Positions 1 through 61,083 of a stretch of DNA of 61,083 bases are shown one piece after another. The DNA is from Candidatus Omnitrophota bacterium (GTDB lineage Bacteria; Omnitrophota; Gorgyraeia; Gygaellales; Profunditerraquicolaceae). The notes under the pieces are model-generated. The model was given only the letters and a program-made list of their open reading frames with translations. It was not told the origin of the DNA and searched no databases. The DNA is taken from positions 1 to 61,083 of the forward strand of contig JBAZLB010000006.1 of NCBI GenBank assembly GCA_041650495.1, in the 5' to 3' direction. Position 1 is the first letter of the stretch. Each line of letters starts with the position of its first letter. Position numbers and translations under genes: made by a program.

Positions 1-373
1 TGTAAGTCAGAGCCATCCGTTTTAGATTTACAAAAGCGCGCATAATCTGAATATTTACCAATACAGCGCGTCTGCTACGTAGAACGCTTGAAAGCATAGC
101 CACGCCCTGCTCGGTAAAAGCAAAAGGCAAATAACCGCCTAAACTCTGCCTTGATGGTATCACATTTTGTGATACCATGATTTTTACTTCCTCATCCGTA
201 ATTTGGAACATAAAATCTTCTGGGAATCTCTCCCGGTTCCTTTTTACCTGTTGCCTTAAGGCTATTGGCTTTACGCCGTAAAGGACAGCGAGATCTTTAT
301 CCAGCATTACTCTTTTGCCTCTAATTTGAAGAATTTTATTTTCAATCTTTTCAACTGATATTACTCTGCCCAT
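1..373 (-). CDS. ORF6N (KilA-N-like) DNA-binding domain protein, copy A; runs off the window start, not in ORF track
   Basis: Manual translation from ATG at 373 (SD AGGAGG): MGRVISVEKIENKILQIRGKRVMLDKDLAVLYGV...RFPEDFMFQ...LPFAFTEQGVAMLSSVL...AVLVNIQIMRAF; same motifs as 4468-5040 and 5586-6116. Confidence 0.9.
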   Translation of the reverse strand, partial: MGRVISVEKIENKILQIRGKRVMLDKDLAVLYGVKPIALRQQVKRNRERFPEDFMFQITDEEVKIMVSQNVIPSRQSLGGYLPFAFTEQGVAMLSSVLRSRRAVLVNIQIMRAFVNLKRMALTY

Positions 374-402
374 TTTCTAACCTCCTTTGTTACGTTTTCT
401 AC

Positions 403-438
403 TATTAATAGACGTAAAAAGCGATGAAATCTAACATA
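403..438 (-). promoter_or_regulatory. Bipartite motif TGTTAG-N16-CGTCTA upstream of ORF6N copy A (ECF-sigma-like promoter)
   Basis: Minus strand tatgttagatttcatcgctttttacgtctattaa; same boxes and 16-nt spacing before all three ORF6N genes. Confidence 0.55.
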
Positions 439-491
439 AATTTTTACTCATCACCTCGATTTTATCATTTCTCTAAAGCTATCATCCGCGA

Positions 492-625
492 GAGGCTCGA
501 TATGCTGCTTCGCTGGGTTTTTTATTGTTAAATGCAGCATAGCGGACGAATCCGTTTTAAAAACTTCTATGTTTTGAGTCTCAACACGACCTAAAGCGAG
601 GACGCTGTGGCTGGGGCTGCCGCCG
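492..625. ncRNA. Conserved structured non-coding element upstream of ORF6N, copy A (unassigned family)
   Basis: Plus strand GAGGCTCGA-T-ATGCTGC...GCAGCAT-AGCGGACGAA...GAGGACGCTG..GGGGCTG; conserved blocks and covarying stem shared with copies B and C. Confidence 0.55.
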
Positions 626-732
626 CCTCGTCAAAAGAAAAGTAAGTGGTCTTTCTGTGACAAGGTTCTTTTGAGAACAGGTGCAAGATTGGGTTTAGGG
701 CACATAATCCCAATGGGGAATAGCCCACCAAC

Positions 733-785
733 CGGGGACAGACTACGCCATATCTCAATACGAAGTCATCTAAGTGGCCTGTCCC
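733..785. repeat. REP-like inverted repeat GGGGACAGACTAC...GTGGCCTGTCCC
   Basis: Imperfect inverted repeat of about 12 bp in non-coding DNA. Confidence 0.45.
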
Positions 786-947
786 AAAAAACTAACAAGA
801 GGTTACTACAGATTGTGTTAGGCTTGGCAATAAAAACTGCAGATTTAATTCAACAACTGTTTCGATAAACTCAACACTAATCCTGAGTAAAGCCGCAGGA
901 CTAAAGTCCAAAAACCAAATAGACGACTTGGGCTGTCAAAAGTCTAC

Positions 948-1382
948 CTACCAAGGTAAACCGAAACATGTGGAATTATCATCAGTATAATAACAGTGCC
1001 ACGTCTCCTGACCACTGCCCGGGTAATACTGGAGATAGTAAATATAGCCTCTAGAGGCGTTTGGAGCCTTCCCGCCGCCAGTGCACCTGTACGCGGCCAA
1101 ATTACACCACAGTGGATTAGGACTATACACCAGATACGAATAGAAGTTCGTGGTCCTGCAGGTATAATCGACTTCTACATCGCTATTCTGTATACCATCC
1201 AGCGAACCATATTTAAAGTAGTACTCATAGGCAAGCTTACGCATGAAGCCGATCTGAGCTATGGCTTCGGCAGTACGGGCCTTTTCAACTGTAATGGTAT
1301 ATTGAGTAAAGCCTAAGGTAGCCAGAACACCTACAATAACAATCGTTATTATCAACTCAAGCAGGGTAAAGGCTTGCTTCAT
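948..1382 (-). CDS. Type IV pilin-like protein (prepilin N-terminal methylation motif)
   Basis: MKQA/FTLLELIITIVIVGVLATLG class III signal with E5 and hydrophobic helix; Cys/Tyr-rich C-terminus. Confidence 0.85.
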   Translation of the reverse strand: MKQAFTLLELIITIVIVGVLATLGFTQYTITVEKARTAEAIAQIGFMRKLAYEYYFKYGSLDGIQNSDVEVDYTCRTTNFYSYLVYSPNPLWCNLAAYRCTGGGKAPNASRGYIYYLQYYPGSGQETWHCYYTDDNSTCFGLPW

Positions 1383-1553
1383 TCATCTCTCCTTTATTTG
1401 GTCTATATCTATATAGCACCAGTTTTCAAGGGGCTCGAATCCATCCTTACCGTAATACTGGCATAAATAGTTGTCTCATGCTAAAATCTTTAATTTTAAT
1501 TTATATGAGACTACTTTTGCTCATTTTGGTATCTAATCTTGGATTTCAAACAA

Positions 1554-1610
1554 AGTATACACCACCATATATGGGGGTGTCAACAATTAAAACACCATGC
1601 GATAATATGG
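1554..1610 (-). promoter_or_regulatory. Sigma70-type promoter (TTGACA-N18-TATACT) towards the pilin, with palindromic operator-like sites
   Basis: Plus strand agtata 1554-1559 and tgtcaa 1578-1583; ACACC-A-CCATATATGG-GGGTGT palindrome over the spacer; second ACCAT-N8-ATGGT near 1593-1610. Confidence 0.55.
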
Positions 1611-1614
1611 TATT

Positions 1615-1830
1615 ATGAATAATATCGTAGGGATAGAGTTAGGTAGGAAAATTAAAGAGCTTCGTAGGAAACGAGGTATTACACAAGAGCAACTAGCTGA
1701 ACTTATTGAAACTAGCTATAAATACCTTCAAAGAATAGAAGGTAAAAACCCTCCAGATGTAAGATTAACTACTATTATAAGACTTGCCAAAGCGTTGAAA
1801 GTAAAGCCTGCCGAATTGTTGAAGTTTTAA
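1615..1830 (+). CDS. XRE-family helix-turn-helix regulator (controller-protein-like)
   Basis: LGRKIKELRRKRGITQEQLAELIETSYKYLQRIEG...LTTIIRLAKAL is a classic HTH_3. Confidence 0.9.
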   Translation: MNNIVGIELGRKIKELRRKRGITQEQLAELIETSYKYLQRIEGKNPPDVRLTTIIRLAKALKVKPAELLKF

Positions 1831-1881
1831 TCCGTTAATCAAATCTCTTATTCTTTGCATGAATTAGATTTTTTGTTTTCT

Positions 1882-2574
1882 CTACTCTTGCTTTTTATTT
1901 TTACTTAGTCCCTCTATTACTTCGGCAAATGCTAACATTGATAAGCCGCCAATCTGCATCCATACAAAAACCATTTGCCAAAATAACCTACCATTATCAA
2001 GATGTTCTTTAGTTTCAACATTTTTAAGCCATTTATTTTGTATCTCTAATAATCTATCCCCGAACATTTTTTTATTTTTATCTTGTAACTCACGCACTTT
2101 ATCTAATTTTTGCATTACATTAAGATTCTTATCGTTCTGTATTTTATCAATGGTAGCCCGCGTATCCTCATCGCCTTTTCTATCTTTGCCTAACAAGGTA
2201 GACCATCGTTTTGCTAAAAAAATGTTATTATTTAATATGGTTTCTAGAGTTTTTTGCTTTGCTTTCTCGAGTTCCTTTATTTTTTCTTCACTCTTCTCTT
2301 TAATACTTATTTTATTTTTAAGCTGATGTTCATGTATTAACATCTGATAATATTCGACTTCTTGAACAACGGGCAAAGTTTCTCGATCTTCATAAGATAG
2401 AACTGCTAACATTGTTATTATTCTAGTATCATAAAAATTTGTTATTTCTTTATTAATATCCGACATTTTCTTATCAAAACTAACCACAACAACTGTAGCA
2501 ATAAAAGTTGCACAAATTATTAATAATGACCCTAATATTTTTAATTTAATAGTTGCTCTATTCATTATGTTCAT
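1882..2574 (-). CDS. Hypothetical membrane protein (two TM helices flanking a coiled soluble domain)
   Basis: 230-aa ORF with hydrophobic segments at both ends. Confidence 0.6.
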   Translation of the reverse strand: MNIMNRATIKLKILGSLLIICATFIATVVVVSFDKKMSDINKEITNFYDTRIITMLAVLSYEDRETLPVVQEVEYYQMLIHEHQLKNKISIKEKSEEKIKELEKAKQKTLETILNNNIFLAKRWSTLLGKDRKGDEDTRATIDKIQNDKNLNVMQKLDKVRELQDKNKKMFGDRLLEIQNKWLKNVETKEHLDNGRLFWQMVFVWMQIGGLSMLAFAEVIEGLSKNKKQE

Positions 2575-2610
2575 CTACTAAATGAGAATAAATCATGGTT
2601 GTTTCTACAA

Positions 2611-2630
2611 AAAATAGAACCGTCCCTTTT
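2611..2630. repeat. REP-like motif AAATAGAACCGTCCC, copy 1
   Basis: Identical 15-mer at about 5514-5528; both intergenic and followed by T-rich tracts. Confidence 0.5.
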
Positions 2631-2724
2631 ATTTCTTTCCCTTTATTTTTTCTTAATCCCAACAAAGATTATTTCTTAAGAGTTACTAATTGGCTATGCT
2701 GCTAGTGAACCATACCTCTTTACT

Positions 2725-3351
2725 TTAATAACATCCCTGCCAAAATACTGCCCATCTTTGGTAAAGATCGTTCTCATAATATGTCCAGCCAACGCCTACA
2801 ACCATCCCTAATGTTAAACCTGTGCCCTCAATAAGATAGCTTCCCAGCGTTCTTGTTCGTTCAGCGACGCAGTTATTTAATAGAAAAAGTGCTAAAGCAT
2901 AATCACAACGAGTAACGCCAAGTTTATTACAATATTCGATTGCCTGTCTATCTACGGCAAGATGGGTTTCTAAAGGTTGGCTAAACAAACCAGTTTCGGT
3001 ATGAGCTATTTCATGGGCCAATAAACAAATATACTCTTGCTTAATAGTCCATTTTGCCCCTCTTTTCTTCGCTATGTCATACCACCAATGTAAATACTTG
3101 AAATAAAACTCATCAATATAAATTGTAGTGCCTTCTATATATGCCAATTTGAAATTCCTCTTTTTTATAAAATCCTGGTCATTTAGAAACTGAGCTGAAT
3201 ATTTATGTTTTAGGCCAATATTATTTAATTCTTCAAGTGCCCGGTTAAACTCTAACTTATAATCTTGAGGTAAGTTATAAGACAGTATTTTGGGAAGCGA
3301 AGAACAACCACTTAACATTACCACAACGAACAGATAGATTAGTTTTTTCAT
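2725..3351 (-). CDS. Lipoprotein with HEXXH zinc-metallopeptidase motif
   Basis: Lipobox LSGC; LLAHEIAH. Confidence 0.65.
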   Translation of the reverse strand: MKKLIYLFVVVMLSGCSSLPKILSYNLPQDYKLEFNRALEELNNIGLKHKYSAQFLNDQDFIKKRNFKLAYIEGTTIYIDEFYFKYLHWWYDIAKKRGAKWTIKQEYICLLAHEIAHTETGLFSQPLETHLAVDRQAIEYCNKLGVTRCDYALALFLLNNCVAERTRTLGSYLIEGTGLTLGMVVGVGWTYYENDLYQRWAVFWQGCY

Positions 3352-3363
3352 CTTATTTTTCTC

Positions 3364-3792
3364 TTAGCGTCTTAATTGCTCAGAGGATAAATTATTTGAA
3401 CTCTGTATGTTTAAAATCTTATTAATATGTTCGGTTCTTTTCTTCATATCGTTCGTTATTTCATCCTGTATTTTAAAAAAAGAGGGTTTTAATTCTGCAT
3501 CTGCTTTTATTTTCAGGAGCCCGTCAGGTGAATAGGCTTCTTTTACAATATTGTATTTCTCGCGTGGAATAAATACAGCGAGCTGCATATAGCCATAAAC
3601 CATTATGTTGAGTGCTTGCTGATCTCCTTTACTCTTGGCATATATTGCTTGAGCCAATAATGCTGATTCTATATCTTCTTTTGGATAAGGCAATAGCTCA
3701 TCGCAAATACCAAACGCCATAAAAGCAAGGTCTTCTAATAACGCCCCATATTTCTCATTGATTTTATTAAAATCGATTTGCCGATGAGTCAT
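3364..3792 (-). CDS. Hypothetical protein
   Basis: 142-aa ORF tightly coupled to neighbours (ATGA overlap at 3789-3792). Confidence 0.6.
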   Translation of the reverse strand: MTHRQIDFNKINEKYGALLEDLAFMAFGICDELLPYPKEDIESALLAQAIYAKSKGDQQALNIMVYGYMQLAVFIPREKYNIVKEAYSPDGLLKIKADAELKPSFFKIQDEITNDMKKRTEHINKILNIQSSNNLSSEQLRR

Positions 3793-4016
3793 CGTTTCTT
3801 ATCTCGTAAGGTATAGATTAAGAGAATGCCAATAATAAAGATTGGAATAAAATATAACGTTATAACTATGTATACTCCCATTAAAAGCTCAGATAAGCTT
3901 TTTCCATGCCCTCCAGTTCCATAGAACAAAATCCACCTTTTTACCATAAAATATAAAAGCATTAAACAATAAGATAGAATGACAACCCAAACAACTATTA
4001 ATTGCTTTTTATTCAT
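3789..4016 (-). CDS. Hypothetical small membrane protein (2 TM)
   Basis: Two hydrophobic stretches; ATGA overlaps at both ends. Confidence 0.55.
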   Translation of the reverse strand: MNKKQLIVVWVVILSYCLMLLYFMVKRWILFYGTGGHGKSLSELLMGVYIVITLYFIPIFIIGILLIYTLRDKKR

Positions 4017-4255
4017 TTTACTTTACCCAATACATACCTGATCATTCTTGTATTACTAGAATCTTGTCCCGCAAACAATACTGTATATCTTCCATCTTTT
4101 AATAAGGTGTTTATTGATTCTGTTTTGTTTCCTTCAACTACCACAACCTTAACCTCGTAAATATTTCTATTTTTTCCTTTATTATACCAAGTAATTCCAA
4201 TATTAACTGTGATGGTTAATAGCCCAACGATAAATGTTACTATAGTCTGTTCCAT
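4013..4255 (-). CDS. Hypothetical protein with N-terminal TM anchor
   Basis: 80-aa ORF, SD GAGG upstream. Confidence 0.55.
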   Translation of the reverse strand: MEQTIVTFIVGLLTITVNIGITWYNKGKNRNIYEVKVVVVEGNKTESINTLLKDGRYTVLFAGQDSSNTRMIRYVLGKVK

Positions 4256-4467
4256 TTTTACCTCACTGTTATCTTCTTCAGCTTTTTTAAATAATCTTTT
4301 ACATATTTACAAAGATTATTTACGATCTTGCAAGGTAAATCTGATATCGTCATATTTTTTTCTTAACCAAAAAATTACCCTTTTCATAGTAAGAGCGGAT
4401 TCCAATTTATTTCTTGTATCAAACTAACACACCACTCCTTTATAGAATTAAACGTATTATACCACTC

Positions 4468-5040
4468 TCAAGTCCAAAATTTAGTCTTTTTATCTTCATC
4501 GTAAGTACGGAATCCAGTTATTTTCTTTTCTTTTGGCAGAGGCGGCTCAAGCAGTTGCTTTATTGCTTGGAATATCTCTTTTATAGTCTGATCGTGTTCA
4601 GCGTATTTCTTTTCAAGCGCCTCAATCTTTGCTGCCAAGCCTTTATGGGTTAGAAGGATCTCTCTTAGTTTGGTAAATGCCCGCATAATGAGAATATTCA
4701 TCTGTATCGCTCTTTCGCTATTTAATACGCTTGAAAGCATAGCTACCCCGTGTTCTGTAAAAGCATATGGTAAATATTTAATATGTTTACCCCTTTTTGA
4801 GGCTTCAGGTTTTCTATTGTTTAAGGTCACAAATTGTGACCTTAAAGATTCCACTTCTTCCCAAAACAATTGGAACATGAAATCACCAGGGAAACGCTTA
4901 ATGTTTCTTTTTACGGCTTGATTCATAACCTTAGCCGGAACCCCGTAAAGCTTAGCCAAATCCCTATCCAGCATTACTTTTTTACCCCTTAGTTCTAGAA
5001 TCCTTGTAGCAATAAATTCAACGGCGATTGCATTAGACAT
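4468..5040 (-). CDS. ORF6N domain-containing protein, copy B
   Basis: RGKKVMLDRDLAKLYGV...KRNIKRFPGDFMFQL...PYAFTEHGVAMLSSVLNS; C-terminal coiled coil and KITGF tail. Confidence 0.92.
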   Translation of the reverse strand: MSNAIAVEFIATRILELRGKKVMLDRDLAKLYGVPAKVMNQAVKRNIKRFPGDFMFQLFWEEVESLRSQFVTLNNRKPEASKRGKHIKYLPYAFTEHGVAMLSSVLNSERAIQMNILIMRAFTKLREILLTHKGLAAKIEALEKKYAEHDQTIKEIFQAIKQLLEPPLPKEKKITGFRTYDEDKKTKFWT

Positions 5041-5060
5041 TTTATCTTCTCCTTTCTGCT

Positions 5061-5094
5061 ATAATAGACGCAGCAAAGAGTAGAACCTAACATA
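5061..5094 (-). promoter_or_regulatory. TGTTAG-N16-CGTCTA motif upstream of ORF6N copy B
   Basis: Minus strand tatgttaggttctactctttgctgcgtctattatag. Confidence 0.55.
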
Positions 5095-5145
5095 TTTTTT
5101 TATCCTCAGCAAGATTTTTTGCTGGCTCTTAAGCCCCATCCATAA

Positions 5146-5278
5146 GAAGCTCGGCGTCTCACCGTCCAAAGAGGCTTCTAATTTGTCATAGGCGAGACAG
5201 CGGACGAACTCTTCTTATAAGCTAATATCTTTATGTGTAAATACTTGTTGGAGTGAGGACGCTGGGGCTGGACGGCGA
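5146..5278. ncRNA. Conserved structured non-coding element upstream of ORF6N, copy B
   Basis: Plus strand GAAGCTCGG-C-GTCTC...GAGAC-AGCGGACGAA...GAGGACGCTGGGGCTG. Confidence 0.55.
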
Positions 5279-5513
5279 CAACCTCAGCCGCAAGCCAAGA
5301 CGAACACGCATTGCATTAACAAGAAAACTACCGACCAAGGCGCGGTGTCTATAATTTCATTGAAGTGACTTATTATAAAAACGCTATCGGTCAATAGGCC
5401 TGAAAGGTGACCCCGCTAAGGCGGCCCAGAAATATAGCTCGCAAGAAAAACTCTCTGTATAATATTATAAAACTCTGCAAATCTCCTAAGCGTTCCCAAA
5501 CGAATAAACAAGA

Positions 5514-5530
5514 AATAGAACCGTCCCCTT
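5514..5530. repeat. REP-like motif AAATAGAACCGTCCCC, copy 2
   Basis: Matches 2611-2630. Confidence 0.5.
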
Positions 5531-5585
5531 TATTCCTTTATTCTTTACCTCCAGCTATGCTTATTATACTACTTCAATAAAATAT

Positions 5586-6116
5586 TTAACTGTTTTCCGG
5601 TCCTCGTGAAACATGAAAACCAATCATCTTTTTCTCTTTTGGGGTCGGGGGTTCTAATAATTGCTTAATAGCTTGAAATACAATCGCAAACTGTTTATCA
5701 TATTTCTTTTCCATTTCTTCAATCTTGCGCTTAAGGTCTTTATTGGTTAAAAGCATGCGTCTTAACTGGATGAAGGCCCGCATAATCTGAATGTTCACCA
5801 GTATTGCTTTCTTGCTATTTAATACGCTAGATAACATTGCTACGCCTTGCTCAGTAAACGCATAAGGAAGATATTTAGAATACTTACCCATTTCTAAGGT
5901 GACAAATTGGCACCTTAGAATTTCCTTATACTCTTTCCTGGTTAACGGTATTAAAAAGTCCGCTGGAAATCGCTCCATATTTCTGCGTACCTGCCTATTT
6001 AAGTATTTTGTTTCTACGCCATAGAGTTTGGCTAAATCCTTATCCAACATTACCCTCTTGCCCCTAAGAAATATGATTCTTGAAGCAATTACTTCTACAG
6101 ATACTAAGTTTGACAT
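5586..6116 (-). CDS. ORF6N domain-containing protein, copy C (ATG 6116 preferred over GTG 6125)
   Basis: RGKRVMLDKDLAKLYGVETK...RFPADF...PYAFTEQGVAMLSSVLNS; SD GGAGG upstream of the ATG. Confidence 0.92.
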   Translation of the reverse strand: MSNLVSVEVIASRIIFLRGKRVMLDKDLAKLYGVETKYLNRQVRRNMERFPADFLIPLTRKEYKEILRCQFVTLEMGKYSKYLPYAFTEQGVAMLSSVLNSKKAILVNIQIMRAFIQLRRMLLTNKDLKRKIEEMEKKYDKQFAIVFQAIKQLLEPPTPKEKKMIGFHVSRGPENS

Positions 6117-6133
6117 ATTTACCACCTCCTATA

Positions 6134-6167
6134 TTAATAGACGTATAAAAGGCCAAAATCTAACATA
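6134..6167 (-). promoter_or_regulatory. TGTTAG-N16-CGTCTA motif upstream of ORF6N copy C
   Basis: Minus strand tatgttagattttggccttttatacgtctattaata. Confidence 0.55.
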
Positions 6168-6222
6168 AAAATTCTTTATTTTTCTCATCAAAGTTTCTTC
6201 TCAGCTCTCAAACTATTAGCCA

Positions 6223-6330
6223 AGAGGCTCGGCATGCCGCATTGCCGAGTTTTTTGTTTGTTAATTGCGGCATAGCGGACGACCGTAGTTTTTTATGGAT
6301 TGATTAGAGAACGCTGGGGCTGGCGGCGGT
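6223..6330. ncRNA. Conserved structured non-coding element upstream of ORF6N, copy C
   Basis: Plus strand GAGGCTCGG-C-ATGCCGC...GCGGCAT-AGCGGACGAC...GAGAACGCTGGGGCTG. Confidence 0.55.
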
Positions 6331-6496
6331 ATTGCTTATACAAAACCCCACAAATCTACGCAGTCAGCTCTAAAGCAATAAAAAAAGCGTAACTGCTTCA
6401 AAAATGAAGTAATTACGCCTAATTATAATAAAAGAGAGGGTGATAATTACTCTCTAGGTTATCCCGCCTCGTAAGATGCGTCACTCTATAAAAGAA

Positions 6497-6604
6497 TATC
6501 CCCGTAGATAAACACGTCGTCGATTTCTTCGAAATCTCCTCGTATCTGCGGGGATAAATTCGGCCAAACAACTTAGCTTCGCTTTCGCTCGCTAAGTTGT
6601 GGCC
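6497..6604. repeat. Two long REP-like hairpins immediately 3' of tRNA-Phe
   Basis: TATCCCCGTAGATA...TATCTGCGGGGATA enclosing GATTTC-TTC-GAAATC; then ACAACTTAGC-N13-GCTAAGTTGT closed by GGCC/GGCC. Confidence 0.55.
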
Positions 6605-6611
6605 TCATTTA

Positions 6612-6683
6612 TGCCGAGGGAGGGAATCGGACCCCCCACGCCGGCCTTTTCAGGGCCGCGCTCTACCACTGAGCTACCTCGGC
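6612..6683 (-). tRNA. tRNA-Phe (GAA), CCA not encoded
   Basis: GCCGAGG TA GCTC AGTGGTA GAGC G CGGCC CTGAAAA GGCCG GCGTG GGGGG TCCGATT CCCTC CCTCGGC A; complete cloverleaf. Confidence 0.93.
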
Positions 6684-6756
6684 TTGGATACTTAATAAAT
6701 CCGATAAATTATAAACAAGATACCACAAAACCCGTCTGTTAGCAAATAATTCCTTG

Positions 6757-7143
6757 CTATTTTGTCTCAGTCATAATCTTGATGAATATATCCTGGGCTA
6801 AATCCAGGTTGGGGAAATGGTATTTGCGCGCCTTAACCTTAATCCGGGTAGTGGCAGCGGTAAGCCGGACCAGCCTGATGTTTACAAGGCTGGACTCAGC
6901 CTCCAGGTCAATAATGCCTTTTAAGCTGTCCTCATATTTTATTGTCCCTCTTATCTTGCTGACCATGACCGCTGAGTTCCACAGGGTATCGTAAGGCTTA
7001 TCCGTCTCCCCCTGTATCGTATCTTTACTTACTACCCTGCCTCCTACCACCCCCACAGCAGAACCGATCATAAGGGGAACACACCCTAAAAGATTCATGG
7101 TCAGGAAAATCGCCGCTAAATAAAAAAATGCCCTGCCTTTCAT
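6757..7143 (-). CDS. DUF3568-like lipoprotein
   Basis: Start ATG 7143 with SD AAGGAG; lipobox LLGC then PLMIGSAVGVVGG. Confidence 0.7.
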   Translation of the reverse strand: MKGRAFFYLAAIFLTMNLLGCVPLMIGSAVGVVGGRVVSKDTIQGETDKPYDTLWNSAVMVSKIRGTIKYEDSLKGIIDLEAESSLVNIRLVRLTAATTRIKVKARKYHFPNLDLAQDIFIKIMTETK

Positions 7144-7240
7144 TTGAGCTCCTTTTTTGCGAACACCTTGATAAAACAAAATATTGTCAGCCCCAGGATA
7201 ATACCCCAGGAAATTAAAATAAACATCCACCCGCCTGCCT

Positions 7241-16423: not shown

Positions 16424-16852
16424 TTATTGATTGGACGTAAGATGGGCGCTTAAGGCAGACCAGGTCTTCGGGCCTACTTTCCCGTCTACTTTCAGGCCGT
16501 TTGCCTTCTGGAACTCTTCGATTGCCCTATTGGTCATCGGGCCTTTTTTACCGTCAACAGCCCCGGTATAATAACCGGCGTTTTTCAAGGCTGCCTGTAT
16601 ATCTTTAAGGCTCGGTTTATAAGGCTCTACCTGAGGGAGAGGTTCTAATTTTGCTTCCGGGCTGACCATGGCTTGCGGCTGGACAGCTACAGGGGCCGTA
16701 TTCTCAGTAACATTGGCGGCTGTTGTTGCACTTAAAGATTCCATGGACATGCCTTCCTGAGTGCCTTCCAACTCTGCCTGTTTCTTTTGGCATCCGAAGA
16801 AGGCAAGGCCTGCGATTAAAACTAATGCCGTTACTAAAATATATTGTTTCAC
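16424..16852 (-). CDS. Lipoprotein with C-terminal peptidoglycan-binding domain (PG_binding_1)
   Basis: FFGC lipobox; IQAALKNAGYYTGAVDGKKGPMTNRAIEEFQKANGLKVDGKVGPKTW. Confidence 0.88.
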   Translation of the reverse strand: MKQYILVTALVLIAGLAFFGCQKKQAELEGTQEGMSMESLSATTAANVTENTAPVAVQPQAMVSPEAKLEPLPQVEPYKPSLKDIQAALKNAGYYTGAVDGKKGPMTNRAIEEFQKANGLKVDGKVGPKTWSALSAHLTSNQ

Positions 16853-17044
16853 GCTAATCTCCTTTCTAAATTTAAATAATACAGACCCGGCCCTTAAGCC
16901 AGGTTATTTCCCTAAAGGGAATAAAACTAATCACAAGACCATCTGCTTGTTTCTCACCTCCTCACCGCATTGCCTTTACAGATCTTGTGTAATTTATTTT
17001 CTTATTATTTTATTACATTATACGGCTAAAATCAATACAATACA

Positions 17045-17533
17045 TTACAATACATTTCTTTCCCGGGCAGAGATTATCTTAAGGATATCTTTCTTGCTCT
17101 TTGCCTTCTTTAAGCTATCAATAATAAATTTATCTTTGACCAGCCGGGATATTTCCGCCAGTATTTTCAGGTGCGGCCCTACCGCCTCCTGTGGCACGGC
17201 CAGGGCAAAGAATAAACAGGTCCTCTCCCCGTCCAGCGCCCCAAAATCTATCCCCGCGTCCTTCCTGGCTAATACCAGTATAAAATCTTTTACCCCTTTA
17301 TACTTTGCGTGGGGTATGGCTACACCGTTTCCTATTCCGGTTGAGCCCAGGCTCTCCCTTTCCATGATATTGCGAAAAAATGCCTTTTTATTCTTTAGTT
17401 TACGGGAGGAAGCAATAATCTCTACCAGTTCGGCAATAACCGTTTCCTTATCCTGGCCCTTAAGGTCAAGGTCAATGTATTTTTCTTTAAGCAGGCTGGA
17501 TAGTTTTATATCCTGGGCTTTTGTGCCACTCAT
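17045..17533 (-). CDS. PTS sugar transporter IIA / PtsN-like
   Basis: MERESLGSTGIGNGVAIPHAK. Confidence 0.9.
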   Translation of the reverse strand: MSGTKAQDIKLSSLLKEKYIDLDLKGQDKETVIAELVEIIASSRKLKNKKAFFRNIMERESLGSTGIGNGVAIPHAKYKGVKDFILVLARKDAGIDFGALDGERTCLFFALAVPQEAVGPHLKILAEISRLVKDKFIIDSLKKAKSKKDILKIISARERNVL

Positions 17534-17563
17534 TTTATAACAGGCCTATTATTTACTATTATC

Positions 17564-18760
17564 TTATATGTTCCGTATCTTGGGATAAACCAAATTTATC
17601 AAAATAAAAAATACCGCACAAATAATCCCGGCCATCATGATCGCAGCAGAAACTCCGAGGCTTGCGGCGAGGCTGCCGGCGAGTAGATTCCCAAAAGGCA
17701 TAATACCTGCGAAGGTAAACATATAAGCGCTCATTACCCTGCCCCTGACCGGATCAGGAGATAGCTGCTGCAATAACGTGTTGATGAGCGCCGTGGCCGA
17801 AACGCTCGACCACCCTAATAATACCAGAATAATTATAGAAAATAAATATATTTTTGATAAAGAAAACAGGATTAAAGACGCACAAAAAACAAAATTAGCC
17901 AGCATTAAGAACCTGCCCTTAAAACGGAAATCCCCCATCTTGGCCAGGGCCAGGGCCGCCAGAAGCGCGCCTAAACCGGCAGAAGACATCAGGACGCCCA
18001 GGCCCTTTATCCCCACCTTAAGGATATTATCCGCGACTACCGGCATAAGGATCAAATAAGAGATTCCGAACAGGCTGCTTATGCCTACCATCCCCATCAG
18101 GGCCAGCACTGTTTTGTTGTCCTTGATAAAAACCAGGCCCTCAAACAAGTCTTTAATAAAGCCTGCGCTGTTATTCCTCTTATGGGTATGCTCTATCCTG
18201 ATAAAAAGAAGGGCTGCTATTACCGCTAAGAAACTTATCCCGTTTATATAAAAGCAGCCGCTCATCCCTATGCCGGCAATAAGAATACCGGCCATGGCCG
18301 GCCCGATAATCCGGCTGGAGTTGAAGGCCGCAGAATTCAAGGCAATCGCATTGAGCAAATATTTTTTGCCGACCAGCTCCACCACCAGGGCCTGGCGGCT
18401 AGGCGCATCAAAGGCCATAATCACTCCGTTTAACAAAGCAATCAGCATTATCTGAGACGGAGTAATGAGCCTAAGATGGGTCAATACCGCCAGGAGAAAC
18501 GCCAGGAGCATAAAAGAGACCTGGGTAACTATCAGTATGCTTTTTTTATTTATCCTGTCTGCGGTTACACCGCCAAATAAGGAAAGCAGAAAAATCGGTA
18601 TAGAACTTAAAAAACCCACCACGCCCAGAAGAAATGCCGAATTAGTCAATTGGAAAACCAGCCAGCTCTGGGCTATCGTCTGGATCCAGCTTCCGATAAG
18701 GGAAACAAACATCCCCAGCCAGTATAAACGAAAATTCCTTAACTTCAGGGAAGAAAACAT
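17564..18760 (-). CDS. MFS transporter (MFS_3 / DUF894 type)
   Basis: RNFRLYWLGMFVSLIGSWIQTIAQSWLV, GGVTADR, AIALNSAAFNSSRIIGP. Confidence 0.9.
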   Translation of the reverse strand: MFSSLKLRNFRLYWLGMFVSLIGSWIQTIAQSWLVFQLTNSAFLLGVVGFLSSIPIFLLSLFGGVTADRINKKSILIVTQVSFMLLAFLLAVLTHLRLITPSQIMLIALLNGVIMAFDAPSRQALVVELVGKKYLLNAIALNSAAFNSSRIIGPAMAGILIAGIGMSGCFYINGISFLAVIAALLFIRIEHTHKRNNSAGFIKDLFEGLVFIKDNKTVLALMGMVGISSLFGISYLILMPVVADNILKVGIKGLGVLMSSAGLGALLAALALAKMGDFRFKGRFLMLANFVFCASLILFSLSKIYLFSIIILVLLGWSSVSATALINTLLQQLSPDPVRGRVMSAYMFTFAGIMPFGNLLAGSLAASLGVSAAIMMAGIICAVFFILINLVYPKIRNI

Positions 18761-18761
18761 C

Positions 18762-19361
18762 TTAAGACTTTAATACTGCCTGGCGGCGGCAGCGCGGGCA
18801 GAGGATCTTTAAACGGTCAAAACGCCCAAAATCCATTTCATCTTTAGCAGGGGATTCTTCCCCCGGAGAGATATTCGCGTATTGTAAATAAAAAAGCATG
18901 AGCGAGGGATTAGAAAAACAAAGCGGGCCTATCTTTTCTGCGACCCATAATACCTGCTGGCAAGGGGCAACAGGCGCCTGGCAGGCGCTGCAAAGGAAAA
19001 GTTTCTTCTCAATAATCTGCTTTAGTTCACTGCGCTTTTCCGTAGTAGCCAAGTCAAATTCCCGGGAAAGGATTATGCCTTTCTCAGTAGGGCAATTAGC
19101 CTGGCATTGTCCGCAGAATATGCATATATCCCAATGGATGACCAAAACCCTCTTATCCGCCTCATCCTTCATTTCTATTGCCCCGGCAGGACAGACCTGG
19201 TAACACGCACCGCAGCCAATGCAGTCCGGCTCATGGAATTGCGGCTTCCCCCGGAACCTTTCAAACGGCTCATGCGGCGCATAGGGGAAACGACTGGTAT
19301 AGGGGCCTTTAATCAACGCCCTTATTGCCTCTTTTAACTCCCTTAATTTCGGATATCTCAT
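18762..19361 (-). CDS. Hydrogenase complex 2x[4Fe-4S] subunit (NuoI/MbhN-like)
   Basis: [12 protein letters not shown] and [12 protein letters not shown]; extra C-terminal CxxC pairs. Confidence 0.85.
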
Positions 19362-19714
19362 TTTGCCTGCCTGCTTATACCTGATTGCTGCTTCTGGTCC
19401 TCACTGTACTTGTCGCATACTGATTTATCCCACAATTTCACGCCGGATTTGTGTGCGCTGCGGGAAAGCACATGCGCTGAAACCGGAGCGGTTAATATTA
19501 AAAACAGCATGCACAGAATAGCCTTGACTCCGGTAGGGGTAAATCCTTTGTATAAAAACAGCCCCAATAGAATGCTGGAGGTCCCTAAGGTTACACACTT
19601 TATAGAAGAATGCAATCGATTATAGACATCGGGGAACCTGACCAGGCCCAGACATCCCAGGAAATCAAAAACCAGGCCGATGATTATGAAGATAAAACCG
19701 AATAACTCATTCAT
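19358..19714 (-). CDS. mnhG: Mrp/Mnh antiporter subunit G
   Basis: [17 protein letters not shown]...[10 protein letters not shown]. Confidence 0.9.
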
Positions 19715-20066
19715 CAAAACGTTTTCCTTCCAGATATTTACCCAAGGCAAGGATGGAAATAAAACTTTGCAGGGCCCAGGCAATGCCGATATCTATATAC
19801 CAATCCCTGCCTGTGGCCATGCCTAATATTGCGCAGAAACCGATAATTAATATCCCCAATATATCAAGGGCTACTGCCCTATCCGCAGGTGTCGGGCCTC
19901 GTAAAACCCGCCAGAGACAAAATGCAGCGCAAAAAGATAGAATAAAAAAAGCCTTTTTCAAGAAAACTGATTGCCACTCCAATAAAGAAGGCAGGGGGCA
20001 AAAAATAATCATTGCCAAAACCATGGTAATCAGTATTAATCCGGCTAACCAGCGCAATCTTTTCAC
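19707..20066 (-). CDS. mnhF: Mrp/Mnh antiporter subunit F
   Basis: RVLRGPTPADRAVALD. Confidence 0.88.
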   Translation of the reverse strand: MKRLRWLAGLILITMVLAMIIFCPLPSLLEWQSVFLKKAFFILSFCAAFCLWRVLRGPTPADRAVALDILGILIIGFCAILGMATGRDWYIDIGIAWALQSFISILALGKYLEGKRFDE

Positions 20067-20084
20067 CCTTTTATAAAACCTCCT

Positions 20085-20582
20085 TCATTCAAAAATCTTT
20101 TTTAGTATATCTTCAAACTTACGGATAATAATGGCACTTGCCTGCTGGACATCCTGGCTTTTTACATCCGCCCAGTGTATGTATAAAAACTTGTTTTCCC
20201 GGTCAATATCAACGGTCATCGTGCCGGGTTTGAGGGTAATGGTATTGGACAAAAAGGTCAAGGCGGTAGCGGACTTGAGGGTGGTTTTAACTTTAACAAT
20301 CCCCGGATTAATCGGTAAATCCGGATGGATAACCCTGTAGGCACCATCAATATTGGCCTTTATGCATTCCCAGGCAAATAAAAACACATAATAAATAAGC
20401 CAGAGGTAGCGCCTGGAATTCTTAAAGATATGCGGCGCTGTTGTAAATATATCGCTGGTCATAAAAGAAATAAAGATACCCAGCAAAACACCCGTAACTA
20501 CATGCTCTAAATCCAAGGACCAGTTCAAGATTAACCAGACTAGAAAAGCCAGTATAAATATGATAACTTTAATCTTCATCAT
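20085..20582 (-). CDS. mnhE: Mrp/Mnh antiporter subunit E
   Basis: PINPGIVKVKTTLK...NTITLKPGTMTVD. Confidence 0.9.
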   Translation of the reverse strand: MMKIKVIIFILAFLVWLILNWSLDLEHVVTGVLLGIFISFMTSDIFTTAPHIFKNSRRYLWLIYYVFLFAWECIKANIDGAYRVIHPDLPINPGIVKVKTTLKSATALTFLSNTITLKPGTMTVDIDRENKFLYIHWADVKSQDVQQASAIIIRKFEDILKKIFE

Positions 20583-22069
20583 TTTAACGCGCTAAAAACC
20601 GCATCCCTATAACCATCGCCGGCGGCTAACACACCAACTGCATCCTGGATAAAAGGTTTAAACGCCGGGATAAGCAAAAGACCCCCCGCAACACAAATAC
20701 AGGCCAGGATTATCATAGACAGCTGCATCGTTAAAGGAACCTCTTTTATGCCTTCCCAGGTTCGTTCAAGTTTACCCAAAAAGGCAGTAGCCTGGAATTT
20801 TAAATAATAGGCAAGGGTAACTATGCTGATCAATACAGCAATCAAGGCAGAACCGAAATACCCTGCCTGTACTGCGGCAATAATAATAATTAGTTTACTC
20901 CAAAATCCTGCAAGGGGGGGGATACCGGATATGCTCATCGCACCCAAAAAACCTGTACCTCCTGTAACCGTAAGCCTCCTGCCTAATCCGCCTAATCTTT
21001 TCAAATCCCGTGTACCTGTAGAATATTCAATTGCACCGGCATTTAAAAAAAGCAGCGACTTAAAAACTGCGTGGTTAAATAAGTGGAGTAACCCGCCTAG
21101 GATCGCCAGGGGCGTACCTATACCGAAAGCAAAAACGATATAACCGATCTGGCTAACGCTGGAGTAGGCAAACATCCTTTTTATATCATGTTGGGCTATG
21201 GCCAAAAACGCCCCCACCACCATCGATAAAACCCCCAGTACAATGAGGATAAAAAGCAAATTCGCTGTAATCCCGAGCATATTAAAAAAAACTCTCACCA
21301 GGGCATAAATACCCAAGGTCTTTATAAAAACGCCGGAAAGCGCTGCCGAAATCGGCGCAGGCGCAGAGGAATGCGCATCGGCAAGCCAGGCATGAAAAGG
21401 CACCAGCGCTGCCTTCAGACCAAAACCCGCCAAAAACAAAACCGAAACAAAGGCAACCAGTTGACCCCTGGGTTCACCGGATAAAACCAAAGATATACCG
21501 GCTATATTTAAGGTGGAGGTAAAACTATAAAGCAGCGCGATCCCCAAAAGGATGAAGATGGAAGCTAATGAGCCCATAATGGCATATTTAAAAGACGCCT
21601 CCAGGTCCTCAGCCTCAACCCCGAAGGCAACCAGGCCATAACCGGCAATAGAGGCAACCTCTAAGAAGACATAAAGATTAAACAGGTCTCCGCTTACGAT
21701 TACGCCATTCATCCCTGCTAACATAAGCATAAATAACGCATCAAATTTCCATTTGTCGGTATAGCGGGACATATAACTTAAGGCATATACCATAACCAGA
21801 AAACTAACCAGGTTTACCGTGACCAGCATAAAGACAGCTAATCCATCCACCACCAGACAAATACCTAACGGCGGCATCCAGCCCCCTATTTTGCATATGA
21901 TGAGCTTTTGGGCGCTGGCCAAGACTACAAGATATAAGGAAAATGATAACAGGCTTAAGGAAACTAAATTAACAACAACTCCGCTAAAATTCTTAATCTT
22001 TTTTCCCAAAAGCGCAATTAAAAAAGAGGCAGCCAAAGGAATAATGGTAAAACAAAGAAGCATCTTCAT
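20579..22069 (-). CDS. mnhD: Mrp/Mnh subunit D / MbhH proton-translocating subunit
   Basis: GDLFNLYVFLEV, FGLKAALVPFHAWLADAHSSAPAP, KRMFAYSSVSQIGY. Confidence 0.88.
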   Translation of the reverse strand: MKMLLCFTIIPLAASFLIALLGKKIKNFSGVVVNLVSLSLLSFSLYLVVLASAQKLIICKIGGWMPPLGICLVVDGLAVFMLVTVNLVSFLVMVYALSYMSRYTDKWKFDALFMLMLAGMNGVIVSGDLFNLYVFLEVASIAGYGLVAFGVEAEDLEASFKYAIMGSLASIFILLGIALLYSFTSTLNIAGISLVLSGEPRGQLVAFVSVLFLAGFGLKAALVPFHAWLADAHSSAPAPISAALSGVFIKTLGIYALVRVFFNMLGITANLLFILIVLGVLSMVVGAFLAIAQHDIKRMFAYSSVSQIGYIVFAFGIGTPLAILGGLLHLFNHAVFKSLLFLNAGAIEYSTGTRDLKRLGGLGRRLTVTGGTGFLGAMSISGIPPLAGFWSKLIIIIAAVQAGYFGSALIAVLISIVTLAYYLKFQATAFLGKLERTWEGIKEVPLTMQLSMIILACICVAGGLLLIPAFKPFIQDAVGVLAAGDGYRDAVFSALK

Positions 22070-22404
22070 CCTTTTAATCTCCGGATCTTGGTGATATCAA
22101 AGGTGCCGTATTTCTCGTAAATTCTCAGGGCCAAACTTACCACTATCACCATAACTACCAGGCTAATAACTATCGTGGTCAGGACCAATGCCTGAGGCAG
22201 GGGATCGACCATATTCAAGATTTCCTGGTCCCTGGCAAAGATAGGCGCCCGGCCATGCAGGCGGTATCCAGTAAGAATGAAAAACAGGCTTACGGCATAT
22301 TCAATAATCGCCAGGCCAATGATGATCTTTATGATATTTCTCTTACGTAAAATACAATAAAGCCCCACACAAAATAATATAAAACACAAAAAATACACGC
22401 TCAT
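22066..22404 (-). CDS. mnhC: Mrp/Mnh subunit C (NuoK-like)
   Basis: RNIIKIIIGL, VDPLPQALVLTTIVI. Confidence 0.9.
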   Translation of the reverse strand: MSVYFLCFILFCVGLYCILRKRNIIKIIIGLAIIEYAVSLFFILTGYRLHGRAPIFARDQEILNMVDPLPQALVLTTIVISLVVMVIVVSLALRIYEKYGTFDITKIRRLKG

Positions 22405-22427
22405 ACCTTAACCCTCTTTAAAGGCCA

Positions 22428-22841
22428 TTAATCTTCCTCTCCCTGGTTTAATAAAACCAAGGCTAAAAATATGACAAAAAACCCTGTCCCTACCATGACC
22501 GATATGGCAATATCGCATAAGAGGATACGCCCGGCAGAAAAAAGTGCAAAGTGGTCCTGCGAAAGCAAGGGTTTTTGCCGGCCCATAAAACCGCCGAGCA
22601 CAATACCCAAAAAGACTGCCGCACCGAGACTAGCCAAAAATACGCCTTTAGCCTGGTTTAATTTACGCAATACCGCATCCTTGCCAAAGGCAAGCAGCAA
22701 ATGAATAAAAGAAAGCGCAATAATGATACCGCCGGGGAAACCTCCTCCCGGGCTAATATGGCCTTGTAATACGACATAGATCCCGTAAATAAGTATCAAG
22801 CCCACGGTAAGCCGGGTGATTGTCTTAACAATCAAGCTCAT
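22428..22841 (-). CDS. mnhB: Mrp/Mnh subunit B
   Basis: GHISPGGGFPGG. Confidence 0.88.
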   Translation of the reverse strand: MSLIVKTITRLTVGLILIYGIYVVLQGHISPGGGFPGGIIIALSFIHLLLAFGKDAVLRKLNQAKGVFLASLGAAVFLGIVLGGFMGRQKPLLSQDHFALFSAGRILLCDIAISVMVGTGFFVIFLALVLLNQGEED

Positions 22842-22863
22842 CCCTGCTTCCTGCCTTCTGGAA

Positions 22864-23397
22864 TTATTCTTCATTCTCGGAATTATGTATTTTACCGGTT
22901 TTACGGATAATTACCAACACCCCTATTATCCCGGCGAAAAAGACTGCAGCCTCGCCTAAGACATCATAACTTCTAAAATTTAAAGTTATAGCAGTAACAA
23001 TATTGCTGGAACCGGTTTTTTGCATGCCGTTGGTAATGAATTCTTGCGATACGCGCATAAGCGGCGCCCCGAAATTCGGCAATTCTTTTAATGCCCGGTA
23101 AGCAAAGAACAAAAAACAGAGAATAAATAAGTATGTGGCAATCGTGTTAAAAAGCCAGCGGCCATCTGTCACCAGGGGCAAATCTTTATTGATCGTGGCG
23201 CGGATAAGTATAATCACGCATAAAATTTCTACGACCAATTGGGTTATGGCCAGATTCGGCGCCTTTAAAATCAAAAAGCCAAGAGACAAGCCCAATCCTA
23301 CCGCGCTTAAAGCAATGACGCTGGAGATCAGGTCCCTGCTTTCAACCGCCACAATGCTGGCGCAAATCATAAATAATAGAATCAAGTGTATTTCCAT
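22864..23397 (-). CDS. MbhD/MbhE-like membrane subunit (DUF4040 + MnhB-like)
   Basis: APNLAITQLVV; SNIVTAITLNFRSYDVLGE. Confidence 0.82.
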   Translation of the reverse strand: MEIHLILLFMICASIVAVESRDLISSVIALSAVGLGLSLGFLILKAPNLAITQLVVEILCVIILIRATINKDLPLVTDGRWLFNTIATYLFILCFLFFAYRALKELPNFGAPLMRVSQEFITNGMQKTGSSNIVTAITLNFRSYDVLGEAAVFFAGIIGVLVIIRKTGKIHNSENEE

Positions 23398-23410
23398 CGA
23401 GCACACAGTG

Positions 23411-23440
23411 TCCCGTGAAATCGCAAAGCGATTTCCGGGA
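23411..23440. other. Intergenic stem-loop inside the hydrogenase operon
   Basis: TCCCG-T-GAAATCGC-AAA-GCGATTTC-CGGGA. Confidence 0.6.
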
Positions 23441-23461
23441 TGAGCAAGTTATACGGGCGAA

Positions 23462-25174
23462 TTAACCCAATACTAAAAATAATACCACCATCCCCAATAA
23501 CATCCACACCAAATAGGTAGGCAAAACCCCATTATGCAAGAATTGAAAGAACCTTGAGAAACAAAAAAGCCTCCTGGCCTGCGCATAGATATCAAAGGTC
23601 CCCTTGGCTGCCAGCGCATAAATACCGCGCAAGCCCCTTAAGTCCTGGATGGTGTTATAAAACTCCTGCCCGCTGACCCGGTTTTCTCCCGGCGATTTTT
23701 CCGTTTCTCCGCCGACAAAATTAGAATCTTGGCGCAAAGATGGTTTTAACCTGTTGGCTTTAAATATGATTATGCCTAAGGCCAGGCCTACAATGAGAAG
23801 CAGCGTGGCTAAGGTCGCCGGCCAGGCGCCCGGCAAATTCGCGATATCCAAAGGTTGAGATATAGATACGGCGGGGATGATAAAATATTTCAGAGGAATG
23901 GCGAATGCAAATACACCGAATAAAATACAGACCCCCGCTAATACCGCGCAGGAAAACCACATTGCCACGTCAACCTCTTTTATACCCTTGTTTTTTAAGG
24001 CGGACGGTGGCTGCCCTAAAAATACGGCATGGAGCAATTTCATGAAACTAGCCAGGGTAAGCCCCGAACCAAACATGGCTGCGATTAAACAAAACGCGCT
24101 AAAAACCAATTGTAACGTTGACTCGGCTCCTGAGACATGCAAAACCAACCCCTGATAAATTAACCATTTGGATACGAACCCATTAAACGGCGGTATGCCG
24201 GATATGGAAAAACTGGCAATCATACAGGTGATAAAAGTAATCGGCATTAACTTGGCCAACCCTCCCAATTCATCAAGCTGGGTGGTGTGGGCGCGATATT
24301 CAACATTACCCCCGCTTAAAAATAGACAAGATTTATAGATCGCGTGGTTCAACATATGAAACAAACCTCCGGCGATACCTATGGGATTCCCCGTGCCGAT
24401 GCCTAAAACCATATATCCTACCTGTGAAACCGCATGGTAACCCAAAAGTCTCTTAAGGTCATGTTGAATAAGCGCCATCATTACCCCTGCGATAATGGTC
24501 AGGGCGCCGATAAGCATAAGAAAATTATTCATCGCCTTATTCATTACAAATAGATTTAGGGATATGCGGGCTAAAAGGTAAATACCTAATAACTTATCTA
24601 ATGCCGCCGGCAAATAGGCGGTAACCGCAACCGGGGCACTCTTGGCACAGTCAGGAATCCAGGAATGAAAGGGCATTGCCCCTGCCTTGGCAAAACAAGC
24701 GATGGCGATGCACAGATAAGCAATGACGGCTAAATAGATAGTATGGCTTCCGCCAGGCAAGTAGCTGGCGGATAGAGGAATGGCTATCCGGTCCATCTGG
24801 AAAGTCCCGCACAAATAATAAACTATCCCTATGCCTAAAAGCATCAGCGCATCCGAGCCGCCCACGATAATAAGCATCTTTTTTGCTGCCGCAGGCGCAT
24901 CCTGGTCTCCCATATTAATCAAAAGATAAAGCGTCAGGCCCAAAAATCCCCAACAGGCCAAAAGCAAGATGAGGTTATTGGCAAGCACGATTAATACGGA
25001 GGCAACTGCCGTCAATATGATATAAATATAATACAGGGCGAGGCAGCGCCTTGCGGACATAAATTTAAAAGAATAAAGCAAAACCAAGACGGTAAATACC
25101 GTTATGGCCAGGACTATAAAGCCGTTAAGCGGGTCTAATTTAAACCACGGATAAAGAAAGGAATGGTCATGCAT
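23462..25174 (-). CDS. NuoL/HyfB-like proton-conducting membrane subunit
   Basis: AKAGAMPFHSWIPD, LKRLLGYHAVSQVGY, PPFNGFVSKW. Confidence 0.88.
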   Translation of the reverse strand: MHDHSFLYPWFKLDPLNGFIVLAITVFTVLVLLYSFKFMSARRCLALYYIYIILTAVASVLIVLANNLILLLACWGFLGLTLYLLINMGDQDAPAAAKKMLIIVGGSDALMLLGIGIVYYLCGTFQMDRIAIPLSASYLPGGSHTIYLAVIAYLCIAIACFAKAGAMPFHSWIPDCAKSAPVAVTAYLPAALDKLLGIYLLARISLNLFVMNKAMNNFLMLIGALTIIAGVMMALIQHDLKRLLGYHAVSQVGYMVLGIGTGNPIGIAGGLFHMLNHAIYKSCLFLSGGNVEYRAHTTQLDELGGLAKLMPITFITCMIASFSISGIPPFNGFVSKWLIYQGLVLHVSGAESTLQLVFSAFCLIAAMFGSGLTLASFMKLLHAVFLGQPPSALKNKGIKEVDVAMWFSCAVLAGVCILFGVFAFAIPLKYFIIPAVSISQPLDIANLPGAWPATLATLLLIVGLALGIIIFKANRLKPSLRQDSNFVGGETEKSPGENRVSGQEFYNTIQDLRGLRGIYALAAKGTFDIYAQARRLFCFSRFFQFLHNGVLPTYLVWMLLGMVVLFLVLG

Positions 25175-25230
25175 CTATTTTAAGTAATCCCCTATTCCAG
25201 GCAAGCCCAGCCGTCCCTGCTATCCTTTTC

Positions 25231-26445
25231 TTAACCTGCGCCGGGTCTGCCATTTTCAAGCCCCTCTTTTAGTTTCAAGGTCTTCTCCTGCGAAAGCTTA
25301 ATCAAATCCCAGCCGTTCATGACTTTTTTGTTGTCCGCACGGTTGATTACCGCCAGCCTCTCCGTGCAGCAATAACAGGGGTCTACAGCCGCAAGCGTAA
25401 TGGTGGCATCCGATATGGTTGAGCCTATAACAGAAACCTTATTAGAAGCCACATTCATATAACTGGGCGCCCTGATCTTATGCCTGATGGGCCTGTTTGT
25501 GCCGTCACTCTTTATATAGTGGAAGCATTCCCCCCGCGGCGCCTCCACCCTGCCTATACCTTCTCCGGGAGGTATATCCTTTATGTCCGCATCAATATCG
25601 CCTTTGGGCATTTTATCCAGGCATTGCCTGATTATCCCCACAGATTCATACATCTCCAATATACGCACTATTGTCTTGGCAAATACGTCACCGTCCTTCT
25701 CTATGATAACACTCCAATTAATCCGGTCATAGACGCCGTATCCGGCGTCTCTACGCACATCCATATTGACCCCGGAGGCCCGCGCCGTAGGGCCGACTAC
25801 GCACCAATCAATTATCTGCTGCCGGCTCAAAACCCCCACCCCTTTGAGCCGCATCTTTATTACCGGGTCATCCATAATGGCGCCCTTAAACATATCTAAG
25901 GCAGGCGATAATTCATCCAGAGTCTTTTTTAACACCGGGATATCTTCATCCTTTATATCGCGCCGCACCCCTCCTATCTTAATCATCCCGTAATTATTAC
26001 GGTTACCGGTGATCATCTCAAAACAATCCAGGACAGGCTCACGGTACTTCCATGCCCACATCCATACGGTATTATAGCCGATAAAATGCCCGGCAAGCCC
26101 CAGCCAAAGCAAATGACTGTGGATACGCTGTAATTCATCTACTATTGTACGTATGTATATTGCCCTCTCAGGCACTATCTTTGCCTCTCCTCCCAGTATA
26201 TCTTCTACTGCCAGGACATAGGCATAGGGATGGCTGGAAGAGCAGATGCCGCATATGCGCTCAACCAGGAATGCCACCTGGTCAAAATGCTTTGACTCAG
26301 AAAGCTTCTCAATGCCCCGGTGATTATAACCGATGATAATATCAATATCCTCAACCCTCTCCCCCTCCACAAAAAGCTGGAAAAACTCCGGCTCTTCCTG
26401 TAAAGGGTGATATGGGCCAATAGGCACTATTATTTTATGCGACAT
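25231..26445 (-). CDS. Group 4 [NiFe]-hydrogenase large subunit
   Basis: L1 RICGICS and L2 DPCYCC retain four Ni-ligating Cys; C-terminal extension after CxxCxxR. Confidence 0.9.
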   Translation of the reverse strand: MSHKIIVPIGPYHPLQEEPEFFQLFVEGERVEDIDIIIGYNHRGIEKLSESKHFDQVAFLVERICGICSSSHPYAYVLAVEDILGGEAKIVPERAIYIRTIVDELQRIHSHLLWLGLAGHFIGYNTVWMWAWKYREPVLDCFEMITGNRNNYGMIKIGGVRRDIKDEDIPVLKKTLDELSPALDMFKGAIMDDPVIKMRLKGVGVLSRQQIIDWCVVGPTARASGVNMDVRRDAGYGVYDRINWSVIIEKDGDVFAKTIVRILEMYESVGIIRQCLDKMPKGDIDADIKDIPPGEGIGRVEAPRGECFHYIKSDGTNRPIRHKIRAPSYMNVASNKVSVIGSTISDATITLAAVDPCYCCTERLAVINRADNKKVMNGWDLIKLSQEKTLKLKEGLENGRPGAG

Positions 26446-26450
26446 AACGC

Positions 26451-26876
26451 TTAACCTTTCCTTAAGGGATAATCACCCTCGGGCCAATCCTCCGCCAGCA
26501 ATAACCTCTTTAAATTCGGATGGTTCTTAAAATTGATCCCCAGCATCTCCCAGATTTCCCGCTCAATCCACTCCGCCCCCGGAAACATGGGAGTCAGAGA
26601 ATCCACCTGCGCCTGTTTTTTATCTTCAAGCATCAGGCGCACTGAATATACCTGTCCTTCGCCATCCGGGACAAAATGATAAATTATCTCAAAGCCCGAA
26701 GGCGTATCCGTAGCGCTGGCGGTGGAAAACCTTAAGCCCAACTCCCGGAATAATAACCTGGCTGTTTCCAGTATATCCTCTTTCTTTACGCCAAAATAAA
26801 TCTTATGCGTAGGCGTCTCTTCCCAGGAGATTATCTTAGCGCCTAACCTCTTTTTAATTATATCCCGCTTATCCAT
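26451..26876 (-). CDS. NuoC-like hydrogenase subunit
   Basis: AEWIEREIWEMLGINFKNHPNLKRLLL. Confidence 0.88.
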   Translation of the reverse strand: MDKRDIIKKRLGAKIISWEETPTHKIYFGVKKEDILETARLLFRELGLRFSTASATDTPSGFEIIYHFVPDGEGQVYSVRLMLEDKKQAQVDSLTPMFPGAEWIEREIWEMLGINFKNHPNLKRLLLAEDWPEGDYPLRKG

Positions 26877-26880
26877 TCTA

Positions 26881-27306
26881 TCACTTTCCTCTTTTTACTT
26901 TGTTCAATAATTTTATTACCCCGGAAATGATTGCCTCCGGCTTAGGCGGGCATCCGGGGATGTATAAGTCTACGGGCAAGATCTTATCCAATGGCTCCCG
27001 GACATTATAGCTTTCCTTGAACATATGCTGAGAACAGGCGCACGTCCCGCAGGCTACCACCAGGCAAGGCTTAGGCGCCTGTTCATAAAGCCTCTTCATA
27101 CGTACGACTGCTTTTCTATTCATTGCCCCGGTAATCAAAAGCACATCCGCATGGCGCAGGGAACCTATCAGCTGGATTCCAAAGCGTTCCAGATCAAAGC
27201 GGGGGGTAAAACAATCCAATGTCTCTATATCGCAGTTATTACATGAACCAACGCTCGCATGAAAAATCCAGATAGATTTAGTAAGCGCTTTTAGGCGAAA
27301 ATCCAT
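26881..27306 (-). CDS. Hydrogenase small subunit (NuoB-like)
   Basis: GSCNNCDIE, RHADVLLITG, GTCAC, IPGCPPKPE. Confidence 0.9.
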   Translation of the reverse strand: MDFRLKALTKSIWIFHASVGSCNNCDIETLDCFTPRFDLERFGIQLIGSLRHADVLLITGAMNRKAVVRMKRLYEQAPKPCLVVACGTCACSQHMFKESYNVREPLDKILPVDLYIPGCPPKPEAIISGVIKLLNKVKRGK

Positions 27307-27307
27307 T

Positions 27308-28231
27308 TTACCATCCCAGGCTTGCAAATATTAAACCCAATAGAGCCAAAACAGTGACAGGGCCCCAGAAGAATTTCAGGGCCTGTTCAATGCGTAAACG
27401 CGGATTAGTATTTTTAATCAGTATAGCAATAACCAATAACATTGCAAATTTCAAAAGTAAGAAAAGCGGCCCTATATCTTTGCCCAAAAATAAGGTAATC
27501 ACAAATAACGGCCCGGTCACCAGGAGAAGCGCCTTGGTTAATTTAAATATTGCCAAGGGTAAACCCGAATATTCAATCAGGGTCCCGCCCATTATCTCCT
27601 GGTCCGCCTCGGCCATATCAAAAGGCACAAAACCTAATTTCGCCTGCAGACATAATACTGCCACGACAAAGGCAATCGCCCCGGATAAAGAAAAAATGTT
27701 AGAGCCGAAACCGGCCTGATGGCTAAGGATATCTTCCAACTTGATTACGCCGCCGGATTTAATGACCACGGTAATCAGAGAAATGATAAAAGGCAATTCA
27801 TAACCCAGTAATAATTTCATCTCCCGCGAGACCCCTATTGATGCCAGGGGGTTTGCGGCGCTGGAAGCGCCGATAATCAGCGCAATGGCCGGGATAACCA
27901 AAAGATACAACACCACAATAAGATCGCCCCTGAAGCTCTGACCCGATAAGAAAAGGGCATTCCCTAAAACGGTTGCGCACAAGACCAGGCTTAATAAACC
28001 CAGATACGGAGCCGCTAAAAACGTCAATCGTGCCCCTTCTGGCACAATAGTCTCTTTTCCTAAAAGTTTTATGATATCGGTAAAATTCTGGTGCCAAGGA
28101 GGGCCTTTGCGCCATTGCAGGCGGGCGCTGATCTTGCGGTCTAACCAACCGGCAATCAGCCCTACAGAGGCGCTGAATAAAAAACCCGGGAAAATAAAAT
28201 AATTAAATAAAATCTTCATAGCGGGATTCAA
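27308..28231 (-). CDS. NuoH/HycD-like membrane subunit
   Basis: RKISARLQWRKGPP, PFDMAEADQEI, NPRLRIEQ. Confidence 0.9.
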   Translation of the reverse strand: MNPAMKILFNYFIFPGFLFSASVGLIAGWLDRKISARLQWRKGPPWHQNFTDIIKLLGKETIVPEGARLTFLAAPYLGLLSLVLCATVLGNALFLSGQSFRGDLIVVLYLLVIPAIALIIGASSAANPLASIGVSREMKLLLGYELPFIISLITVVIKSGGVIKLEDILSHQAGFGSNIFSLSGAIAFVVAVLCLQAKLGFVPFDMAEADQEIMGGTLIEYSGLPLAIFKLTKALLLVTGPLFVITLFLGKDIGPLFLLLKFAMLLVIAILIKNTNPRLRIEQALKFFWGPVTVLALLGLIFASLGW

Positions 28232-28243
28232 ATAGCTTTATTC

Positions 28244-28738
28244 CTATCTCTTCTTCTTTATCTGTATCTCTTCCCGTGACCACTTGCGCGTATGCACTAC
28301 CAGATGTTGGCCTACAAAATAAATATTTTCTTCGGGGTTTTCCTCTATTTCTTTAATTTCAAGGGCCTTTTTTGGACAGCTGGTAATACATTTAGGGAGC
28401 TTTCCCGACGACCCCAGGCAATAATCGCAGCGGGAATCTAAATAAGGTATAAAATCCGGCAATATCGTTCCGAAGGGGCATGCGATACTGCAGGATTTAC
28501 AACTGGTACAACGCATGCGGTAGCGCTTCAATATACCGTCTGCCTGCCTTTCCAGCGCCTTATGGTAACAGGAATTAACGCAAGGGGCTTCTTCGCAGTG
28601 CCGGCAGAATAAAGAGAATGTGGCATATTCGCGTATCCCGGTAATTCCTTCATTCTGCGGATGGTAGAAATAATCGCAGGATGCCTTACATACCTGGCAG
28701 CTGCTGCAAATATCTAAATCCACAAATAAACGCTTCAT
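28244..28738 (-). CDS. 4Fe-4S dicluster protein (HycB/HydN-like electron transfer)
   Basis: CSSCQVC, CRHCEEAPCVNSC, CTSCKSCSIACPFG, CDYC. Confidence 0.85.
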   Translation of the reverse strand: MKRLFVDLDICSSCQVCKASCDYFYHPQNEGITGIREYATFSLFCRHCEEAPCVNSCYHKALERQADGILKRYRMRCTSCKSCSIACPFGTILPDFIPYLDSRCDYCLGSSGKLPKCITSCPKKALEIKEIEENPEENIYFVGQHLVVHTRKWSREEIQIKKKR

Positions 28739-28739
28739 C

Positions 28740-29555
28740 CTAATCCCATATCCCGGGTATATCTTTCAATTGCGCGTAAGTGAATACCGGCCCGTCTTTA
28801 CAGGAGTAATAACGCCCGATACGGCAATGCCCGCATTTACCTAAGCCGCAAGACATATTCTTCTCCATGGAAAGATATATGTCCTCAGGGGCAAACCCTA
28901 CATCCAGCAATTTCAAGGTAACAAACTTCATCATAATGGGCGGGCCGCAAACCACGGAAACCGCGTTTCGCAAATCTACGGGCAGGTCTTCCAGGACGGT
29001 AGTGACCAATCCCACCCTCCCATTCCACTCAGGGCTGCCCACATCCACGGTTACTGCCACATCCACTTTGTCTTTCCTGCCCCACTCGGTTATGCCTGTT
29101 TTATAAATAATATCGTCGGCAGTACGCGCGCCATAGCGCAAGACCACCTTATTATATTCTCCAATACCGGAGAATAAACTAAACAGGAGGGAACGTAAAG
29201 GGGCCAGGCCCACCCCGCCTCCGACAATCAAAACATCCTTGCCCTTGAATCGTTCCAGGGGATACCCTTTCCCATAAGGGCCGCGGATGCCGACTGTGGC
29301 TTTAGGCATGAGGCTGTGCAAAAGGCCGGTCACCCTGCCTGTCTTCATAATCGTGACTTCTATCCTATCCTTCCTGCCCGGGTCTGAAGAAGGGGTGAAA
29401 GGCGCCTCTCCTTGCCCGGGGACAGTCAACTCGATAAACTGCCCGGTGTGAAAAGAAAAATCTGCCATGGGCCTGAGCACAAAGGTCTTTATCGCAGAGC
29501 TTTCTACCAATATATCTTCTATTTCAGCCGCAAACGGCTCATATATGTTCTTCAT
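28740..29555 (-). CDS. FAD/NAD(P)-binding oxidoreductase, AsrB/HydG/PyrK family
   Basis: RGPYGKG, GGGVGLAP, CGPPIMM, MSCGLGKCGHC...CKDGPVF. Confidence 0.88.
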   Translation of the reverse strand: MKNIYEPFAAEIEDILVESSAIKTFVLRPMADFSFHTGQFIELTVPGQGEAPFTPSSDPGRKDRIEVTIMKTGRVTGLLHSLMPKATVGIRGPYGKGYPLERFKGKDVLIVGGGVGLAPLRSLLFSLFSGIGEYNKVVLRYGARTADDIIYKTGITEWGRKDKVDVAVTVDVGSPEWNGRVGLVTTVLEDLPVDLRNAVSVVCGPPIMMKFVTLKLLDVGFAPEDIYLSMEKNMSCGLGKCGHCRIGRYYSCKDGPVFTYAQLKDIPGIWD

Positions 29556-30613
29556 GGCTTATTATTAAGTTTCTTTGCCAGGTCCTTGAGCACCTCGCGT
29601 ATATCTATCTTCCCCGGACAAACTTCTATGCACCTGCCGCATCCACAACATGCCGGCATATCCAGATTATCCACAAAGAAGTCGAATTTCTTCATAAACC
29701 TGTTCCTCAACCTCTCTGACCTTGTCTTTAAAGCCCTGGCGCCTCCGGCTACGCGGGTAAAATCAGGATACTGGCAGGAATCCCATGCCCTTAGCTTAAA
29801 ATTATGGCAGCCTTTCTTTTTATCCGCCAACAAAAAACAATGGCAGGTATCGCATATAAGGTTACATCCCCCGCATTCAACACAGGTCAGCATGTAATTA
29901 CGCCAGGTATCCAGGCCATAGCCCCTCCTGACTAAATCCTGCACAGTATTCTTAGGCACAAGATTCTGGCTCAGGAGGTTTACCCTCAGGCGGTAAATGA
30001 GGCTTTCTCTCTTTTTCTGACGGGCCAGGACCTGGCTTTCTTTTGCCTGCGAAAAATATTCCCGGTGCTGTTCTATTAACCCTGCGCCCCTCTTTGAGCC
30101 TGCCTCCACCACATACCCTTCATTAAGCGGAGAGATATTCAAATCAAAGCCCGCCTGTGGGTATGGAAATACATCCCATGCCAGGCAGTGGCATACAGGC
30201 TTATAGTCAGTGCAATCACCAGAAACAAGTATGGTATTTTCCCTTCTCACCCGGTAAAGAGAATCCACTTCCTGGCCTTCCAGGAATACGAAATCCTGTA
30301 TTTTATGGCCGATGAGGTCGCAGTTTTTGACCCCGAAGACAATAGTCTTGCCTATTTCCTCGGCCTTATTGCCCGAAGAAAAATATTCCGCTATCTGTTC
30401 GGCGGCAGGAGTAAAAAAGGTCTTCAACGGCTCCGTCAGGCGGTAGGGGTTAAAAAGCAAAGGTTCTGCCTCTTTAGATTCCTTATAAGAATAATCAGCC
30501 GAAGGAGAAACCTCTGCCCTCTTTAAGGCAGGAGAAAACAGGCGGTATTCTTTTTTAAGAGACTGGAAAAAATCATCAAAGCGGGTTATTTCGCTATAAT
30601 ATATGTTGTCCAT
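29552..30613 (-). CDS. 4Fe-4S protein, AsrA/HydB (sulfhydrogenase beta) family
   Basis: FGVKNCD, CVECGGCNLICDTCHCF, CCGCGRCIEVCP. Confidence 0.85.
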   Translation of the reverse strand: MDNIYYSEITRFDDFFQSLKKEYRLFSPALKRAEVSPSADYSYKESKEAEPLLFNPYRLTEPLKTFFTPAAEQIAEYFSSGNKAEEIGKTIVFGVKNCDLIGHKIQDFVFLEGQEVDSLYRVRRENTILVSGDCTDYKPVCHCLAWDVFPYPQAGFDLNISPLNEGYVVEAGSKRGAGLIEQHREYFSQAKESQVLARQKKRESLIYRLRVNLLSQNLVPKNTVQDLVRRGYGLDTWRNYMLTCVECGGCNLICDTCHCFLLADKKKGCHNFKLRAWDSCQYPDFTRVAGGARALKTRSERLRNRFMKKFDFFVDNLDMPACCGCGRCIEVCPGKIDIREVLKDLAKKLNNKP

Positions 30614-30657
30614 GATACGCCATCCCGGCAGGATAATCCCTTAGGCAGGCTTTAAGT

Positions 30658-30675
30658 TTGTGAAAATTATCACAA
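30658..30675. promoter_or_regulatory. Rex-like (or CRP-like) operator upstream of the hydrogenase operon
   Basis: TTGTGAAAATTATCACAA; one mismatch to Rex TTGTGAA-N4-TTCACAA; downstream of TTGACA-N17-TAATTT (30707-30735). Confidence 0.65.
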
Positions 30676-30762
30676 AACCGCCCTAAAAAAATAACGAATT
30701 CTTAATAAATTAACATATTTGCCATTCCTTGTCAAGGGAAAGGTTAAAAAAAGGTTAAAAAA

Positions 30763-31215
30763 TCATTCTGCCTTAGAAAGCCTGGCCCTTACCAGGGTGC
30801 TGACTAACCTGCCGTCTGCCCCTGGGCCTATCTTTGCCGTTACCTCTTTCATCACCCGGCCCATGTCTTTTATGGTGGCAGATGCGGTTGAGATGATAAC
30901 CTCTTCTATTATTTTACTTATCTCATTTTCTGAAAGCTGGGGTGGCAGATAAGACTGTAATATGGAAAGCTCCTTTGCCTCTTTATCCGCCAGATCCTGG
31001 CGATTGCCTTTTTTAAACTGCTCTATGGAATCCTGGTGTTGTTTTATCTGCTTCTTTATTACCGACAGGCAATCATTATCGTCCAGGGCCCCGTCTTTTT
31101 TGGCGATGGCCGCATTCATCAATTCCGCGCGCAGAAAACTTAAAGCAGAACTCTTCAATGTATCCCTGCTTTTCATTGCCTCTTTGTAATCACCTAAAAT
31201 CTTCTCTTCCAACAC
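30763..31215 (-). CDS. yqeY: GatB/YqeY domain protein
   Basis: KEAMKSRD...KQHQDSIEQFKKGNRQDLADKE..YLPPQLS..DMGRVM. Confidence 0.92.
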   Translation of the reverse strand: MLEEKILGDYKEAMKSRDTLKSSALSFLRAELMNAAIAKKDGALDDNDCLSVIKKQIKQHQDSIEQFKKGNRQDLADKEAKELSILQSYLPPQLSENEISKIIEEVIISTASATIKDMGRVMKEVTAKIGPGADGRLVSTLVRARLSKAE

Positions 31216-31280
31216 GACTGCCCCCTTTTTATAAACTATGCCGCTTTTTAAAGAATACTGCCTGCGTTATTACCTTTGCC

Positions 31281-32183
31281 CTATTTGAATGAAGCAAGCC
31301 TCTTAAATCCTGCCAGCCTTCTTTCTAATTCCTCTATCCTTAAGGAGCCGCTCCTTTCAAGGCCGAATCCTTCCACATTAAAAGAAGCAGCGATTGTGCC
31401 ATAGGCTATTGCCTTCTTGATACTGGCCTGGTTTATGCTCCTTGACTTGGCCAGATACCCCATAAACCCCCCGGCAAAGGTATCCCCTGCACCGGTAGGA
31501 TCAATCACCCTCTCTACCGGATATGCCGGCAAGAGAAAAATAAAGCTCTTACTGTAAAATAGCGTGCCGTGTTCTCCTTTCTTAATCAGGACCATCCGCG
31601 GGCCCAGGGCACACAGACACCGGGCAGCCTTAAGGAGGTTGTTTTCTGCGGATAATGACCTGGCCTCCTGGTCATTGGCGACATAGATATGCACTTTTTT
31701 CAATAAGCTTAAAAGGGAGCGGCGTTTATGGTCTATCCAGTAATTCATACTGTCCAGCCCGATGAGCTGCGCAGAACGCATGCGCCCAAGGAGGTGCCGC
31801 TGGATATCGGGGTCAACATTAGCTAAAAAAATATGGCGTATATTCCTTTGTGTCTCTCTGATATGGGGCCTGAAGGATGCCAACACCCCTAATTCGGTCT
31901 TTAAGGTAATAGCGACATTGAGGTCTTTTTTATATTCCCCTTCCCATTGAAAAGTCGGGCCGTTTTCCTTTATGACAGAATCCAGATTTATACCTTTCTT
32001 GCGCAAGAAATACAGGTAACGGCCGGGGAAATCATCTCCTATTACAGCCACCAGATCCACCGGCGTAAACAGGCGCGCAGACATGGCAAAATGCGCAGCC
32101 GAACCACCGAGTATATGGCTCCTCCTGCCATAGGGGGTCTTGACTGTATCCAAGGCTACTGTCCCTAAAACAACTACGCTCAT
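31281..32183 (-). CDS. PfkB-family carbohydrate/nucleoside kinase
   Basis: GTVALD..LGGSAAHF; DPTGAGDTFAGGF; ATGA overlap with uppP fixes the start at 32183. Confidence 0.9.
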   Translation of the reverse strand: MSVVVLGTVALDTVKTPYGRRSHILGGSAAHFAMSARLFTPVDLVAVIGDDFPGRYLYFLRKKGINLDSVIKENGPTFQWEGEYKKDLNVAITLKTELGVLASFRPHIRETQRNIRHIFLANVDPDIQRHLLGRMRSAQLIGLDSMNYWIDHKRRSLLSLLKKVHIYVANDQEARSLSAENNLLKAARCLCALGPRMVLIKKGEHGTLFYSKSFIFLLPAYPVERVIDPTGAGDTFAGGFMGYLAKSRSINQASIKKAIAYGTIAASFNVEGFGLERSGSLRIEELERRLAGFKRLASFK

Positions 32184-32923
32184 CTTAAGAAGATTAAAGT
32201 AACCACGGCGGCAAAAATACAATAGTAGCCAAAATAATAAAGCCTGGCCTGCTTTATAATAAATCTTAGGAACCACAACGTAATGATACCGCTAAAAAAA
32301 CTACAGGCTAAGCCGATGGCAAAGTTCTGTGGCTCCTGAAAGAAAAAAAGACTTATTTCTTTTATCTCTAACAAGGCTGCCCCTAAGACCGCAGGGATAG
32401 CAGCCAGAAAGGAGAAACGAAAGCTTGCCTGCCTATCCAGGCCCCTGAATAAAAGGGTAGAAATGGTTATGCCTGAGCGGGAAATCCCCGGCAGTATTGC
32501 CAATGCCTGGGCAATGCCTAAAACAAAGGCATCCTTTATATCCGGCCTATTTTTCCTGGCAGCCTTAAGGCCCCTGGTGAATAAAAGAATTATGCCTGTT
32601 ACTATTAGAAAAAACGCCGTCATACGCAGGGAGCCGAACGCCTTTTCAAAAAAACCCTTGCCTGATATACCGACTACCCCGGTGATCAACGTAACTATTG
32701 CCACCTGCCCTATAGAGCGCGCATTGCGTAATAAACTTAATATATCCCGGAAGAAAAATACTATCAAGGCTAAAATAGTCCCTATGTGCAACACCACTGC
32801 CATACTGACTTCTTTCTGAGGGATACCCAACAGGTTCTGAAAGATAACCAGGTGGGCAGAACTGCTCACGGGGAGGAATTCCGTAATACCCTGGACTATG
32901 CCTAAAATAACGTATTTGATCAT
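32180..32923 (-). CDS. uppP: Undecaprenyl-diphosphate phosphatase
   Basis: GIVQGITEFLPVSSSAH; PGISRSG. Confidence 0.95.
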   Translation of the reverse strand: MIKYVILGIVQGITEFLPVSSSAHLVIFQNLLGIPQKEVSMAVVLHIGTILALIVFFFRDILSLLRNARSIGQVAIVTLITGVVGISGKGFFEKAFGSLRMTAFFLIVTGIILLFTRGLKAARKNRPDIKDAFVLGIAQALAILPGISRSGITISTLLFRGLDRQASFRFSFLAAIPAVLGAALLEIKEISLFFFQEPQNFAIGLACSFFSGIITLWFLRFIIKQARLYYFGYYCIFAAVVTLIFLR

Positions 32924-32924
32924 A

Positions 32925-33551
32925 TTAAGGGTGTTTCTCCAGGAAATCTTCCAGGTCAGGGGCTAATTTTGCCTCAAGACGCATATGTCTTCCGTTTACC
33001 GGATGGGGAAATTCTATGTCCAGCGCATGCAGGCAAAGCCTCTTTGCCTTAACCGGGAAATCCCGGCGAAAGGCATATTTACTCTCACCCAAAATAGGCC
33101 ATCCCATGCGGTTAAAATGTATGCGTATCTGGTTCGTCCTACCTGTAAGCGGCATCACCTTTATAATACTAAAATCTTTCCTTTTTTCAACAAGTATGTA
33201 CCTGGTTGAGGCAGACTGGCCTAAGATGGGATAATTTATCTGGCCTTGCGCGGGCAAAGAAGAACCCCGTACCAGCGCAAGGTAGGTCTTTTTAACCTTT
33301 CTTTCGCGGAACAGCTCCATCATCTTCTTTTGTGTGCCTTTACCCTTGGCATAAATAATGACGCCGGAAGTCTCCCGGTCCAGCCGATGGCAAGGGTGCA
33401 AACGATAGGAGACACCTTTATTTTCTAATCTTGCATTGAGTATGTTTGTCAGGGTATGGCGTTCTTTCCTGGGGGTAGGGATAACTAATATGCCTGCGGG
33501 CTTATTTACTGCCAACAGCCATTCGTCTTCATAGATAAACTCCTGTCCCAT
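32925..33551 (-). CDS. RluA-family pseudouridine synthase
   Basis: NKPAG, HRLDRETSG, TGRTNQIR. Confidence 0.92.
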   Translation of the reverse strand: MGQEFIYEDEWLLAVNKPAGILVIPTPRKERHTLTNILNARLENKGVSYRLHPCHRLDRETSGVIIYAKGKGTQKKMMELFRERKVKKTYLALVRGSSLPAQGQINYPILGQSASTRYILVEKRKDFSIIKVMPLTGRTNQIRIHFNRMGWPILGESKYAFRRDFPVKAKRLCLHALDIEFPHPVNGRHMRLEAKLAPDLEDFLEKHP

Positions 33552-33556
33552 TGCCT

Positions 33557-34480
33557 TCAGACTATCTTTAACATGGCATCTATTGCCTTCTTTGCGCGCG
33601 CGCGTATTTCAGGAGAAACCCTCACCTCGGTCTTAAGCTCCTCCAGCGCCCAAAGTATCTTCTCCTGGGTAGTGCGTTTCATGTTCGGGCATACCGCTGC
33701 CTCTGAAGCCGGATAGAATTCTTTGGAAGGGTTGTCTTTTTTAAGGCGGTAAATAAGCCCCACTTCAGTGCCGACAATAATCTCCCCGGCTGTTGTTTCT
33801 TTGGCGAATTTAGCCATCTGACTGGTAGAAATGACGGCATCGGCTAAATCAACTACCGCAGGCAGACACTCCGGATGCACCATCACCTTGGCCTGGGGAT
33901 GGAATTTCTTTTCACTCTTTATATCCTCAGGCAATATCTTGATATGGGTAGGGCAGAAACCGCTCCAGGCAATAAGCTTCCTGCCGGTTCTGCGGGAAAC
34001 AAAATCCGCCAGGTATTTATCTGGGACAAAGATTATCTCTTTCTTATCCTGCAAGGCATTGACCACGGCAATGGCGTTGGTAGAAGTACAACAGACATCT
34101 AATTCCGCCTTCACGCCCGCAGGGGTATTGACATACCCTACTACGGCAGCCTCAGGATGCTCCTTCTTAAGCCTCTTTAAATCAACAGGGGTTATCATAT
34201 TGGCCATAGGGCATGCGGAATTTACATCAGGCATGATAACCTTTTTATCCGGGCAGAGGATGGAGGCGGTCTCCGCCATAAAATGGACGCCGCAGAAAAC
34301 AATAACCTCAGCCTCTACCTTGGCAGCGATACGGCTCAATTCTAAAGAATCCCCGCGATAATCCGCTACATCCTGGACCTCCGGAAGCTGGTAGTTATGG
34401 GCCAGGATGACGGCATTGCGTTTCTTTTTTAACTCGCCAATCCTTTCTTCTATGTCGCCTTTGAACATCTTTTTAAGCAT
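33557..34480 (-). CDS. nadA: Quinolinate synthase
   Basis: LAHNYQ, FCGVHFMAETA, CPMAN, HPEC, CPNMK. Confidence 0.95.
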   Translation of the reverse strand: MLKKMFKGDIEERIGELKKKRNAVILAHNYQLPEVQDVADYRGDSLELSRIAAKVEAEVIVFCGVHFMAETASILCPDKKVIMPDVNSACPMANMITPVDLKRLKKEHPEAAVVGYVNTPAGVKAELDVCCTSTNAIAVVNALQDKKEIIFVPDKYLADFVSRRTGRKLIAWSGFCPTHIKILPEDIKSEKKFHPQAKVMVHPECLPAVVDLADAVISTSQMAKFAKETTAGEIIVGTEVGLIYRLKKDNPSKEFYPASEAAVCPNMKRTTQEKILWALEELKTEVRVSPEIRARAKKAIDAMLKIV

Positions 34481-34481
34481 C

Positions 34482-35588
34482 TTATAAGACCTCATCGATT
34501 ATGCCTCCACCCACCACTATGTCTTTATTGTAGAATACTGCGGACTGCCCGGGGGTTACGGCGAACTGCGGCCGCTTGAACTTCACCATTACCTTGCCAT
34601 CAAATGGCTCTACTCTAGCGGGTGTATCCGGATGATTATACCTTATCTTTACCGTAAGGGCAACCTTCTTTTTCAAAGGCCCGCATATATAATTTATATC
34701 CTTGACTAAGAATGCGCTTTTACATGCCTCCTGCCTTGGGCCGACGGTTATTTTATTGGCGGCGGCATCTATGCGGGTTATATAAACAGGATACCCCCTG
34801 GCAATCCCCAAGCCCTCCCGCTGCCCGACGGTATAAAGGAAAGCCCCTTTGTGCTGCCCTAATACATTGCCGTCTTCATCCACTATCGGTCCACCCGCTA
34901 TCTTAAGCCGGAGGTAATCTTTCAAGAAAACGCGGTAATCCCCTTGCGGCAGGAAACAAATATCCTGGCTATCCCTTTTTCTGGCTACGGCAAGCTTAAA
35001 TTTATCTGCCAATGCCCTTACCTCATCTTTCGTATAACCCCCCAGGGGAAAAATCAGGCGCCGGAGCTTATCCTGCGTCAGCCGGTAAAGAAAATAGGAC
35101 TGGTCTTTGCCTTGGTCTTTTGCCTTCTTCAAAAGGTAGTCTCCCCTGGTAATCCCCTCACCCTTCGCCAGCGCAAGGTTAGGCCTCTTTACTACGCGCG
35201 CATAATGGCCTGTAGCAAAAAAATCTGCGCCTGAAGACAGCGCCTCTTTTAATAAGACCTGGAATTTTATATGTTCGTTGCATCTCACGCAAGGGTTAGG
35301 GGTCCTGCCTTTAAGGTATTCCCGGCAAAAATTCCTGATGACGTATTCTTCCAGCGCCTTTGTGGCATTAAACACGTAATGCCTGATGCCCAGCTTCCTT
35401 GCCACTAAGCGCGCATCATTCAACCCCTGCCTAAGATGCCTTTTATACCCGGATCGCCTCAGCGCAGGTATGGATGTAAAAAACATAGTAATACCAAAGA
35501 CCTTATAACCTTGCGCCTTCAATAATGCCGCGGCTACAGAAGAATCCACCCCCCCGCTCATTGCAACCGCCGCAGTCTTCTGCATCAT
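34482..35588 (-). CDS. mnmA: tRNA 2-thiouridine(34) synthase
   Basis: AMSGGVDSS, TPNPCVRCN, ATGHYA, KDQSYFL, SQDICF. Confidence 0.95.
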   Translation of the reverse strand: MMQKTAAVAMSGGVDSSVAAALLKAQGYKVFGITMFFTSIPALRRSGYKRHLRQGLNDARLVARKLGIRHYVFNATKALEEYVIRNFCREYLKGRTPNPCVRCNEHIKFQVLLKEALSSGADFFATGHYARVVKRPNLALAKGEGITRGDYLLKKAKDQGKDQSYFLYRLTQDKLRRLIFPLGGYTKDEVRALADKFKLAVARKRDSQDICFLPQGDYRVFLKDYLRLKIAGGPIVDEDGNVLGQHKGAFLYTVGQREGLGIARGYPVYITRIDAAANKITVGPRQEACKSAFLVKDINYICGPLKKKVALTVKIRYNHPDTPARVEPFDGKVMVKFKRPQFAVTPGQSAVFYNKDIVVGGGIIDEVL

Positions 35589-35884
35589 TCCTCTTCCTTA
35601 GTATGACTTAAGACGTCAAAATTATAATACCCCAGGACCTTGACCCTGGCCTTTGATTTAGCTACCAGCCAGTCATGGAACTTATGCATAAACCTATCGT
35701 GCATGACCCTGCCTTTCCACATATATACAGAGGCAAACTGCTTTTTATAACCTCTGCGTTTTAAGGTATAATATGCGATAAAACCCGGGGCCTTACGGGC
35801 GTAGTTTGCCCACATCCTGCAGTCCCTGTGGTAAAAAGGCACCTCTTTACTCTTTATCTCAAACAATACCTTATGTATAAACAC
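35585..35884 (-). CDS. Small dimeric alpha/beta-barrel (ABM-like) protein
   Basis: 99 aa, APGFIAY..YMW..H pattern; ATGA overlap with mnmA. Confidence 0.55.
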   Translation of the reverse strand: MFIHKVLFEIKSKEVPFYHRDCRMWANYARKAPGFIAYYTLKRRGYKKQFASVYMWKGRVMHDRFMHKFHDWLVAKSKARVKVLGYYNFDVLSHTKEEE

Positions 35885-35964
35885 CGTCTTCTCCCTGATT
35901 TTGCTTCCGGTTTAAAATTATTATAGTGCTATTATACCCATATAAATAAAAAAACCAAGGTTTT

Positions 35965-37770
35965 TCACCATGTCAACTTTATCCCTGCCTCCAGCCATCT
36001 GCCGGGCTGGGCTATACCTTCGATCTCTTCATAATCCACGTCAAAGATGTTATCGGCCTTTAAGAAAACGGCGGAATTTTTATTCATCTTACAGGTAAAA
36101 TAACCGTCTAACAAAAACCACCCTTTACGGACAGGCCTTTTTTTGTAAACACCGTTTAATATACCCTGGGTTGCCCAGGGCATATTCACAACCAATTGCA
36201 TATTCACCAGGTGCCTTACATAATTCTGGCCGTATTTATAAAGAAACCCTTTATCGTCTTGGCGCTTATTTATATAGGTATAGCCGGCGCCAAATGTAAG
36301 GCCCGGGTTTATTTTTATCTTAAGGTAATTCTCTATACCTGAGGCATGGGCGCAGGAAATATTCTCTGCCTTCCATTTATCCAGCGCAGGGCTGCTTTTT
36401 ACCCAGTCAATCATATCGCTTTCCTGCCTTAGAAAGAACGTCGCCCCAAAAGAAAAAGGTTTCTTTATATAGTCATACCCTGCTTCGTAGTTAAAAGATT
36501 TCTCGCAAGAAAGCAGGCTGTTGCCTATGGTGGTGGGGTCATCATAATAAAGCTCGGTAAAAGAAGGCAGGCGTATGTTCCGGCTAATACCTGCGCGCAA
36601 TGACCCCCTGCCGGACATGTTGTATTTAAAATTGAATGAGCCGGTAGGGGCATATGCGGAAGCTGATATTTTCTCATACCGGCAGGAAAATGCAAGGTTT
36701 GCCCGCAGCCCCAAATCCTTGACGGCGTCCAAAAAGACCCCCGCCCGCTCCCTGCTGTGGTTACCTAAATTAGTGGAACGGATAGATTCCTTAGGGTATT
36801 CCAGCCCGATACCTAATTTGCCTAAATTCAGGGTGTCTTTACTAAGATATACGCCCGGGGTATAAGAATCAGTGCGGTGATGATTAAGGTAATTACTCAG
36901 CCTCTGGGTCTTATCCAGCATGAATTTATCGTAATGCCGGCGCCAGGTAAATTTCGGAGAAAAAGTAAAATAATCCCCTGAAAAATACATGCCCGTTTTG
37001 AAAAAATAAGTCTTCGTCCATTCCTTAGAAGGATAGCCGCGTCCCGGGGTATAAAAATCATAGGCGCCGAACTCTTTTTCCTGATAACCGAATATAGAGT
37101 CAAGATCCCCCGCGGGCAGGGATAAACGAGAAGTCAGATTAGCGGTAAACTTCTTGTAATCCGTGTCTTCCTTGAACCCCCCGGACTCCTGATTTTCCAC
37201 AGTCAATCTATAACCCAGTTTATCCATCCGGTTGCTTATGCTCAAGAGCCCTTCCTTCAACCGGTGTTCTCCAAAACCAAAGCTTAAAACCCTCTTTTTC
37301 TCTTCCGGAGGCTTAAGGGTGATATTCACAGCCCCCCCGATTGCATCAGGGCCGAATGTCGCCGGAGTCACCCCGGGCATTATTTCTATCCTTTCAATAT
37401 CTTCCAAGGTCAGAGGGATATCACAATTATGGTGGGCGGTTTGAGGGTCATTAATACGCTGGCCGTCAACCAAAAAAAGCGTGCCCTGATAACCGGCCCC
37501 CCGCAAAGAAAAATCAGTCTGGATGCCTCCTTTTAGATTCCGGGACTGCAGGTCGACTAAAGAAGCACTGAGGGCCTGCGGCCAGGAAGAAGCCTCCTCG
37601 CTGACGGTAACCTTGCCTGCGGGATAGGCAGGAAAGGATGGTTTCTTAGAAACGACTATTGTCTCTAAATCCAGGGCAAAAACGGGATGGTAATTATAAG
37701 AAGGCGGGATCAATAAAATAAAAAGAATAACTGCAAATAAAAATAAACCGCGCCTTTCTAATCTTGGCAT
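35965..37770 (-). CDS. TonB-dependent receptor
   Basis: TonB-box-like ETIVVS, plug LVDGQRI..IERIEIMPG..GAIN, C-terminal NIFD..Y..PGR..EAGIKLTW. Confidence 0.9.
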   Translation of the reverse strand: MPRLERRGLFLFAVILFILLIPPSYNYHPVFALDLETIVVSKKPSFPAYPAGKVTVSEEASSWPQALSASLVDLQSRNLKGGIQTDFSLRGAGYQGTLFLVDGQRINDPQTAHHNCDIPLTLEDIERIEIMPGVTPATFGPDAIGGAVNITLKPPEEKKRVLSFGFGEHRLKEGLLSISNRMDKLGYRLTVENQESGGFKEDTDYKKFTANLTSRLSLPAGDLDSIFGYQEKEFGAYDFYTPGRGYPSKEWTKTYFFKTGMYFSGDYFTFSPKFTWRRHYDKFMLDKTQRLSNYLNHHRTDSYTPGVYLSKDTLNLGKLGIGLEYPKESIRSTNLGNHSRERAGVFLDAVKDLGLRANLAFSCRYEKISASAYAPTGSFNFKYNMSGRGSLRAGISRNIRLPSFTELYYDDPTTIGNSLLSCEKSFNYEAGYDYIKKPFSFGATFFLRQESDMIDWVKSSPALDKWKAENISCAHASGIENYLKIKINPGLTFGAGYTYINKRQDDKGFLYKYGQNYVRHLVNMQLVVNMPWATQGILNGVYKKRPVRKGWFLLDGYFTCKMNKNSAVFLKADNIFDVDYEEIEGIAQPGRWLEAGIKLTW

Positions 37771-37777
37771 AGCAGAT

Positions 37778-37807
37778 ATTATAAGACAGGCGCGTGAATA
37801 ATGTCAA
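37778..37807 (-). promoter_or_regulatory. Consensus sigma70 promoter TTGACA-N18-TATAAT, 7 nt from the ATG (leaderless candidate)
   Basis: Plus strand attata 37778-37783 and tgtcaa 37802-37807; no SD before ATG 37770. Confidence 0.6.
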
Positions 37808-37862
37808 CTGATATATAATTTTAAGTTTACATTACCGGATTTACCTCCTTTATTACTATATC

Positions 37863-38819
37863 CTAACGGCAGTGCGTAATATCACCTGAGGTGATCTTAT
37901 GGACCAGGCCGGAATCTTTTCTAAGAAGCAGGCTGCCGTCGCTGTCAATATCGGATGCCTCTCCTTCGATATATTCTTTATTATGAAGCACCCTCACCCT
38001 CCTGCCCAGCGTTATATTATAATGGCGCCACTTCTCGATAATCGCATGACTGCCTTTCTCCTGAAACAGGATATAATTACCCTCAAGCCTCTGCATTATC
38101 TCCTGCAATAATTCCACCCGGTTTATATTCTCCTGGATATGTTCCTTTAACGAGGTAGCCCCTTCTACCAGCGAGCGCTTGTCATTATTCACGTTCAGGC
38201 CTACGCCAATAACTATAAAACGCACCTCGTCCATTTCCGCATTTAGCTCCGTGAGAATACCGCCCAATTTTTTGTTATGTAATAGTATATCATTAGGCCA
38301 TTTTATCTGGACATCCAGAGAAAGCATATTCTTTATCGCCTCGCATATGCTTACCGCTGTAAGCAAGGTAAGCACGGGTGTGGCATAAGGTAATATTTTA
38401 GGCCTGAGGATACAGGAAAAATAAATGCCTTTATAACGCGGCGAAAACCACTGCCTGCCTATCCTGCCCCGACCCTTTGTTTGCGTCTCGGCAATTATTA
38501 CTGTCCCCTCCGGGCAGTTCTTCAGCCCCAGCTGTAAGGCAATATCCATGGTAGAGATGACGCTGTCAAAATAGTAAATATTCCGGCCTACAAATCTTGT
38601 GTTAAGACGATTGCTGACCTCAGAAATAAATAGCCTGTCCGGGACTGCGGTAAGTTTATAGCCTAAATGAGGCACGGCCACTATCTCATAACCGCTATCC
38701 CTCAAATCCTGCACATGCTTCCAAAGCGCCTGCCGGCTAATGCCCAGGCGATGGCTGATGTAATCCCCGGATATATAATCCTGCCTCTTCCTCAAGAAAC
38801 CAAGAATCTTATCGCGCAT
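37863..38819 (-). CDS. birA: Bifunctional biotin ligase/repressor
   Basis: N-terminal HTH (ISGDYISHRLGISRQALWKH), AETQTKGRGR, KWPND, KLGGIL. Confidence 0.95.
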   Translation of the reverse strand: MRDKILGFLRKRQDYISGDYISHRLGISRQALWKHVQDLRDSGYEIVAVPHLGYKLTAVPDRLFISEVSNRLNTRFVGRNIYYFDSVISTMDIALQLGLKNCPEGTVIIAETQTKGRGRIGRQWFSPRYKGIYFSCILRPKILPYATPVLTLLTAVSICEAIKNMLSLDVQIKWPNDILLHNKKLGGILTELNAEMDEVRFIVIGVGLNVNNDKRSLVEGATSLKEHIQENINRVELLQEIMQRLEGNYILFQEKGSHAIIEKWRHYNITLGRRVRVLHNKEYIEGEASDIDSDGSLLLRKDSGLVHKITSGDITHCR

Positions 38820-38825
38820 CTCTTG

Positions 38826-39611
38826 TCAGCCTCCCAGGCGGTAACCCCCCAAGTCTAAGACTATATAATTATAGTCTAATCTTTTTAGTTTTCCCACTAT
38901 TAAATCTCTATGCCTGATTACTAAGGGGATCTCCTCCTTTAATACCTCTATGCGGCATACCTCACCCATATGTCTTGCCCTTACCTGCCTTAAACCTATC
39001 TTTCTTAAGATATCCTCCGCCTTAGCGATACGCTTAAGAAGCGCGGGTTTTATTTCCACCCCATAGGGGATGCGGGAGGCAAGACAGGCTAAATTAGGCT
39101 TATCCCAGGTGCTGAGATTAAGCGCCTTGCTCAGACGGCGGATATCTTTTTTATCCAGGCCGGCCTCATCAAGCGGCGACCTCACCCCGAGTTCTCTTTT
39201 AGCCTTATTCCCGGGCCGGTGATCCATCCTGTCTGAGATATTGCTCCCTTCCGCGACGAAATTGAATTTTAACTCCCGGGCAATAGAGTTTAATCTGACG
39301 AAAAGTTCTTTTTTACAGAAATAACAGCGCTGCGGGGGATTGGAAACAAAGCGCCGGTCCTTTAATTCATTGGTCTTGATGATTTTATGCCGCACGTTAA
39401 GCTGACGGGCTATCTTTTTTGCAAAGGATAATTCTTCATGAGGATATGTGGCAGAAGATGCGGTTACTGCCAGGATCCTGTCTTTAGGCAGGGCGAGAGA
39501 GGCGACCTTCAATAGAAATGTGCTGTCCAGGCCCGCGGAAAAGGCAACCACCACCGAGCCCATCCTTGAGATTATTCCTTTAAGCCTGATTAATTTATTT
39601 TTTGTTTCCAT
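38826..39611 (-). CDS. larE: LarE-family ATP-dependent sulfur insertase (PP-loop)
   Basis: FSAGLDS, RCYFCK, DHRPG, CLASRIPYG. Confidence 0.88.
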   Translation of the reverse strand: METKNKLIRLKGIISRMGSVVVAFSAGLDSTFLLKVASLALPKDRILAVTASSATYPHEELSFAKKIARQLNVRHKIIKTNELKDRRFVSNPPQRCYFCKKELFVRLNSIARELKFNFVAEGSNISDRMDHRPGNKAKRELGVRSPLDEAGLDKKDIRRLSKALNLSTWDKPNLACLASRIPYGVEIKPALLKRIAKAEDILRKIGLRQVRARHMGEVCRIEVLKEEIPLVIRHRDLIVGKLKRLDYNYIVLDLGGYRLGG

Positions 39612-39632
39612 TAGAGAAAAACGGCCTTGCGC

Positions 39633-40043
39633 CTAAAAATGCACTTCCATGGCCCGGGTGGGGCATGCCTTCACGCATAATTCGCAGGCAATACATTTAT
39701 TATCGTAGAAATGGACCTTGCGGGTTAGGGGGTCAACCACCAATGCGCCGCTTGGGCAAATGGGCACGCATACCCCGCAGTCAGTACACTTATCCTCATT
39801 GCGTATTACATCCTGGCTCAAAGGCTGTATCTTTACCCCGCAGGAAAGAAGGTATTCGATGCCCTTGTTGAAATCCGGCTCTTTGCCTATCAGCTCCAAT
39901 ACCATCAGCCCTTCTTCCTGAGGAGTAACATATGCCTTTAAGATATTAAACTTCAGGTCGTATTCTTTGACTAATTTATATACGATGGGCCTGTCTACCA
40001 GCCTATTAGGGAAATGCAGGACAATCTTTTTGGAGACCATCAA
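39633..40043 (-). CDS. NIL domain + 2x[4Fe-4S] ferredoxin (partner of the DUF39 enzyme)
   Basis: N-terminal NIL (LHF..PIVYKLVKEYDLKFNILKA), CTDCGVC and CIACELC. Confidence 0.85.
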   Translation of the reverse strand: MMVSKKIVLHFPNRLVDRPIVYKLVKEYDLKFNILKAYVTPQEEGLMVLELIGKEPDFNKGIEYLLSCGVKIQPLSQDVIRNEDKCTDCGVCVPICPSGALVVDPLTRKVHFYDNKCIACELCVKACPTRAMEVHF

Positions 40044-40089
40044 TCTACCTCCTTAACAGTTCGATTGCAAAAATAATCTAAAAACAAAC

Positions 40090-41292
40090 TCAACCCCATG
40101 GCCTTTCCGGTAAAAGCCTCGGGCCATAACCGGAATCCGCAGCCGGTAGGGGTATAACTGATTCAGTCAAGAGGAAATTGCCTTCTTTAATCCAGGACTT
40201 CAATTCTTCGGCTATATCGCGCGCCTTGGAATAACTGGATAAATTCCCCGTGGGGACCCCTTTGCCCTGGATAGTTATTTTCCCGGATTTAAGCTGGGCG
40301 TAATTTACCTCCCCCAGGCTTTGCGAAACGAGCTGGGGATAATCCTTGCCGTAGTCAACAATCTGGGCATAGATCTCTTCGTCCTTAGCCGCGGCATATC
40401 TGATTATTTCCTCGCTCAATACAGGTATAGGAACACCTATGCCCACAATAAGGGTAGCCCCGTATCCGCGCAGGCTCGTGCCCACCAGCCACTGCGGCTT
40501 CATCTGTTTTAAATCACCGATAACCGCCAATGTCCCTGCCGGGCACTGGGGGATACCGTTGTCTTTCCTTTTTACGCAAGGGTTATGCTGTGTGCCTTGC
40601 CAGGCGATATAACCGACACCTCCGCCTAAGAAAATCCTGGTCCCCACACCCATAGTCTTATAAAAAGGGTCTTTCAGGAGCGGGGAAAGCTGGCCCGCAG
40701 AACAATAATTGGCGTTGCCTAGATTAGGCTTTAATGTCCCCATATAGGTATAGATTGCCTTGTCCGATAAATTTACGGCTACGTTATAATTTTGATAACA
40801 GTTGCGGATATTAAAAAGCACCGCCTCGTTTAAGTCTTTGATATTAATCAGGGTTTCCAGTTTCTTGCGGGGGTAGCAGTCCGTGCCATAGGCCTGCGCC
40901 TCAAGACGCACATCCGCACCCATGACCAATTCATGAATAACATGTCCACCGCCATAATTGAACTCTCCCGGATATACTTTATTGCGCGGGTCATCCTCAG
41001 GCAAAGCTGTGACCCCCAGGTATATATCTACCGCGGCCAGGCCCGCGTAGGCAGGCACATCGTTTAATTTGACTGTGCCGCCGCCCAGCTTTATCCGGGG
41101 TTTAGAATGCCCTATATTAAAGAAGGCCCCGGATGAACACATGGGGCCGAAGGTACCGGTAGTAACAACATCCACTTCTTCGGCCGCCTTCTTATGGCCC
41201 TTCTTTTTTACCAGCTCAATAACTTCTTCTGCGGTTACTACTACTACATCGCCCTTCCTGATCTTCTCGTTTATTTCCTTGATCGTCTTCAT
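40090..41292 (-). CDS. L-aspartate-semialdehyde sulfurtransferase / homocysteine biosynthesis protein (DUF39, MA1821-like)
   Basis: VDVVTTGTFGPMCSSGAF, RNCYQNYNVAVN, YTYMG, AGQLSPL. Confidence 0.88.
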   Translation of the reverse strand: MKTIKEINEKIRKGDVVVVTAEEVIELVKKKGHKKAAEEVDVVTTGTFGPMCSSGAFFNIGHSKPRIKLGGGTVKLNDVPAYAGLAAVDIYLGVTALPEDDPRNKVYPGEFNYGGGHVIHELVMGADVRLEAQAYGTDCYPRKKLETLINIKDLNEAVLFNIRNCYQNYNVAVNLSDKAIYTYMGTLKPNLGNANYCSAGQLSPLLKDPFYKTMGVGTRIFLGGGVGYIAWQGTQHNPCVKRKDNGIPQCPAGTLAVIGDLKQMKPQWLVGTSLRGYGATLIVGIGVPIPVLSEEIIRYAAAKDEEIYAQIVDYGKDYPQLVSQSLGEVNYAQLKSGKITIQGKGVPTGNLSSYSKARDIAEELKSWIKEGNFLLTESVIPLPAADSGYGPRLLPERPWG

Positions 41293-41304
41293 TATTTTGC
41301 CTTT

Positions 41305-41532
41305 CTATAAAGCAACTACTTCTTTAATCTCAGGGACCTCCTGTTTTAAAATCCGTTCAATGCCCATCTTTAAGGTCATCTGGCTCATCGGACAACAACC
41401 GCAACTTCCGCTCAGCCTCAACCTTACTACCCCCTCATCAGTAACCTCTACTAATTCCACATTGCCTCCGTCAGCCATAAGCATGGGACGGACCTTTTCT
41501 AACGCCTTCTCTACTCTCTCTTTCATATTCAC
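41305..41532 (-). CDS. NifU C-terminal / NfuA-like Fe-S carrier
   Basis: [15 protein letters not shown]...[16 protein letters not shown]. Confidence 0.9.
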
Positions 41533-41562
41533 TCCTTATTGTATGAGGCTATAGGTTTATCT

Positions 41563-42501
41563 CTAAGAATTACTTTTATCGCCGAAGAGCTCTGTGCTTA
41601 AATAGCGCTCTCCTGTATCCGGCAATATCGCTACTATAAGCCTGCCTTTATTTTTTTGCCTTCTGGCCACCTGGATAGCCGCATATACGGCGGCACCCGA
41701 AGAGATCCCCGCCAGGATACCTTCCTGCCTGGCCAATAAGCGCGCAGTAACCAGGGCATCATCATCTGAAACCCTGATTATCTCATCCAGGATCCCGGTG
41801 TTCAATATTTTCGGGATAAAACCGGCCCCGATGCCCTGTATCTTGTGCGTCCCTGCTTTAAGGCCGGATAATACCGCGGAACTCTCAGGCTCAACCGCCA
41901 CCGCCTTAAAAGAAGGTTTCTTCTTCTTAATATTCTCTGCGATGCCGGTAATCGTCCCTCCCGTGCCTACCCCGGCTACCAGAATATCTATCCTGCCTTG
42001 CGTATCCTCCCAGATTTCCCTGGCAGTGGTACGCTCATGGACTTGTAAATTAGCGGGGTTGTTAAACTGCTGCAATATCAGGTAATGCCTGTCGCCTTTT
42101 GCCAATTCCTCCGCTTTTTTTACCGCGCCGCTCATGCCTTCCTGCGCAGGAGTAAGTATGATCTCAGCCCCAAATGCCTTTAAGAGCTTGCGGCGTTCTA
42201 TGCTCATCGTCTCCGGCATAGTCAAGATCAACCTATACCCTTTAACCGCGCAGACAAAAGCCAGGGCAATACCGGTATTGCCTGAGGTAGGCTCGATTAT
42301 CACCGTGTCGCTTTTAATCCTGCCTTTTTTCTCTGCATCCTCAATCATGCTCAAGCCGACCCTGTCTTTCACGGAAGAACAGGGATTGAAAAATTCAAGC
42401 TTAAGCGCAATCCGGGCGAAACACCCAGTATTAACCCTGTTTAGATATACCATAGGCGTATTGCCTATGAGTGCTGTAATGTCTTTTGCGATTTTGTCCA
42501 T
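41563..42501 (-). CDS. cysK: Cysteine synthase A
   Basis: [31 protein letters not shown]. Confidence 0.95.
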
Positions 42502-42512
42502 TTTTAACCGGT

Positions 42513-42953
42513 TTAAATCTGATAAGTCAACGCCGGGTCCAAACTCCTGCTTCGCCTAGCTAAATCCTCAAAGGTGATGCCGTCAATAATCTTGCTGGTT
42601 GAATCGGATATTTTATGCCATATACTCCTGAAGACGCACCCGGCCATATCATTACACCCTTTATATTTCTTATCCACGCAGATAATCGGCTCAACCGGCC
42701 CGTCAATAAACCGGACCACTTCCCCCAGTGTTATCTCTGAAGGCCTCCTGGCCAGGAGGTATCCGCCCACCTTACCCCGCCTGCTCTGCACAAATCCCGC
42801 CCTCTTTAAGTCCAGGAGTATCTGTTCCAAGAACTTTACCGGTATATCCGCTCTCCTGGCCAAGTTATGAATAGTGGCCGGGGTATCGCCGTAATGCACT
42901 GCCAAATCCAGTATGGTCTTTAGGGCGTAATCGCCCTTATAGGTTATACGCAT
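42513..42953 (-). CDS. Rrf2-family regulator (CymR/IscR-like)
   Basis: [33 protein letters not shown]; Cys at ICV/GC/GCV. Confidence 0.9.
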
Positions 42954-42965
42954 CTTATCGATAAT

Positions 42966-43011
42966 CTCTATTATGTTAGTAGAGTATATACTATAAAAAT
43001 ATGCTTGTCAA
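42966..43011 (-). promoter_or_regulatory. Promoter TTGACA-N17-TATACT with adjacent Rrf2-like palindrome
   Basis: CTCTA-TTATGTTAG-TAGAG (42966-42984) abutting the -10 box. Confidence 0.6.
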
Positions 43012-43042
43012 CTATTTTTTCCGACTTTTTTTCTGCGCCTGC

Positions 43043-43339
43043 TTAAGCAATGATTTCCAAGACCTCTTTTATGGGCTGGCCCTTATATATACCCAGCCTT
43101 TTGGCCGCCTGGCTTAAGGAATGGACATTAGCCAATACAGCCTCGGCAATATTAGAAGCGCCCGTTATCCTTACTGCCACGTCTTTAAACTTATCAGCCG
43201 TGCTAAGGTCGAGGTAGCCGCACATGATATAACCCTTGCCCCCTTTTAATATGATAAGGTTTTTACTTTGCAGCCTCATAGAGAATGCCTCTATGTATTT
43301 TTTGCCTGACCTTATCTTTTTATACCCCCATGCCTTCAT
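43043..43339 (-). CDS. YunC / DUF1805 family protein
   Basis: GGKGYIMCGYLD...A..LGIYKG. Confidence 0.8.
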   Translation of the reverse strand: MKAWGYKKIRSGKKYIEAFSMRLQSKNLIILKGGKGYIMCGYLDLSTADKFKDVAVRITGASNIAEAVLANVHSLSQAAKRLGIYKGQPIKEVLEIIA

Positions 43340-43343
43340 ATAT

Positions 43344-44207
43344 TCATGCCTTGTGTTTATTGAAAAAAGAGGTTATCTTCTCGGATGCCTTATCCCTTTC
43401 CTGATCCGAGGTAATAATATGGTAGGAGTCTTCGAAGAAAACTAATTCTTTATCCACAGAGCCGGCATTATTGTAAATCTCGTAAGAATTCCTTGGGCTG
43501 GTAATATCGTCATCCCTTGCCTGCAGCAATTGCAAGGGGGCATCTATTTTAGGTAATAATGAAATAATATGCCTGGCCAGGAGCTCATTTTGCTCCATGC
43601 AGGATATGGGGATAACCGGATAACCATAAAGATGGACCTGGCTATAATCGTCCAATTTGGCCTTTGTGTAATAACGGTCGATCCTGGCCCTGAGCCTCTC
43701 GTTTTTTATGCCGTAGGGGTATTCCTCTTTAAAATAAAAGTTATACTTAAAGGGCGTACGATAAACCATAGGCAGAAGGAAACGGGATTTAGGGGTGCTC
43801 CATCCGTCAAAAAATAAAGTAGGTGATATACAAACCACCCCGCGTATCTTCTTGGGAAAATCAAGGCTTAAAAGAAGCCCCAGCAATGCCCCGAAAGAAA
43901 GCCCGGCAATAAATATGTTCTTATAGCCTGCTTCATATTTCAGGTATTCCTCCTTTACCCTGGCGTATATTTCCTGCCACTTCTGCCTCTTTAAGACTGA
44001 AAGAGGGCCGTTGTGCCCCAAAAGCAGCGGCACTGCTACGGCATAACCGCTGTCATGCAGGCGGCTTCCCAGGGTGGACATTTCCTTGGGGGTGCCGGTA
44101 AGGCCGTGGATAAGAAAACAAAGGTTCTCCCCACCCTCAAGATAAAAGCTTGAATCAGGTATACAATGTTTATCGCGAAAGTCCTCTTTGAATGAAAAGA
44201 TAATCAT
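43344..44207 (-). CDS. Alpha/beta-fold hydrolase (carboxylesterase type)
   Basis: LIHGLTGTPKE, GLSFG nucleophile, DD..., SYHII. Confidence 0.85.
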   Translation of the reverse strand: MIIFSFKEDFRDKHCIPDSSFYLEGGENLCFLIHGLTGTPKEMSTLGSRLHDSGYAVAVPLLLGHNGPLSVLKRQKWQEIYARVKEEYLKYEAGYKNIFIAGLSFGALLGLLLSLDFPKKIRGVVCISPTLFFDGWSTPKSRFLLPMVYRTPFKYNFYFKEEYPYGIKNERLRARIDRYYTKAKLDDYSQVHLYGYPVIPISCMEQNELLARHIISLLPKIDAPLQLLQARDDDITSPRNSYEIYNNAGSVDKELVFFEDSYHIITSDQERDKASEKITSFFNKHKA

Positions 44208-45442
44208 ATTTGTCCAGGCCTTAAGATGTTTTTTATTATATCTATTATTCTCTCTTGTTCTTTTTCCCGCAAAAACTCACCCGTAGGCAGGGTTATTGCC
44301 CTTTCCGCCAGATAGCGGGCATTGGGCAGTATTTTTTGCGGCAGTATAGGCTTGAGATATCCGTAATCCGTGATAGAGGACAAATATATAACCGATACCC
44401 CCAGGCCCAGGCCTTTGAATAAACACCTGGCCTTCTCCTGTTTCTTAGGATCGGCGAAAAGCAGGGTCAAATAGGGATAAACCGCCTTTCCTTCTGTTGG
44501 CCCTGCTATAACCTTAACCCCTTCTATGCCTGCTAATCTACTCAGGTAATACGCCGCCTGTTTGCGCTGAAGGGATATTGCATCTTCCAGGCGCCAGAAA
44601 GCGGCATGCCCCATGGCCTTTCTTAAAGAAGAAACCCCATACAGCGGAAAATCAATATCAAAATATTCTATCATTGCCCGGGCATCATCCCCCTGCCAAT
44701 GCCAGAACAGCTGTGGCAGCCTGAAGACAAACCAGAATAATAACGGGCGATAGAATACAGCGTAGCCGAATAATTCTAATATTTTTAACCCTTCGGCTAA
44801 ATAACTATTTTTTAATAGGGCGCGTATCTTTTTCTCTACGATAGCGCCATAATCCTTGCGGGAGGCGATTACGAGGCCTCCCTCGTATATTGTCAGGCCT
44901 TTGCCGCGGCAGAGACTGAAAAAAGCAAAATCCCCCCATGTCCCGGCTTTTTTCCCTTTATAAACAGCGCCCAAAGACTGCGCGCAATCCTCTATAACGA
45001 ATACCCCTTTGCCCCTTGCCAGAGAAACGAGGTAATCGATTTCAAGCGGTATCCCTGCCAGGTGCACCGCTACGATAGCCAGGATATCCGTATTTACAGA
45101 AAATATCCTCTCTAAGTCCTGGCGGTTGAAATTGAAATCCTGGCGGTTTATATCGCAGATCTCTATATTAAGCCCAGCCCGTTTTATAGCTAAAGGGATG
45201 AGCGGGCATATATATGAGGGAATGACCACGGTCTTGCGGCCGGATATCTCTTTGAGCGCCTCCAGGATCAGGTAAAATGCCGCTGTCCCGGAAGTAGCCA
45301 CCCCGGCATAAGCGACAGCATGATATTCTCTGAAATCTTGTTCCAGGCAATCTGCGCCATGTTTCCTGCGCAGCAAAGATAGGAAATCTGCCGGGTGAAT
45401 AGGGAATCCGGCCGTAGGAGGGATTTCTCGGAATATGGGCAC
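44204..45442 (-). CDS. DegT/DnrJ/EryC1/StrS PLP-dependent aminotransferase
   Basis: SGTAA, PSYIC, VIEDCAQSLG, FSLCRGK. Confidence 0.85.
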   Translation of the reverse strand: MPIFREIPPTAGFPIHPADFLSLLRRKHGADCLEQDFREYHAVAYAGVATSGTAAFYLILEALKEISGRKTVVIPSYICPLIPLAIKRAGLNIEICDINRQDFNFNRQDLERIFSVNTDILAIVAVHLAGIPLEIDYLVSLARGKGVFVIEDCAQSLGAVYKGKKAGTWGDFAFFSLCRGKGLTIYEGGLVIASRKDYGAIVEKKIRALLKNSYLAEGLKILELFGYAVFYRPLLFWFVFRLPQLFWHWQGDDARAMIEYFDIDFPLYGVSSLRKAMGHAAFWRLEDAISLQRKQAAYYLSRLAGIEGVKVIAGPTEGKAVYPYLTLLFADPKKQEKARCLFKGLGLGVSVIYLSSITDYGYLKPILPQKILPNARYLAERAITLPTGEFLREKEQERIIDIIKNILRPGQI

Positions 45443-45490
45443 TTTTAAAAAATACCTCTTTTTTTAAATGTATTAGTTATTTTATGGTAA

Positions 45491-45513
45491 AATACCTTCC
45501 AATTCAAGGTATT
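45491..45513. promoter_or_regulatory. Perfect 8-bp inverted repeat in the divergent intergenic region
   Basis: AATACCTT-CCAATTC-AAGGTATT. Confidence 0.45.
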
Positions 45514-45529
45514 ATTTACAGGTGAGGCA

Positions 45530-46633
45530 ATGGGTGAGATAAAATACAAAGTAATCGATTCTATAAATGAAATCCCTCAGGCAGAATGGGAGCGTCTTTT
45601 CCCTGATACTATAGAGGGATACCCCTTCTATAAAACCGTGGAAGAGGCGCACCTTGAGGGTTTCTCTTTTTATTACCTGTTATTATATGAAAAAGGCGCG
45701 CTATCCCTCATCGCCCCCCTGTTCATTACAGAATTCGACCTGGCCATTGCTGCCGAAGGACTGCCGGAAAGAATAATCTCCTGCCTGCGCAGGTTTATGC
45801 CCAAGCTCCTTAAATTAAAGACATTGTTCTGCGGTTCGCCGTTTGGAGAAAACGGTAAATTGGGCATGAAGAAAGACTCAAAGGTTTATAGTATGCTTAT
45901 ACAGTCCTTAGCCAAAGGCATAGAGGATTTCTCCGCAGAGAAGAAAATAAGCCTGACAATCTTTAAGGATTTTCTAAAAGAAGACCTGCCATTCCTTAAT
46001 CCGCTTGAGGATTTGGGATTCTGGAGGATAGAGAGTTTTCCCTCCATAATCACGGAATTGCCTTTTGCCTCCTTTAAAGAATACCTGGAAAGCCTGGGGC
46101 ATGAAACCAGAAAAGGCCTGCGCAGAAAATTGAAGAAGGCCTATGCCAAGGGAGATATAAAGGTAGAAATAAAGAATAGCGTCGAAGGATTAATTGAAGA
46201 CATATACCGCCTGTATTTAAATACGTATACCTCAGGAGACACAAAACTGGAAAGGCTCACCCCCGAATTTTTTCTCTCCGCAGGCAAAAACATGCAGCCT
46301 AACATCAGGTTTTTCCTCTATTATGTCAACGGCGGGCTTGCGGCCTTCAACCTCTGCCTTGTCTATGAAAATTTATTTATTGATAAATTCATCGGTTTCG
46401 ACTATGATATTTCTCGCAAGTACAATCTGTATTTTTTAAGCTGGTGTTTCAACGTGGAATGGTGCATAAAAAACTCCGTTACCAGATACCAGACCGGCCA
46501 AACCGACTATCAACCCAAGATGCAGTTAGGAGGAGGGATCATTCCCTTATACGCCTACCTGAAACACCGTGATCTGACGTTAAATCTTGTTCTCCGCTTT
46601 TTGGCTAAAATCATGAGGCCTAAGGTATCTTAA
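45530..46633 (+). CDS. GNAT/FemAB-like acyltransferase
   Basis: Two GNAT-like lobes; LRRKLKK, GLAAFNLC, GFDYD, YQTGQTDY..KMQLGG. Confidence 0.75.
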   Translation: MGEIKYKVIDSINEIPQAEWERLFPDTIEGYPFYKTVEEAHLEGFSFYYLLLYEKGALSLIAPLFITEFDLAIAAEGLPERIISCLRRFMPKLLKLKTLFCGSPFGENGKLGMKKDSKVYSMLIQSLAKGIEDFSAEKKISLTIFKDFLKEDLPFLNPLEDLGFWRIESFPSIITELPFASFKEYLESLGHETRKGLRRKLKKAYAKGDIKVEIKNSVEGLIEDIYRLYLNTYTSGDTKLERLTPEFFLSAGKNMQPNIRFFLYYVNGGLAAFNLCLVYENLFIDKFIGFDYDISRKYNLYFLSWCFNVEWCIKNSVTRYQTGQTDYQPKMQLGGGIIPLYAYLKHRDLTLNLVLRFLAKIMRPKVS

Positions 46634-46645
46634 AATACTGGGCAT

Positions 46646-47062
46646 ATGCCGGATAAAAGACTTACCTTAAAAATAATATCCCTTCTTATCTTCTCGGATG
46701 TCCTGGAGACCTTTACCCACTTCTGTTTTAAGAAAAGCACCCTCACGCAATTTCAGGCAGTGATCACGGATATCCCCCAGGCATTCGGATTCTTGAGCGG
46801 GGTGTTCTCCTCTCATTTCTTATGGATGGGGATTCTTTCGGTAGTATTGACCTTTATACTATGGTCAGCCGTACTTTCCCGCATTGACCTAAGCGTTGCC
46901 GTACCGGTAGCAAGCTCCAGTTATATCTTTGTCCCGCTGGTATCGATTATCGCGCTGGGTGAAAAAATCAGCCTGATGCGCTGGCTGGGGATAATATTAA
47001 TCGTGCTGGGGGTGGTATTTGTCTCAAAAAGCACCTCAGAAAAGGGCGCCTCTGTAAAATGA
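46646..47062 (+). CDS. EamA/DMT small transporter (ArnE/F-like)
   Basis: LSRIDLSVAVPVASSSY..LGEKISLMRWLG. Confidence 0.82.
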   Translation: MPDKRLTLKIISLLIFSDVLETFTHFCFKKSTLTQFQAVITDIPQAFGFLSGVFSSHFLWMGILSVVLTFILWSAVLSRIDLSVAVPVASSSYIFVPLVSIIALGEKISLMRWLGIILIVLGVVFVSKSTSEKGASVK

Positions 47063-47442
47063 AACCGGGGATACCTTTTATAATATTCCTCATTATGCTC
47101 ACCAGTTTATGCGATACCATAAACCAGATGTTCTTAAAATCCGCCATAAATTCCTTCAGCGGCTCTTGTCTGCGGGATATACGCGGGATCTTCTCTTTCA
47201 TTGCCAAGATAATAATGGCCCCACGGGTATGGATAGGGTTTATTTTCGCTTTCCTCTCTCTGTGTATCTGGCTTTTTGTCTTATCCCGCGCTGACCTAAA
47301 CCTTGCCTTCTCGCTGGACAGCATGCATTACCTTTTTATTGCCGCATCTTCCCGTCTGATACTGAAAGAAAGGGTTGGGCCGCAACGCTGGACAGGGACC
47401 GTATTGATCGTCCTGGGGATAATCCTGGTAAGCCTCAGTTAA
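47059..47442 (+). CDS. EamA/DMT small transporter (ArnE/F-like)
   Basis: LSRADLNLAFSLDSMHY..LKERVGPQRWTG; overlapping start with the previous gene. Confidence 0.82.
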   Translation: MKPGIPFIIFLIMLTSLCDTINQMFLKSAINSFSGSCLRDIRGIFSFIAKIIMAPRVWIGFIFAFLSLCIWLFVLSRADLNLAFSLDSMHYLFIAASSRLILKERVGPQRWTGTVLIVLGIILVSLS

Positions 47443-48371
47443 ACAAGCCCCTTTTTCTGAATACCTAAGGCCTCAAGTATCTTTAGATTGGTTTCTTCAT
47501 TACGCCTGTTTATCAGGGACAAAGGCAGGGTGTCTGCCTGGTTCTTGTGAGGATGGTCCAGATAAGAAGTCAACCTCTTAAACCCCGCGGGTATAGTAAT
47601 AGGGGAATATTCTCCGGTTATATCTACCCCCACTATCTCTAAGTTCTCTCTGATCATCCTGATTAAGAAAAGCAGGCACTCCAGAGACAACATCCCCTCT
47701 TCCCAGTTAGTCAGGGCATATTCTTGCCTCAGGCAATCTTTGTCTATAGAAAGATAGACCCTGTTTACCGGCAGGCGCTTAAATATCCGGTCAAATAATA
47801 ATTTTATATCCAGGTTGGAGAGTTCCTTCCAGTATATGCGCCGGAAAAATAAATAATCCCGCACCTCCAAAGAAACATTATGGGGGATATTGCGTAAATA
47901 TACCCTTGATGGTTTATGCTGCCAGGGGTATATCTCCAGGCGGTCTCTCTCTAACAGAGAAAAATCACCGCCTTCTATGGCCGGGCTTGAAATATCCTTG
48001 GAAGAAACACCCAGGAGCAGGCATTTAAGGATACCCCTTGCCTTCATAGCCCGGTTTACCCATGAACCGCAGGAAAGACAAGGAGAGAAAATATCCCAGT
48101 CCGGATGAAAATCAAACACTATAAGACAGAGGGATTCGCTAAACTGTTTGATGAGAAGGCTGCTAAGATGATGAAAATCTCCGGAGCCTAAAAAGGTAAC
48201 CGCGCTACGCTCTGACCCGGAAATCCTTTTTTCTAAGGCCTCTGTTGTTTTCTTATCCGACCACAACCTCGCCCTCTGCTGCAGGTCCTTGAGGCCTATA
48301 ATATTTGCCTGGTAATTCTCAAGTAATGCCTCCTGTAGCAGGATACTCTGATCAAGGTCCAAGATACGCAA
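47439..48371 (-). CDS. Arginase/ureohydrolase-fold protein
   Basis: GSGDFHH, FDFHPD, YLSIDKD metal motifs. Confidence 0.75.
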   Translation of the reverse strand: MRILDLDQSILLQEALLENYQANIIGLKDLQQRARLWSDKKTTEALEKRISGSERSAVTFLGSGDFHHLSSLLIKQFSESLCLIVFDFHPDWDIFSPCLSCGSWVNRAMKARGILKCLLLGVSSKDISSPAIEGGDFSLLERDRLEIYPWQHKPSRVYLRNIPHNVSLEVRDYLFFRRIYWKELSNLDIKLLFDRIFKRLPVNRVYLSIDKDCLRQEYALTNWEEGMLSLECLLFLIRMIRENLEIVGVDITGEYSPITIPAGFKRLTSYLDHPHKNQADTLPLSLINRRNEETNLKILEALGIQKKGLV

Positions 48372-48401
48372 GGTATTACTTAACAGCCTGCCCTCCCCAT
48401 T

Positions 48402-49106
48402 TTACCCTTTGTTTCCCGTGTATATTAAATTCCTTTTAAAATAACGATATATGTCTTGCATGCTTCTATAGGCTATATAATCCATCTTTTTCTTTCGGGC
48501 ATACCTCAATAAATGCTCCTTAGCAAACACTATATCCGCATGCCTTGAGGCACAGATATCGGACAGGCCGTCTCCTATATAAAAAACCTTCCCTGTCAGG
48601 GGGGTATTCTCTAATATGCTCTTTTTCTTACAATGAGCGCAAAGGCCGCACTCCTTATTCTTGCGGGGGAATCGCGGTATCAGCTTATCCTGCGACAGTT
48701 TAAGGCTGTTAGCATAGAAATCCATCCGGCTTATGCCGTTATTCTCCAATATACTGCGCAATATATAATCAAAGTTGTCGCTTAATATTACCCTCTTGAT
48801 ATTGCAGCGGGAAAGAAGCCCGATCAGCTTCTTGAAATAGGGGTCTATTTTAATGCCTTTAAGATATTCATCCAGCTTTCTTTTCTCAACGCGCAGCGTT
48901 GATATCTGGCCCTTCAAACACTCCCTTGAGCCAATCCTGCCTTCCTGCCAGGCCTGCTCTAACCCCTGCCACTTAGTATTGCAGGAAAAATTAAGCAGCA
49001 TGTCATCAATGACATCTACTGTAGTGATGGTATTATCAAAATCAAAGAAAACAACGCTGCCGCTGATTTTTTCCTGTTTTTGCCTATTCCTGTGATGTCT
49101 TACCAT
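48402..49106 (-). CDS. MtnX-like HAD-IB phosphatase
   Basis: FFDFDNTIT, ILSDN, CAHCKK, IGDGLSD. Confidence 0.85.
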   Translation of the reverse strand: MVRHHRNRQKQEKISGSVVFFDFDNTITTVDVIDDMLLNFSCNTKWQGLEQAWQEGRIGSRECLKGQISTLRVEKRKLDEYLKGIKIDPYFKKLIGLLSRCNIKRVILSDNFDYILRSILENNGISRMDFYANSLKLSQDKLIPRFPRKNKECGLCAHCKKKSILENTPLTGKVFYIGDGLSDICASRHADIVFAKEHLLRYARKKKMDYIAYRSMQDIYRYFKRNLIYTGNKG

Positions 49107-49127
49107 AGATTACGCAAAAATGTTGGT

Positions 49128-50039
49128 TTACCTTGTGTCGTTATGCCGGGCCAAATAGCTAAATACACTGAGGGCAGCCTTCGCCCCTTCTCCGGCGGCA
49201 ATAATAATCTGCTTCTCCGGCACATCGGTAACATCCCCGGCGGCAAATACAGCCGGCAGATTAGTTTCATTACGGGGGTTCACCTTAATCTCGCCAAGCT
49301 CATTCTTCTTGAGTCCTTTAGCGAATTCTGAATTGGGGATAAGCCCTATCTCCACAAATACCCCGCCCAAGGCCAGCACTTCCTCCCTGCCCTGCCTCTT
49401 TATCTTTATACCGTTTACCATCTTATCGCCCAAGATAGCCGTAACCTCGGTATCATTAAGAATAGTCACCAGGCTGCTCTCACCAGCCTTCTTACACATT
49501 ATTTCATCCGCGTTTAAACTACTGTTAATATTAATAAGATAGACCCGGCGGGCGATCCTTATCAATTGCAGGACAGCATCCAGGGCAGAATTCCCCCCTC
49601 CGATCACCGCAACTTCCCTGCCTGAAAATAATGGCCCGTCGCAGGTAGCGCAATAAGTCAGGCCCCGGTTTTTAAACTCCTGCTCACCCGGGACATTTAA
49701 TTCTTTAGTCCTCTTGCCGGAAGCAATAATTACCGTTCTTGCCGCATATTCAGATTTATCGGTTACTACTGACACGGCTTTGCCTTTTACATCTAAGCTG
49801 GTTACGCTCTCGTTTTCCCGCACGGGTATATTATACCCGGACATGTGTTCCTGAAACTTAGCGGCCAATTCCGGGCCGCTGATAAACTGATACCCGGTAT
49901 AATTTTCCACATCTCCACTCCAAGCTGCCTGCCCTCCCACATCGCGGGTAATCACCAGGGTGTCTATTTTCTTACGCGCGGCATATACGCCGGCGGTTAT
50001 ACCAGAGGGGCCTGCGCCGATAATTATCAGATCCAGCAT
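49128..50039 (-). CDS. trxB: Thioredoxin-disulfide reductase (TrxB/AhpF-C-like)
   Basis: IIGAGPSG, YCATCDG, GGGNSA, AAGDVT. Confidence 0.88.
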   Translation of the reverse strand: MLDLIIIGAGPSGITAGVYAARKKIDTLVITRDVGGQAAWSGDVENYTGYQFISGPELAAKFQEHMSGYNIPVRENESVTSLDVKGKAVSVVTDKSEYAARTVIIASGKRTKELNVPGEQEFKNRGLTYCATCDGPLFSGREVAVIGGGNSALDAVLQLIRIARRVYLININSSLNADEIMCKKAGESSLVTILNDTEVTAILGDKMVNGIKIKRQGREEVLALGGVFVEIGLIPNSEFAKGLKKNELGEIKVNPRNETNLPAVFAAGDVTDVPEKQIIIAAGEGAKAALSVFSYLARHNDTR

Positions 50040-50041
50040 AC

Positions 50042-50281
50042 CTACCCCAGCCCTAATATTTTTCCTATCTTTTCTTTGTCAAACCCGATAACAATATCCC
50101 CGTCTATCTCTAATACCGGCACCCCCATCTGACCGGATTTCTCAACCATCTCCTGTGCCGCTCTCTGGTCTGAGGCAACGTCTATATCCTCAAATTTAAT
50201 ATTGTTTTCTTTTAAAAACTGCTTGGTGCGGATACACCAGGGGCAAGTCGGCGTACTGTATACCTTTACGTTCTTATCCAT
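50042..50281 (-). CDS. Glutaredoxin-like protein (NrdH/YruB)
   Basis: YSTPTCPWC, GQMGVPV, GFD. Confidence 0.9.
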   Translation of the reverse strand: MDKNVKVYSTPTCPWCIRTKQFLKENNIKFEDIDVASDQRAAQEMVEKSGQMGVPVLEIDGDIVIGFDKEKIGKILGLG

Positions 50282-50294
50282 ATCCCCTCCTTTT

Positions 50295-50771
50295 TTAAAG
50301 CATGCCCTTTAAACCCTGGAGCTGACGAAGGTGCTCCTGCTCCTGCGCAATGAGTTCATCCAAGACCTTATGGTCATATTCAGGCACTGCCTTCTTCATA
50401 CCCTCGTAGAAAACAATAGAATCCTTCTCAAAGCCTATACCTAAACCTATAGCCTCGTCTTCGTTTTGTACCTTAGAGGCTATTTCTTTGCCTTTATCTT
50501 TTACCGTAAAGATACAACCGCTGGCTAATTCCTTCATATAGGCAAAATACTCATCCGCATCCAGGCCCTGCGGCTCATACGCTCCTAATCCAGCCAGTAT
50601 GCCCTTAAAGACAGTGATGTGTTTTTCTTCTTCTAGGGCCAGGTAACGAAATAACTGCCTGCCTTTTTCTTCATTAGTCTTATCTGCTAAGGCGCTGTAA
50701 AAATCCTGACCGTTCTTTTCAATCTGAATCCCCAATTCTACTATTTCGCTGCCTGAAAATATATTGCCCAT
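50295..50771 (-). CDS. Ferritin-like / rubrerythrin family protein
   Basis: EKNGQDFY..LALEEEKH; EKDSIVFY..QEQEH. Confidence 0.85.
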   Translation of the reverse strand: MGNIFSGSEIVELGIQIEKNGQDFYSALADKTNEEKGRQLFRYLALEEEKHITVFKGILAGLGAYEPQGLDADEYFAYMKELASGCIFTVKDKGKEIASKVQNEDEAIGLGIGFEKDSIVFYEGMKKAVPEYDHKVLDELIAQEQEHLRQLQGLKGML

Positions 50772-50773
50772 AG

Positions 50774-51244
50774 CTACACCCCTTCTTTTAGATGTTCCGG
50801 AGTCAAATCTACTACCTTTTCTATGCCTGCTACAATGAGGTATTTTGGCCTGGGTAAGAGCGCCTCCGGATGCCTCAGGTGCCCTCTTTCGCCGCGGATA
50901 TTCTTGATAAGCCTTTGGCTGATTCTACTGGCAAGCCTATCCTCCCAGGAACGCATAATACCGGATGGTATATCGCCCATACGGACTATCTTTGCTTTTC
51001 CTTGCAGGCAATAACCTTTGAATTTATGTTCATCTACAGCCGTCAGGCTGATATGAGGATTTTTTTTAAGATTACTCAAGGTATGATTACGGTAAAGGTC
51101 CAGGAGATAAACCTCCCCGCTTGTCTTTATCTCTACTATACCTTTACAGGAATTATGTATATGGCCCTTCCTGCCCAAGGTTGAAACAACCACATAACCC
51201 TGATTTTGAAAGAAATGCGCCACCTCTCCTGAGATCACGCTCAT
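50774..51244 (-). CDS. Pyridoxamine-5'-phosphate oxidase-like FMN-binding protein
   Basis: [21 protein letters not shown]. Confidence 0.75.
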
Positions 51245-51399
51245 ATCTTCTCAAACATATCCTTGCCTACGCCGCAATCCGGGCAAACCCAATCAGCAGG
51301 AAGCGCCTCAAAAGAGGTCCCTGTTTTTATCCCGTGCTCAGGATCTCCCCGGGCCGGATCATATATATAACCGCAAACTGTACAACGATATTTTCCCAT
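51241..51399 (-). CDS. rub: Rubredoxin (52 aa; missing from ORF track)
   Basis: [52 protein letters not shown]; SD GAGGAGG. Confidence 0.95.
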
Positions 51400-51429
51400 T
51401 ATCTATACCCTCCTCTTTTTATAGATTAG

Positions 51430-52614
51430 CTATAGCGCCTGAGCGATTTTCTCCCCTAATGCATAGCATTGGCGCAACTCCCCTGCATCCGGGTTATAGC
51501 GCACAGATATAGACGGCTGCATAAAATCTATACCGGACTTATTTATTATATCTTCCATGCCCCTGAGCGCGCCCCCTGCCCAGCCATAAGAACCAAATAC
51601 CCAAGCCTTTCTCTTCTTAGGCCTTAGGCCCTTTAAGAACTCCAGAAAAGCCGCCATATTAACCAGCATATCGTTATTGTGCGTGGAAGAACCGAAGATA
51701 AAGACCTCGGCATCCAGCATCTCTTTAATTACTTCCGTGCGCTCGGATAAGGCAATATCAAAGAGCTTGACTTCTTTGCCCTTATCCATCAGGCCTTGCG
51801 CAATCATCCTGGCCATTTTTTCAGTTGAACCCCACATTGTCTCATAAACAATGACTGCCTTAGGGATGGTTGCATTCCTTGCCCAACCCAGATACGCATT
51901 GATTATTTTCTGGGGGTCTTTGCGCCAGATAACCCCGTGGCTGGGGGCAATCATATCTATGGGGATATCCGACTTCTGGACTTCTTCTATCTTCTTGAGT
52001 ATAAGTGAGCTTAATGGCCAGAGTATGTTCCCATAATACTTCGCGGCCTCATCCATCAGAGCTGAGACGTCCACTTCATCATCAAACCTTGCGGAAGTAG
52101 CATAGTGCTGGCCAAAGGCATCATTAGGCATAAGTAGTTTTTCCTGAAGGCAATAGGTAAACATACTATCCGGCCAGTGTATCATCGGCGCCTCCAGGAA
52201 AGAAAGGGTATGCCTGCCCAATTCTAAAGTGTCCCTGCTTTTGACTATCTTAAAATCCCAATCGCCGTAATAATAACGGTACAGCCCCTCCTTGCATTTC
52301 TGTGTGCCCAGAACCTTTGCCCTGGGGCAAGCTTTCATCACCTCAGGTAACGCCCCTGAATGGTCCGTTTCCACATGGTTAGCAATAATATAGTCTATTT
52401 TCTCCAAGGGAATAACCTGCCGGATATTTTCAAGCATCTCCTGGGCATAAGGGCCCCATACCGTATCTATTAAGGTTGTTTTTTTATCTATAATCAGGTA
52501 GGCGTTATAAGTAGTCCCCCTTCTTGTGGAATAGGTGTGGCCGTGGAAGTTACGGACATTCCAGTCAATAGCGCCTACCCAGAATATATCTTTTTTTATT
52601 TCGATTTTAGGCAT
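51430..52614 (-). CDS. fprA: Flavodiiron protein (FprA/NorV-like)
   Basis: GTTYNAYLI, NHVETDHSG, HWPDSM, APSHG, YETMWGSTEKMA. Confidence 0.93.
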   Translation of the reverse strand: MPKIEIKKDIFWVGAIDWNVRNFHGHTYSTRRGTTYNAYLIIDKKTTLIDTVWGPYAQEMLENIRQVIPLEKIDYIIANHVETDHSGALPEVMKACPRAKVLGTQKCKEGLYRYYYGDWDFKIVKSRDTLELGRHTLSFLEAPMIHWPDSMFTYCLQEKLLMPNDAFGQHYATSARFDDEVDVSALMDEAAKYYGNILWPLSSLILKKIEEVQKSDIPIDMIAPSHGVIWRKDPQKIINAYLGWARNATIPKAVIVYETMWGSTEKMARMIAQGLMDKGKEVKLFDIALSERTEVIKEMLDAEVFIFGSSTHNNDMLVNMAAFLEFLKGLRPKKRKAWVFGSYGWAGGALRGMEDIINKSGIDFMQPSISVRYNPDAGELRQCYALGEKIAQAL

Positions 52615-52624
52615 TATATCCCCC

Positions 52625-53020
52625 TTATTCAACCTCTATTCTCTGCACATTCTCCCACAGCCCGTGTATATTACAGTAAGAAGAGACGGTTAACATCCCC
52701 GCTTTGTCAGCCCGGAAGCTAAACGCCGCCTCTGGCCTGGTATATACACTGCCAAGATTTGGCCCTTGCACAGATTCGCCGTGGGCAGTAAATTCAAACC
52801 TGGCCAACTGAACAGGAAAACGCTCCCCCTCTGCCAGAAAATAGGCTTCAACCCACCTTATGTGGTGCTCGGTAGTATTGGGATGAGGTATTTCTTTGCC
52901 TATCGTTACTTTGGCCTCGATAAAATCCCCCTTCTTTGCCTTCCCCGGCGCCTCTATAACCGGGACGTGTTTCTCTTTTTTCCAATCCGCAGACTGAAAT
53001 AAATCTCTCATACCTGACAT
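52625..53020 (-). CDS. sor: Superoxide reductase (1Fe, neelaredoxin type)
   Basis: EKHVP, HPNTTEHHIRW, CNIHG. Confidence 0.92.
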   Translation of the reverse strand: MSGMRDLFQSADWKKEKHVPVIEAPGKAKKGDFIEAKVTIGKEIPHPNTTEHHIRWVEAYFLAEGERFPVQLARFEFTAHGESVQGPNLGSVYTRPEAAFSFRADKAGMLTVSSYCNIHGLWENVQRIEVE

Positions 53021-53037
53021 AACCCAGCCCTCCCTTC

Positions 53038-53754
53038 TCAATAACCTATAAAGCTTTCTGTCTTAATCATATCCTGCCTAACCTGCGTATCCTTGAACAG
53101 CCCCCTCATCGCCTCTGTCATCTTAGGAGGGCCAAAGATATAAAACACCGTCTCTCCTATATCGGGGATATTAGAGAAGACCAGTTCTTTTTCTATCCTG
53201 CCGAACCTGCAATCCCCACTTTTGGAGGGACAATCGGTAAGGGTATGTATGACCTTTATACTACTCAAGAGGCCCTGCCAGGCGTCTAGTTCTTTGCGGA
53301 AGGCAATCTCTTCCTCTGTGCGGTTTGAATAAAAAAGATGGACAAGTGTATCGAGCCTTTTTTCCACTATATATTCCAATATAGAAATAACCGGAGTAAT
53401 CCCTATGCCGCCGATTAAAAAAGCGACTTTCTTATATCCCTGGCGAAAAATACAGTTACCAAAAGGCCCCTGCAGAGAGACTTCATCCTGCGGCTTAAGG
53501 GCCTTTAACCGCCGGGAAAACTCGCTTTCACTGAGCCTCTTGGTCACCTCCACATACTCTTTGCCCGGGGCGGAAGAAAAAGAAAGGTATTTGTTCACCT
53601 CTTTATTGTCCGGATCATCCGCATCAAAGAAAAACCTGAGAAACTGCCCGGGAAGAAAATCGATTTTCTTTTCCGGCAGGAAACGAAAACTCTCTACTGT
53701 CGGCGTCCTCTTAATCCTATCTTTTAATACTGCCCGGTAAATACCGACTGCCAT
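53038..53754 (-). CDS. FAD-dependent NAD(P)H oxidoreductase (FNR family)
   Basis: FLPGQF, GPFG, GGIGITP, FYSNR, FGPP, ESFIGY. Confidence 0.85.
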   Translation of the reverse strand: MAVGIYRAVLKDRIKRTPTVESFRFLPEKKIDFLPGQFLRFFFDADDPDNKEVNKYLSFSSAPGKEYVEVTKRLSESEFSRRLKALKPQDEVSLQGPFGNCIFRQGYKKVAFLIGGIGITPVISILEYIVEKRLDTLVHLFYSNRTEEEIAFRKELDAWQGLLSSIKVIHTLTDCPSKSGDCRFGRIEKELVFSNIPDIGETVFYIFGPPKMTEAMRGLFKDTQVRQDMIKTESFIGY

Positions 53755-54704
53755 TATAAGCCTGCCTTCTGGATAGCCTGCCTTAACTTCGCTGCCGAAC
53801 ACTGCAGGCTGCCTACCTCTTCTTCATTCAGTTTAAGCCTCAATATATCCCTGAGCCCGCCCTTGTTCAATACTGCCGGAAGGCTTAAGTAAATTCCCTC
53901 CACTCCGTAATAATCCCTTACATATGAACTGACCGGCAGGACCGAGTTTTCATCCTTTAAGACCGCTTCCGTAATCCTGGCCAGGGCCAGGCCTATGCCG
54001 TAAGAAGTCTCCCCCTTATTTTCTATGATTTTATAAGCGAAGTCTCTGGTCTGGGTAAAAATACTATCCAGGGTTTGACGGTAATCCCTGCACCTATTGC
54101 AAACAGGGCAATAATCCTTAAGGAATGTCCCCCCTATTAAAGCCGTGCTCCAGGCAGCAAATTCGCTGTCCCCATGCTCTCCCAGTATATAAGCGTGTAT
54201 ATTACGGGCATCTATATTGCAGTGTTTAGACAAAAGAAACCTCATCCTGGCGCTGTCTAAGACAGTCCCGGAACCGATAATCCCTTTTGAGTCTTTACCC
54301 GAAATCTTATAGGTAGCATAAGACAATATGTCTACCGGGTTTGTAACTACCAGCCATACGGCCTGCGCTGCATACTTAGTGAGCAGGGGGATAATTTTTT
54401 TGAATACCTCTATATTATCCTTAAGGAGTGAGATCCTGTCCTGGCCCGCCTTTTGCTTGGCCCCTGCGGTAATAACTACAAGGTCTGAACCGGATAAGTC
54501 CGTATAATCTCCCGCGCTTATCTGGACAGGATAAAAATAAGGCATACCGCTGGCCAGATCCATTACCTCTGCCTCTGCGTGTTGTTTATTCAGGTCTACA
54601 ATGACCAATGACCGGCATAACCCTTGCATCATCAAGGCATAGGCATATCTTATACCGACATTACCCGCCCCTATTATGGATACTTTCGGCCTTAGATCAT
54701 CCAT
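53754..54704 (-). CDS. ldh: L-lactate dehydrogenase
   Basis: IIGAGNVG, GAKQK (Gln specificity residue), VTNPVD, LDSAR, LGEHGDS, GETSYGI. Confidence 0.9.
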   Translation of the reverse strand: MDDLRPKVSIIGAGNVGIRYAYALMMQGLCRSLVIVDLNKQHAEAEVMDLASGMPYFYPVQISAGDYTDLSGSDLVVITAGAKQKAGQDRISLLKDNIEVFKKIIPLLTKYAAQAVWLVVTNPVDILSYATYKISGKDSKGIIGSGTVLDSARMRFLLSKHCNIDARNIHAYILGEHGDSEFAAWSTALIGGTFLKDYCPVCNRCRDYRQTLDSIFTQTRDFAYKIIENKGETSYGIGLALARITEAVLKDENSVLPVSSYVRDYYGVEGIYLSLPAVLNKGGLRDILRLKLNEEEVGSLQCSAAKLRQAIQKAGL

Positions 54705-54708
54705 ATCC

Positions 54709-55803
54709 TTACAAACCGCCTTTCAAGGTCTTCTCGGTGATATTCTGGATTTCTTTTTTTAATGAATCCGGCAGGCCCAGGACATTTACGTCCATAAAAC
54801 CCCTGACAATTATAGATTGGGCCTCATTCCTGGCAAAGCCGCGGGAGCATAAATATTCTATTTCCTCCTTATTTATCCTGCCTATAGCTGCCTCATGAGA
54901 CATATCCACATCCCGGAAATCCGATTCCATCTCAGGGATGGCATGGATTGTCCCTTTTTCCGAAAGGATTAAACCGCGGCATTCCAGGTGGGCCTTTATT
55001 TCTTTGGCCTGCGCCTTCAGGTGGCCGCGGGCAATAATTTTTCCCCCCAGGCTCACTGCGCGGGCAATAATCTCCGCCTGGGTAGAGGGGGCTGCCAGAA
55101 TGACCCTGGAGCCGATATCCTGTAAAGAACCGGGATGCGATAAAATAAGGGAATTAAAACTGGCACGGGCGCCCTCACCCGACAAGACCGCTGTCGGATA
55201 CATATTAATGTCCTTGACCGGCCTTAAAGACACATAGTTGGAAATGAAAGTAGCCTTCTCTTCCAATAAGGCTATGCTCATCGGCTTGACCGATACGTCC
55301 TCTTTCCAGGAATGTATCATGGTAAAATTCAAATACCCGCCCTTTTTAATAAAGAACTCCGATATGCCCAGATGAAAACCTTCGTTTGCGGAATGTGAAG
55401 AAGAACACCCGGTGATAAGATAAACCCTGGCATCCTCTTCGATAATAATGAGGTTATGGACTTTCTGCTTGAAGCCTTCTGCCTTAAGAAAGAGGCATGC
55501 CTGAACAGGCAGCTCTATGGACTTTCCTTTCTTGACCCGGATAAAATATCCACCCTCTGTATCCTGCGGGAAATCCCGGGAGAGTAAACGAAAGTTCTTG
55601 CCGTAATAATCCCCTGCCTCAGGGTATTTTTTTAACGCCTCTTCTGTGGTAAGTATGTCTATGCCGTCTCTAAAGGCCTGGTATATTTTTAGCCGGCTGT
55701 CCTGCTGGAAGAAACTGGCGGAACGTAAATCCCCGGATAAGTCTATCCCTGAAGAGGCAATAGTATCTTTGTCTTTAGCTTCTAATTCTAATGGTGCGGG
55801 CAT
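54709..55803 (-). CDS. sufB: SufB/SufD-family Fe-S assembly protein
   Basis: HLECRGLIL, AIPEMES, MSHEAAIG, YLCSRG, IVRGF. Confidence 0.85.
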   Translation of the reverse strand: MPAPLELEAKDKDTIASSGIDLSGDLRSASFFQQDSRLKIYQAFRDGIDILTTEEALKKYPEAGDYYGKNFRLLSRDFPQDTEGGYFIRVKKGKSIELPVQACLFLKAEGFKQKVHNLIIIEEDARVYLITGCSSSHSANEGFHLGISEFFIKKGGYLNFTMIHSWKEDVSVKPMSIALLEEKATFISNYVSLRPVKDINMYPTAVLSGEGARASFNSLILSHPGSLQDIGSRVILAAPSTQAEIIARAVSLGGKIIARGHLKAQAKEIKAHLECRGLILSEKGTIHAIPEMESDFRDVDMSHEAAIGRINKEEIEYLCSRGFARNEAQSIIVRGFMDVNVLGLPDSLKKEIQNITEKTLKGGL

Positions 55804-56504
55804 ATACACTCCTTACATTTGTCATAACCCGAATCCCTGATAGCGGTAAACATCTCCTTAGGGTCTCCTACGCACCAAAACCTGCCATCCAGTAAAACGC
55901 AGCCCCTGCCTGCCTTTACATAATCCATAATATAGCCGGTATGGGTAATGATAAGTGCGGATTTTTTTTCTTTCTCCAGGTATTCATTCAGGACCTTGCC
56001 CATCACGCTGATATTCTCCAGGTCAACCCCGGATTCAGGCTCGTCCAACAACAGGAGTTTAGGGTCCTGCAGGAGTATCTGGAATAATTCCGAACGCTTC
56101 ATCTCCCCCCCTGAGAAATCCAGGTTAACCTCACGGTTAAGATGCCCGGTCAGAGAAAGTTTTTCTGCCAGGGCCTTTATCTTTGCCTCATCTTTAGCCA
56201 GGTGTTCGGCCATTTGGCTTAATTTCACCCCCCGTATCTTAGGGGGGTGCTGGTACATTATACCCATTCCTAATTTTACCCTCTCCTCTATGGCCAGGCC
56301 ATTTAAAGGCTTGCCCTTAAACATAATATTCCCTTTTTTTACCTTATAGCCGGAAAGCCCCATAATGGCCTTAATCAGGGTGCTCTTGCCGCTGCCATTT
56401 GGGCCGAAGAGTATTACCACCTCTCCTTCTCTGATTTCAAAACTAATATCCTTGAGTATATCCTTACCCGCAATGCCTACGGTAAGATTCTCTATCTTCA
56501 GCAT
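55788..56504 (-). CDS. sufC: SufC-like ABC ATPase
   Basis: GPNGSGKS, FSGGEMKRSE, LDEPESGVD, IITH. Confidence 0.9.
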   Translation of the reverse strand: MLKIENLTVGIAGKDILKDISFEIREGEVVILFGPNGSGKSTLIKAIMGLSGYKVKKGNIMFKGKPLNGLAIEERVKLGMGIMYQHPPKIRGVKLSQMAEHLAKDEAKIKALAEKLSLTGHLNREVNLDFSGGEMKRSELFQILLQDPKLLLLDEPESGVDLENISVMGKVLNEYLEKEKKSALIITHTGYIMDYVKAGRGCVLLDGRFWCVGDPKEMFTAIRDSGYDKCKECICPHH

Positions 56505-56560
56505 ATTGCCCTGCCTCTCAGATTCTGATTTTACCTTATCCTTTATATCCCGTCAATCGC

Positions 56561-56770
56561 TTACATGCCCCCCATTGCCCGGCATAGATGTTTTGCCTTA
56601 CACCAATCCCGGCAAGAAACCTGCCTTTCCTTCGACTGCATGGCCCGGCAATGCGGGCACCTGAGGCTGAATTCATCCGAAAAGAATTCTATACTGTATC
56701 CGCACTGAAGACAAGTAATAATCTCAGATTTAATATCCAGATTCCCTTGCCCCGGGCAGCGGTAGTTCAT
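56561..56770 (-). CDS. Small Cys-rich (zinc-ribbon / Fe-S) protein
   Basis: CPGQ, CLQCG..IEFFSDE..CPHC, SCRDWC..HLC. Confidence 0.75.
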   Translation of the reverse strand: MNYRCPGQGNLDIKSEIITCLQCGYSIEFFSDEFSLRCPHCRAMQSKERQVSCRDWCKAKHLCRAMGGM

Positions 56771-56786
56771 CTTAACCTTTCTCCTT

Positions 56787-57200
56787 TTAACCATTGCCTG
56801 ATTTTCTTGTCAAAGAGGCTACGGTAATAGAGCTTAATTCCTTCAAGATATACCGCTCCAGCCCATCGATCTTTTTCTTTAAAATGCAGCTGCCTGTATT
56901 CGGGCAGGCCATCTTCTTAAAGAAACAATCGTTTAAGCGCAGCCTCCCCTGGAATATTTCAATCAACCCGAAGAGGAATATCTTATCCGGAGGCATCATG
57001 AATAAAAACCCTCCCCCCTGCCCCCTGTATGACTTAAGCACCTTCCTTTTATGCAACACCTGCAGTATCTTTCTTAAAAAAGGCCGCGGGATCCCCAGCT
57101 CTCTTACTAATTCCGATGCCGGAACCACCCTGTCTTGGCATCCTGCCATATAGCAAAGCGCCCTTAAGGCATAATCCGTATCCCGAGTCACTAATTTCAT
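56787..57200 (-). CDS. Rrf2-family regulator (RsrR/IscR-like)
   Basis: DTDYALRAL, FLRKILQ, SYRGQGGGF, C-x5-C-x5-C. Confidence 0.9.
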   Translation of the reverse strand: MKLVTRDTDYALRALCYMAGCQDRVVPASELVRELGIPRPFLRKILQVLHKRKVLKSYRGQGGGFLFMMPPDKIFLFGLIEIFQGRLRLNDCFFKKMACPNTGSCILKKKIDGLERYILKELSSITVASLTRKSGNG

Positions 57201-57245
57201 CCTTCCCCCCAGATACATTATATTAATAATCCGTTTGAGGGCAGT

Positions 57246-57329
57246 TTAAGGTCGTGCCCAGGACCGGCTACTGCAGCCTTCTTTACAGTGGGCTACAGGC
57301 CGCAGCATATATTTTACGGTTACATCCAT
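57246..57329 (-). CDS. 27-aa small ORF / putative leader peptide MDVTVKYMLRPVAHCKEGCSSRSWARP
   Basis: Strong SD AGGAGG(TGG) just upstream of ATG 57329; TAA at 57246-57248; lies between the promoter and the Rrf2 gene. Confidence 0.6.
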   Translation of the reverse strand: MDVTVKYMLRPVAHCKEGCSSRSWARP

Positions 57330-57355
57330 CGTGCCACCTCCTCTCTCTAAAGAAT

Positions 57356-57384
57356 AATGATACTATAATTGTATCATTTGTCAA
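57356..57384 (-). promoter_or_regulatory. Promoter TTGACA-N16-TATCAT overlapped by perfect palindrome AATGATAC-N7-GTATCATT (Rrf2 operator candidate)
   Basis: 8-bp perfect inverted repeat 57356-57378 adjacent to tgtcaa 57379-57384. Confidence 0.65.
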
Positions 57385-57625
57385 GGATTTTTTTTAAAGA
57401 TTACGCCGCTTAAAAGGGGTGTTGGAAATACGGCAGGAGACAAGGAAACGGTTAAAATAGGCAAAATAAAAAGGCAAGAGGGAAATTTATTTCTTTTATT
57501 GAGGGCATTGCCTGCCCGCTGGTATTTTTCCCCTTGCCTTTTACAACCTCCAATAACAAATATAACACAATAATTGCGATTTTCAAGTAGGCGGGAAAAG
57601 ATAATTCAGGAGAAAGATAACAGGC

Positions 57626-57940
57626 TTAGTCAAAACTAACGGCATTCCCCGGGCCAAAGTCTAACCCTGCCTGATAAAGCCGTCTGCTCAACTGCCTGCA
57701 CCAGGCGACCCTGGCCGTCTTCTCAACCGGGGATGTAAAAAGGGAGGAATTAAACACTACCTTAACATTGGAATTCTCTTTCACCGGGGTATCACTTACT
57801 ATACCGCTACCCCTGACCGATAAGTCTCTTATAATAGAAGGCAGGCGGGAACTGTCTTCCAATAAGAGGACGCCTGAGGCATCAAGAGGGAACCTCTTAT
57901 ATGACCTGCGCCAAAGGGGCAGGGAATAGGCTTCTACCAT
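57626..57940 (-). CDS. PilZ domain protein (c-di-GMP receptor)
   Basis: RSYKR (RxxxR) and DLSVRG (DxSxxG); VAWCR..YQAGLDF. Confidence 0.88.
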   Translation of the reverse strand: MVEAYSLPLWRRSYKRFPLDASGVLLLEDSSRLPSIIRDLSVRGSGIVSDTPVKENSNVKVVFNSSLFTSPVEKTARVAWCRQLSRRLYQAGLDFGPGNAVSFD

Positions 57941-58248
57941 GCCGCCCTCCCGAAATAGCCCCGGGCTAAAGCTCCAGGCTTTCTTAAAAAACAAAAAAGG
58001 CAGTCTCTCTTTCTAGAAACATTGCCTTTTCTATAAAAATACATTTATTAAAAATCCGTTCTCCGTAGCTAATCTATATTTTATTATCTCTTGAGGTTTT
58101 GTCAAGATAATTTTATCAACAGCCTCTAGAGTCCCTTACAGCCTATTTTGCCAAAAACAGATTAAGGATACGCCCTAGGCAATACCTGCGGCAGGCAAAC
58201 AACCGCTATCCATAAAATACCTCCTCTTGCGACAATAAGAAAAGCCAC

Positions 58249-59520
58249 TTACCTGCCCCAGATAAACCAGATGAATAAATACGACACGCCCACTGCCGCC
58301 AGGGTAAACGGCAGACCGATCTTGAGGAAATCCGTAAATCTTACGGCATAGCCCTCTTTCTTTAACAGGCCGCAGGCAACTATATTGGCTGAAGCCCCTA
58401 TAGGAGTAATATTCCCCCCCAGGCTCGTGCCGATAAGCAGGCCGAAAAGGAATAAAGAAGGGTTGATCCCAAGCCTCCCCGACATGGAAATAGCTACCGG
58501 AAGCATTGCCGCCAGGAAGGGGACATTATCCACAAACGCGGAAATAAGAACAGACAAAAACACGATAACCGTATAGCCTAAGAATATGTTGCCCCCTATC
58601 ATGCCGCTGAGTGAAACTGAACATTTTTCAATCCATCCGGTCAGGGTAATACTGCCTACCAGGATAAATACCCCGGCCAGAAAAAACGTAGTATCCCAGT
58701 CCAGGGACTTTAGACCTTCCAGGACAGGGCCCTTATTCACCGCTTTCTTCCAAAGCATGGAGAATATGCCAAAGACCAGGCATATTAAGCCTGCCAGGTA
58801 GGAAAACCCCGTGTCAAAAAGAGAAGATACCGCCAAGGCCAGAATTAAAATGATTAAGATGCCCGTAGGCACCCAGGATTTTACCTTTTCCACGGCAATC
58901 AGCTTCATCTTTTCTTTCTGGCCCCGGAAAATAAAAAACAGGACCGCAAAAGCCGCTATTGCCCCCAATTCCACGGCAAAGAATATGCTGGGCCGGCCTT
59001 TATAGAAGAAGAAATCCATGAAATTCATCTTCGCAAAACCTCCTAAAAGCATGCTCGGGGGGTCCCCTATTAATGTGGCTGTGCCCTGAAGGTTGCTTGA
59101 TATAGCAATGGCAATCATCATCTTTACCGGGTTTATTTTTAATTTCTTAGCCAGCGCAAAGGCAAGGGGGGCGATAATCAAGACAGTAGCGACATTCTCT
59201 ACAAACGCGGAAATAAAACCGGTAAGTATACAGATAGCCAGTATCGCCCAGGCGGTATTCTTGGCTTTATCCACGATTAATTCGGCGACATAGGCCGGAA
59301 CGCGACTTTCCATAAATATATCCGCAACCGCCAATGTCCCCACAAATATCCCTAAGACATTCCAGTTAATGGAGGAAAAGGCTTCTCGCAAGGTAATCGT
59401 GCGGGTTATAACCAGTAAAAGGCTCGCCCCCGCCGCTACCAGCGTCCTTTTATTAGGCAGGAATATAAAAAGAAGGTAAGCCAGGACAAAAGCCGCCAAG
59501 GCAAAGATATTACGCTCCAT
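58249..59520 (-). CDS. ArsB/NhaD (IT superfamily) transporter
   Basis: SAFVENV, SNLQGTATLIGDPP, SAFVDNVP, GTSLGGNITPIGASAN. Confidence 0.85.
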   Translation of the reverse strand: MERNIFALAAFVLAYLLFIFLPNKRTLVAAGASLLLVITRTITLREAFSSINWNVLGIFVGTLAVADIFMESRVPAYVAELIVDKAKNTAWAILAICILTGFISAFVENVATVLIIAPLAFALAKKLKINPVKMMIAIAISSNLQGTATLIGDPPSMLLGGFAKMNFMDFFFYKGRPSIFFAVELGAIAAFAVLFFIFRGQKEKMKLIAVEKVKSWVPTGILIILILALAVSSLFDTGFSYLAGLICLVFGIFSMLWKKAVNKGPVLEGLKSLDWDTTFFLAGVFILVGSITLTGWIEKCSVSLSGMIGGNIFLGYTVIVFLSVLISAFVDNVPFLAAMLPVAISMSGRLGINPSLFLFGLLIGTSLGGNITPIGASANIVACGLLKKEGYAVRFTDFLKIGLPFTLAAVGVSYLFIWFIWGR

Positions 59521-59559
59521 AAATATACCGCCTTTCACATATTAAAGAAGCACGTAAGA

Positions 59560-60336
59560 CTAACGCAGGCGCCGGTTTAATTCCCGCGCCACTTTCTCGC
59601 CTGAAAGCAGCATGCCTCCGAAAATTGGCCCCATACGCGGGCCGCCGATAACAGCATTGGCACACATGCCGCAGACATAAAGCCCGGGGCATACCTCTTT
59701 AGAATTCCTGACTATGGCCTCCTCCCCTGCCTCTGCCCACATCGAGCGTTCTCCCATCGCCTTACCGGTCTTAGTCTTTAACTTCAACCCGGATTTCCTT
59801 TCGGCAATATGCGCTACCTCCGCAGCATGGCCGGTAGCATCCACTACGTAACGCGCCCGGATGGTAATAGGGTCAACATGCAGGTGCGCCATTTCAACCG
59901 CCGTCCAATTCAAAACCAGGCCGCATATGCGGCCCTGTCTGACCATTACATCTTCGGCGCTAAAAAGGTTGAATATCGCAACCCCTGCCTTAACAGCCTG
60001 AGAACAAATAGTAGACACAGACTCAATGGAATCTGCCAGGTGATAGCCTTTTTCATACACCCTGGTCCTGACGCCAAACTCATCCATGATCTTCCTGGCT
60101 TTATCCTGTATGACTATCTCATTAAACATTATCCCGCCTCCCCACATGCCGCCTCCGACGGATAATTTCCTCTCAAATATAACCACCTTTCTGCCCGCCC
60201 TGGCCAGATAATAAGCGCAGCACATACCTGCGGGACCGGCGCCTACCACCGCTACTTCTACGTCTAGGGCCTTGATTAATTTATCTTTATACGACTCAAT
60301 AATCGCCCGGGAAATCTTTATATCATCCAGCTTCAT
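59560..60336 (-). CDS. thi4: Sulfide-dependent adenosine diphosphate thiazole synthase (Thi4, His type)
   Basis: [39 protein letters not shown]. Confidence 0.93.
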
Positions 60337-60538
60337 TATTTTACCCCCCTGCTTTATATTCCACAGCCATATTATTTAAAATAACTGTTTTCCCCTTTTG
60401 TCTTACATAAGATCAAGGGCCTCCCCTGATTCTTTCGGTCCTTAGATTAAGCCCTTATGCGCTATCCGTCAATACCTCCGCGCGTTAACTCATGCGCAGG
60501 GCAGATAAGACATCTTACTTTGCGCAAGTAATAAAGCC

Positions 60539-61083
60539 TTAAAATATGCCAGGGACCCTGGCTGTGCAGTAATTACACCTGTCATCCTGTATATTATACT
60601 CAAGGACCCTGAATCCCTGCCTTTCAACTAACAATCTCTTACAGCCAGGGCAATGGGTTTGGCTGCCCCAGCCATAGACATTGCCCGCATATATAAAATT
60701 AAGCCCTGCCTGAAAGCCTATACCCTCTGCCTTCTTAAGGGTTTCATCCGGGGTAACGGCGTAACCTCCGAATTTATAATCCGGATGGAACCTGGATATA
60801 TGCCAGGGCATATCCTTGTCTACGCTGGCAATGAAAGCGGCGATATCGCCAAGCTCCTGCGCAGAATCATTCTCGCCCGGGACTATAAGCGTGGTTATTT
60901 CAACCCACAACCCCGCAGCCTTCATCAGCCTGATGGAATCAAGCACAGGCTGAAGGCTGCCTCCGCAGATATGGCGGTAAGAATCATCGCGGAAAAATTT
61001 AAGGTCCACATTCGCCGCAGCCAGATACGGCCTTATCAACTCCAAGGCCTCTTTTGTCATATAGCCGTTGGTGACAAAGATAT
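60539..61083 (-). CDS. AmmeMemoRadiSam system radical SAM enzyme, C-terminal part (5' end outside the window)
   Basis: NGYMT..ANVDLK..YRHICGG..WVEITTLIVPGEND..WHISRFHPDY..YAGNV..T.CPGC. Confidence 0.85.
   Translation of the reverse strand, partial: IFVTNGYMTKEALELIRPYLAAANVDLKFFRDDSYRHICGGSLQPVLDSIRLMKAAGLWVEITTLIVPGENDSAQELGDIAAFIASVDKDMPWHISRFHPDYKFGGYAVTPDETLKKAEGIGFQAGLNFIYAGNVYGWGSQTHCPGCKRLLVERQGFRVLEYNIQDDRCNYCTARVPGIF

What the first reader, a model, noticed from the sequence alone, without database searches (positions are those of the whole stretch)
492..6330. Three diverged ORF6N genes each carry the same covarying ~110-135 nt structured non-coding element
Seen in sequence: about 100 nt upstream of each ORF6N start (492-625, 5146-5278, 6223-6330) lie the conserved blocks GARGCTCGR / AGCGGACGA / GAGRACGCTG(G)GGGCTG, separated by variable-length spacers. 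The stem between blocks 1 and 2 changes sequence but keeps pairing: ATGCTGC/GCAGCAT, GTCTC/GAGAC, ATGCCGC/GCGGCAT. AGCG can pair with CGCT in all copies, and RGCTC with GGGCT on the plus strand. The ORF6N proteins are clearly diverged and the rest of the intergenic DNA does not align, so this is selection on structure rather than recent duplication. I cannot match it to any riboswitch, ribozyme or tRNA family I know. Inference: an undescribed ORF6N-associated RNA, or an ssDNA hairpin acting as a recombination/mobility site, forming a repeated module ORF6N + promoter + element. Strand is ambiguous because G-U wobbles favour minus for one stem and plus for another.
Basis: partly seen in the sequence, partly recalled or inferred. 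Interest (0 to 1): 0.82.

Follow-up and report, generated by a model that had tools for sequence, protein, structure and literature searches.

The report
Broken copies of a new RNA gene
The three repeated elements are real, but they are broken front ends of a larger, previously uncatalogued structured RNA gene of Omnitrophota bacteria that sits beside small regulator genes in mobile gene islands.

Summary
Three homologous non-coding elements lie at 489-628, 5144-5342 and 6221-6327 on the + strand, each about 100 nt upstream of a divergent ORF6N gene.

They are not a self-contained 110-135 nt element. Exact-pattern scans found 71 related loci, where named all Omnitrophota. In those the conserved sequence continues, giving a core of about 280 nt with nine helices.

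- On 47 sequences, 93% of cells pair, against 30-40% when partners are slid.
- 27 of 57 pairs show double changes.
- No Rfam 15 family matches, and it is not the tmRNA.

Window copies 1 and 3 stop in the loop of the GC hairpin P4. Copy 2 has an internal deletion of about 80 nt. All three look like decayed copies.

The ORF6N link is real but partial.

- 7 of 24 'group A' loci have a divergent ORF6N.
- 11 of 21 'group B' loci have a divergent Xre-HTH gene instead.
- Eleven loci have a large serine recombinase next to the RNA's 3' end.
- One island flanked by tRNA-Phe repeats contains two copies.

The function of the RNA is unknown.

The parts
1..373 (-). ORF6N gene 1. It is cut by the end of the source contig.
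   Evidence: PF10543 E 7.4e-34. The contig ERZ27247363 k141_266218 ends here.
404..434 (-). Promoter-like site for ORF6N-1 (TTAGAT, 18 nt, TATTAAT). The same arrangement recurs at 5061-5090 and 6133-6163.
   Evidence: Read directly from the sequence and conserved in all three modules. Function is inferred.
489..628 (+). RNA copy 1: profile positions 2-142 of 283. It has the P1 5' strand, P2, P3 and the P4 5' strand plus loop, then homology stops.
   Evidence: nhmmer E 3.5e-28. The module 3-627 aligns at 78% over 643 nt to L091, where the RNA is full length.
629..4467 (.). Cargo between modules 1 and 2: a pilin-like gene (948-1382), an Xre-type HTH gene (1615-1830, + strand) and five small genes without Pfam hits. 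No recombinase was seen here.
   Evidence: ORF list, Pfam, called genes.
4468..5040 (-). ORF6N gene 2 (190 aa, intact).
   Evidence: PF10543 E 3.4e-33. More than 7900 homologues; every top hit that carries a source name is Omnitrophota/Omnitrophica or simply 'bacterium'.
5144..5385 (+). RNA copy 2: profile positions 3-205, with degenerate P4 and P1 3' strand. An internal deletion of about 80 nt removes the P5 3' half, P6 and the P7 5' half. The sequence resumes with the P7 3' half and tail.
   Evidence: nhmmer E 6.4e-34. Pairwise alignment to L135.
5586..6125 (-). ORF6N gene 3 (about 176-179 aa, intact).
   Evidence: PF10543 E 6.6e-33.
6221..6327 (+). RNA copy 3: profile positions 2-131. It stops after the P4 5' strand.
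   Evidence: nhmmer E 3.2e-21.
6328..6611 (.). Native trailer of tRNA-Phe. It marks the junction between the island array and the chromosome.
   Evidence: The same trailer follows tRNA-Phe in L145, which has no RNA piece.
6612..6683 (-). tRNA-Phe (GAA), convergent with the RNA copies.
   Evidence: ARAGORN, Rfam 63.5 bits. It is 100% identical to the tRNA-Phe next to RNA copies in L090 and L095.

Best explanation
The three elements are the 5' portions of three old, diverged copies of a larger structured non-coding RNA gene found in Omnitrophota.

**The intact gene.** It has a core of about 280 nt on the window's + strand.
- P1 closes a junction that holds the variable hairpin P2, P3 and the 13-bp GC hairpin P4.
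- P3 carries an invariant GACGA/GAGGA internal loop and an AU-rich insert.
- Hairpins P5, P6 and P7 follow.
- Conservation runs a further 50-130 nt upstream and 75-110 nt downstream.

**Its usual neighbours.** A small DNA-binding regulator gene is often transcribed divergently from it: ORF6N in one RNA subgroup, Xre-HTH in the other. It lies in or at the edge of mobile islands near tRNA genes, often next to a large serine recombinase.

**This window.** Three regulator-plus-RNA modules have piled up beside tRNA-Phe, and all three RNA copies are broken. Two are cut in the P4 loop. One has lost about 80 nt between two CCAAGGC loop sequences. As RNAs they are most likely dead relics. The ORF6N genes stay intact and keep their own promoter region.

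**Shown:** the homology, the structure and covariation of the family, the truncation points, and the gene associations.

**Inferred:** that the element is transcribed from the + strand, that the window copies are non-functional, and that they accumulated through island insertion and recombination. What the intact RNA does is unknown. My best guess is a trans-acting RNA of the island's regulator/integrase module.
For: **Homologues and extent.** Pattern scans gave 15 genome loci, named Omnitrophota apart from one 'bacterium' record, and 56 metagenome loci. Alignments show the sequence continuing past the window copies.

**Structure.** With nine helices on 47 sequences, 93.4% of cells pair, against 29.6-40.3% when partners are slid. 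Double changes occur in 27 of 57 pairs. The covariation score is 0.233 against 0.089 for shuffles, reached by 0 of 500.

**Window copies.** The profile covers only positions 2-142, 3-205 and 2-131 of 283. No other piece exists in the 61 kb. The deletion in copy 2 is shown. Whole modules align to ORF6N plus full-length RNA units elsewhere: L091 at 78% over 643 nt and L128 at 81% over 796 nt.

**Regulator pairing.** A divergent ORF6N is present in 7 of 24 group A loci and a divergent Xre HTH_3 gene in 11 of 21 group B loci.

**Mobile context.**
- A large serine recombinase lies beside the RNA's 3' end in 11 loci.
- Cargo includes SIR2/STAND, TIR, an N6 methylase and an IS30 transposase.
- The L095 island, flanked by a 22-nt repeat of the tRNA-Phe 3' end, contains two RNA copies.
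- IS or MITE insertions sit in the P5 loop, and there are several other decayed copies.

**Strand.**
- The + strand folds better in 42 of 47 sequences.
- G.A mismatches number 64 against 5 C.U.
- In 5 group B loci, a TTGACA-N17-TAGCAT promoter points at the element.
- In most loci, terminators follow it on the + strand.
Against: - No expression data exist. G-U (23) barely exceeds A-C (17) in the consensus pairs, so an RNA rather than a single-stranded DNA structure is not proven.
- The order of copies does not fit simple tandem accretion at one att site. The copy that keeps 3' sequence is the middle one.
- No recombinase lies in window 629-4467, and the array runs off the contig end, so how the modules accumulated is unresolved.
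- The truncated copies keep P2 and P3 well conserved (71-85% identity), which could mean a residual function.
- Whether the intact RNA belongs to the islands or is a host gene that islands target is not settled.
Confidence: 0.72

Rival explanations
1. The 5' domain alone is functional. It could be a short RNA (P2 plus P3) or a DNA operator/promoter region that controls the adjacent ORF6N gene, so the three copies are maintained by selection in this genome.
For: - All three ORF6N genes next to the pieces are intact.
- The pieces and the intergenic regions are the best conserved part of the modules, at 71-88% against 54-61% protein identity.
- Group A copies carry a terminator-like hairpin plus U-run inside P2, for example 6221-6256. 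That could give a short transcript.
Against: - The P1 partner, the P4 3' strand and P5-P7 are missing, so the family's junction cannot form.
- The two truncations end 11 profile positions apart, and copy 2 has a different lesion.
- Close ORF6N homologues do without the element: 6 of 8 have nothing or only scrambled scraps.
- Single-sequence folds of the pieces are no better than shuffles, with z from -1.5 to +0.1.
Confidence: 0.1
2. The element acts as folded single-stranded DNA, not RNA. It could be a single-strand replication origin or a recombination (att-like) site of an integrative element, with the P4 hairpin as the crossover point that produces the truncated copies.
For: - The context is mobile islands and serine recombinases.
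- Breakpoints recur in P4: window copies 1 and 3, and L103.
- Isolated P4-like hairpins lie downstream of several full copies.
- G-U pairs show only a weak excess over A-C.
- Tandem G.A pairs are also stable in DNA (general knowledge).
Against: - A sigma70-like promoter with fixed 17-nt spacing points into the element, and intrinsic terminators follow it, as for an RNA gene.
- Nine helices with conserved junction sequences are far more than known att or attC sites need.
- Most copies are intact with no recombinase nearby.
- No relaxase or Rep gene was seen in the flanks that were examined.
Confidence: 0.12
3. The RNA is an ordinary chromosomal housekeeping-type RNA gene, as tRNA or tmRNA genes are. 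Islands merely use it as a landing site, and the window pieces are scars of such insertions.
For: - Each named genome gave one hit in the species-level collection.
- The RNA is GC-rich in AT-rich genomes.
- Islands, recombinases, and IS or MITE insertions abut or interrupt it.
- L112 carries a duplicated 3' fragment just downstream of an intact copy, as at tRNA att sites.
Against: - In L095 both copies lie inside an island bounded by tRNA-Phe repeats.
- L090 and L095 each carry two copies that are 93-97% identical.
- Syntenic relatives such as L145, L146 and L150 lack it at this locus.
- The scars here are 5' parts that carry a regulator gene, the opposite of what 3'-end targeting leaves.
Confidence: 0.3

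Closest known systems
Orphan large structured bacterial RNAs (raiA, OLE, ROOL, GOLLD, HEARO)
   Same: A long, multi-helix, strongly covarying non-coding RNA of unknown function. It is lineage-restricted and often sits near tRNA genes or mobile DNA, as reported for ROOL and GOLLD (from my own knowledge).
   Different: No sequence or structure match to any of them at E up to 5. The core is smaller, about 280 nt. It is paired with a divergent regulator gene, and many decayed copies exist.
tRNA and tmRNA genes as island integration sites that leave partial gene copies
   Same: A conserved structured RNA gene flanked by islands and recombinases, with partial copies left behind. One island here is bounded by a repeat of the tRNA-Phe 3' end.
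   Different: The fragments here are 5' parts that carry an upstream gene, not 3' att repeats. The RNA itself can lie inside the island. A canonical tmRNA exists elsewhere in a related genome.
Prophage/ICE switch modules with a divergent repressor and a rightward transcript
   Same: A small Xre-HTH or KilA-N-like (ORF6N) gene divergent from a promoter with palindromic operators. An integrase gene is often downstream.
   Different: The first rightward product is a structured RNA of about 280-500 nt rather than a Cro-like protein. Regulation has not been tested.
Integron attC sites and single-strand origins (folded single-stranded DNA elements)
   Same: A strand-specific conserved structure with variable sequence, sitting next to cassette-like genes in a repeated array.
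   Different: It is much larger and more complex. There is no IntI integrase, blocks are invariant over 10-16 nt, and promoter and terminator signals flank it.

Membership tests
Any Rfam 15 family | Covariance-model score at or above the gathering threshold | tested here: not met
   Window: only tRNA and c-di-GMP-I reach threshold, and nothing overlaps the elements beyond noise at E up to 10. Full-length copies: no hit at gathering threshold in 15 loci or at E up to 5 in 6 loci.
tmRNA (ssrA) | tRNA-like domain formed by the 5' and 3' ends, T-arm, and a tag reading frame; detected by ARAGORN or Rfam | tested here: not met
   ARAGORN finds no tmRNA at any of the 71 loci. No conserved reading frame or stop codon was found by inspection. 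A candidate helix between the two ends and a candidate T-arm fail on inspection. A canonical tmRNA lies next to smpB in related locus L160.
Bacterial RNase P RNA | Conserved regions CR-I to CR-V and the P4 long-range helix | tested here: not met
   No RNase P model hit at E up to 5. Only a GAGGA...GGGCU resemblance to CR-I, seen by eye. The helix layout differs.
Integron attC site | A 60-140 nt imperfect palindrome with R''/L''-L'/R' boxes, at the 3' end of cassettes, near an IntI gene | tested here: not met
   The unit is 280 nt or more with nine helices. It lies on the 5' side of the adjacent gene. No tyrosine integrase was found in the window array.
Structured non-coding RNA gene (generic) | Compensatory base changes in several helices that exceed controls | tested here: met
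   27 of 57 pairs have double changes. The covariation score is 0.233 against 0.039 or less when partners are slid, and 0.089 when shuffled (0 of 500 reach it).
Structured non-coding RNA gene (generic) | Evidence of transcription (promoter, terminator, transcripts) | tested here: inconclusive
   A promoter-like TTGACA-N17-TAGCAT lies upstream in 5 group B loci. Terminators lie downstream. No transcript data are available.
ORF6N domain proteins (PF10543), the neighbouring genes | Pfam ORF6N domain above the gathering score | tested here: met
   113-116 bits against a cut-off of 27.8 for all three.
Large serine recombinase, neighbour of many homologues | Resolvase, Recombinase and Zn_ribbon_recom domains | tested here: met
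   The L110 protein has all three domains. Eleven loci have homologues beside the RNA's 3' end. None is in the window array.

The most novel reading that the evidence does not exclude
The intact RNA is a working part of a new kind of integrative island in Omnitrophota. It would be made from a repressor-controlled promoter and needed for the island's recombination or maintenance, for example by guiding or licensing the neighbouring serine recombinase, or by marking island ends (inverted copies bracket the cargo in L090 and L095). The window array would then record repeated cassette capture at tRNA-Phe.
Probability: 0.1. Interest if true: 0.85.

Novelty: new member of a known kind. Interest (0 to 1): 0.6.

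Why it matters
The finding leads to a well-supported structured RNA family that is not in Rfam 15. It comes from an uncultivated phylum of very small, possibly host-dependent bacteria.

- The structure is already well defined: nine helices, invariant G.A-rich loops and C-rich apical loops.
- Its regular pairing with a divergent ORF6N or Xre regulator, and with serine recombinases and defence cargo, links it to mobile islands. Few large RNAs with a role in such islands are known.
- For genome annotation, repeated 'conserved non-coding elements' can be dead pieces of a larger RNA gene. Covariation among such pieces can be inherited rather than maintained in place.

Tried and rejected
- **Closing helix between the far 5' box (GGYUCUCAAGC) and the 3' extension.** It pairs in a few loci but fails or turns into direct similarity in most.
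- **tRNA-like 3' end.** GCACCA appears in some class (i) tails, but there is no T-arm and no compensating 5' strand. The tail's stem does not covary. In L095 the CCA belongs to a shared terminator hairpin and to a tRNA-Phe repeat.
- **tmRNA and RNase P.** See the membership tests.
- **Decayed protein gene.** Indels are not in multiples of three. Changes are compensatory in stems. The ORF overlapping the core has no Pfam hit.
- **Paired inverted copies as a general rule.** Four of the six cases are 100% identical fold-backs of 115-162 nt at the first base of a contig or stored locus, and look like assembly artefacts. Only L090 and L095 are real.
- **P6-loop pseudoknot with the downstream GGGAG.** It covaries in some subgroups but not in others, so I left it out.
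- **RNAalifold on the raw MAFFT alignment.** It recovered only part of the structure, so I set the helices by hand and tested them by counting.
- **Phage, plasmid and viral-contig searches for the RNA.** All were empty.
- **Covariance model.** I did not build one. A model this long was likely to exceed the calibration limit, and the nhmmer profile answered the search questions.
Full report
**1. The observation**

The three elements exist as described. AGCGGACGA occurs exactly three times in the window (541, 5199, 6274), and GACGCTGGGGCTGG occurs with at most one mismatch at 601, 5258 and 6310. The three copies align over block 1, a variable stem, block 2, a variable spacer and block 3.

The flanking minus-strand genes at 1-373 (cut by the contig end), 4468-5040 and 5586-6125 are ORF6N proteins (PF10543, E about 1e-33).

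Rfam 15 reports only tRNA-Phe (6612-6683) and a c-di-GMP-I riboswitch (15719-15853) in the window. Nothing credible overlaps the elements even at E up to 10.

**2. The elements are parts of something larger**

An exact-pattern scan (block 2, a gap of 25-55 nt, block 3) of one genome per species gave 87 hits. Fifteen carry the whole architecture. Fourteen of them are named Omnitrophota or Omnitrophica and one simply 'bacterium'. The remaining hits are chance matches inside coding regions of high-GC genomes. A tighter pattern found 56 metagenome loci.

In nearly all of these, conservation continues about 170 nt past block 3:
- GGGGCUG opens a 13-bp GC hairpin (P4).
- Next comes AAGCCGAGCC, which is complementary to block 1.
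- Then come a conserved single-stranded stretch and three more hairpins.

Block 1 and its partner covary (GGCUCGG/CCGAGCC against GGCGCAG/CUGCGCC).

**3. Structure and covariation**

I set nine helices on a 47-sequence MAFFT alignment and counted pairs.
- 93.4% of 2580 cells form standard pairs. When the 3' partners are slid by 1-3 columns the figure is 29.6-40.3%.
- 27 of 57 pairs have changes on both sides, in 236 cells.
- The covariation score is 0.233. It is 0.039 or less for the slid versions and 0.089 for shuffles, and none of 500 shuffles reaches the observed value.
- P1, P2, P3b, P5, P6 and P7 all show double changes.
- P3a (AGCG/CGCU) and most of P4 never vary, so they say nothing either way.

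Two G.A-rich motifs stand out. P3 has an invariant 5x5 internal loop, GACGA/GAGGA. P6 has a tandem G.A step whose flanking pairs covary. The apical loops are C-rich (CCCAAG-like).

The MAFFT register is imperfect in P4, P6b and P7. That lowers the apparent support rather than raising it.

**4. Strand and transcription**

Several lines favour the window's + strand:
- It folds better in 42 of 47 sequences, by 6.6 kcal/mol on average.
- Non-standard cells are mostly G.A (64 against 5 C.U), which would be pyrimidine mismatches on the other strand.
- Five group B loci have TTGACA-17 nt-TAGCAT about 125 nt upstream of P1, pointing at the element and overlapped by palindromes.
- Intrinsic terminators follow the conserved 3' extension on the + strand in most loci.

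Against this, G-U pairs (23) barely exceed A-C (17). A single-stranded DNA structure is therefore not excluded, and I keep it as a rival.

An upstream hairpin with a constant loop, CCCGCACC, covaries sharply: GGCAAAUUUUG/CAAAAUUUGCC against GGGCGGGCGUG/CACGCCCGCCC. The conserved unit therefore extends beyond the 283-position core on both sides, but I could not fix its ends.

**5. The window copies are broken**

A profile of the core matches window 489-628 over positions 2-142, window 6221-6327 over positions 2-131, and window 5144-5342 over positions 3-205. Nothing else in the 61 kb matches.
- Copies 1 and 3 stop in or just before the loop of P4. They lack the P4 3' strand, the P1 3' strand and P5-P7.
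- Copy 2 has a degenerate P4 and P1 partner. It jumps from the P5 loop to the P7 3' half, a loss of about 80 nt between two CCAAGGC sequences. It then continues into the usual 3' tail to about 5385.
- Single-sequence folds of the pieces are no better than shuffled controls.

The three modules are old. ORF6N proteins are 54-61% identical, the RNA parts 71-85% and the intergenic parts 72-88%. Each module aligns as a whole to an ORF6N plus full-length RNA unit in another genome: L091 at 78% over 643 nt, L128 at 81% over 796 nt, and also L116 and L090.

**6. Gene associations of the family**

I counted distinct loci with enough flank.
- The GGCUCGG-type subgroup (A) has a divergent ORF6N directly upstream in 7 of 24 loci, and never an Xre gene.
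- The GGCGCAG-type subgroup (B) has a divergent Xre HTH_3 gene in 11 of 21 loci, and never ORF6N.

I then sampled from the ORF6N side with eight close homologues (78-91% identity).
- None has the window-like arrangement.
- One (L159) has a full RNA 290 nt upstream, in tandem orientation.
- One (L156) has an RNA piece and a recombinase 2.9 kb away.
- Two (L146, L150) have only scrambled scraps.
- Four have nothing.

So a module of regulator, divergent promoter region and RNA is real, but ORF6N is only one of two regulators and usually occurs without the RNA.

At the RNA's 3' side, eleven loci have a large serine recombinase (Resolvase, Recombinase and Zn-ribbon domains). Eight are co-directional, starting 200-520 nt after the core, and three are convergent. 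Neighbouring cargo includes a SIR2/STAND protein, a TIR protein, an N6 methylase, an AAA ATPase and an IS30 transposase. IS or MITE insertions sit in the P5 loop in L062, L116, L123 and L137. Other decayed copies exist in L051, L103 and L017.

**7. Island context**

In L095, a 22-nt direct repeat of the tRNA-Phe 3' end and trailer brackets a 4.2-kb segment. That segment consists of an inverted RNA copy, a SIR2/STAND gene and a second RNA copy. The repeat that contains the two copies is 95% identical over 384 nt.

L090 has tRNA-Phe, a serine recombinase, RNA(-), ORF6N(+), 5 kb of cargo and RNA(+).

In the window, the tRNA-Phe is 100% identical to those of L090 and L095. The 284 nt between copy 3 and the tRNA is the tRNA's native trailer, as in L145, a syntenic relative without any RNA piece. 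The array is therefore island material abutting the tRNA-Phe region.

It runs off the contig end inside ORF6N-1, and no recombinase lies within it. The order of lesions, with the copy that keeps 3' sequence in the middle, does not fit simple tandem accretion. I can only say the modules accumulated by insertion and recombination and then decayed.

Four apparent inverted second copies (L046, L048, L087, L117) are 100% identical fold-backs at the first base of a contig or stored locus. I treat them as assembly artefacts.

**8. What it is not**

- No Rfam family matches full-length copies.
- ARAGORN finds no tmRNA at any locus, and a canonical tmRNA lies next to smpB in related locus L160.
- A helix between the two ends and a tRNA-like 3' end were examined and rejected.
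- It is not a decayed protein gene. Indels are not in threes, changes are compensatory, and the overlapping ORF has no Pfam hit.
- It is absent from the phage, plasmid and viral-contig collections.
- Literature searches found no description of it. One 2026 preprint (10.64898/2026.05.20.726742) describes an integrative module with an integrase and paired KilA-N/ORF6N regulators in an Omnitrophota element, which fits the context.

**9. Verdict**

Its size, its key pairing, its exclusivity to ORF6N and its functional state in this window were wrong.

The window holds three pseudogene-like 5' remnants. The interest lies in the intact family they point to, an RNA with a core of about 280 nt (possibly 400-500 nt in all), nine helices and unknown function, tied to Xre/ORF6N regulators, serine recombinases and tRNA-linked islands in Omnitrophota.

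Noticed in passing
window 15719-15853 (-): A c-di-GMP-I riboswitch (52.8 bits, gathering score 35). A second one lies about 1 kb from the RNA in L007 (locus 833-917).
   Followed up: no
L160 126-530 (-), next to smpB at 641-1096: A canonical tmRNA (ARAGORN, tag GRPQTVFA*) in a related Omnitrophota contig. It shows that standard tools detect the tmRNA of this lineage.
   Followed up: partly
L062, L116, L123, L137 (P5 loop of the RNA): An IS or MITE with ends like GGTTGTCCGACAAT is inserted at the same spot, the CC(A/T)AGG loop of hairpin P5. This suggests a hairpin-loop target preference.
   Followed up: partly
L046 1-162, L048 1-126, L087 1-126, L117 1-115: 100% identical inverted copies of the RNA's 5' region lie at the very first base of the contig or stored locus. 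They look like assembler fold-backs, not biology.
   Followed up: partly
L095 87-108 and 4322-4343: A 22-nt direct repeat of the tRNA-Phe 3' end and trailer brackets a 4.2-kb island that carries one SIR2/STAND (defence-like) gene between two inverted RNA copies.
   Followed up: yes
L022, L048, L109, L125, L136, about 100-200 nt downstream of the full RNA: Isolated GC hairpins resemble P4 (for example GGGTTTGCGGCCGCCCGCGCCCGGCCGCAAACCC) with similar C-rich loops. The upstream hairpin has the loop CCCGCACC, which resembles the P4 loop of some copies. Their meaning is unknown.
   Followed up: partly
3' of the core in class (i) and (ii) loci (e.g. L091, L125); degenerate at window 5368-5400: Promoter-like TTGACT-17 nt-TAATCT or TTGCAA-17 nt-TAAGAT with a variable spacer of fixed length, then about 60 conserved nt and a variable terminator. 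This could be a second small RNA or part of the same transcript.
   Followed up: partly
window 2725-3351 (-): A 208-aa predicted lipoprotein with an HEIAH (HExxH-type) motif and no Pfam hit, within a run of small membrane-protein genes (1882-4255) between ORF6N modules 1 and 2.
   Followed up: no
L112, about 70 nt after the end of the full copy's 3' extension: A duplicated 3' fragment of the RNA runs from P7 to ...GCACACCG. Several other loci (L105, L115, L122, L139) lose homology at the same CACCG point, which may be an attachment site.
   Followed up: partly
L051 4533-4730 (stored locus coordinates): A group I intron hit (73.7 bits) lies near a truncated RNA copy.
   Followed up: no
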